A stretch of DNA of 36,309 nucleotides from a virus (Duplodnaviria > Caudoviricetes), in IMG/VR virus record IMGVR_UViG_3300017780_002487, positions 1-36,309 of that record, one strand, 5' to 3'. Below are positions 1 to 36,309 of the stretch, piece by piece (the stretch's first letter is position 1; the number at the start of each line of letters is the position of its first letter). Both the position numbers and the translations under genes were made by a program. The notes below the pieces were generated by a model, which worked only from the letters and a program-made list of their open reading frames with translations, had not been told where the DNA came from and searched no databases.

Positions 1-123
1 GGCTTATTTTTTTCAAGTTTTCCGACGACGTGCGCAACCGTTGGGAAGAATCTACCTTCGGTGGAGTCACGCATGTGGTCACGCAATGCCTGCTTTACGT
101 CCTCGATGTCAAAATCACACAAC
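1..123. repeat. Terminal direct repeat, left copy (identical to 36187-36309)
   Basis: ggcttatttttttcaag...aaaatcacacaac occurs at both ends; the reading frame continues across the junction. Confidence 0.97.
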
Positions 124-239
124 ATCTCAAAGTACGTTTTGCAAACCTCTTTTGTGACGGCCCGACTGTAATACTCTGCCGTTTTCCCCATGACCTCAAA
201 AAACTCACGAACATCTTTCTCGCTTTCACGCATTGCCAT
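1..239 (-). CDS. 5' part of a junction-spanning protein (about 210 aa, DUF6475-like, position of a helicase loader/accessory gene)
   Basis: ATG at 239 reads MAMRESEKDVREFFEVMGKTAEYYSRAVTKEVCKTYFEMLCDFDIEDVKQ..., in frame with the 35793-36308 ORF through the repeat; overlaps the end of the initiator gene. Confidence 0.8.
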   Translation of the reverse strand, partial: MAMRESEKDVREFFEVMGKTAEYYSRAVTKEVCKTYFEMLCDFDIEDVKQALRDHMRDSTEGRFFPTVAHVVGKLEKNK

Positions 240-996
240 TTTTTTCAATCTCCAAAATGTCTTTAACAAAAAAACAATCGCCATCTAAAACATCGCCAAA
301 AATTTGACCGACAATTTCGTCTGCCGCTGAACCCATGCTCTTGCCAATAATTTGTGACTTTGCTGTTGATTGCCCAGCAGTCTGAACCCACTCGGCCTTG
401 AAGCCAGACCAACCTCTGGCGCACATCGTTTCTAAAGCGGCCTCCAGGTTCATGCCTGCCTTGCCTGCCTCGGCCTGTATGCTTTTCAAAACCGTCTCCG
501 TGACCGTTGCCTTCTTTGCTTTCCTGTGAGCTACCCAGTCTGTCCAAGTCTGGTCTGAAACGTCATCAGGTTTAGAGACAATAGAGCGCGAAGCGCTAGC
601 CGCTTGCGGCTTTTCTTTTTTTTCTTTTTCCTCTTTTTTTCTCTCTACCTCTCCCTTTGTCTTTGTCTCTGTCTCTGTCTCTGGTGCATCATCTTGATAT
701 CGCTCTGATATCACCTCGATATCATCCATATATAAAAATGGTTTGAGCTCTTTTAAGGCATTGATTACTTTGACTTTATCCATTCTAAGCCTAAATGCAA
801 TGTCATCAACGCTTGGTAAATTGCCCTGCATTTGCTTGTCTTCAGAAGCGAGCAACCAGACCCCAACCAATACACGAAAAGAACAGTCTGATATCAAGCT
901 GATATCACGATGATCTAAAATATCCCTGTAAAGTTTTATCCAAGGCGGGCATCTATCTTTAAAGTGCTGAAGTTTTGCGAAATTTTTAACTTTCAT
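226..996 (-). CDS. Phage replication initiator (lambda O/DnaT-like)
   Basis: N-terminal PPWIKLYRDILD, low-complexity ETETET/K-E-rich linker, C-terminal WTDWVAHRKAKK...RGWSGFKAEW. Confidence 0.75.
   Translation of the reverse strand: MKVKNFAKLQHFKDRCPPWIKLYRDILDHRDISLISDCSFRVLVGVWLLASEDKQMQGNLPSVDDIAFRLRMDKVKVINALKELKPFLYMDDIEVISERYQDDAPETETETKTKGEVERKKEEKEKKEKPQAASASRSIVSKPDDVSDQTWTDWVAHRKAKKATVTETVLKSIQAEAGKAGMNLEAALETMCARGWSGFKAEWVQTAGQSTAKSQIIGKSMGSAADEIVGQIFGDVLDGDCFFVKDILEIEKNGNA
685..723. repeat. Iteron-like GATATC repeats at 11-bp spacing inside the initiator gene (putative origin)
   Basis: GATATC at 696, 707 and 718 (degenerate copy at 685), a second pair at 890 and 901; next to a pyrimidine-rich tract at about 610-680. 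Confidence 0.55.
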
Positions 997-1186
997 TTGA
1001 ACCGCCTTTTTTTGCTTTTGCGATCATTTTTCTGATCTTTTCCCGATGTGTTTTTACATGCTTGGCCGCACAAGAAACACAATTGTCATTCAGTACGTAT
1101 CTTGTCGTTTCGCCGCACTTTGGGCATGGCCGCCCTTGGTATCTGGTGTTGCCTTTATTGATTGCGTCAATTCTGTCTTTGTCCAT
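986..1186 (-). CDS. Small Zn-finger protein
   Basis: CPKC...CVSC pairs; first gene of the leftward early unit; overlaps the initiator start. Confidence 0.65.
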   Translation of the reverse strand: MDKDRIDAINKGNTRYQGRPCPKCGETTRYVLNDNCVSCAAKHVKTHREKIRKMIAKAKKGGSNES

Positions 1187-1309
1187 GACCGCCTTTCATT
1201 GAAAGCAATATCTTACTATTTCACTCTCCACGTGTAAAGCGCTGTTTGCGTTTTTTTTGCATACCGTTAAAATTCATTTGTCGGTGTTCTTCCCTGTTCA
1301 CCGGCCACT

Positions 1310-1346
1310 ACCCCGAGATTGGTTGCGTCAATCGTCGGGGTTTTTC
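1310..1346 (+). terminator. Hairpin followed by a T tract in the divergent intergenic region
   Basis: ACCCCGA-GATTG...CAATC-G-TCGGGGT followed by TTTTC. Confidence 0.45.
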
Positions 1347-1384
1347 TTTGCCTAAAAATAAATTCAAAAAAAAGCAAAAAAGCC

Positions 1385-1433
1385 AACACACACTAATAAA
1401 TTGTGTTTATAATCTAATCTCTTTCAACGCAAC
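1385..1433 (+). promoter_or_regulatory. Rightward early promoter with operator-like inverted repeat
   Basis: TATAAT at 1408-1413; AACACA (1385-1390)...TGTGTT (1402-1407); CTTTCAACGCAAC downstream resembles the promoters at 33542 and 34429. Confidence 0.55.
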
Positions 1434-1447
1434 TGAAGGCAGCAAAA

Positions 1448-1777
1448 ATGAATTCTTCCAATTACCCAGCAGGCACTTACGAAGCACTACTTAAAAAAGA
1501 CCGCGCAGAAATGCGCTACACAAGCCGAGTTGTTGATCTGGTCGTACGAGAAAAAGCGGAACTTGCAGAGACTCTGCAAAAGCCATTTGTCGAGGCATAC
1601 AACACCTTGGCAGAGGTGGATGAGCGCATTTGCCACGAAGATATGTACCAGTGCATTCACTTGGTCGCTGCTGGCGCGCCTGATGAAGTTGTAGGCGCAT
1701 TGTTTGCCAAATACGTAAGGTTGGCCACTGCTGAAGTGGCAATCAGGAATGCGTATTACACCGCAGAAAACGAATAA
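1448..1777 (+). CDS. Hypothetical early protein (109 aa)
   Basis: First ORF after the promoter, purine-rich GAAGG upstream. Confidence 0.65.
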   Translation: MNSSNYPAGTYEALLKKDRAEMRYTSRVVDLVVREKAELAETLQKPFVEAYNTLAEVDERICHEDMYQCIHLVAAGAPDEVVGALFAKYVRLATAEVAIRNAYYTAENE

Positions 1778-1784
1778 ACCACAC

Positions 1785-1800
1785 AGGGGCGAAAGCCCCT
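1785..1800 (+). other. GC hairpin with GAAA tetraloop and no U tract
   Basis: AGGGGC-GAAA-GCCCCT; same core as the terminator at 29291-29304. Confidence 0.5.
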
Positions 1801-1817
1801 ACAACCGAAAGAAAAAA

Positions 1818-2366
1818 ATGAAAAAATCCGAAAGCATCTCCGACCTGGCATTCGCACTGGCAAAAGCACAAAGCGAAATGAACAATCCGCAGTTCGATAG
1901 TAAAAACCCGCATTTCAAATCGTCATACGCTAGTCTGGCGTCAGTTCGCAATGCGGTTGTGCCGGTTCTAGCTCGTAACGGTTTGAGCCTGTTACAGGAC
2001 GTTACAACAACCGAGAGCGGTGTCACCTGCTCTAATCTGCTGATGCACGAGTCAGGACAATGGATTGAAACTCAAGGCATAACGGTTTTTGTAGACAAGC
2101 AGAACGCACACGGCATTGGGTCAGCCACAACCTACGCTAGACGGTTCAGCCTGATGGCCTTGGTTACCGTTGTCGGTGATGACGATGACGATGGCAATGG
2201 AACAATTCAAATTAGGCCAGAAGTTGCAAAAGATTTGGCATTGGAAAAGAAAATCAAAGAATGCGAAACGCTTGATGATCTGGCCAAACTTTGGACATCA
2301 ATACAGCCAGCTCAGCAGAAATTGCTCGCAGACGCTAAAGACACACGCAAGAAAGAACTTTCATGA
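1818..2366 (+). CDS. erf: ERF-family single-strand annealing protein
   Basis: LAFALAKAQ...KNPHFKSSYASL...HESGQWIE...GSATTYARRFSL...DDDDGN signature; likely start ATG 1818. Confidence 0.92.
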   Translation: MKKSESISDLAFALAKAQSEMNNPQFDSKNPHFKSSYASLASVRNAVVPVLARNGLSLLQDVTTTESGVTCSNLLMHESGQWIETQGITVFVDKQNAHGIGSATTYARRFSLMALVTVVGDDDDDGNGTIQIRPEVAKDLALEKKIKECETLDDLAKLWTSIQPAQQKLLADAKDTRKKELS

Positions 2367-2989
2367 AAACGATAGAACTCAATTTTGAGCAACGGTCACC
2401 AGAATGGTTTAACGCCCGTTTGGGCTGCGTTACCGGCTCTGGTGTGGCCAATGTGCTGGCAAAGTTAAAGACCGGAGGGGAGGCCGCTACACGCAAGCAA
2501 TACCGCACAAAATTAGCGGTTGAGCGAATTACCGGATCCGTTCAAGAAAATGGCTTTTTTAGTGGCGCCATGCAATGGGGCATCGAGCAAGAGAAATTCG
2601 CTCGCGGTGCGTATGAGTCACTGAATGGCGTAATGGTTCGTGAGGCCGGTTTCATTAAAGTGAAGGATGAATTCATTGGTTATTCACCGGACGGATTCAA
2701 CGGCACAAATTTGATTGAAATCAAATGTCCTGAGTCAGCCACGCATTTTGAATACCTTGAAGCTGGCCGCCTTCCATCACAGTACAAGCCACAGGTTCAA
2801 TTCGGCTTGTGGGTTACCAATGCAGAGTGGTGCGATTTCGTAAGTTATGACCCACGCTTTCCTGAGCATTTGCAACTTTTTGTCTTGCGGGTTGAGCGTG
2901 ACGAGGATTACATCAAGAACCTGGCAGAAGAAGTGAATTTTTTTAACGATGAAGTATCACAAATTACTAAAAGAATGGAAAAGAAATAA
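2363..2989 (+). CDS. YqaJ/lambda-exonuclease family recombination nuclease
   Basis: QRSPEWFNARLG.VTGS, AMQWGIEQE, YSPDG...IEIKCP, QVQFGLWV...WCDFVSYDPR. Confidence 0.93.
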   Translation: MKTIELNFEQRSPEWFNARLGCVTGSGVANVLAKLKTGGEAATRKQYRTKLAVERITGSVQENGFFSGAMQWGIEQEKFARGAYESLNGVMVREAGFIKVKDEFIGYSPDGFNGTNLIEIKCPESATHFEYLEAGRLPSQYKPQVQFGLWVTNAEWCDFVSYDPRFPEHLQLFVLRVERDEDYIKNLAEEVNFFNDEVSQITKRMEKK

Positions 2990-3372
2990 TGTTTACAGCA
3001 CTTTTAACAGTTGGTCGTGACGTTGAGGTTCGTTTCACAAGCGGTGGCGATGCCGTTGCAAGCATATCACTGGCATACACCTACGGACGCAAGGGAAAGG
3101 ACGGTAAGCGTCCTACACAATGGATTGATGGCACCATCTGGGGCAAACAGGCAGAGTCACTGGCGCCGTATCTGACCAAAGGAACAAAGATTGTCGCAAG
3201 TCTGGACGAACTCCACATTGAGACTTATGTCGGCAAGGATGGGGCAGAGAAATCCAAGCTGACCGGGAAAGTTGTTGGAATTAATTTTGCAAGCAAACCA
3301 ACAGATTCAGACCAGCCAGCAGCGCCAAAGCCAAAGCCAGTCGCGGACATTCAGGATGATGTTCCGTTCTGA
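2989..3372 (+). CDS. ssb: Single-stranded DNA-binding protein
   Basis: GRDVEVRFTSGG...WGKQAESLAPYLTKG OB-fold motifs and acidic DDVPF tail. Confidence 0.93.
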   Translation: MFTALLTVGRDVEVRFTSGGDAVASISLAYTYGRKGKDGKRPTQWIDGTIWGKQAESLAPYLTKGTKIVASLDELHIETYVGKDGAEKSKLTGKVVGINFASKPTDSDQPAAPKPKPVADIQDDVPF

Positions 3373-3399
3373 TAAAAAATAATTAAAAAAACTTTCCTG

Positions 3400-3444
3400 T
3401 TGTCTTTTATGTGTGTTAGTATACTTATATTGGTTCAACAGGGG
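3400..3444 (+). promoter_or_regulatory. Putative internal promoter and CAACAGGGG leader
   Basis: TATACT at about 3420-3425 preceded by GTGTGTTA (related to the other early promoters); CAACAGGGG at 3436-3444. Confidence 0.4.
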
Positions 3445-3451
3445 AGTTTAA

Positions 3452-3640
3452 ATGAAGGCAAAAATGATTTTTGAAGCAGCTCAGGAATTACGCAAAGCCG
3501 CAGACAGGCTAGAAGTTGAGGCAAGAAAAGCCGCAGCGCTTGAAGTAAACGAGATTGGAAACATTCTGAATTATCTGATTCAGATAGATGACCTTAAAAA
3601 ACAAATTGAAGAAAGAAGAAGAAAAAATGAAATTCTATGA
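3452..3640 (+). CDS. Hypothetical coiled-coil protein
   Basis: GGGGAG RBS; helical composition. Confidence 0.65.
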   Translation: MKAKMIFEAAQELRKAADRLEVEARKAAALEVNEIGNILNYLIQIDDLKKQIEERRRKNEIL

Positions 3641-3794
3641 CAAGTTTAAAAAAACACCGCGTACTAGGCTCGATGCCTATGGTAGCAATGCCTACATTTA
3701 CGAGGACAACTGGATGGACCGCCATCCTATGTTTTGCGGTGGGGTTGTTGGGTTTGTTCTCGCAGTGATTTTGTTTATTGGGATTGGGGTATGA
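3627..3794 (+). CDS. Small membrane protein
   Basis: C-terminal hydrophobic segment GGVVGFVLAVILFIGIGV; likely start ATG 3627. Confidence 0.6.
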   Translation: MKFYDKFKKTPRTRLDAYGSNAYIYEDNWMDRHPMFCGGVVGFVLAVILFIGIGV

Positions 3795-3892
3795 GAGATG
3801 ATTTTATTTGCTGTTGCGTTGTTGGCGTGTGTTGTGTTTTATCTGCCGTAATTTGTTTTTATAACGTATATTCACTGATGGGGATTAAATGA
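3791..3892 (+). CDS. 33-aa Cys-rich hydrophobic peptide (not in ORF track)
   Basis: MRDDFICCCVVGVCCVLSAVICFYNVYSLMGIK; ATGA overlaps at both ends. Confidence 0.5.
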   Translation: MRDDFICCCVVGVCCVLSAVICFYNVYSLMGIK

Positions 3893-4035
3893 ATACTTAT
3901 GAATTGAAGGAATACAAAGAGTTGCTTATCAATTTGATAAACCCAGAAAAAGGGTTTCGGAGTGAAATTCCTCTTTATATTCTGCAAAACATTGCCAAAA
4001 CCCTGAACAAATGGAACGAAAGCGATGCGGTTTAA
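3889..4035 (+). CDS. 48-aa hypothetical protein (not in ORF track)
   Basis: MNTYELKEYKELLINLINPEKGFRSEIPLYILQNIAKTLNKWNESDAV; fills the gap with coupled overlaps. Confidence 0.55.
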   Translation: MNTYELKEYKELLINLINPEKGFRSEIPLYILQNIAKTLNKWNESDAV

Positions 4036-4429
4036 GCGCCCAACGCTTGCGCAAGTTCAGACTGTTTTTGGCGGTATCGAACTGTTCTGCTCTCAGTTAA
4101 TAGCCGGTGAGGTTTATTCTACTGAGGATGGAACGGTTCTTTACAAAGACCTTGAAGGTTTGTACTACATTGCGCACCCAGCCGTTCTCGGCCTTGCTGA
4201 GGTGATTGAAGCGCTATCAAAATCATTTAAGTTGAGCATTGATTTTGAGGCAATGAAGGAAATGGCCAGAAAGTTAAAAGACAAAGAGGAAATACCACCT
4301 GATTTTGCAAAGAGGTTCGAGAATTCAATTATTCATGCAAAAAAAGCGTATTTCAGAATGAACGTTTACAAAGTGAGAGAAATTGTCCGGTCTTTAGAAA
4401 TTGGCTGGCGCATACGTGGGGAAATATGA
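4025..4429 (+). CDS. Hypothetical protein (134 aa)
   Basis: Overlaps both neighbouring genes in the operon. Confidence 0.65.
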   Translation: MRFKRPTLAQVQTVFGGIELFCSQLIAGEVYSTEDGTVLYKDLEGLYYIAHPAVLGLAEVIEALSKSFKLSIDFEAMKEMARKLKDKEEIPPDFAKRFENSIIHAKKAYFRMNVYKVREIVRSLEIGWRIRGEI

Positions 4430-4692
4430 GCGTTGAAAATATATTGGATGAGCGCGGTTTAAGATACGGTAAATTCAAAGACCACGCATTTGTGGCGCAA
4501 AGTTTGAAGTCAATAATTACCGTTGAATTAATGAAACGCGCAAAAAATTTATCATGCGACCAGGCGGAAGCCCTAGAAATGATCTGCCATAAGATTGCCA
4601 GGATTATAAACGGCGATTCAGATTATGCCGATAGCTGGGTGGATATTGCAGGGTATGCGACATTGGTGGCAAACCGGCTTAATGAAAAATGA
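4426..4692 (+). CDS. DUF6378-like phage protein
   Basis: ILDERGLRYG.F...EALEMICHKIARIINGD...DSWVDIAGYATLV. Confidence 0.8.
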   Translation: MSVENILDERGLRYGKFKDHAFVAQSLKSIITVELMKRAKNLSCDQAEALEMICHKIARIINGDSDYADSWVDIAGYATLVANRLNEK

Positions 4693-4739
4693 TTTTTTTA
4701 ATAATACTAGAATTTATATTACAAAGTTTGTGAGACACA

Positions 4740-4922
4740 ATGACAAAATCAGTTCAACGCGCAGTAAAAGCGCATTTAGAACGGCACATTGCTTCTGGCG
4801 GGTCAAAATTAACCGTTCTACTTGGCGCCAAAGAAACCCAGATTCTAAAAGAAATTTGCGATCTAACTGGGTTTTCTAGGACAGTGGTTATTAATAAACT
4901 TATTGAGTCAAGGAAAATATGA
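4740..4922 (+). CDS. Putative ribbon-helix-helix DNA-binding protein
   Basis: KLTVLL...LKEICDLTGFSRTVVINKLI fits an RHH strand-helix-helix pattern. Confidence 0.5.
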   Translation: MTKSVQRAVKAHLERHIASGGSKLTVLLGAKETQILKEICDLTGFSRTVVINKLIESRKI

Positions 4923-5161
4923 ATAAGCCAGTTGCTTGGATGTTGAGATTGCACTTGCCGAATTTTAATTCTAGTCAGATTCTATTTTGTACATTCAGCG
5001 AGGCAATTTCATATAAAAACGATCAGGAATTACTTTACAGAAGAATAAAGTTCTCAGACCCTATTCCTCTGTATTCAAATGAAGAAGAAAAAGGAAATAA
5101 AAAATCATTTATGGATTACGTGAACGATAAAATAGAAAAATTGTTCACGTATAGCGTCTGA
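4919..5161 (+). CDS. KPVAW-type modular hypothetical protein
   Basis: MNKPVAW...PIPLY motifs shared with genes at 30322-32775. Confidence 0.6.
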   Translation: MNKPVAWMLRLHLPNFNSSQILFCTFSEAISYKNDQELLYRRIKFSDPIPLYSNEEEKGNKKSFMDYVNDKIEKLFTYSV

Positions 5162-5162
5162 T

Positions 5163-5585
5163 TCATTGGCGGTTTTTGAGTTTCTCCCATGATCTCATGC
5201 CGCCAAGCCCTAGCAAGCCACCTAAAAGCGTCATTAGCACCTCGGTATCAGCCGGTCGCAGTGTCATCGCTTTCCCTGTTATTATCGCCACCAACTCCGG
5301 TGCGATAGGCTGCAAAATAGCATTGTAAAAAAGCCCAGACACACAAATCCACCCACATGCTGGCCTCCATCCGCCTCGAAATAAATCAGAACCCGCTTCA
5401 ATTTTATTTATTTCCATCTGGCCGCGTGCGAGTTCAACGTGAGCGTCCAATTCTTTAAACTCTCCAGACTGTTGCAGTTTCAAAAGTTCTAGTTGTGCAA
5501 TTGCTTTTTGTTGCGGGTCTGGAAATAAGCGATCAATGACTTTTGAGCCAATGTCAATAACGCTGCCAATCAGTAATGGATTCAT
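5163..5585 (-). CDS. 3TM holin (GTA holin/DUF3154-like)
   Basis: IDRLFPDP...GGWRPACGWIC...LLGGLLGLGGMRSWEK; start 5585 overlaps the endolysin stop. Confidence 0.85.
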   Translation of the reverse strand: MNPLLIGSVIDIGSKVIDRLFPDPQQKAIAQLELLKLQQSGEFKELDAHVELARGQMEINKIEAGSDLFRGGWRPACGWICVSGLFYNAILQPIAPELVAIITGKAMTLRPADTEVLMTLLGGLLGLGGMRSWEKLKNRQ

Positions 5586-5968
5586 ATTGGATATTCTTTC
5601 CAAGGTAGTTGAAAGTGTGGGCCATCCTTAAATAATTTCCAGTCGCCACCCCACTCTATTGGGATTGAAACCCGCCTTGCGGCCTCTTTTACACAATCAC
5701 CCAGCACATAGTACAAAGGCCAGTCCCACGCCACCTTGCTGCCGTATAAGGCCGCCAAATCTACTGCATGGCCTGTTAGGTGGCGACTGTTCATTGTCTG
5801 GCTGGCGCCGATTTTAACAAGTTCCTTCTGCCGCGCTAAAGTTCTGCAACCTTCGATAACTTTAAAATCAATGTCGGTGATTTTAATGGCCTCACGCACA
5901 ACCAGAACCAAATCAGGATGAACCCCGATTAAATTTTTTTCTGATTGAGCGCCAAGTTTGAAACTCAT
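5582..5968 (-). CDS. Endolysin, M15 L-Ala-D-Glu peptidase
   Basis: L.GVHPDL...EG.RT..RQ..L...GAS.TMNSRHLTGHAVD...WGGDW...DGPHFQL. Confidence 0.93.
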   Translation of the reverse strand: MSFKLGAQSEKNLIGVHPDLVLVVREAIKITDIDFKVIEGCRTLARQKELVKIGASQTMNSRHLTGHAVDLAALYGSKVAWDWPLYYVLGDCVKEAARRVSIPIEWGGDWKLFKDGPHFQLPWKEYPI

Positions 5969-6306
5969 TTTTTTGTCTTTGTCTCGACTTCAGACCTGAT
6001 GGCGGTGGACAATGCTGCACCGCGTTGGTTTGCAGGCATGGCGCCCAAAAACAACTCTATCCGCTTCAGCGTATCCCAGCCTACCATTTGCCCCTTTGTC
6101 TCGGCCAGATCGCGCTCTAATGACGCTAATCTGGCGTCGTGGCTTTTATATATCTGGGCAATTTCTACAAAGCGCTGTGTCATTTCCTGCCGCATTGCGT
6201 TTTGCTCTTTGTAGGTTTGCCATTGCAGTGCAGCGCTTGAGGTAATAACTGCGCACAATCCCCAAAAAAAGAACTTATGCAAAAATGATTCTGAACTATC
6301 AGACAT
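5965..6306 (-). CDS. Membrane-anchored coiled-coil protein (holin/antiholin-like)
   Basis: N-terminal hydrophobic segment plus coiled coil, immediately upstream of the endolysin. Confidence 0.5.
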   Translation of the reverse strand: MSDSSESFLHKFFFWGLCAVITSSAALQWQTYKEQNAMRQEMTQRFVEIAQIYKSHDARLASLERDLAETKGQMVGWDTLKRIELFLGAMPANQRGAALSTAIRSEVETKTKK

Positions 6307-6733
6307 TTTTATCCTCTTTCTCTGCCATGCTTTTTAAAAGCGCATACGCTGAATTTGGTGTAAAGCGCCAAGCGTCATGTATTCCGAGCGATTCCAAACA
6401 CGCTTCACTGCAAAACCATTTCTTTTTATTTTGCTTAATTGGTCCGAATGCAAATCTAATTAGCCCAAGGAAATCATATTTATAGCCCAAATGATTTTCA
6501 AACCAATTTCTTGAAATAGATTCGTCAAATAACCCTCTTGGGAGTTCGATAAAATCCCAATTAGAACCATTAAATTCGATATGCTTAAAGCGTACACCGC
6601 TATCCATAAAACTGCTTGAGGCTGATTGGTTATCTTCATAAACCAATTCCATGTGTGAATATAGGCCTCTATCCCACACGGAAACCAACTTATTAAATAG
6701 ACGGTGTTTACCCTTATAAAATGCAGCTTTCAA
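6299..6733 (-). CDS. Permuted papain-like (YiiX/NlpC-P60-type) enzyme
   Basis: YSHMELV (His) before G.KYDFLG...KWFCSE (Cys); probable TTG start at 6733. Confidence 0.75.
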   Translation of the reverse strand: MKAAFYKGKHRLFNKLVSVWDRGLYSHMELVYEDNQSASSSFMDSGVRFKHIEFNGSNWDFIELPRGLFDESISRNWFENHLGYKYDFLGLIRFAFGPIKQNKKKWFCSEACLESLGIHDAWRFTPNSAYALLKSMAEKEDKNV

Positions 6734-6743
6734 TTTTTGCCCT

Positions 6744-7100
6744 TTAATTGCATTTGATTTCTTTTTGATAGATTTTTCTTTCAAATCTATCTTTACCAAT
6801 AATTGCCTGTGATTTTATTCCAATTGGTAGCCATTGCATATTACTAACTGCATCACAACCACCGCAGGCGAGCGGTATTACATGGTCAATCGCCCAGCCT
6901 TTACAAGCGCCAGACGTTTTCCAATCTACTGGACATGGGTGAATTCTTTTAAATTGTGCAATAACGGCACTGCTTCTGCTAATTGAGCCATCCTCATCGC
7001 GCTTTGGAATTCCGCAATAACGGAGTTCCTCCATTGGCGGTAATTGAGCGAATGAATAATCAAAAGAAAAGGCCATCATTAGCAGAAGCAGTATTTTCAT
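6744..7100 (-). CDS. Signal-peptide-bearing HNH endonuclease
   Basis: MKILLLLMMAFSFDYSFA leader; FKRIHPCP...C.GWAIDHVIPLACGGCDAVSNMQW. Confidence 0.8.
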   Translation of the reverse strand: MKILLLLMMAFSFDYSFAQLPPMEELRYCGIPKRDEDGSISRSSAVIAQFKRIHPCPVDWKTSGACKGWAIDHVIPLACGGCDAVSNMQWLPIGIKSQAIIGKDRFERKIYQKEIKCN

Positions 7101-7101
7101 T

Positions 7102-9777
7102 TCAAGGTTCCGTTGATAGTACAGTTACCGCATTGCCCGGCCATAATATGCACAATTGAGTTTTCCCGCTGCCGTTGTCCCTTGTGAACAATCTAGCTCG
7201 GTTGGCTACTGGCTGGCTTGGGGTTGCCGCCAATTCTTGCAACTCCACAAATTCACGAATTAGCGCACGTCTTGGGCGTTTGTTTGCCGTTCCCAAATCA
7301 TAAACGCCGTCATCAGAGAACTCAAGGCTTCCACGCGCCTGACCTTGCCACAAAGATAGTGTGCCTTGCGTTGCCAATGGATTCACAATCATAGACCGCA
7401 TTGCAAACGCATAGCACAGGTCGGAGAACATAAAAGTGCCAAGCTGCGGTAAACCTTGCCGTAAGTGGTGCGACATTGCGTGCTCTAATGCCATTGCCCC
7501 CTTTTTAGGCTCTTGTCGATAACGAACCGCGACATAGGCAATAACCAAAGAGGCCAGAGTGTCAGGGTTTCTATACCACCAAGTAGGAAATACTCGGTTT
7601 ACGAACTCATACCCGTGGCCGTACAGGTCAGCGATGATTTCGGGGGAGGTTCCTACCGGCACTTGGTGCAATTCAGGGAAAATTGCCGCCATCATGTCCG
7701 GGTAAAACGCTTGGTTCACAGTCAAAGCATTATCTGCAAAGCGCCATTCTTTTGTTGATGCCTTGTAGAGTGCTTTAACGCCATTCGCAACGCCTGCTGC
7801 TATATTCCCGTAGTAAGTTGTGTCAGCGTCTCCGATGGCCGCCAGCATGTCTGAAAACGCTTTTAAGCCGGAGTAATTCTCGCAGTTGTCCTGCAAGTAG
7901 CAGACAGGCCATTTTTCTAGTGCGTTTGAATGCAATTCATTTTGAAAAGTGGTTATCAAACCTTGGGCAAGTGGGTACTGATAACGCCATTGCGCCGTAC
8001 CATCAATAATAAAAACAGTTGGGTCGGTTCCACTTGGACCGCTACCGCTAGAGGCCGATGTGCCTGAAGTTGTGCATAGATATACTGAGCCATTGGCCTC
8101 GCGATACAAGCCACGCGTATATGCCGTTGAGGTCGCCCAGGTTGTGTATGATTTTTGACATCTCGCAAGGTTTGAGAACGCGACGTTTTTAAGTGTGGTT
8201 AGGTTTGTTTGGTTGTGTACGTTTGTAGCGCTCAGCCATGAATAATCATTCTTGATTTTCAACCACTGAGCCACTAGGCGCAAAAACGATGAGGCATAGG
8301 CATCATGCGAGTCTGCCGGACGAATTGAATATCTATCCTGTTGCAAATCGTTTACATACCAGTCGGTGCCTGTTGTAAACACGCCTACTGGATTCATAAA
8401 GTACCAAGTGACACCACCATCATTTATAACATCTGAAGTTCCGGTTGGCGCTGTTGCTCCGGTGGTTCCGCTTGTACTTGCTTGGTAAATGTTGCCGCTA
8501 GACGTTCTGCGCTGGCCTGCCGTAATTGCTTGGCCTGTTGCCCATGCCACATATTCACCTACGTGCGGGTAAATATATTTCCATGTGACGGTTCCGTCTA
8601 CAATTGCCGTTCCTGTTCCACTTGGCGCCGTTACTCCAGTGGTACCACCAACGGTGGCGCGGTATACGTTTCCATTGATATAACGCTTCATTCCTTTTTG
8701 GATTGCCACACCTGAAAGCCAGCGGGTAATCAAATTGAAAATGTATGCGTCCAAGTATTCTTGAATTCTAGTGTTGCCCAGCCTATCTAAAATATAAAAG
8801 ATGCCAAGATTTGAGAAATACCAAACCACGCCATTATTCACGCCCCAACGATATGAGCCTTGCATGTCAAATTCAGCAATAAAAAACCATTTAACTGAGC
8901 CATCGACAAATACATAACATTGCAACTCTTCATCCCAAGTTGGACCGACAAAGCCACTTGGAGCACTTGCAGCGCCGGTAACACCAGATTGCAGGCAGAT
9001 ATAAAGGTTATCGCCAATCTTTACCTTTGCGCCATAATTGAAAAATGTATTTGCAGCATAGGAAAGCGCAGTCTTTGGAATGTCAAAATCACCAATAATT
9101 TTATTAAAATCTAACGACGCTTCAGGAACGTAAACACGGTCAGAGGTGACACGGTTCCGCATGTCAGACAGGCCGAGGATTTTTGACGAATCAGTCTGAA
9201 CCCTGCAAATCTTGGCCTTGTCGTTTTCCTCTGTCAATAGCCAATAAGTAGCGTTTGACTTTGCAAACAATTGACCGGCCTTGTCAATGTACACGTCCGT
9301 GTATGTATTTGTAGAAAAAGAAAGAACCTGCCCGGGAAATGTAACCTGATTTCCCTCAACCCATGCCGTGCCAGTCGGAAAAGTTGCAGTGAGGTTATTC
9401 CACCCGCCAGTTGGTGGAAGTGGCAACAATCCATCAATCACGTAAGGGTAGGAGTTATTAGCGCCGTTTGCAGCTGCTGTTGATTCGGTTTCATTTAAAA
9501 GTGATGAGAAAACAAAATTCTTATTTTTGTCACGCAAGGTTATAGAATAATTGCTAGGCACATAAACATTAGCCGGGCTTCCATTTCTTGAGGCATAGCC
9601 GTTTACGGTTCGCACTGGCTGGCTTGCTTGAATAGTTAAACTTTCATCCCAGTAAATTTGAATCGGTACAGTTTCAGGGTTTTGCCCATATTCACCGAAA
9701 TAAATGTAACCATTTTCTAATGGCGTACCATCAGTTCCGTAATAAACTTCAAACGGTGATTTTGCTGTTTGTGCCAT
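7102..9777 (-). CDS. Tailspike/receptor-binding protein with P22-type head-binding domain, glycosidase-like core and four CBM-like repeats
   Basis: DGTPLENGYIYFG...NPET.PI.IYWD...QPVRT.NGY N-terminus; position after gp16; internal repeats. Confidence 0.8.
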   Translation of the reverse strand: MAQTAKSPFEVYYGTDGTPLENGYIYFGEYGQNPETVPIQIYWDESLTIQASQPVRTVNGYASRNGSPANVYVPSNYSITLRDKNKNFVFSSLLNETESTAAANGANNSYPYVIDGLLPLPPTGGWNNLTATFPTGTAWVEGNQVTFPGQVLSFSTNTYTDVYIDKAGQLFAKSNATYWLLTEENDKAKICRVQTDSSKILGLSDMRNRVTSDRVYVPEASLDFNKIIGDFDIPKTALSYAANTFFNYGAKVKIGDNLYICLQSGVTGAASAPSGFVGPTWDEELQCYVFVDGSVKWFFIAEFDMQGSYRWGVNNGVVWYFSNLGIFYILDRLGNTRIQEYLDAYIFNLITRWLSGVAIQKGMKRYINGNVYRATVGGTTGVTAPSGTGTAIVDGTVTWKYIYPHVGEYVAWATGQAITAGQRRTSSGNIYQASTSGTTGATAPTGTSDVINDGGVTWYFMNPVGVFTTGTDWYVNDLQQDRYSIRPADSHDAYASSFLRLVAQWLKIKNDYSWLSATNVHNQTNLTTLKNVAFSNLARCQKSYTTWATSTAYTRGLYREANGSVYLCTTSGTSASSGSGPSGTDPTVFIIDGTAQWRYQYPLAQGLITTFQNELHSNALEKWPVCYLQDNCENYSGLKAFSDMLAAIGDADTTYYGNIAAGVANGVKALYKASTKEWRFADNALTVNQAFYPDMMAAIFPELHQVPVGTSPEIIADLYGHGYEFVNRVFPTWWYRNPDTLASLVIAYVAVRYRQEPKKGAMALEHAMSHHLRQGLPQLGTFMFSDLCYAFAMRSMIVNPLATQGTLSLWQGQARGSLEFSDDGVYDLGTANKRPRRALIREFVELQELAATPSQPVANRARLFTRDNGSGKTQLCILWPGNAVTVLSTEP

Positions 9778-9789
9778 TATTATTCTTTC

Positions 9790-11721
9790 TTATCTAACAG
9801 TAAATTGGTTTGTTTTTGAAGTAGATTTTTCTTTTAAAATGTCTTTCATTGACTTCAAGGCATTTTCTCTATTTACTCCACGCAAATCCTGTAACTTTTC
9901 AAAAGCCAAATCCATTGCTCTTTGAGCGGCTTTACCACGCGCTATTGCTTCTCCGGTTTCCATTGCTTGTGACACTTGACCTTTTAGTGATGTATCTGCC
10001 GCAGCGCCAAACATTCTATCTAATTCATTTACAAAAATTAACTGATTAACAACGTTGTCGTTAGATTTTAATCCGTATGACGATGCTGTGTTTTCTATGT
10101 TATCCAGAGCATCGATCATATTAACCCGAGAGGAATAATTACTTGTTAATTTTCTAGCCGCTGTTCCAATTGACTTATTTGCGTTTTCAGAATCTAAATT
10201 TATATTTGTTCCAATTGCTTTTTGAATATCAGAAAGCGCTGATGTTGTTTCAGAGTATTTTTTATTTGCTTTTTGATACTCTGGGAATTTTTCACTAAGA
10301 GATTCATTTAAATTTCTGCGAAGATTTTTCAAAATCTTTTCCGCTTGAGTAGTTAATGGCGTTCCAATAGATTTTGAACCCCAACTAACTTGCGTATCAA
10401 TAAATCTTTTTGCGTTGTGAACGCCATAAGCGTCTGGCGCATTTACATCGCTTAATCTTTCTAAAACAGAGTTTAAAATTCTTTTTGCTGTTTTATCACC
10501 TTGGATGTCAGAGTTTTTTAAACTTGTGCTTATAACTCCACTTGGTGAAATTTCTACCTTAACTCCGATTTTTTCTAAATCATTAAGAAATGAATTTATA
10601 GCAGGTTGATAATCAACTCTTTGACCTTTTAATTGTGTTTCCGCTATTTTTTCAATTTCTTTTCCAGCATTTTTTCTTTGGTTTGCAACAAATTGAATTT
10701 TGTTGTCTATGGTTTCTCCAAGGACGTCAGCCGGCCTGTTTTGAATCCTAAACTTTTCGCTTTTTTGCCCAAGCTCAAAAATGTTGAGCATTTTATTCAT
10801 TGCTTTTTTATCAGTATCAGACGCTGTTTTAATACTTGCAATTGCTCCTTCTTTCCACCCTTGTTTTAATGCCTGCTCTGCGGTCAAGTCTGGAATTACT
10901 TGAGTCCCCGAAAGTTTAAACTTTACAACGTCAGTAGAATCGGGTTCTAAATTTAATTTCTCATAAATTTGCTTATTTTTTTCTGGTGAAATTTTTGCGG
11001 AAATTGTTGATTTTATACTTTGCGCTGACTCTTTAAATGTGGGCTCAATTTTCTCGCGGATACCTGCGCCTGCTGGCGCGATAGCCTGCGCAATCTTTTG
11101 AGTTCCAATTTTTACAGCTTGAGGTATTGATGGGGATATTCCGCCTGCGACTGTTGCTGCAATTTGTCCGGCGGTACCAGCGCCCATTTCTTTTGCGGTT
11201 TGGCCTGATGCCGCCCCCAGTGCTCCGCTTGCTATTTGATAACTTGGAACCGCAGCCATTGATTGCCCAACCGCACCCAATAATGGCGATGCTTGACCCG
11301 CCGCCATTTGCAACGCTTTACCAGCTGCAACACCGCCACCGGCTCCAGCTGCTCCGGTCATAGTTGCTTGAACAATTCTTTCCGCTTCTGTGTCTGGACG
11401 GGAAACCCCAATTCTAGTGAGCAAATCTTCAAGCTCATCAGTCGGGAGTTTGTATTTTGTTCCGAGCAAACTATTAACATAACTCACAATTGGATCGCCA
11501 ACCATCCCCGCCAATGTCGCTGCACCAGCACCGGCGAGCGCACCTGGAATAGCACCGACACCGCCAATTGGAGCGCCAGCCATAGCCCCTAAAGCCGCAC
11601 CAGTTGCAGGTAAGGCTAATCCTCTAGTTGCAGCTCCGGCCAATCCTGCAAGTGTTGTTGTTGGTTCTTCAGCTGGTAAAGATGAACCGCCAAGACTTTT
11701 TGCGAGCGCTTCATAATCCAT
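9790..11721 (-). CDS. DNA ejection protein (P22 gp16-like)
   Basis: 643 aa, Gly/Ala-rich hydrophobic N-terminal part, third gene of the ejection trio. Confidence 0.7.
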   Translation of the reverse strand: MDYEALAKSLGGSSLPAEEPTTTLAGLAGAATRGLALPATGAALGAMAGAPIGGVGAIPGALAGAGAATLAGMVGDPIVSYVNSLLGTKYKLPTDELEDLLTRIGVSRPDTEAERIVQATMTGAAGAGGGVAAGKALQMAAGQASPLLGAVGQSMAAVPSYQIASGALGAASGQTAKEMGAGTAGQIAATVAGGISPSIPQAVKIGTQKIAQAIAPAGAGIREKIEPTFKESAQSIKSTISAKISPEKNKQIYEKLNLEPDSTDVVKFKLSGTQVIPDLTAEQALKQGWKEGAIASIKTASDTDKKAMNKMLNIFELGQKSEKFRIQNRPADVLGETIDNKIQFVANQRKNAGKEIEKIAETQLKGQRVDYQPAINSFLNDLEKIGVKVEISPSGVISTSLKNSDIQGDKTAKRILNSVLERLSDVNAPDAYGVHNAKRFIDTQVSWGSKSIGTPLTTQAEKILKNLRRNLNESLSEKFPEYQKANKKYSETTSALSDIQKAIGTNINLDSENANKSIGTAARKLTSNYSSRVNMIDALDNIENTASSYGLKSNDNVVNQLIFVNELDRMFGAAADTSLKGQVSQAMETGEAIARGKAAQRAMDLAFEKLQDLRGVNRENALKSMKDILKEKSTSKTNQFTVR

Positions 11722-13082
11722 TATTGAACCCCAATCGCTTTTCTAAATTCATCCGCTGCATTTTGGCTTGGGAATATAAATTGTTTTCCATCTGGCGTAG
11801 TTACAGAAAATTTGGGTGATGGAATCTGTGGAACTTGATAATCTTTTGGCGCTGCACGACCGGCTCTAGACTTTAAAGAGTCCAAATACATTGGAATAGC
11901 TGCAAGTTTTTGCTTGCGCGTTTCTTCGTCATCGGTAAAGAGTGGCGTCAATTCTTCCAGTTTTTGCTTGGCTTCGTCTTTATTCACCCCAGCACCAGTG
12001 GCTGCACGAAGCAAGGCCTCGGAAAGAGAACTCGCCGCCTGAGTGAATTTTTGGCGATCTGTTCCGCGAAATAATGCTGCGCTCCTTTCTCCGACCAAAG
12101 GCACGCCTTCAACAGCAGATTCAATTACACCGGGGGCTTCGGCTCCAGTTTTTTTGCCCTCTTTTGTATACATTGCGCCAAGCATATTGTTGTATGCGTT
12201 GGTGGCTTGTGCCAACCAACCCGCCGCCTTACGCTCGTCTTCTGTGGCAACACCGCCACCTCCTTCAGTCTTTTTGCTCGGCAGCGGAAGGCCACTCAAT
12301 GCAGCTTTAAGGTCTAAACTTAACATTTTCCCTTGCGAGTCTAGATTTCTTGTCTCAACCCTGAATTTGTTAATCTGCGCTTGTTTAAAATTAAGCTCAG
12401 CCATTCTTGTTTTTAATTCTGTGTCGGCTTGAATCTGTTCTTTTTTTGCCTTGGCCTGCTCGAATTCTCGTGTTGCTTTCGCCTTTGAGATTTCATCTGT
12501 TGCGGTTTCAATTTTTATTCTGGCCTCGGCTTCCGCTTTCTCTGCTTTTGATTTTGCTTCTGAAACATCAGACGGTGCTTTTGCAATTTGCAAAAATCTT
12601 TCAGGATTAAGTGAAGACGCAATAAATGCTGATGACGCTTGAGCAATTTTTGGGTCTTTTTCTAATTGTGCTTTTAACTCAATGTAATCACTTGCGTCTT
12701 TTCCTGAGTTTTGAAATGCCTGTATCTTTGTATCTAAAAAATTTTTAGCGTAATCCACATTTCCATTTGAAATTGAATTATAGATTTTTGAAGCGTCATT
12801 AAATGCGCTTTTTTGCTGTTCTTCTGTAATTAATTTTCCACCTGCAAGAATGGCCTCTCTCTGCGATGGGTATTTAATTGCCAATTGGCCAAACGCTTCT
12901 GAAGTTCCCGATTTGAAAGCGTCTTGCATATCTTTAGAGTATTGCTCTTTTAATTTGAGCGCGTTTTCAGCCTCTTGTCGTTTTGATTGAATATCAGAAA
13001 TTGCCGAACCTGTTTGTAAACCCGATAAAAAGTTTTTCATTAAATCAGGTTGATTTTGTGGCATGTAATTAATTGGTTGCAT
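11721..13082 (-). CDS. DNA ejection protein (P22 gp20-like)
   Basis: MQPINY start, helical/coiled-coil, synteny. Confidence 0.7.
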   Translation of the reverse strand: MQPINYMPQNQPDLMKNFLSGLQTGSAISDIQSKRQEAENALKLKEQYSKDMQDAFKSGTSEAFGQLAIKYPSQREAILAGGKLITEEQQKSAFNDASKIYNSISNGNVDYAKNFLDTKIQAFQNSGKDASDYIELKAQLEKDPKIAQASSAFIASSLNPERFLQIAKAPSDVSEAKSKAEKAEAEARIKIETATDEISKAKATREFEQAKAKKEQIQADTELKTRMAELNFKQAQINKFRVETRNLDSQGKMLSLDLKAALSGLPLPSKKTEGGGGVATEDERKAAGWLAQATNAYNNMLGAMYTKEGKKTGAEAPGVIESAVEGVPLVGERSAALFRGTDRQKFTQAASSLSEALLRAATGAGVNKDEAKQKLEELTPLFTDDEETRKQKLAAIPMYLDSLKSRAGRAAPKDYQVPQIPSPKFSVTTPDGKQFIFPSQNAADEFRKAIGVQ

Positions 13083-13092
13083 TTTTTACTCT

Positions 13093-13803
13093 TTAAAAAG
13101 GTTTCCATCCAAGGCCGCCAGCAATTCCAGCCATTCCAGCAACGCTGCCCAATGTTTGCTGCAATTGACCGCCTTTTGCAATTTGACCGCCTGCCAATGC
13201 TGCACCTTGCTGCGCCAATAAATTGCCAATCGCTCCAGCCGATTGCATCCCGGCTCCTGCCTGCCCTGCTGCTGACGCTTGGCCAAGAGATGTAAGGCCA
13301 CCAAGGTTCGTATATCGCTGCTGCACTAATTGGTTTAATAATCCTGGGCGAAACTGTGCAAGTGCGCCCTGAATGTTTCCACCTCGTAAACCACCGGTAG
13401 CACTGGCCTGCTGCAATAATGCGTTCTCCCCTTGTTGTTGCATGGCCAGAAATTCGGGTGACTGCTGAATTCCTGCATACGCCGCTTTTTGAGCCTCTGC
13501 CCCCTGCAATCCTAAAATGGCCTGCTGTTGCCCAAGAGCGCCAGCTCCAGCAGTAACGTAAGGAGACATCAATTCGGTTAGTTTATCAAATTGCCTACGC
13601 TGCTCTGATATTCCTGCTTGTGCCGAACCAGCCTGAGTCTGCGCCGCTTCTTGTGCTGCATCTGCTTGTTGTTTTGCCCCACCAATAGACGCACCAAGGC
13701 CGGCACCAACAGCAGCGCCAGCAGGCCCGCCGATCATAAACCCTGCCGCAGCACCAGCAGCAGGAAGAACAAAACTTCCAACCGATTTTACTACTGAACC
13801 CAT
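13093..13803 (-). CDS. DNA ejection protein (P22 gp7-like)
   Basis: Gly/Ala/Gln-rich; EQRRQFD...PY...QQGENALLQQASATGGLRGGN..ALAQF. Confidence 0.85.
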   Translation of the reverse strand: MGSVVKSVGSFVLPAAGAAAGFMIGGPAGAAVGAGLGASIGGAKQQADAAQEAAQTQAGSAQAGISEQRRQFDKLTELMSPYVTAGAGALGQQQAILGLQGAEAQKAAYAGIQQSPEFLAMQQQGENALLQQASATGGLRGGNIQGALAQFRPGLLNQLVQQRYTNLGGLTSLGQASAAGQAGAGMQSAGAIGNLLAQQGAALAGGQIAKGGQLQQTLGSVAGMAGIAGGLGWKPF

Positions 13804-14255
13804 AATTCACCCCTTAAAATTCTAAATTGCAAAACATTCTGAACCTGTCCATTTTTAATGTTTGCATTTTGTTTTAAACCTTCAATTACAAAGCCAATTT
13901 TCATGCAAAAATTAATTACTTTTTGTGCAGAATGTATTACAGTAGTTGAAACCCTAAATACACTTCTTGTCTGAAAAATCATTTTTATAAAAGCAATTGC
14001 CAATTCTCTTGAGTGCTTTCTTGAATGTTTTTTTAAAAGTGAATGTAATTCGCTATCAAATGGCGACTTAATAACCTCAACGAAACATCCTGCAAATTTA
14101 TTATTCACATAGGCAGAATAATAAACCACGCTATTATCAATAATTGGCTCTTTTATATCATAATCACAAAATGAAGAAAGAATATATTTATCAGAGTAAA
14201 CATCATTCAATTCTTCATTTATTGAGTTTTTGATTATTTCAATCCTCGGATTCAA
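13791..14255 (-). CDS. GNAT-fold protein (P22 gp14/DUF2824-like)
   Basis: ELHSLL...VINFCMKIGFVIEG; position before gp7. Confidence 0.7.
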   Translation of the reverse strand: MNPRIEIIKNSINEELNDVYSDKYILSSFCDYDIKEPIIDNSVVYYSAYVNNKFAGCFVEVIKSPFDSELHSLLKKHSRKHSRELAIAFIKMIFQTRSVFRVSTTVIHSAQKVINFCMKIGFVIEGLKQNANIKNGQVQNVLQFRILRGELWVQ

Positions 14256-14649
14256 ACTCTTTTTCTTCCCATGCTTGGCAAGTTCTCAAGTTATGACAAA
14301 TAAAATCAAACTTATTGCAATAACCACGACCACCGCCATCTTTGTCTAAATCATTAAGCGGTATCTTTTCCATTTTGGCCATCGTGGCAGGTGTGTTATC
14401 AAAGTATTCACAATTAGCGCAAAATCTACGTCTTGCATCAGACTCTGAAACGCTCCACGCTTTTGATAATTTAACCCAAAATTGTTTATTGTCTTTTGGG
14501 TAGATTGAGGTTTTCTCCGGTCCAAGATTCCAATTAACTTTGACCATTTCTAGGTTTTTGTTATTCTCTTTTTCAGAGATAAATGGTTCCTCTGCCGGTA
14601 TACCAGAAAAAGAATAACCAATAAATTTAGGTGGCTTAATATCTTTCAT
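14239..14649 (-). CDS. Cys-rich hypothetical protein (HiPIP-like Cys pattern)
   Basis: CANCEYF...GYC...C...CQAW. Confidence 0.6.
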   Translation of the reverse strand: MKDIKPPKFIGYSFSGIPAEEPFISEKENNKNLEMVKVNWNLGPEKTSIYPKDNKQFWVKLSKAWSVSESDARRRFCANCEYFDNTPATMAKMEKIPLNDLDKDGGGRGYCNKFDFICHNLRTCQAWEEKEFESED

Positions 14650-14981
14650 GCAATTTCCCTACCTGAAGCACTGATTGTTAGTGATGATGCTGCACTTGCA
14701 AGCGTAGAAATAAACCCGCCATCCTCTAATACTTGCCCAGCCATTTCAGGGCAAATATAACACTCCCCCACCGCTATTAACCTAGTATTTAACACTCGGT
14801 TTGCTGTTGATGCTGAACCGCCAGATGGGATTAGGTTAATGCTTAATGATACGTTTGCAGCCGAATTATTTGTTACTGTGAATTTATCTATCACTGTTTT
14901 ACAGCCTGATGCAGTATATTGCGCTGTTTGTGAATTTTCAGCGAATTTTCTGGGAATAATGTTTTTAACTGTGATTACCAT
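14646..14981 (-). CDS. Small beta-rich putative virion protein
   Basis: TAQYTA...IDKFTVTN...CPEMAGQVL..GGFIST...SGREI, a recurrent gene after the needle in such podoviruses. Confidence 0.65.
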   Translation of the reverse strand: MVITVKNIIPRKFAENSQTAQYTASGCKTVIDKFTVTNNSAANVSLSINLIPSGGSASTANRVLNTRLIAVGECYICPEMAGQVLEDGGFISTLASAASSLTISASGREIA

Positions 14982-16168
14982 TAGATTACCTGATAAGTTG
15001 CTGAAAAAGCATATTTTGCATTTGCGATATTAACCGCATTGAAGCCAAATTCAAACACATCAGATGCAACGTTTGCAATAATGCTCCCATTGTCAGACTG
15101 CCCCGCCGTGGTGGTTGAGAACGTACCTCCAGCATTATTAACCGCAGAAAAATTACTTGCCACAGGGAGCGACATTCTGAGCACGCACGCCCCTGCTGCT
15201 GTTGGGTCTATATCCACAGTGCCGCTAACAGTTACAACGGAACCAACGCGCATCCATTGGCAAACTGCCGAAGTGCTGGCCGCTACGTTTGTAACGTTTG
15301 TGAGCGTAGGCGTATAAGTGCCAGACTTGATAACAGGGCCGGCCTCCCACCGCAAATTTGCTGCGTTATAAACCAGTGCATTGTCAGTAGCGGGGGAGGG
15401 GAGATATACATTGTGCAACTCGTCCAGCTCATACCCGTTATCAATTTTGATAAAAATCTCGCCAACAGAAGCATGGACCCGCACCACGAAGCCAACAATA
15501 ACCAAATGATTTGGCGAAACAGGTTTTACTTTTGTATACCCGCCAAGCGTCAGCGGTGACAAATAAAGCGTGTCTCCAGCGATTAAAGCGTTTCCATCAG
15601 AATCAGTAATCGTATTTAGTTTGCGAATCAATCCTGAGTTGATTACATACCCTTCTGCGCCGCTCGCAAGCGTTTCAGCCACGAAACCAAAGGTATGGTT
15701 AGACGTGGCCTCAGCGTCCGCTTTTGCACGGGCTACTTTGATTCTATTACCCTGCGCGCCTGTGATCTGAACAACCGTTCCACGTGGCAATGAACTTGCA
15801 GAGCCGTTAAAACAAAGTTGAATTTCACCTTGACCAAGTTTTGACGAAACGTTACCGCCTTTTAACACCAATTCCAGAGTGCCGTCTCCGTCATCATAAA
15901 AAACACGTCTGGCCTGCGCAACCGGAACCGATGAAATAGGGAAGTCCAAATAATCAAACTGCCTAGAATTTCCAGATACGCTCTCTGCTTGATTACCAGC
16001 CGATGAGCCTTGTAAATATGCTTCATTTGCCAAGTTGGTAAGCGTTACAATGTCAGCAGGCATAAGGTTGTAAACCTCATCCATGATTCGCTCAAATGCT
16101 TTTATTGCTTCATGGTTAGGCAGGAACTCCGCAAGTTGATTTCTAGTTAATGGCTGCTTTCTAGACAT
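14981..16168 (-). CDS. Tail needle (gp26-like N-terminus) with extended C-terminal domains
   Basis: LTRNQLAEFLPNHEAIKAFE directly after gp10; C-terminal GTYTPTL...WMRVGSVVTV beta domain. Confidence 0.6.
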   Translation of the reverse strand: MSRKQPLTRNQLAEFLPNHEAIKAFERIMDEVYNLMPADIVTLTNLANEAYLQGSSAGNQAESVSGNSRQFDYLDFPISSVPVAQARRVFYDDGDGTLELVLKGGNVSSKLGQGEIQLCFNGSASSLPRGTVVQITGAQGNRIKVARAKADAEATSNHTFGFVAETLASGAEGYVINSGLIRKLNTITDSDGNALIAGDTLYLSPLTLGGYTKVKPVSPNHLVIVGFVVRVHASVGEIFIKIDNGYELDELHNVYLPSPATDNALVYNAANLRWEAGPVIKSGTYTPTLTNVTNVAASTSAVCQWMRVGSVVTVSGTVDIDPTAAGACVLRMSLPVASNFSAVNNAGGTFSTTTAGQSDNGSIIANVASDVFEFGFNAVNIANAKYAFSATYQVI

Positions 16169-17561
16169 TTAGCGCCTCTATGTTGGCTTCCAACCTTAAA
16201 ATTGATATGTAGGCATCGCTTGTGCCTGTAAACCGCTGCAATCGCCAATTACGAAGCGCCCCTTGTTGAAACCAAACAATCCTTTTGTTTGATTGCCCTA
16301 TGGTTCCGGCAGAAACGAATTTCTCTTGACTCCAGTTTTCACCGTCGGTTGAATATGCCGTGCTAATTGTCGGGGTCGTTCCTAATGCCACCCGCCCAGT
16401 TAACGATACAAGTTCCAACTGATGAATCACCGCCCCTCGGCTTTCATTGTAAATAATAGATGTGCCAAACTGCCAGGTTATTGTCTGGCCATAATGAGTT
16501 GAAATTGAATCATCTAAATAACCATGCGCTGACGAAGTTGGGTCTCCACAAAGCCATTTGTTGTAACACCAGACAAAATTTCGCGCCCTATACTGGCCAA
16601 CGTTTGTAATGCTGCTAACAAGTTTAAACCAGACGGGCGTTTGCAATGCGTTAGAGGCCATTCCATCGTATACCCAAGTTCTATCAGGCAAATGTATATA
16701 TAGAAACTGATGTGATTTTGAGCCTCTTGACTCCATCACAACGTTTGCTAGTTGAGCCTCTGTATATGATGCCAACTCATAATCTATTTCTTGAGTTGAT
16801 AGTTTCGTGCATTGTCCGTTCGCGCCAATCCAAATCGCATTGTCTTCATGCCTACCGCCACCTAAAAAAGCCACGGCATCCATGTATACCGCACACGCTT
16901 GCGTGCCAATTGCACCACGTTGAATCTGCGCGCCTTCAATGCGTTCAAATGGGAACAATTCGCCACCCACGTTATCGAAAACCTCAATTGTGTGGCGGTT
17001 CAGAGCATATATTTCATTGCGCAATTTTAAGAGCGCCACTACTGGGTCTGGGTCTGCCTCAGATGAACCGTATTTCAATGGGTTCACTGACAGTGGGTTA
17101 TTTAACTCGGTAACCACTAAATACTGTCCATCCGTGGTCATAAAATAACCATCAACCCAAACAACATCAACGACGGTTCCCAAATCGACGTCAGTCACCT
17201 GAACAAATGTAGTTCCGTTGTAATAGTAAAGAGCGCCACTAGATGCCACCGCCAAGCGATCAAAAGAATAATCAAATGTAACCTGACCTGAGCCGCCAAC
17301 ATCGCCAATAACGGTGTATGCGCCAACGCTATCAATAGAAACTAATTTTGTCCCCATGACTCGATAACAAAGACCGTTCCATTCAATTCCCCCGCGATCA
17401 ACACCAGTTCCAGAGCCAAACTGAGTAATGCCATCAGCTTGACGGTAATAGCCATTACTGACTCCGTTTTCTTTTGGAACGGGGATTAGATTTTGTGGGT
17501 ATAAAGTTCTAACATTTGGCGCTCCATCTGTATATATGCCATTCAAAATTGGAATTTGCAT
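16161..17561 (-). CDS. Tail hub/DNA stabilization protein (P22 gp10-like)
   Basis: MQIPILNGIY...DRGGIEWNG..YRVMG.KL...SSEADPDP; start ATG 17561. Confidence 0.9.
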   Translation of the reverse strand: MQIPILNGIYTDGAPNVRTLYPQNLIPVPKENGVSNGYYRQADGITQFGSGTGVDRGGIEWNGLCYRVMGTKLVSIDSVGAYTVIGDVGGSGQVTFDYSFDRLAVASSGALYYYNGTTFVQVTDVDLGTVVDVVWVDGYFMTTDGQYLVVTELNNPLSVNPLKYGSSEADPDPVVALLKLRNEIYALNRHTIEVFDNVGGELFPFERIEGAQIQRGAIGTQACAVYMDAVAFLGGGRHEDNAIWIGANGQCTKLSTQEIDYELASYTEAQLANVVMESRGSKSHQFLYIHLPDRTWVYDGMASNALQTPVWFKLVSSITNVGQYRARNFVWCYNKWLCGDPTSSAHGYLDDSISTHYGQTITWQFGTSIIYNESRGAVIHQLELVSLTGRVALGTTPTISTAYSTDGENWSQEKFVSAGTIGQSNKRIVWFQQGALRNWRLQRFTGTSDAYISILRLEANIEALNV

Positions 17562-17572
17562 TTGCAATACCT

Positions 17573-17875
17573 TTAATTGTGACTCCAGCCCAGACAATGC
17601 TTTTCTTCGTGAGCTTTTATGTAAATCGGTATTTCTTTTTCTTCAAAATTTGAAACGATAAAGCAAACATCTTTTGTGCTTAAAGCACATGCAATGATTT
17701 TTTGCATGAAGCCAACCTTAACGCCAAGTTCTCTACAAAACTTGTTGGGGTCATCATGCTTTACAAAAACTATTTTTTCGGATGGCTCTTGCGTTTTTTC
17801 CCATTGGAAATTTTCTAATGGCTTATATGCGCATGAGGATAGAAAAAAACACAATAAAAATAAAATTCTCACCAC
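17573..17875 (-). CDS. Lipoprotein with HExxHxxGxxH zinc-metalloprotease motif
   Basis: Lipobox-like LSSC at residues 12-15; C-terminal HEEKHCLGWSH. Confidence 0.65.
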   Translation of the reverse strand: MVRILFLLCFFLSSCAYKPLENFQWEKTQEPSEKIVFVKHDDPNKFCRELGVKVGFMQKIIACALSTKDVCFIVSNFEEKEIPIYIKAHEEKHCLGWSHN

Positions 17876-18150
17876 TTTTCTTTATTGCTCCAGTATGCAG
17901 CACTCATTTTGCCTTTTGCTATATTTTCAGCGTGTCTGGCCTTAAATGATTCACGCCTTGTCTTGCTCGCTTTTGATTCGCCTTCTTTTTTTGGAGAACC
18001 GGAAACGCCTTGCTGGCCGAATCTGATTGTCTTTATTTTATCGCCTTCTTTTGCGACTACAACGTGTGATTTTGTTGGGTGGGACGGGGTGCGCTTTGGT
18101 TTATTAAAACCAGACACCCCGACCTTTTCAAGTCTGGAGTCTTTCTTCAT
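17869..18150 (-). CDS. Small basic phage protein (DUF6321-like)
   Basis: KSHVVVAK.G...KTIRFGQQG...RRESFKARH...SAAYWS...KW. Confidence 0.7.
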   Translation of the reverse strand: MKKDSRLEKVGVSGFNKPKRTPSHPTKSHVVVAKEGDKIKTIRFGQQGVSGSPKKEGESKASKTRRESFKARHAENIAKGKMSAAYWSNKEKW

Positions 18151-18156
18151 TTTTAA

Positions 18157-18441
18157 TTATCCGAATATTCTAACTGGATTTTTCACATCAACTCTATATT
18201 TATCAAACATTTTGAATTCCGATGTTAAAATCATATTTACATGCCAACCATCTAAATAAGTTGGCTGCTTTATTTCTTTACCATCATCATCAATAATAAT
18301 TTCTTCTTTACCGTCAGTAATTTTTCCTATAACTGAAAGAAAAAACCCATCCCCTTTTATTTCACTTGCCGGTGAAATGTTTAATTTGTTCAATTCACAT
18401 AGAAATTGATCTTCAGATTCAAATTTCAAAAAAATTGTCAT
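18157..18441 (-). CDS. Small partner/chaperone-like protein of the upstream fibre
   Basis: LKFESE...IG.I...GWHVN...P.RIF; ATGA-coupled to the large gene. Confidence 0.6.
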   Translation of the reverse strand: MTIFLKFESEDQFLCELNKLNISPASEIKGDGFFLSVIGKITDGKEEIIIDDDGKEIKQPTYLDGWHVNMILTSEFKMFDKYRVDVKNPVRIFG

Positions 18442-21400
18442 AGCGTTTTCTCAATTATTTCACTGGTTGTTAAAGCTGAATCAAGAACTTCAATTTTTTG
18501 AATTGTTCCATTAAAGTTTTCTCCAATCGTTCCAGCCGTAATCGAAGGAATCGTTGCTGTGGTGTCTGTCGTGGATGCAACACCATTCAATGCAGAAATT
18601 ACTTGATTAGCTTTGTAACTTAATGCGATTTTGTTCACGCCGTTTTTAAACTGCGGCAAAGGTTGGTTGCTTTGCAGCGTTGTACCAAGGATAGAAGCCG
18701 TTCCTGAGTTTTGAACGGCTGTCCATGTGATTGCGTCAGGTGAGTAAAGGAGAACGCCGCCGTTACCTGCTGCGTACCAGAGTTGATCGCGTTGGGAGAA
18801 CATTACGGAGTTGAGGTTGGCGGTTGTGTTGGAGGTGCGGAGAGTCCAAGTTGTGCCGTTGGTTGATGTAGAAATGTTCCCACCGCTACCAACAATAACA
18901 ATAACCCCGTTCGCTATCTCAATATCCCCAAAGGTGGGAGCAAATCCGATATTTGGGCCTGAAACAAATACGTTATTTAAGTCCGTTACATTTAGAGCCG
19001 TGTTTTGCCTGAGATAATAGACCCTGTTATTTGCTTGGTCTATCGCCATTGAATAGTGAGCGTTGGCACCGAGGGTTTGGAATACCCACGAAACGCCGTC
19101 AGTGCTTCTACCAACTTGAGCGCCAGAAACAGCGTAATAAGCCCCAGCGCCGAACTTCACATTACTAATACCCGCCGTCGTCCCACTCACCCGCCTCGTA
19201 ACCGTCCCATCAGCCGCAATCGTGGCGATGTAGCCTGAACCGTTGACTTCGTTGCCGACACTGACGAACGTGTTATTGCCGAACGCGATGCCGTTCAGTG
19301 TTGCGTTGTTGTTCGTGCGTGATGTGAAGGTTGTGCCGTCTGTTGAGGAAACCATTGCGCCAGACGAGCCTGTTATCAGCAGGGTTGTGGGGGAGGCGGC
19401 GATGCCGAAGAGGTTGGCTGTTACACCAGCGTTCAAAGATGTGTAACTTGTGCCGTTGGTCGAGGTCAGCAGGGTTTGAGTATTGCCAACAACATAGATG
19501 GCGTTATTGAAAATGCCGACCTTGTTTAGACCTTGAGTAGTTCCACTAGTTTGAACAGTCCAAGTGCCCGCTGGGTCGGTTGCAGTTATTATGGTTCCAG
19601 CGTTACCCACTGCAATCCATAGGTTTAAGGTCGGAGAGTAACTAACGCCGTTAAGCAGTTGCGTGGTGTTTGTGTTCGTTGCTGCAACAAAAGTTACCCC
19701 ATTATCTGAAGATACAAAAATATTCCCATTAATCCCGGCGCTGACCACAACCCCCGCAGCGAAGTGGATGTCACCAGACCCAAGATTTGACTGACCAGTT
19801 GTCCAATTTATACCATTGTCTGAGTAAATTACCGGTCTTACTCCGCCTGTTGTCTGCGCAACAAATCTGGTTCCTGTGTGGGTAATGGCATTTATGGATA
19901 ATGTAGTCCCACTCGTCCTACTCGTCCAAGTCTCGCCGTTGTCATCAGAGGTCGCAATGAAACCTCCATTACCAACGATCACATTACGCAATGTTGCGCC
20001 AACCAGACCGGATGTGACTTCGTTTGTGGGTTGGGTGATGACTTCAGATGTGTTTCTAACAACCCTCCAAGAATTACCGTCGGACAAAGTTACAACGTTT
20101 GCAGAGCTTGATGCAATTATAAATCTACTACCATTCCAATGCACCCCGTTAAAGCCACGTCCCCCCTGTGCCGCAACAATGCTTCTTTCCTGAAGGGTTA
20201 CATCGTTTATGGCCGCCGATTGACCAATAGAAAGCCCATAAATATTCCCACCATTAAAGGCAACGGAACTAAAATCGTTTATGTTTAGAATCGCTCCTGT
20301 AATTTCTTTGTAAGTAAACGGGGCACTTTCAAGCCCGTCATTTAATAGGCCACGACCAGCAGAAGTCCCCATCAAGCGCAGACCAGCGCCTTCAGACATC
20401 TTCGTAAAGTTCGACAGCGTCCCTGTGCCTTGCTTGCCAATGCGAATATCCGCATTGACACCAGACAGCCGTAAAGCACGTTTCTGCGCCACGCCTGTAT
20501 CGGGGCAGTCAATCTCAGCGTACAGAGTGGACTCGCCTTGACGAATTGATGTCAGTGCTGCGGAGGTCAGCGGGAATGAGTCGGCGTTGCGGGTGACTTG
20601 GGCGGTTGTGGTTGGGATGTAGGATGTTGCATCCGTTGCTTCCTCAACACAAAAACCAAAGACAACAATGTCCCAGTCTGCGTTATTTGTAGGCCGAACT
20701 AAACCATGCTGACGAGAGCCACCCGTAACCGCAGTGAATGTGTATTTATATCTAACAAAAGTTGCGGTTGCCGTCATATCCGCTGAACTCATATTTCCGT
20801 CACCGAGCAGTCGAAATGTTGCGTTTACGCCAGCGTTTGCAGCTTTTGCATAGACCGATATTGTGTACACCCTGCCCGAAACAATGGACGCCGCCCGCTG
20901 ATAGACGGATGTAGCTCCGGTACCTTGCAGCCTCCTTGCATTATTAGAGCCGCTTGGAGACAAAGAAAAGTTTGGTGTTTCCGTAACCGCTGTTCCGGTG
21001 TACCCGCTCAGATCATCCGACCCTAAAGATGTGTTCGTCGCCGCAACCTCACTCAACACCCCACGCCGCACAAGAGTCACAGGGTCGTAATCTTCCCGCA
21101 TCTCCAGTGACCCAATGCGCCAATCCGTGCTTGTGCCGCTGCCTGTCACGCTCACCACGTTAATCACAAGAGACTGTGTGGACGGCGTGTAGCTCGTCAC
21201 AGTGCCTGTCATGCTGCCTGTCGCACCTGCTTGAGCAACGGCAATGACGTTTGAGCCAACGGGCCAGTCACGGTTCACGTTTGCGTCTGCTGCAAGTGTG
21301 AAGGTTTTGGAGCCAGTTGCGATTGTGTTGGAAGTAACTGAGAAATCCACGCCGACGATAAGCCCTGCGGAATTGACGCGGGTTGCGCCTGTGCCACGAG

Positions 21401-21443
21401 AAAATGTTATAACTTCACTAAAATTTTTTGAGATCAACGTCAT
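18438..21443 (-). CDS. About 1000-aa putative fibre/spike: lectin-like frame with inserted BNR-like beta-propeller repeats
   Basis: ITFSRGTGATRVNSAG, ATSYIPTTTAQVTRNAD and NGTIQKI...ALT motifs; many VG..G.I.TS.DG.TWT repeats; likely start 21443. Confidence 0.7.
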   Translation of the reverse strand: MTLISKNFSEVITFSRGTGATRVNSAGLIVGVDFSVTSNTIATGSKTFTLAADANVNRDWPVGSNVIAVAQAGATGSMTGTVTSYTPSTQSLVINVVSVTGSGTSTDWRIGSLEMREDYDPVTLVRRGVLSEVAATNTSLGSDDLSGYTGTAVTETPNFSLSPSGSNNARRLQGTGATSVYQRAASIVSGRVYTISVYAKAANAGVNATFRLLGDGNMSSADMTATATFVRYKYTFTAVTGGSRQHGLVRPTNNADWDIVVFGFCVEEATDATSYIPTTTAQVTRNADSFPLTSAALTSIRQGESTLYAEIDCPDTGVAQKRALRLSGVNADIRIGKQGTGTLSNFTKMSEGAGLRLMGTSAGRGLLNDGLESAPFTYKEITGAILNINDFSSVAFNGGNIYGLSIGQSAAINDVTLQERSIVAAQGGRGFNGVHWNGSRFIIASSSANVVTLSDGNSWRVVRNTSEVITQPTNEVTSGLVGATLRNVIVGNGGFIATSDDNGETWTSRTSGTTLSINAITHTGTRFVAQTTGGVRPVIYSDNGINWTTGQSNLGSGDIHFAAGVVVSAGINGNIFVSSDNGVTFVAATNTNTTQLLNGVSYSPTLNLWIAVGNAGTIITATDPAGTWTVQTSGTTQGLNKVGIFNNAIYVVGNTQTLLTSTNGTSYTSLNAGVTANLFGIAASPTTLLITGSSGAMVSSTDGTTFTSRTNNNATLNGIAFGNNTFVSVGNEVNGSGYIATIAADGTVTRRVSGTTAGISNVKFGAGAYYAVSGAQVGRSTDGVSWVFQTLGANAHYSMAIDQANNRVYYLRQNTALNVTDLNNVFVSGPNIGFAPTFGDIEIANGVIVIVGSGGNISTSTNGTTWTLRTSNTTANLNSVMFSQRDQLWYAAGNGGVLLYSPDAITWTAVQNSGTASILGTTLQSNQPLPQFKNGVNKIALSYKANQVISALNGVASTTDTTATIPSITAGTIGENFNGTIQKIEVLDSALTTSEIIEKTL

Positions 21444-21453
21444 TTTATTCTCT

Positions 21454-21912
21454 TTATTGATTAATTTGATATTGTTGATTAATGAAATCAAATTTCAAAC
21501 CGTATTCAAATAAATCAAACGTCTCGCAATTCACCGCTTGGATATTTGCTATTGCCGTTCCAGACACTGAAATAAAAGAAATAAATCTTTTATTTTTTGT
21601 ATTAATTACAATTGAATCCTCTGGCATTACTAAAACATCAATTGATGTCGCTGCTGCTTCAGTGTCTTTAATGCGAATATAACCTGGAGCTGTCACCGCA
21701 ACTCGCACACATGAGGCTGCTTTAAATGTGAGTGGGTCATTTGGTACTATGGTCGCTACACTTGTTCCAGTAGAAGTTAAACTTTTACCAGTTAGTAAGA
21801 TATTTGCACCGCTTGAAAATTGATTTTGCGAAACCACTTCCGCATATGTTCCGTCACCCATTTCTGAGAATCTAACCGGAATATTGTCTTTACTTTTAAT
21901 AATATCGCTCAT
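21454..21912 (-). CDS. Hypothetical putative virion protein
   Basis: Beta-rich ORF in the structural operon. Confidence 0.6.
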   Translation of the reverse strand: MSDIIKSKDNIPVRFSEMGDGTYAEVVSQNQFSSGANILLTGKSLTSTGTSVATIVPNDPLTFKAASCVRVAVTAPGYIRIKDTEAAATSIDVLVMPEDSIVINTKNKRFISFISVSGTAIANIQAVNCETFDLFEYGLKFDFINQQYQINQ

Positions 21913-21922
21913 TTATTTACCC

Positions 21923-22378
21923 TTAACCCACTCTATACCAAACTTTGGCGACGTTATCGAATCGCAATCTGAAAAATGAATTTGCTGTTAATGATGTTGG
22001 AGCGCCCGTTACAGTTGCGCCATTGCCATTAATTGCAAGCGTTGTTACTGCCTGAGTGCTATTAACTAAAATTTCCTGACGGTCTACACAGTTTGCAAGC
22101 AATGGCAAAATCAAAGTGCCTGCTGCAAATGCCCCGGTTGGTGTCAATACAAGCCAAACGCTATTACTAGCATTGTTCACCTGTACGCTGAAACCTGTCG
22201 CGGATGGTGACGAGTATTGCGTTAGTTTATCGTCATTGGCTGTAATGCCGGTTTGAAAATAAGTTTTTAAAGTTGAGAATGACGACTTTCTAGTGTCGCC
22301 ATTATTTGTACTGAAAAATGGAACCTGATCTCCATCAGAAACCGAGTCCATTGTCGTTAATTGGTTAATAGTTGTCAT
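21923..22378 (-). CDS. Putative virion adaptor protein
   Basis: MTTINQL...NGDTRK...FRLRFD...WYRVG; follows gp4. Confidence 0.65.
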   Translation of the reverse strand: MTTINQLTTMDSVSDGDQVPFFSTNNGDTRKSSFSTLKTYFQTGITANDDKLTQYSSPSATGFSVQVNNASNSVWLVLTPTGAFAAGTLILPLLANCVDRQEILVNSTQAVTTLAINGNGATVTGAPTSLTANSFFRLRFDNVAKVWYRVG

Positions 22379-22385
22379 TTAATCC

Positions 22386-22865
22386 TCAGAGAAATTCTAA
22401 AGCGCCATCGTCACCAACCAACAACCGATCAACTGGCGGGCCAAAGAATGGAGCGTCAGAAGCAGAGTTTTTATTTCCAGCACCAGTCGGCAATGTAGAT
22501 GTGTATTGCATTTCCATTGGCATAGAAAACCTTAAAAGCATGGCATCGTATGCGGCCTTGGCGCCGGATCTGGTTTCTAAAGAAATCCCTTTGCCAAATG
22601 ATGGGGCAATCTTCATGGCCAAATTTAAGCAAATCGCGTCAATGGCTGAATCTGGCACCAGTGTGTCGGTATCTAAATCACTGTTGTTTGGGCTTGCTGG
22701 CAACGGAAAGCCAAGACGAATGCCTTTGGCGTTCCACATCGCAATCATTGAATCTAGTTTTCTGAGCGCACTTTGCAGTTGGTCTGCTGTTAAATCAAAT
22801 GTATAAGGCGCCAGTCCAATTTCATCAAACGCTTGCTCAATAAACTGTCTTTTAGTCCAGCCCAT
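22386..22865 (-). CDS. Head-tail adaptor (P22 gp4-like)
   Basis: TKRQFIEQAFDEIGLA...ALRKLDSM.A.W...GIRLG...NLA.KIAPSFGK...P.GAGNK. Confidence 0.88.
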   Translation of the reverse strand: MGWTKRQFIEQAFDEIGLAPYTFDLTADQLQSALRKLDSMIAMWNAKGIRLGFPLPASPNNSDLDTDTLVPDSAIDAICLNLAMKIAPSFGKGISLETRSGAKAAYDAMLLRFSMPMEMQYTSTLPTGAGNKNSASDAPFFGPPVDRLLVGDDGALEFL

Positions 22866-22867
22866 GC

Positions 22868-23065
22868 TTATTCTGCTTTTGCCGGTCTGCCGCGCTTTTT
22901 AGGGGCGTCTTCTTGTGGTATTGAATTGATAGCCTCTGGTGGCGTTTTAAACCATCCCTCAGCGATTTTTGAATCTATATCTTCATCGCATACGATGATG
23001 TAATCAATAAAGCCATCATCTACTTGAAATTCACCGTCTGGTTTGTAAAGCATGGTCTTATTCAT
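22868..23065 (-). CDS. Small protein with C-terminal KKRGRP motif
   Basis: TMLYKP...DYIIV...GWFKTP...KKRGRPAK. Confidence 0.7.
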   Translation of the reverse strand: MNKTMLYKPDGEFQVDDGFIDYIIVCDEDIDSKIAEGWFKTPPEAINSIPQEDAPKKRGRPAKAE

Positions 23066-23226
23066 TTTTTACCCTTTTGGTACATTTTTTTCCCTGCCTT
23101 GGCTGCTGCTTCTTTTGCTGATGAAAGAGCAATGGCCACGGCTTGCTTTTGTGGCTTGCCTGATTTCATTTCTTTTTTGATGTTACTTGATACGGTTTTG
23201 GCTGAATAGCCTTTTTTGAGCGGCAT
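23062..23226 (-). CDS. 54-aa basic protein (not in ORF track)
   Basis: MPLKKGYSAKTVSSNIKKEMKSGKPQKQAVAIALSSAKEAAAKAGKKMYQKGKK; GGAG RBS; ATGA overlap with the next gene. Confidence 0.8.
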   Translation of the reverse strand: MPLKKGYSAKTVSSNIKKEMKSGKPQKQAVAIALSSAKEAAAKAGKKMYQKGKK

Positions 23227-23240
23227 GAATACTCCATACG

Positions 23241-23267
23241 AAAAGAGGTGGATTTCTCCACCCCTTT
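23241..23267 (-). terminator. Rho-independent terminator after the coat gene
   Basis: GGGGTGGA-GAAA-TCCACCTC-TTTT on the minus strand. Confidence 0.75.
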
Positions 23268-23282
23268 ATTAGACTAAATCAA

Positions 23283-24551
23283 TCAGGTCTGAGAGAACAG
23301 CATAATGCCGGACATTTCAGGCTGCTTGTTTACCACACCGTAGAGCACATCCATACGGAACTTGGTGCGCATGGTGTTGATATCGTACTGCTTCTGCATC
23401 ACCACCTCGATGCCTTGGTCAGTGCTGGCTCGCATTACTGCTGCACCCGCGTCGCTTGGCACGGCATAAGAAGCTGGCAGAATCTCAAGCGCGTCTTTTT
23501 GCCAGAAAGGATTAACGTTTGCATCCACGGTGTTCAGGAACGTAATGGCTGCGCCGCTGGCCGGTGTTGCAGTACAGTTTTTGTATTGCGCTTCGGCATC
23601 GGTTGAGCCACCGCCAGAAATAATAGGCGGGGAAATCTGAACGGTACCAGTACCACCAGCACCGGTAACAATGGCGGTCACTCGGAAGGTTTTGAGCAGG
23701 CCTGTGTCAGCTTTGGTGATTGCGTGAACGTTATTCACACCCAAGATTGTGAAGGCATCGCCAACACGAACGGTGCCGGAAGTCACGGTAATTGCAATGG
23801 TCTGGTAACGGTTATCAACGTTAGCGGTTTCACCAGTTGTGGCCGTGCTTGTTGCTTTTGGCGTGTAGTATTGGTTAGCGCCGTTAATAGAAACGGTCAC
23901 ACCTGCGCGAGCCAGCAAACGGTTTGCATAATCCAATTTGAAAGTTTCAAAACCGGCGATGTTACCAACGTATGCTTTTTCGTATGCAGTTGTTGGCTTG
24001 CCTACCATGTTTGCACGGTTGGCCAAGTTGCTTGCCATGTTGTTGTAATCACGGGTAGACAAGGCCATGTAACGATCAAATGACTGAACGCCGGTTTCAT
24101 TCATAATGGCATCAGCAGCGGCGATATCATCAAAGCCAGATGCAGCGGCGGTACGCTTAACAACCAATGTGCCCTGAGTTGCTGCAACGTTCATAATGGC
24201 CAAGTTAATATCGGCGGCCAACTTTTGTTTTGCCGCATCACCCAAACGACCTTCTTGCAAGGTATCGCGCAATTCGGTTGCGGTCATTGCCCAAGGCGCT
24301 GAACGGCTAAAGCCGATTGTCGCAGGAACGGCCAATTGTGTGGAATCCTTAAAGTTGGATGTCATGTCCGTGCCGGAGAATGACTGAGCAACGTAAGGCA
24401 TTGGGCGCCAAATGATGTTGTTTGAACGCTCCATTGAGGATGAGTCTGTGTTGTATACGGACACGTTACGTGACAGCACCAAAGCGTCGTTAAAACCTTC
24501 AAGGACGTTTTCAAACGCGACGCGTTCTTCTTTGCTAAATGCGTTAGGCAT
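23283..24551 (-). CDS. Major capsid protein (P22 coat family)
   Basis: MPNAFSKEERVAFE..LEGF.D.LVLS...IWRPMPY...DVLYGV...PEMSG. Confidence 0.93.
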   Translation of the reverse strand: MPNAFSKEERVAFENVLEGFNDALVLSRNVSVYNTDSSSMERSNNIIWRPMPYVAQSFSGTDMTSNFKDSTQLAVPATIGFSRSAPWAMTATELRDTLQEGRLGDAAKQKLAADINLAIMNVAATQGTLVVKRTAAASGFDDIAAADAIMNETGVQSFDRYMALSTRDYNNMASNLANRANMVGKPTTAYEKAYVGNIAGFETFKLDYANRLLARAGVTVSINGANQYYTPKATSTATTGETANVDNRYQTIAITVTSGTVRVGDAFTILGVNNVHAITKADTGLLKTFRVTAIVTGAGGTGTVQISPPIISGGGSTDAEAQYKNCTATPASGAAITFLNTVDANVNPFWQKDALEILPASYAVPSDAGAAVMRASTDQGIEVVMQKQYDINTMRTKFRMDVLYGVVNKQPEMSGIMLFSQT

Positions 24552-24571
24552 GTTTAATACTCCAAATTAAA

Positions 24572-25429
24572 TTAAGTTGATTTCTTGCGAAGTTGTTGTT
24601 TATAAGCAATTACCTTGCTCATGTTACCTGTTTTTTCTGCTTCTGCCCTCAGGCGCTCTAATGTCGAGTCTACCGAACCTGAGCCGGAGCCACTCCCACG
24701 GATTGCCTTTTCTGGCGGTGGTGGTGATTTCTTGCTGCTTACTTTCAATTGCGTCTCCAGTTTTCCGATTGCGATAGCAAATTTCACGGGGTCATTAATT
24801 GCTGCTAGTTCTTTTGCCTTCTTGGGGTTCTTTCCAAGCGCGTAAACGATCAATGCGGGGTCATCAGCGCCGTGCAAGATAATCCCTTGCATTGTCTGGC
24901 TGAACGTCTCCTGAACGGCATACTCGGCTTCGTCATAGTCTTTAACTTTTAACTTCTGCTTTGCTTCGCCATACGCACTTAAACGGTTTTGCCATTCGCG
25001 CTGTTGCGCTTGCTGCTCTAGCTCTACTTTATGCTGTTGCTCGCTGACTAATCGCTTTTGTTCGTACCATTCTTCAAGTGACTCCTCAAACATTTCAGCG
25101 TCATAATCAAACTGTTCTAAGGTTGGTTTTTTACCAAGTGTAATAGGCTTTTCTGCCTCTGTTGTGCGTTGGTTTAACCTTGCTTCCAGTTCTCTTTTTT
25201 CGCGTTGAAGTTCTCGGTAGTTTTTCCGCAAATCTCTAACCCACTCGGGAGCGGGTTTTTCTTCCTCTTGAGGTGGCGACTCCTCACCAATGCTAACCGT
25301 AATTTCTTCTTCCGCTTCTTGCTCGTCTTGGCTGTCGTCGGCCTCAATATCGACATTTTCGACTTGCTCGATTTCTTGTGCTTCAGAATCGATTACTTCT
25401 TCATCAAACTGCTCTGCCTTTTCTAGCAT
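24572..25429 (-). CDS. Scaffolding protein
   Basis: Acidic N-terminus, coiled coil, KPTLE..DYD, basic C-terminal helix; between portal and coat. Confidence 0.88.
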   Translation of the reverse strand: MLEKAEQFDEEVIDSEAQEIEQVENVDIEADDSQDEQEAEEEITVSIGEESPPQEEEKPAPEWVRDLRKNYRELQREKRELEARLNQRTTEAEKPITLGKKPTLEQFDYDAEMFEESLEEWYEQKRLVSEQQHKVELEQQAQQREWQNRLSAYGEAKQKLKVKDYDEAEYAVQETFSQTMQGIILHGADDPALIVYALGKNPKKAKELAAINDPVKFAIAIGKLETQLKVSSKKSPPPPEKAIRGSGSGSGSVDSTLERLRAEAEKTGNMSKVIAYKQQLRKKST

Positions 25430-25440
25430 TTAATTACCCG

Positions 25441-25475
25441 TAAAAAAACTCGCTAATTCAAAATGGTTTAGCGGA
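25441..25475 (-). promoter_or_regulatory. Hairpin and U tract between portal and scaffold genes
   Basis: CGCTAA...TTAGCG then AGTTTTTTT on the minus strand, just upstream of the scaffold start. Confidence 0.4.
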
Positions 25476-25487
25476 ATACCATATTTT

Positions 25488-27563
25488 TTAAACCAATGGC
25501 GGTGTGCCAGGTTGTTGTTCCTGTGGTTGCTGGCCTTGAAAAGCACTGCCAAGCAATTGCAAATCCTCAAACGCTTGCTTGCGATCAACCTCTGAAATTT
25601 CGGCCATCGTCTTAAGCGTCTTTGCCTGAGTTTCTTCAGCCTTGGCCACGGTCAATACAGTGTCAGCACGCGCCTTGGATGCCTCTGCATCGGCTTGGTT
25701 TGCTGCTGCCATCATGTACTGTGTCTGCGGGTCAGGCTGGGCTTGTGCGGCCTGTGCTTGCATGGCCTGCATTTCTTCCTCTGTTGGCTTAACCGCACCA
25801 ATGTTCACAAGACGCTGACGGAAGAAGTCACGAACCTCTGAAACGCCTTCGCCTTCCATGTTCATCATGGCCATTGAGCCAAGAACCTGCATTGTCTCTG
25901 GGTCTTGTGTAATGGTCATCATTCCCGTGATTGCGCGAACCGTTGCCGCTTTCTTGCTGCTGCTTGACGGACCAACATCCACGGCGATATCAAAATTGGC
26001 TTGGGACAAATCATTTTCAAATTCTGTCTCGCCAGTCTCACCGATCACAGGCCGCATCAATTCAACGGTTGAGACCTCGCCTTGCTTGCCAATCGCTTTT
26101 ATATTTCTGCCTTCTTCCACAAAAATATCTTTGGCCATGCTGAGCCAAATTTCTCCGGAGCGTTTAATCGCTTTCGCCATGTTGGACATATAGATGAAAG
26201 TTTGCATATCCAAGCGCTGCTGAATCATCTCCACGGCCTTACCGGAAATGTTGCTAACCATCTTTTCAGCATTTTCAGGGCGACCTAAAACGTCCGCCAT
26301 GTCCTGCTCTGTAACCTGCATCAATGCCACCATTGCGGGTGGAATGTTAGGCGCTGTCTTCATCCCAATCGGGCCATTAGCTACCGGCTGACCGTTCATG
26401 TCTGTCATTGGGTTTGCGAGCAAATAAGGATAGTTTTTCACGTTATCCTCTGCCCACATTACCTGATGCCCAGCCATTTGTTCGGGGGTGAAAATAGGCT
26501 TGTCCATGCTGCTGAATGCCGCAATCTCTCCAAGTTTTGAGAGTTGCATATTTTTTAGGCGTTGTGAATCCTTGGCCAAACGAACGTGCCCCATGCAGCG
26601 CTCGATGTTGTCTACGAACCACCGCTTGCCGTACACCGGAACAATAGGAATGTTCTTGCCTGCAATGTATCCGCAATCCTCCAGAACCTTGCCACCAGAA
26701 AGAATATACTTGTGCACCTTGCGGCGCTTTACTTTCTTTTTCCTGATTTCTTTTGTGCCAATTGCAGCAAGTGATTGCTCAAGGTTTTCGTCAGCTTCAA
26801 AATCAGAATCGGAATACTTTTCTTCTTCACCATCGATTGTCTCAAATACCCTGATGGTTTCCGAAACTTCTTCCACGCGGTAATACTCAGCAATATAGAC
26901 AACATTGGGGGTGTACCAATCAAACTCGGTATGCGTGATTGTTTTGGGCCAATCGCTCGGGTCATCTCCGTATTCGTCACGATAAGCGTCACGGCTCATG
27001 GAGGAAAGCACAAAACACCGTTTGGCGTCTGATTTGTCTTGACGCTTGGCATCTAAATCAAAGAAAACAGACGAGTCCGCATCAAAAATAGGCTCAATCC
27101 TAATTCTCTGACGCTCATCTTCATCGTCTTCCTCATCTTCGTATTCAGCACGAAGTCGCCAAGCGCCAAACCCACCAGCCACCGCTTCCTCAAAAGCATT
27201 GTCGTAGGCTTCTTCTGCCGTGCTATCTTGCTCATCGGCACGATAAAGACCGTCGCAGGTATCTGCGAGTGAGTCAGCCTTTTTTCCATCCTTGCTTACA
27301 AAATCAACAGTAATGCGATTATTTCTGTATTCGTTAATAATGCGAATCACTGCCAGATGGATTTTGTTTACTTCAAACTTTGGCTTATTTTCAAACTGTT
27401 CACCAAGCGGGCCCTCCCACTGCGCTCCAGCAATAGAATAAAATCTACGATCTTCCAAGCATTGCATCCGCTCATTTTTAATAGCGGATTGAATAGAATC
27501 GAACTCATTGCGAGCCGTTTCTAATACGTTATTAAAATGCTGTTCTTTAGTTAATCGAGACAT
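25488..27563 (-). CDS. Portal protein (P22 gp1 family)
   Basis: EDRRFY...G.QW...P.FEVNK...GGFGAWR...IPIVPVYG...SNISGKAV; 691 aa. Confidence 0.94.
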   Translation of the reverse strand: MSRLTKEQHFNNVLETARNEFDSIQSAIKNERMQCLEDRRFYSIAGAQWEGPLGEQFENKPKFEVNKIHLAVIRIINEYRNNRITVDFVSKDGKKADSLADTCDGLYRADEQDSTAEEAYDNAFEEAVAGGFGAWRLRAEYEDEEDDEDERQRIRIEPIFDADSSVFFDLDAKRQDKSDAKRCFVLSSMSRDAYRDEYGDDPSDWPKTITHTEFDWYTPNVVYIAEYYRVEEVSETIRVFETIDGEEEKYSDSDFEADENLEQSLAAIGTKEIRKKKVKRRKVHKYILSGGKVLEDCGYIAGKNIPIVPVYGKRWFVDNIERCMGHVRLAKDSQRLKNMQLSKLGEIAAFSSMDKPIFTPEQMAGHQVMWAEDNVKNYPYLLANPMTDMNGQPVANGPIGMKTAPNIPPAMVALMQVTEQDMADVLGRPENAEKMVSNISGKAVEMIQQRLDMQTFIYMSNMAKAIKRSGEIWLSMAKDIFVEEGRNIKAIGKQGEVSTVELMRPVIGETGETEFENDLSQANFDIAVDVGPSSSSKKAATVRAITGMMTITQDPETMQVLGSMAMMNMEGEGVSEVRDFFRQRLVNIGAVKPTEEEMQAMQAQAAQAQPDPQTQYMMAAANQADAEASKARADTVLTVAKAEETQAKTLKTMAEISEVDRKQAFEDLQLLGSAFQGQQPQEQQPGTPPLV

Positions 27564-27587
27564 AATTCCCTTTAGTTTCTTTATTCT

Positions 27588-28811
27588 CTACCATTTGTTA
27601 CTTGTTGGCAACGGCACGAATATTTTAGGCTTATTTGTAACCGCCCTTCTGACACCCTCACAAGCATATCTTAATGCGTCAATTATGTGGTTTTTCTTGT
27701 CATCCAGAAGTGGAAGTATATTGCCTGTTAGTTTGTCGATCTTATAACTGTAAAGCGTCAATTCGTCAATTGTATGTTTACACCTTGGATGCACAACAAT
27801 ATCGTAGGTTTTTAAAAACTCTATGCCTTCCTCTAATGACTTTGGACCCTTTACCGCTGGCATAATCTTTGGAAAGCCGTTTCGCCTCATGTGCGATATT
27901 GTCTCTGGCCTTGCAGAGTCAGCCACCATTGGCCACTTTTCAGAATCAGGAACAGTAAAAAATAAGTCCGGAGTGTCCATGATCTCGCAGCCAACCCGAT
28001 AAACTTCATGGTCGATGTATAAAGTTCTGCCAATAACATGACAACGAACCAAAACAGTCGGATCCACTGAAAACCCCCAATCCGCCCCGAGCCTATGCGT
28101 TACATCTGCTGGCGCCTCGAATTCCTCTATTCGCCAATTATGGAAAACCCGCGAATTGCTGTTCTTGTTGTACTGGCCAAGCCAAACGTGGGCATACTTG
28201 TCTGGGTCTCGGCGCTTGTCGTACTCCATTTCAGCCCGTAGAACCTCTGGGAGCCACGGATTGTCCATATAATTAACTTCTATTACCACGGCTTCAGGCG
28301 GCCTTGTATCGCCCTTTAATAGCGCGTCTACTGGGTCAGTCGCTTTGTTCGGATTCCAAGTGAACCACAATTCGGAATTCGGCTTTCGGATTGTCGGGCG
28401 AAGCAAGTCTAATGAACGCTGGCTTAAACTCTGCGCTTCTTCAACCCATGCGCAATCGTATCCCTCCAGTGACTTGATAGAATCTGCCGTATGGTTTTGC
28501 ATGCCTTGGAAGATAATCATCCCGTCACCCTTGCGTGACTTAATAACGGATTCCTGAACCTCAAAATATGCACCGGCGTTCATTTGCTCTATCTTGGTTT
28601 CCAGCAGACGCTTCACCGACTGATTCAGAGACTTTTGAATTTCACGAACGCACACGCTTCTACGCTTGGCATCCATAATGTGCGCCTCGATCATCAACTC
28701 AGCGAACAAATGTGATTTCCCTGATCCCCTACCTCCCCATGCGCCCTTGTAACGGCTTGGCTCAAGCAAGGGGATAGCCCACTCTGGCGTTTTAAGCTGA
28801 AGTGTTGTCAC
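27588..28811 (-). CDS. terL: Terminase large subunit (PBSX family)
   Basis: Walker A GGRGSGKS, Walker B WVEEAQ, TWNP, nuclease GADWG...NHIIDALRY. Confidence 0.96.
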   Translation of the reverse strand: MTTLQLKTPEWAIPLLEPSRYKGAWGGRGSGKSHLFAELMIEAHIMDAKRRSVCVREIQKSLNQSVKRLLETKIEQMNAGAYFEVQESVIKSRKGDGMIIFQGMQNHTADSIKSLEGYDCAWVEEAQSLSQRSLDLLRPTIRKPNSELWFTWNPNKATDPVDALLKGDTRPPEAVVIEVNYMDNPWLPEVLRAEMEYDKRRDPDKYAHVWLGQYNKNSNSRVFHNWRIEEFEAPADVTHRLGADWGFSVDPTVLVRCHVIGRTLYIDHEVYRVGCEIMDTPDLFFTVPDSEKWPMVADSARPETISHMRRNGFPKIMPAVKGPKSLEEGIEFLKTYDIVVHPRCKHTIDELTLYSYKIDKLTGNILPLLDDKKNHIIDALRYACEGVRRAVTNKPKIFVPLPTSNKW

Positions 28812-29221
28812 GGCTTAACAATCACTCGCTCTATTCTTTGAACTAAAGGGCTTTCTGGGTTCCCAGATACCTCTATTTTGTCACCGTATTTTCTTGGTGC
28901 AAGTTTTGCAAGCAGCCATTTTCGAGTATCGACCTGGAGCCTTTGTTTTTGAACTGCTCCAGAATCCGTAGCTCCTGAGTCTGTCGTCCCTACTGGCTCG
29001 TCTGCAATTTCAATAGCGTCGTTTGCAATTCGCTCTATTAAATCATCACGCGCACGCATGTACTTGTCAGCAAGGCTTTTATCCTCACTAACCCAAAGTA
29101 AAAACGTACTGTTCGGAATACCTGCTTTTTTGCAAGACTTAAAACAACTAAGCCCGTGATTTGACATGCCTTCAAGCACTTTTTTGATAATTTCTTCTTT
29201 TTGAGCGTGTGGCTTACTCAT
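28808..29221 (-). CDS. terS: Terminase small subunit (Sf6 gp1-like)
   Basis: HTH N-terminus, Y.RAR...EIAD...RLQVDTRKWLLAKLAPRKYGDK. Confidence 0.9.
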   Translation of the reverse strand: MSKPHAQKEEIIKKVLEGMSNHGLSCFKSCKKAGIPNSTFLLWVSEDKSLADKYMRARDDLIERIANDAIEIADEPVGTTDSGATDSGAVQKQRLQVDTRKWLLAKLAPRKYGDKIEVSGNPESPLVQRIERVIVKP

Positions 29222-29284
29222 TTAATACCTTTCTCCGCAAACAGTGCGGGTCTGAGGTATTACGATAACTGATTTTTGAGCAAT

Positions 29285-29304
29285 AAAAAAGGGGCTTTCG
29301 CCCC
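29285..29304 (-). terminator. Rho-independent terminator separating early and late genes
   Basis: GGGGC-GAAA-GCCCC-TTTTTT on the minus strand. Confidence 0.8.
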
Positions 29305-29392
29305 GTGGTTTAGTCAATTATTTTTTACGGCCTTCTCCACAACCCGAGCAAACCTCCGCATAGCAGGATTCCGCTGATGTATTCGGCCCAAC

Positions 29393-29650
29393 TCATTCTT
29401 GCCTCTCTAAACTCGCCGCTGCAATGAATGCTGTGTACAGTTCTCCCACCGTATCAAACTCTTCATTGGTTGCCAGAAGCATGAACGAATTCTCGCCCTT
29501 GCCCCACTCACAAGTGTCGGGGTTGCGTGGGGTGTAGAGTTGTCTGGCGATTCCGTATTCCTCATTAACGTACTGGCGAAGCGCGTGGTCATCTGCGGAG
29601 TATCCAAATTTGTACTGCATAGGCAGTAGCCTGAATTCTTCAAGCGTCAT
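29393..29650 (-). CDS. Hypothetical protein (85 aa)
   Basis: ATGA-coupled within the operon. Confidence 0.6.
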   Translation of the reverse strand: MTLEEFRLLPMQYKFGYSADDHALRQYVNEEYGIARQLYTPRNPDTCEWGKGENSFMLLATNEEFDTVGELYTAFIAAASLERQE

Positions 29651-29814
29651 TTCTCACCATCCTTTTTTGAAACTGCCTTGCACTCATAAACAGTGTCGCC
29701 AACGTAGAACTTCCCCAGTTTGTCGCACTCTTTTGCTACTTCGTTGTGAGCAATAATCCAGCCGAAAGCAAAACCACAGAGAAGCGTAGAAATCGCAATA
29801 AATCCTTCCATCAT
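29647..29814 (-). CDS. 55-aa membrane-anchored protein (not in ORF track)
   Basis: MMEGFIAISTLLCGFAFGWIIAHNEVAKECDKLGKFYVGDTVYECKAVSKKDGEK; ATGA overlaps at both ends. Confidence 0.7.
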   Translation of the reverse strand: MMEGFIAISTLLCGFAFGWIIAHNEVAKECDKLGKFYVGDTVYECKAVSKKDGEK

Positions 29815-30329
29815 TTTTTAAACCTTGCATCTAGCATTTCATCAGTGCATTCGTATGCATCTGCTGTGCGCGGATTATATGGATCGGTGGTAGGCTTATC
29901 TGTAAATCTCCAAGTAAACTGCTCATCAACAAAAAAGTACGCTTTGTCCGGTCTTGGCGTTTCGTCAGTCAGCAGCAGGTCAATCATTAAAAACGGATAC
30001 CCAAACTGCTCCAAATAAAGCCCCTTCATAATCGCCAAAATCATTTTTGGGATTTTGGCTTTGCGCTCCCACAGGCTGACCATGTTTTCCGTGACCCCCA
30101 ACTTCGCGGAGCAAGTGCGTTGAGTCATCCTTAACTCCTGCCGTAGAAAACGAAACTCCGCCCCCGTCAGGAATGGCTTGGTGCAGATGTGACGCCCGAT
30201 GGCTTGATAAAGCTCCGGCAAGTCCTCAAAAACAAACTCGACTTTGAAGTTGTGAATGATTCTCTTAAAGCCATTGATGAGATAAATGTTGTTCAAACCG
30301 CATTCGATGAAGTGGTAGGGTTCAGTCAT
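29811..30329 (-). CDS. XRE-HTH protein resembling MqsA-like type II antitoxins
   Basis: YHFIECGLNNIYLING...LYQAI...LTGAEFRFLRQELRMTQ...LGV....VSLWE; start ATG 30329. Confidence 0.75.
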   Translation of the reverse strand: MTEPYHFIECGLNNIYLINGFKRIIHNFKVEFVFEDLPELYQAIGRHICTKPFLTGAEFRFLRQELRMTQRTCSAKLGVTENMVSLWERKAKIPKMILAIMKGLYLEQFGYPFLMIDLLLTDETPRPDKAYFFVDEQFTWRFTDKPTTDPYNPRTADAYECTDEMLDARFKK

Positions 30330-30579
30330 CACTGCCCCCAATCCCATGCGCGGCTTCGATGGCGCGAGCAAAGCCGTGGTCTGTGTGTTCATGCCTTGCC
30401 GCACATTCCGCTACGATCAATGTAATCTCGTCATCAGTCAGCGGTTGTCGAACAGGGCGGGTGTACAGCGGCTTCCCGATGACCTCCGCAGTGTTTGCCC
30501 CTTTGCGCAGTGAGCCTTCAATACCGCCACCAACTCGCACTGAGTAGATGACGGCAACAGGTTTTTTTTCGTCACTCAT
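30322..30579 (-). CDS. Modular protein: KPVA + unique segment + FARAIE module
   Basis: MSDEKKPVAV...PLYTRPVRQPLTDDEI...FARAIEAAHGIGG. Confidence 0.7.
   Translation of the reverse strand: MSDEKKPVAVIYSVRVGGGIEGSLRKGANTAEVIGKPLYTRPVRQPLTDDEITLIVAECAARHEHTDHGFARAIEAAHGIGGSDD
30335..30451. repeat. Diverged 117-bp direct repeat (partner 31617-31733)
   Basis: Gap-free alignment at offset 1282, encoding RQPLT...AECAARHEHTD.GFARAIE.AHGIG. Confidence 0.85.
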
Positions 30580-30929
30580 AACCCAGCCTCCTTCGCCGCT
30601 GCCAGTGCTGCTTTGGCTTCGTCAAAGTCAAACCACCCTTCCGTATAACGCTGCGCTTGATAAAGCAAGTCATCCAACGCCTCCACCAACTGCTTCGTTA
30701 CATCAGGTGCGGGGTGGGCGTAGAGTGCCACGGCGTTAAAAGCCGCCAGCGCTCCAGACAAATCATGTCTCTTTTGTAGCTCTGCAACTAAGTGGTCGGC
30801 TTGCTCTTTTCTTTTGACCAGTTGGTAATCAACCACTCCGTCTCTCACCATCCACGCTACAGGATTTTGTTCATCACTCATAGTACATCTTCCTTGTCTT
30901 CTACTTCGCTCATTCGTCCTGTCCATCAT
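30576..30929 (-). CDS. Modular protein: PVAW + module A (alternative start 30881)
   Basis: MSDEQNPVAWMVRDGVVDYQL...ALYAHP. Confidence 0.7.
   Translation of the reverse strand: MMDRTNERSRRQGRCTMSDEQNPVAWMVRDGVVDYQLVKRKEQADHLVAELQKRHDLSGALAAFNAVALYAHPAPDVTKQLVEALDDLLYQAQRYTEGWFDFDEAKAALAAAKEAGL
30720..30854. repeat. Near-identical 135-bp direct repeat (partner 32614-32748)
   Basis: Offset 1894, one mismatch seen (gaccagttgg vs gaccaattgg). Confidence 0.92.
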
Positions 30930-31246
30930 TTCCTCCTAGCCCGATTAGGCGACACTGTACTGCAGCCGTCGCCGTTGCCGTCGCCGTAGCCGTAGCAGTT
31001 GCCGTCGCCGTAGTCGTCGCCGTAGCCGTAGCCGTAGCCGTAGTCGTCGCCGTAGCCGTAGCCGTAGCCGTCGCCGTCGCCGTCGCCGTAGCCGTAGCAG
31101 TTGCCGTAGTCGTTGCCGTCGCCGTAGCCGTTGCCGTCGCCGTCGCCGTCGCCGTCGCCGTTGCCGTAGCCGTTGCTATAGCCGTAGCCGTCGCCGTAGC
31201 CGTAGCCGTAGCCGTCGCCGTAGCCGACAGGTCTGAACTGATCCAT
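30926..31246 (-). CDS. Gly-(Tyr/Asp/Asn) repeat protein
   Basis: MDQFRPV(GYGDG...)n; TAATG coupling to the upstream gene. Confidence 0.75.
   Translation of the reverse strand: MDQFRPVGYGDGYGYGYGDGYGYSNGYGNGDGDGDGDGNGYGDGNDYGNCYGYGDGDGDGYGYGYGDDYGYGYGYGDDYGDGNCYGYGDGNGDGCSTVSPNRARRK
30965..31225. repeat. Hexamer microsatellite (GCCGTN)n, about 43 units
   Basis: gccgta/gccgtc/gccgtt units in tandem. Confidence 0.95.
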
Positions 31247-31551
31247 TACAACCCCCATCCGTCTTCAACTGGCACACAGAAAATCTCTGCGCCTTCGGGC
31301 ATGTCTACGCCATTTGGCATTGGCTTGAGTGTCACATTTGTCGACTTAGGTTCTGCGATCATGCCGTCGAACCCAATGCTTTCCCAGCGAAACACATGAA
31401 TCGCACGAGACAGTTTGATGCGTCCATTTTCGCGTGTTACGTCACCAGCAAAAATCCAACCTCGGTCAACTACGATAACAGCGCGGCTGCCTACGATGCG
31501 AGGTTGTGCCTCAGTTGCAGGGATGTACTCAATACCGTTGATGTTGATCAT
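31246..31551 (-). CDS. DUF6948-like small beta protein
   Basis: VIVVDRGWIFAG......IKLSRA.HVFRW...G; GGAG RBS. Confidence 0.65.
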   Translation of the reverse strand: MININGIEYIPATEAQPRIVGSRAVIVVDRGWIFAGDVTRENGRIKLSRAIHVFRWESIGFDGMIAEPKSTNVTLKPMPNGVDMPEGAEIFCVPVEDGWGL

Positions 31552-31606
31552 TTGATACTCCTTTGTGTGTTAAAAAATTGCGCCAAATCCAAAACTTTTT
31601 CACGGT

Positions 31607-31918
31607 TCATTCCGTACCCCCAATCCCATGCGCTTGTTCAATGGCACGGGCAAATCCATAGTCCGTATGCTCATGCCTTGCCGCACACTCCGCAATAACT
31701 GATGTAATTTGGTCTTCAGTTAGCGGTTGTCGAGCAGCGGGTGCAGGCTGGGTGTACAAAGCACGAACCTCATAAGCCCAGTCATGCAGCACTGGCACCC
31801 TTAAAAAATATTTGTATATTGACTTATGGCATTCTCTCCACGCTGACCAAGGATATTTGTCGTCGGTTGTTGGTCTAGTTCTGTACTGGTAAAAAATTGG
31901 TTTTTGTTCATCACTCAT
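31607..31918 (-). CDS. Modular protein: KP + unique segment + FARAIE module
   Basis: MSDEQKPIFYQYR...ALYTQPAPAARQPLTEDQI...FARAIEQAHGIGG. Confidence 0.7.
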   Translation of the reverse strand: MSDEQKPIFYQYRTRPTTDDKYPWSAWRECHKSIYKYFLRVPVLHDWAYEVRALYTQPAPAARQPLTEDQITSVIAECAARHEHTDYGFARAIEQAHGIGGTE

Positions 31919-32121
31919 CTTACTTCCTCTAATGCTCGTTTAACGTGTTTCTTTTTGTACTGTGAAAAGATTTTGATAATATCTTCGTCAAACAGGTAAT
32001 GATGATTCCGCAGAGCATGGTCTCCTAGAAACTCGCTGATCTCTTCCACTATCTTTTGAAACTTTTCTTCTTTCATTTTCTGTTTCTCCAAAAAACAATT
32101 TGATATTGTCTTAAAGTACAA
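31915..32121 (-). CDS. Hypothetical protein (start may be downstream, MKEEKF)
   Basis: ATGA overlap with the next gene. Confidence 0.5.
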   Translation of the reverse strand: MYFKTISNCFLEKQKMKEEKFQKIVEEISEFLGDHALRNHHYLFDEDIIKIFSQYKKKHVKRALEEVR

Positions 32122-32127
32122 TGTTTA

Positions 32128-32343
32128 TTAGCCACGGATTTGAACAATGACTCTACCATTCATGTTAGGATATTTTGCACGGTCTTCTGGGCTAGCAAAA
32201 CTAAGAATATCACTGGCGTCAAAATCAACATCTGTCATACGCATGTAATTACCATAGCCACAAGTTTCTTCTACTCCGCATTGGACTTCTGCATCTTTAG
32301 GCAATGTCTTAAGCCATTCAATCATTTGAGCTACTGTTGTCAT
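32128..32343 (-). CDS. Hypothetical protein
   Basis: TVAQMIEWLKTLPKDAEV, a common phage N-terminus; GAGGAG RBS. Confidence 0.7.
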   Translation of the reverse strand: MTTVAQMIEWLKTLPKDAEVQCGVEETCGYGNYMRMTDVDFDASDILSFASPEDRAKYPNMNGRVIVQIRG

Positions 32344-32361
32344 TTTGATCTCCTCATTTAT

Positions 32362-32775
32362 TCACCATCCTTCCCCCCTTGCTGCTGCGAGCGCTGCTGT
32401 AAGTTCTTGCTGAGGGCGGTGAAGTCGAAGCATGGTTACTTCATCTACAGAGTTCCACTTAGGCTCTGGGCATCCACAACATTCATTGCCGCCCCTGCCG
32501 CAGCATACTGGCTCTGCCCTCTGGTACGCTTCCCATGCAACGGACTGCATTGCTTCAAGTGCAGACTCTGCCGCCTCCACCAACTGCTTTACCACAGCGG
32601 GGTTGTGGTGGGTGTAGAGTGCCACGGCGTTAAAAGCCGCCAGCGCTCCAGACAAATCATGTCTCTTTTGTAGCTCTGCAACTAAGTGGTCGGCTTGCTC
32701 TTTTCTTTTGACCAATTGGTAATCAACCACTCCGTCTCTCACCATCCAAGCCACTGGCTTTTGTTCATTATTCAT
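32362..32775 (-). CDS. Modular protein: KPVAW + module A + Cys-rich module
   Basis: Shares the 135-bp repeat; CCGRGGNECCGCPEP. Confidence 0.7.
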   Translation of the reverse strand: MNNEQKPVAWMVRDGVVDYQLVKRKEQADHLVAELQKRHDLSGALAAFNAVALYTHHNPAVVKQLVEAAESALEAMQSVAWEAYQRAEPVCCGRGGNECCGCPEPKWNSVDEVTMLRLHRPQQELTAALAAARGEGW

Positions 32776-33026
32776 TTCTTCCCTTTCGGTGGTATTACGG
32801 TGTAGCCAATTGAGCGCAAGTATTTAACTCCCCGGTCAATTTCTTCGTCATACGTCTTGTCGATTGCCCAGAATCCCTGCTTTGTTCGCTTAACCTTCAT
32901 TCTTTGTAGTGGCGCCTTCATCAACCCCCACAACCTATTTTTAGTCAGACCAGTAGCGACCTCGATTTCCTCGCTCGTCATTGGCCTTGCAGAAAGCAAA
33001 GTTAAAATTTCGTCGGTCTTTGTCAT
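32772..33026 (-). CDS. Putative winged-HTH protein
   Basis: EILTLLSARPMTSEEIEVATGL; start ATG 33026 by ATGA overlap. Confidence 0.55.
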   Translation of the reverse strand: MTKTDEILTLLSARPMTSEEIEVATGLTKNRLWGLMKAPLQRMKVKRTKQGFWAIDKTYDEEIDRGVKYLRSIGYTVIPPKGKK

Positions 33027-33343
33027 ACCAACACCGCTAATTGTGCCCATGGCGTGCCTTGAATCTGCTTTTTAAATTTCCTCATCTGCTCAAACGTGGC
33101 CGTAGGAACAAAATCACTTTTCGCCTTTGGCTCTGGTGGCTTTATCCTGTACGTAAACTCGGTTGTAAGCGTCTTTTTAACCTTGCCTACACCCTCAACT
33201 ACACCTTTACGCTTTAAGGTCTGTATGCGTCCCTGAACCACTCTTTTTTCCTCGCCCAGCAATTCAGCGATCTGGGTGGCTGATGCAACCTTTAATTTTT
33301 TGAGCATTTCAATAACCTGGCACTCTTTTTTACCGGTAATCAT
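33023..33343 (-). CDS. Winged-HTH DNA-binding protein
   Basis: VIEMLKK...SATQIAELLG....VQGRIQTLKRKGVV; start ATG 33343 after CAACAGGGG. Confidence 0.65.
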   Translation of the reverse strand: MITGKKECQVIEMLKKLKVASATQIAELLGEEKRVVQGRIQTLKRKGVVEGVGKVKKTLTTEFTYRIKPPEPKAKSDFVPTATFEQMRKFKKQIQGTPWAQLAVLV

Positions 33344-33360
33344 TTTCTTTCCCCTGTTGA

Positions 33361-33525
33361 TTAACAATAAAGTTCTTCGTTTTCTTCCATGAATCTAACT
33401 GCGTCTGCTTCGCTGTCAAATTTCTTTACAAAGTAAACTCTGCAAAACCCATAATCATCCAAGACCTCTTGGCTAACCATGTACACGGGCTTTTCTTCTT
33501 GCCAAACTTCCATGAATAAACTCAT
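33361..33525 (-). CDS. 54-aa acidic protein (not in ORF track)
   Basis: MSLFMEVWQEEKPVYMVSQEVLDDYGFCRVYFVKKFDSEADAVRFMEENEELYC; 13 D/E vs 5 K/R; directly after the repeated promoter. Confidence 0.7.
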   Translation of the reverse strand: MSLFMEVWQEEKPVYMVSQEVLDDYGFCRVYFVKKFDSEADAVRFMEENEELYC

Positions 33526-33541
33526 TTTTTTTCCCTGTTGC

Positions 33542-33573
33542 GTTGCGATGAAAGGATATTAACACACTAATAT
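33542..33573 (-). promoter_or_regulatory. 32-bp promoter/operator repeat, copy 1
   Basis: gttgcgatgaaaggatattaacacactaatat; minus strand TGTTAATAT extended -10-like; palindrome ATATTA-N6-TAATAT. Confidence 0.75.
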
Positions 33574-33591
33574 AAGAAAAGGTTAGAAATC

Positions 33592-33912
33592 TTAAAAATT
33601 AACAATAAAATTTTTCACGGAAATAATATGTCCTTTATCGTTCCTGGTTGCCGTACTACCCGTATCAGGAGCGACTACATCACTTCTGCCAACAACGGCA
33701 GAAATAACCAGACCACTCACGATATAAACTGTTCCCTCTGCTGGGGATGGCAATCCAACAACATCACCAAAACTTTGCTTATACGTCACTACACCCGCAA
33801 CTTCCCCGACCACTGTTTGCACGGTAGACACCCTTGCAACCTCTCCACTTGCTGGAAAAGTACCCAACCCTTCCACACTTATAGCGTGTGGGGTTAAATT
33901 GATAAATTTCAT
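33592..33912 (-). CDS. NLTPH-motif protein (candidate Crn4-like ring nuclease)
   Basis: INLTPHAI...SG.VARV...GLP.P.EG..YIVS......R.DV.AP...R...G.I. Confidence 0.5.
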   Translation of the reverse strand: MKFINLTPHAISVEGLGTFPASGEVARVSTVQTVVGEVAGVVTYKQSFGDVVGLPSPAEGTVYIVSGLVISAVVGRSDVVAPDTGSTATRNDKGHIISVKNFIVNF

Positions 33913-34406
33913 ATTACCTCCACTCGAACCGCATTCGCGGCATCATTTACAAACACAATCCTAACCTTGGTTGGCTCTTTAAAACTGACGCCACCCATCA
34001 AGGAAATGGCTTTTACGCCAAAAATAGAAGACTTTGCCTGCCCCCAATGAGCAGTGACAATGTCACCTACTTTGTAGTCTTCTCGGGTTTTCGCCCGCAA
34101 TTTTTCAACGCGTGCATCAACCTTTACGGCCTTCTTCTCTGGCGTTGCGGTCTTCACCGCTTCAGGAGAAGCGTTTACCCCAGCTTCGTATAAAGCGGCG
34201 ATTATCGGATTGCCAAAATCTGGCTCGGTGAATGAACGCTCAAACAGAGCATTAACTAAAATGTCTGTCTTGAGAACCGCAGACTCTGCGATTCTCCTAA
34301 ACTGCTCAACCTGAGCAGTTGAGCCTTGCTTTTTTGCAAGGTCAATGGCGATCACCGCCCCGCGGTGAATTGCCTGCCACTGCTTTGTTATCTGTTCTAA
34401 GTTCAT
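33909..34406 (-). CDS. Hypothetical protein (165 aa), first gene of the repeat-flanked cassette
   Basis: CAACAGGGG leader; C-terminal beta-rich YKVGDIV segment. Confidence 0.7.
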   Translation of the reverse strand: MNLEQITKQWQAIHRGAVIAIDLAKKQGSTAQVEQFRRIAESAVLKTDILVNALFERSFTEPDFGNPIIAALYEAGVNASPEAVKTATPEKKAVKVDARVEKLRAKTREDYKVGDIVTAHWGQAKSSIFGVKAISLMGGVSFKEPTKVRIVFVNDAANAVRVEVI

Positions 34407-34428
34407 TTTTTTCCCCTGTTGTTTGTTT

Positions 34429-34460
34429 GTTGCGATGAAAGGATATTAACACACTAATAT
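34429..34460 (-). promoter_or_regulatory. 32-bp promoter/operator repeat, copy 2
   Basis: Identical to 33542-33573. Confidence 0.75.
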
Positions 34461-34499
34461 CTGAAAAGGGGAGCATTTTGAAAAAAAATTAAAAAAATT

Positions 34500-34838
34500 T
34501 TATGCGCTCGCCCTATCCATCGCCCTATTGCTTGCCTCCAGACTGCGCCACACTTCAGCCTTAGCCTGTGCTGCAATCAACATCCAGCGCAATGATTCCT
34601 CCCGCTCTACGGCGCTTTTAAGCCCTTCCAGCAGGCTTATGTATTCTCCACTGGCGTATGCCTCACGCTCTTGAGTTGCGGAGGTTTTGAAGCCATTTAA
34701 TTCGGCCTGCTGCATGAGCATGGCTTTTTTAGACTTCCGCATTTCCTCCAAGTACACCCGTTCGGCCTTGGCCTGAGCGAATAATTTTGAGTTGTCCCGC
34801 ATGAAATCTAAAACCTTGTGAATGTCGATGTCAGTCAA
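34500..34838 (-). CDS. Helical phage protein (UvsY-like coiled coil, tentative)
   Basis: AQAKAERVYLEE.RKSKKA.LM...QEREAYA...WRSLEASNR. Confidence 0.6.
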   Translation of the reverse strand: MTDIDIHKVLDFMRDNSKLFAQAKAERVYLEEMRKSKKAMLMQQAELNGFKTSATQEREAYASGEYISLLEGLKSAVEREESLRWMLIAAQAKAEVWRSLEASNRAMDRASA

Positions 34839-35148
34839 GAATTATCCTTTTGCAAGCCCTTCCTGCTTTTAATTTTCTCCAGCCGTGCACCTCAATCCTT
34901 ATTCCGGCCTCTCGCACTTTTGGCGTGATCTCGCTGTCTGCTATTTTTTTCTCCCGCGCTGATGTGTTGCTTCCGCTAGTAACCTGCACCGCCAGAACCT
35001 CCCCTTTCCTAATGGCCAGAATATCTGCCCAGCCCCACAGGTCTTTACGGGTGCGGGTAAACGAATTCCACTTTTCTACAATCTCACAGTGATAACCTTC
35101 TTCACGAAGCAAGGCCAAACTGCGCTGCGTGGGTGATGTTTTAGCCAT
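34831..35148 (-). CDS. PD-(D/E)XK nuclease, possible resolvase
   Basis: SPTQRSL..LR..GY..EIVEKWN...DLWGWADILAI....LAVQVTS. Confidence 0.65.
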   Translation of the reverse strand: MAKTSPTQRSLALLREEGYHCEIVEKWNSFTRTRKDLWGWADILAIRKGEVLAVQVTSGSNTSAREKKIADSEITPKVREAGIRIEVHGWRKLKAGRACKRIILD

Positions 35149-35407
35149 TGAGCGCCTCGATAGTCCAAGCCAGTAGACTCATTTCATCCTGACGTGCGTT
35201 TTTCAGTGCTGAACGGTCACCATGCACCCCGCTGGCGCCCCGGTGATGTTCTGGGCATAGTGGGATAGTCAAGAAATCACTGTTCCTCTGAGCCATTCCT
35301 ACACCATCTCGCAAGTGGTGCACTTCTGCCGGTGTTGGACCGTACCCAATAACCTGGCACAAGCTGCACCCGAGTTCCGCCACCCTGCCCATGTACTTTT
35401 TACCCAT
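35141..35407 (-). CDS. Ref-like Zn-binding HNH nuclease
   Basis: CSLC...PAEVHHLR.G.G...TIPLCPEHHRG. Confidence 0.75.
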   Translation of the reverse strand: MGKKYMGRVAELGCSLCQVIGYGPTPAEVHHLRDGVGMAQRNSDFLTIPLCPEHHRGASGVHGDRSALKNARQDEMSLLAWTIEALNG

Positions 35408-35582
35408 TTAATCGCACCGCCTCTTGTTTTGCTTCTTCCGCACTTGGAAAAGTTCCAATCAATTTTTTGTCATCCCAAAGCAGGAACCCAGCTTCTTTGC
35501 CAGACATAAACCGAGCAATGTGAAATCGCCCGTTGCTTATGCTGGCCTCGCTTGTCTTAAACCACTTGATCTTATCGCTCAA
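35400..35582 (-). CDS. Hypothetical protein (60 aa)
   Basis: Overlapping neighbours; GTFPSAEEAK motif. Confidence 0.6.
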   Translation of the reverse strand: MSDKIKWFKTSEASISNGRFHIARFMSGKEAGFLLWDDKKLIGTFPSAEEAKQEAVRLNG

Positions 35583-35796
35583 AAATTAACCGCCCGAATT
35601 CATCACGCTGCACATTGTCTGCAAATTTGTAGCTATTCCCATGCTCGACCACGTTCCAAAGCTCAATCTGGCGGTGAAGTATTTTTTCTAGTCTCTGGTC
35701 ATCCTTCGCCCCTTCGGATAAAAACCACAATGCGTGGTCAGATTTCAAAATTTTAGCCCACCGAAAATGGTCAATAACGTTTGTAATGGAGTTCAT
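35572..35796 (-). CDS. Hypothetical protein (74 aa)
   Basis: ATGA-coupled to the upstream gene. Confidence 0.6.
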   Translation of the reverse strand: MNSITNVIDHFRWAKILKSDHALWFLSEGAKDDQRLEKILHRQIELWNVVEHGNSYKFADNVQRDEFGRLIFER

Positions 35797-36309
35797 TTTT
35801 TCCCGATCATTAAGCGAAGTTGCGATAAGTATTGTGCTGCGATTTCTTTGTTTTGCTCAGTCTTTGGTGGTGGTAACAATCCTGCTGCGTGTTCGCCAGA
35901 CAGTCTGCCCATTTTTACGGCTTCGTTTAAAGCGTCCTCACGCCTTGCCGCATCAATTCCTATACTTGGGTACCATTTGAGCGCTGCGTTGGCAGGAAGG
36001 CCACTCAAAATGCGCTCATAAGCCGATTTGAAAGCCATTCGTGCGCCGGTTCTGTCTGGTAATACGTTTTTAGCTATTCCCCATGCTTCCGCTATTGGCT
36101 GAGTCCACACAACTGTGGATTGCTCATCCTCGGCTTGCATTGCAATTGACCACGCCTCATCAACGCCTATGTGTCCTTTTGGTTTCGGCTTATTTTTTTC
36201 AAGTTTTCCGACGACGTGCGCAACCGTTGGGAAGAATCTACCTTCGGTGGAGTCACGCATGTGGTCACGCAATGCCTGCTTTACGTCCTCGATGTCAAAA
36301 TCACACAAC
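35793..36309 (-). CDS. 3' part of the same junction-spanning DUF6475-like protein
   Basis: GRFFPTVAHVV...DEAWSIA...STVVWT...ARMAFKSAYER motifs, typical of the gene after phage replication initiators. Confidence 0.75.
   Translation of the reverse strand, partial: LCDFDIEDVKQALRDHMRDSTEGRFFPTVAHVVGKLEKNKPKPKGHIGVDEAWSIAMQAEDEQSTVVWTQPIAEAWGIAKNVLPDRTGARMAFKSAYERILSGLPANAALKWYPSIGIDAARREDALNEAVKMGRLSGEHAAGLLPPPKTEQNKEIAAQYLSQLRLMIGKK
36187..36309. repeat. Terminal direct repeat, right copy (circular assembly overlap)
   Basis: Exact 123-bp match to 1-123. Confidence 0.97.

What the first reader, a model, noticed from the sequence alone, without database searches (positions are those of the whole stretch)
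33592..33912. NLTPH-motif protein: candidate viral cyclic-oligoadenylate ring nuclease
Seen: a 106-aa beta-rich protein with N-terminal NLTPH and GLP..EG..YIVS / R.D..AP / R...G.I motifs. From memory, this pattern matches the Crn4 family of type III CRISPR-associated ring nucleases, which has a His in an N-terminal NxTxH motif and reported phage homologues. I cannot verify this assignment here. Its place behind a dedicated early promoter fits an anti-CRISPR or anti-CBASS role.
Basis: partly seen in the sequence, partly recalled or inferred. Interest (0 to 1): 0.75.

Follow-up and report, generated by a model that had tools for sequence, protein, structure and literature searches.

The report
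Swappable phage Crn4 ring-nuclease cassette
A small freshwater phage carries a clear relative of Crn4, an enzyme family that destroys the ring-shaped alarm molecules of type III CRISPR immunity, on an 887-base two-gene cassette that close sister phages lack, so it is likely an optional counter-defence gene of a kind already predicted but not yet tested for any phage copy.

Summary
Confirmed. The minus-strand ORF 33592-33912 (106 aa) is a Crn4/Unk_01 family protein: profile hits to Crn4b and Crn4a (E 1.5e-15, 1.4e-11), Unk_01 model (8.8e-19), fold match only to Crn4 (Z 13.4 and 11.5, next 2.6), predicted hairpin-swapped dimer. Catalytic His9 and Arg90 are kept; the adenine-stacking Arg92 of Crn4a is Gly, and the loop before Arg90 is three residues longer than in both solved enzymes. 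The promoter is not dedicated: the gene is second in a two-gene unit bracketed by a duplicated leader 887 bp apart. Five of five sister-phage loci lack it there, one shows the exact empty site, and contigs in 2 of 4 runs join across it. A diverged allele shows purifying selection (29 of 40 changes at third positions). Most likely a phage anti-type-III-CRISPR ring nuclease; activity, substrate, host and timing are untested. Phage Crn4 is already reported (PMC12830947), and this scan noted phage Crn4 before on other DNA. New here: the swappable cassette and the untested long-loop subtype.

The parts
33592..33912 (-). Crn4-family (Unk_01) gene, 106 aa; T7/H9/S66/R90 = Crn4a T13/H15/S91/R112; G67 in place of R92; 7 residues between P82 and R90 against 4 in solved Crn4a/b
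33909..34406 (-). 165-aa partner ORF of unknown function, first gene of the unit, overlapping the Crn4 start (ATGA)
   Evidence: 4 other clusters at 67-81% identity; no Pfam, PHROG, PADLOC, PDB or Atlas hit of use; fold model unusable, pLDDT 54.7
34404..34503 (-). AT-rich leader, copy A (promoter/operator-like; exact 32-nt core 34429-34460; TATTA-N6-TAATA inverted repeat; purine-rich ribosome-binding stretch)
   Evidence: one copy at the same place in 5 of 5 sister loci; promoter function inferred
33522..33614 (-). Leader copy B (core 33542-33573), overlapping the Crn4 stop, in front of the 54-aa ORF
33574..34460 (.). 887-bp repeat-to-repeat cassette (partner + Crn4 + one leader copy), present or absent among sister phages
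   Evidence: joint 33582->34482 in runs X5 and X6 with 11 letters of copy A between; exact empty site in L223
33361..33525 (-). 54-aa ORF that follows a single leader copy directly in the empty-site allele
34500..34838 (-). 112-aa flanking gene used as anchor for sister phages (94-99% identical in 5 loci)
1398..1450 (+). Related leader in front of the Erf / exonuclease / SSB operon
   Evidence: pattern drawn after seeing the sites

Best explanation
The gene encodes a Crn4-family protein that is predicted to form a hairpin-swapped dimer and likely cuts cyclic oligoadenylate alarm molecules (cA4, probably also cA3), which would blunt type III CRISPR immunity during infection; it rides on an 887-bp cassette that sister phages lack. 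Shown here: family membership by sequence and fold, retention of His9/Arg90/Thr7/Ser66, purifying selection, and presence/absence of the cassette between two copies of one leader. Inferred from Crn4a/b (PMC12830947): one ring binds at the dimer interface, His9 acts as general acid and Arg90 of the other subunit holds the phosphate, giving A2>p-type products so that Csx1/Can2/Csm6-type effectors stay off. Inferred from anatomy: the cassette is gained or lost by recombination between the leader copies (the phage encodes an Erf-like annealing protein and an exonuclease) and is transcribed from copy A with the 165-aa partner. My odds: family member 0.97; active cOA nuclease 0.85; type III CRISPR as main target in vivo 0.6.
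For: phmmer: Crn4b 9R7B E 1.8e-5, the only three PDB matches up to E 10 are Crn4. Profile: Crn4b 1.5e-15, Crn4a 1.4e-11 and 1.7e-9, next 0.33. PADLOC Unk_01 8.8e-19 over 1-99 of 103 positions. Foldseek: all 7 matches at E<=0.001 are Crn4, TM 0.76 to 9R7B; VIA Z 13.4 (rmsd 2.7, 102 aligned) and 11.5, next 2.6, of 48,161 chains. Dimer score 0.68 against best control 0.43 (mark reached by 20 of 30 solved pairs and 1 of 23 single chains; runs agree in >=94% of contacts, pLDDT >=91), hairpin 38-46 on the partner's strand 100-106; a like complex is solved, so this shows likeness only. H9 and R90 invariant in 120 of 120. 6 of 20 cellular relatives sit at CRISPR loci: L087, L093, L094 behind cas1-PrimPol-cas2 and arrays, L092 beside an array, L097 in a type III-D locus with GGDD Cas10 and a CARF-HEPN effector, L099 behind cmr5/cmr6; five of the six are long-loop and all six lack the Arg92 equivalent, as this protein does. 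Diverged allele in run X6: 29 of 40 listed changes at third codon positions, p 4.7e-7. Sister phage G006 (complete, 94-99% nucleotide identity in the flanks) has no copy; 5 of 5 sister loci lack it at this site.
Against: No activity of any phage Crn4 is reported in the 7 papers listed. The Arg92 that stacks on an adenine in the Crn4a-cA6 structure is Gly here and Arg in 0 of the 120 nearest homologues, and the loop before Arg90 is longer, so the pocket differs from both tested enzymes. The host is unknown (best terminase hits: an uncultured spring-water phage at 80.7%, a Xanthomonas phage at 66.9%), so no type III system is shown in it. 14 of 20 cellular relatives show no CRISPR link in the DNA held (several are short contigs), no Cas10 was found in the genomes of L087 and L092, and Cas10 of L093 is split by an insertion sequence. 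11 of 102 neighbours of viral copies hit a PHROG and none is an annotated anti-defence gene. The family is very large (10,968 clusters at 50% identity), more than type III CRISPR alone obviously calls for.
Confidence: 0.6

Rival explanations
1. Same enzyme, but its main target in vivo is cA3 of CBASS-type (NucC) systems rather than type III CRISPR.
For: Crn4a and Crn4b both degrade cA3, and the authors raise a dual role (PMC12830947); a fused Crn4 domain prefers cA3 (TSR1 preprint, passages); the family is far larger than its known CRISPR-linked set; the host is unknown.
Against: Every defence-linked cellular relative found here is at a CRISPR locus, none was recognised at a CBASS operon; effectors beside the nearest cellular type are CARF-HEPN Csx1-like, cA4-type by established knowledge; Crn4a does not cleave cAAG.
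Confidence: 0.18
2. The long-loop, Arg92-less subtype binds a nucleotide signal without useful turnover (sponge) or cuts a different cyclic or linear oligonucleotide.
For: Arg at the 92 site in 1 of 367 long-loop rows against 23 of 121 short-loop rows (rows overlap and are not phylogenetically independent); three extra residues next to the catalytic Arg.
Against: Both residues that are essential for cleavage are invariant; most Crn4a-cA6 contacts are main-chain; 98 of 121 short-loop rows also lack that Arg, so it is not family-defining; long-loop members occur inside type III loci.
Confidence: 0.14
3. A neutral passenger on a self-shuffling leader-bounded cassette, with no benefit to this phage.
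For: Absent from 5 of 5 sister loci; cassette-free contigs are deeper than cassette-bearing ones in X5 (31 against 2-3) and X6 (44 against 13), though depth is no copy number.
Against: Purifying selection between alleles; intact frame, ribosome-binding site and catalytic residues; 76-89% identical alleles P0002/P0003 keep length and motifs.
Confidence: 0.06

Closest known systems
Crn4b ring nuclease (MBK8772583, PDB 9R7B; Chi et al. 2025, PMC12830947)
   Same: Same fold (TM 0.76, Z 13.4, about 30% identity), short hairpin without the Crn4a insertion, NLTPH His and C-terminal Arg, predicted hairpin-wrapped dimer; the paper reports Crn4b in 11 of 28,137 phage genomes and proposes an anti-CRISPR role.
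   Different: Phage-encoded and untested; Gly in place of the SR arginine; 7 rather than 4 residues between Pro82 and the catalytic Arg; sits on a repeat-bounded optional cassette rather than in a CRISPR locus.
Crn4a (A. procaprae WP_136192672, PDB 9SMA/9QS9)
   Same: Fold (Z 11.5) and T13/H15/S91/R112 equivalents.
   Different: Lacks the roughly 10-residue longer hairpin; Crn4b without it is inactive on cA6, so cA6 cleavage is not expected here.
AcrIII-1 / AcrIII-2 viral ring nucleases
   Same: Works like them by inference: a viral enzyme that removes the cOA signal.
   Different: Unrelated folds (no match); AcrIII-1 is cA4-specific. Not a member.
PeSL promoter cassettes of T4-type phages (Arbiol et al. 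2010, PMC2839356; abstract read)
   Same: Repeated regulatory elements bracket non-essential genes; insertion, deletion and replacement between near-identical phages map to them.
   Different: Here a 36-kb podophage with P22-like head genes and only two or three copies; no terminator stem-loop was called in the leader and promoter activity is untested.

Membership tests
Crn4 (Unk_01) | Sequence profile match over the whole domain | tested here: met
   PADLOC Unk_01 E 8.8e-19, 1-99/103; profile of homologues hits Crn4b 1.5e-15 and Crn4a 1.4e-11
Crn4 (Unk_01) | Unique beta-rich non-Rossmann fold with extended hairpin | tested here: met
   AF2 pLDDT 97.4; Foldseek and VIA match Crn4 only
Crn4 (Unk_01) | Conserved T13, H15, R112 (Crn4a numbering) | tested here: met
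   T7, H9, R90 align to them and are invariant in 120 of 120
Crn4 (Unk_01) | Homodimer with hairpin wrapping the partner | tested here: met
   Predicted only: 0.68 against best control 0.43, hairpin 38-46 on strand 100-106; may reflect likeness to the solved dimers
Crn4 (Unk_01) | Ligand contacts S91/R92/E16 (shared by Crn4a and b; not listed by the authors as family-wide) | tested here: inconclusive
   S66 kept; R92 is G67, E16 (main-chain contact) is A10; Arg at this site in only 24 of 488 rows examined
Crn4 (Unk_01) | Cleaves cA3/cA4 (cA6 for Crn4a) to linear >p products | not testable with these tools
   Needs an enzyme assay
Crn4b subfamily | Lacks the roughly 10-residue hairpin insertion of Crn4a | tested here: met
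   Crn4a needs a 14-residue insertion against the profile, Crn4b 3; the phage alignment of the paper (Suppl. Fig. 2) is a picture and could not be read
Anti-CRISPR ring nuclease (AcrIII class) | Encoded by a mobile element outside any CRISPR locus | tested here: met
   Complete 36,309-bp virus record with terminal repeats, terminase, portal, major head protein
Anti-CRISPR ring nuclease (AcrIII class) | Rescues infection against type III immunity | not testable with these tools
   Host unknown; needs a plaque or plasmid-challenge assay
Anti-CRISPR ring nuclease (AcrIII class) | Early expression | tested here: inconclusive
   No sigma-70 site called; leader shares a motif with the recombination-operon leader; lies between replication and packaging genes
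PeSL-like shuffling cassette | Repeated regulatory element at the borders of gene gain, loss and replacement | tested here: met
   Empty site in L223, replaced cargo in L224-L226, two copies around other cargo in L227; joint in X5, X6
PeSL-like shuffling cassette | Promoter plus terminator stem-loop activity; excised mini-circles | not testable with these tools
   No terminator-like site called within either leader copy; contigs cannot tell a circle from a tandem loop

The most novel reading that the evidence does not exclude
The duplicated leader is a recombination toggle that lets one phage population gain and shed a ring nuclease, trading protection against type III CRISPR or cA3-CBASS against tripping the cA3-guarded type II Panoptes system (which Crn4a activates, PMC13577387); and the long-loop, Arg92-less Crn4 subtype, the dominant form among viral relatives here and apparently recaptured by gut type III-D loci, has a shifted specificity that spares the cA3 decoy.
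Probability: 0.12. Interest if true: 0.72.

Novelty: new member of a known kind. Interest (0 to 1): 0.4.

Why it matters
Phage Crn4 proteins were proposed as anti-CRISPRs in 2025 but, in the papers found, none has been assayed. This copy is a good test case: small, intact, under purifying selection, and with natural cassette-free sister phages as built-in controls. It also stands for a long-loop subtype without the adenine-stacking arginine, which neither solved enzyme represents, and the family looks much larger (10,968 clusters at 50% identity) than the 22 cellular, 11 phage and 10 plasmid cases published. If the cassette's gain and loss reflects the Panoptes trade-off, it would be a field example of a cost so far shown only with plasmids and acb1 mutants.

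Tried and rejected
Pfam and NCBIfam: no family for the protein; PHROGs: only unknown-function families 30542 and 21731. A source's label 'acetyl-CoA carboxylase carboxyltransferase component' on the 89% relative P0002 is rejected: no sequence or fold support. 'Dedicated promoter': rejected, the gene is second in its unit. Fixed anti-defence island: not supported; 11 of 102 neighbours scanned hit a PHROG, none anti-defence (102 of 169 adjacent ORFs were sent, opposite-strand ORFs, near-duplicates and the last 19 left out), and neighbours cluster only among near-identical phages. Partner ORF: no relative in IMG/VR by pattern scan, none in 136 loci, no Atlas hit, AF2 model too poor for a fold search; its role is open. 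Expression: no RNA holder listed. Host: no kin drawn for a virus record; terminase hits do not settle it. Cas10 search with TIGR02578 found 0 of 5; PF22335 found 3 of 5. Absence in G007-G010 is weak, as they are 36-60% complete. The TATTA-N6-TAATA motif alone is not above chance (2 matches, 0.92 expected). The tree is a quick one on 118 columns with a midpoint root; the long-loop/short-loop split has only 87% SH-aLRT, so no origin or direction of transfer is claimed. Joint as assembly artefact through the 32-nt repeat: considered (laid at 85% likeness, at a repeat), but the separately assembled L223 shows the same empty site and G006 a single leader. L143 is the window's own sequence and was not counted.

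Full report
What the window is. The window is a whole virus record of 36,309 bases with a 123-nt terminal repeat. It has terminase, portal and major head genes of the P22-like kind, an O-like replication initiator and an Erf/exonuclease/SSB operon. Of the 17 runs listed as holding the stretch, 16 are freshwater metagenomes and one is drinking water; two may be its source. The host is unknown.

Observation. The ORF is real: minus strand, 33912 to 33592, 106 aa, with a GGAGG site and an ATGA overlap with a 165-aa ORF upstream. 363 of 388 candidates were homologues at E<=0.001; in the best 120, N5, T7, H9, R27, G49, S66, P82 and R90 are invariant.

Identity. A single-sequence search of the PDB returned three sequences up to E 10, all Crn4, best Crn4b at 1.8e-5. 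The profile gave Crn4b 1.5e-15, Crn4a 1.4e-11 and 1.7e-9, then 0.33. The PADLOC model Unk_01, the earlier name of Crn4 according to PMC12830947, matches at 8.8e-19 over 99 of 103 positions. The AlphaFold2 model (pLDDT 97.4) matches only Crn4 by Foldseek (7 of 7 hits at E<=0.001) and by VIA-align (Z 13.4 and 11.5, next 2.6). A two-copy prediction scored 0.68 against a best control of 0.43, with the hairpin 38-46 lying on the partner's last strand; solved Crn4 dimers exist, so this shows likeness, not binding.

Mechanism by homology. I read parts 1-4 of 7 of PMC12830947 (introduction to methods) and part 1 of 2 of its first supplement. Crn4a cuts cA3, cA4 and cA6, Crn4b cuts cA3 and cA4, H15A and R112A abolish activity, cAAG is not a substrate, and Crn4a relieves type III immunity in a plasmid assay. 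T7, H9, S66 and R90 align with T13, H15, S91 and R112. Two differences stand out. R92, which stacks on an adenine and is shared by both solved enzymes, is Gly67; none of the 120 nearest homologues has Arg there. And 7 residues separate P82 from R90, against 4 in both solved enzymes. Over 488 rows (overlapping sets, biased to relatives of this protein and of one Arg-type query), Arg occurs in 23 of 121 short-loop and 1 of 367 long-loop rows. Since most short-loop rows lack it too, it is not family-defining, but the pocket here has not been tested. The paper's phage alignment is a picture, so I could not check whether its phage set already includes long-loop proteins; my search found 18 records (12 phage names) among 50,697 phage records and 9 of 72,556 plasmid records, close to its 11 and 10, so overlap is likely.

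Do proteins of this subtype deal with cOA? Of 20 cellular loci, 6 are CRISPR-linked: three behind cas1-PrimPol-cas2 and arrays, one beside an array, one in an intact type III-D locus with a GGDD Cas10 and CARF-HEPN effector, one behind cmr5/cmr6. Five of the six are long-loop. Against this: 14 of 20 show no such link, Cas10 was found in 3 of the 5 genomes searched, and in L093's genome it is split by an insertion sequence. In the quick tree four of these cellular copies nest among viral rows, which would fit capture from phages, but support is too low to claim it.

The cassette. A 32-nt exact repeat lies at 33542-33573 and 34429-34460 (none expected by chance), inside two AT-rich leaders of about 95 nt. 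In the direction of transcription the order is 112-aa gene, leader A, 165-aa partner, Crn4, leader B, 54-aa gene. A complete sister phage, G006, is 94-99% identical in the flanks, has one leader followed by other genes, and has no Crn4 anywhere. Among 17 loci found with the 112-aa gene, 5 are 94-99% identical (one is G006). All 5 lack Crn4 at this site: L223 has one leader followed directly by the 54-aa gene, the exact empty site; L224-L226 carry a 102-aa gene; L227 has two leader copies around about 1.8 kb of other cargo. Of 22 listed runs I laid 4, from 4 studies, leaving out the two possible sources. Contigs in X5 and X6 join 33582 to 34482 with 11 letters of leader A between, a net loss of one repeat spacing; X3 and X4 cover the cassette interior without differences, and X6 also holds an 890-nt diverged copy running from repeat to repeat. 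In that copy 29 of the 40 listed changes in the gene (one more not shown) fall on third codon positions (p 4.7e-7). The partner has only 4 other clusters (67-81% identity); two share their longest-contig length with the Crn4 relatives P0002 and P0003, which suggests the pair travels together. More widely, 11 of 86 viral loci have an exact repeat of 18 nt or more on both sides of the gene against 2 of 70 control positions (p 0.039, loci not independent). This resembles PeSL-mediated shuffling in T4-type phages (PMC2839356, abstract only).

Promoter and timing. The consensus scan called no coding-strand sigma-70 site in either leader. By eye the core holds a TG-extended -10-like TAATAT within an inverted repeat, conserved in the sister copies. 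A related leader heads the recombination operon at about 1398-1450 (3 matches against 0.17 expected, pattern drawn after the fact). Early expression is therefore plausible, not shown.

Why optional? PMC13577387 (passages and discussion read) shows that Crn4a expression triggers cA3-guarded type II Panoptes and that phages escape by losing acb1. A ring nuclease can thus carry a cost, which would favour a removable cassette. That link is inference; nothing here shows the host has Panoptes.

Novelty. The family, its mechanism and phage homologues are published; the searches 'Crn4 + ring nuclease', 'Crn4 + phage' (2025 on) and 'Unk01 + ring nuclease' (listings, with passages of three further papers) showed no assay of a phage copy and no account of a repeat-bounded Crn4 cassette; subscription papers and bioRxiv supplements were not searchable. 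Earlier notes of this scan record phage Crn4 on other genomes, none on this sequence or genome. A profile search found 10,968 clusters at E<=0.001 among 1.84 billion representatives, and 210 of 251 pattern matches in IMG/VR were relatives, so the family is common. Verdict: a new member of a known kind, with a well-documented optional cassette and an untested subtype. Interest 0.4.

Noticed in passing
L087:8363-9607, L092:2371-3600, L093:8505-9719, L094:8572-9942: In gut-bacterial CRISPR loci the Crn4 gene is followed by a 404-456-aa protein with a weak Schlafen/AlbA_2 hit (E 1e-6 to 4e-5) and no PADLOC hit for the two tested; possibly an unrecognised type III accessory protein. Not compared with Cash (PMC13462974, listing only).
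   Followed up: partly
L138:5197-8278 (G003): Cas10 of this type III-D locus is split by an insertion-sequence-like 428-aa ORF on the other strand, while the homologue in G004 is whole with GGDD.
   Followed up: no
proteins P0122, P0127: Single chains with two Crn4 domains in tandem: possible pseudo-dimers with an asymmetric pocket. Many other hits carry long extensions; 1 of 25 scanned had a Pfam hit, a weak zinc ribbon.
   Followed up: no
L082, L083, L084: Three diverged Crn4 copies on three short contigs of one Kroppenstedtia guangzhouensis assembly.
   Followed up: no
window 30926-31258 (-): 110-aa ORF made of Gly-Tyr-Gly-Asp/Asn repeats; a similar ORF follows the same upstream gene in sister locus L225.
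   Followed up: no
window 30678-30881 and 32572-32775; 30335-30455 and 31617-31737: Duplicated gene segments (204 nt at 91%, 121 nt at 80%) among the small genes before the terminase, pointing to further module shuffling.
   Followed up: no
L223:4374-5267: A sister phage carries a DNA methyltransferase a few genes downstream of the same leader, another optional counter-defence-type cargo in this region.
   Followed up: no
window 33959 (run X4): A contig fits up to 33959 and goes on with 156 unlike letters: perhaps a Crn4 allele with a different upstream gene.
   Followed up: no
window 29811-30404 (-): 197-aa ORF with a central helix-turn-helix hit (PHROG 5119, weak regulator hits), a candidate regulator of the repeated leader.
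   Followed up: no
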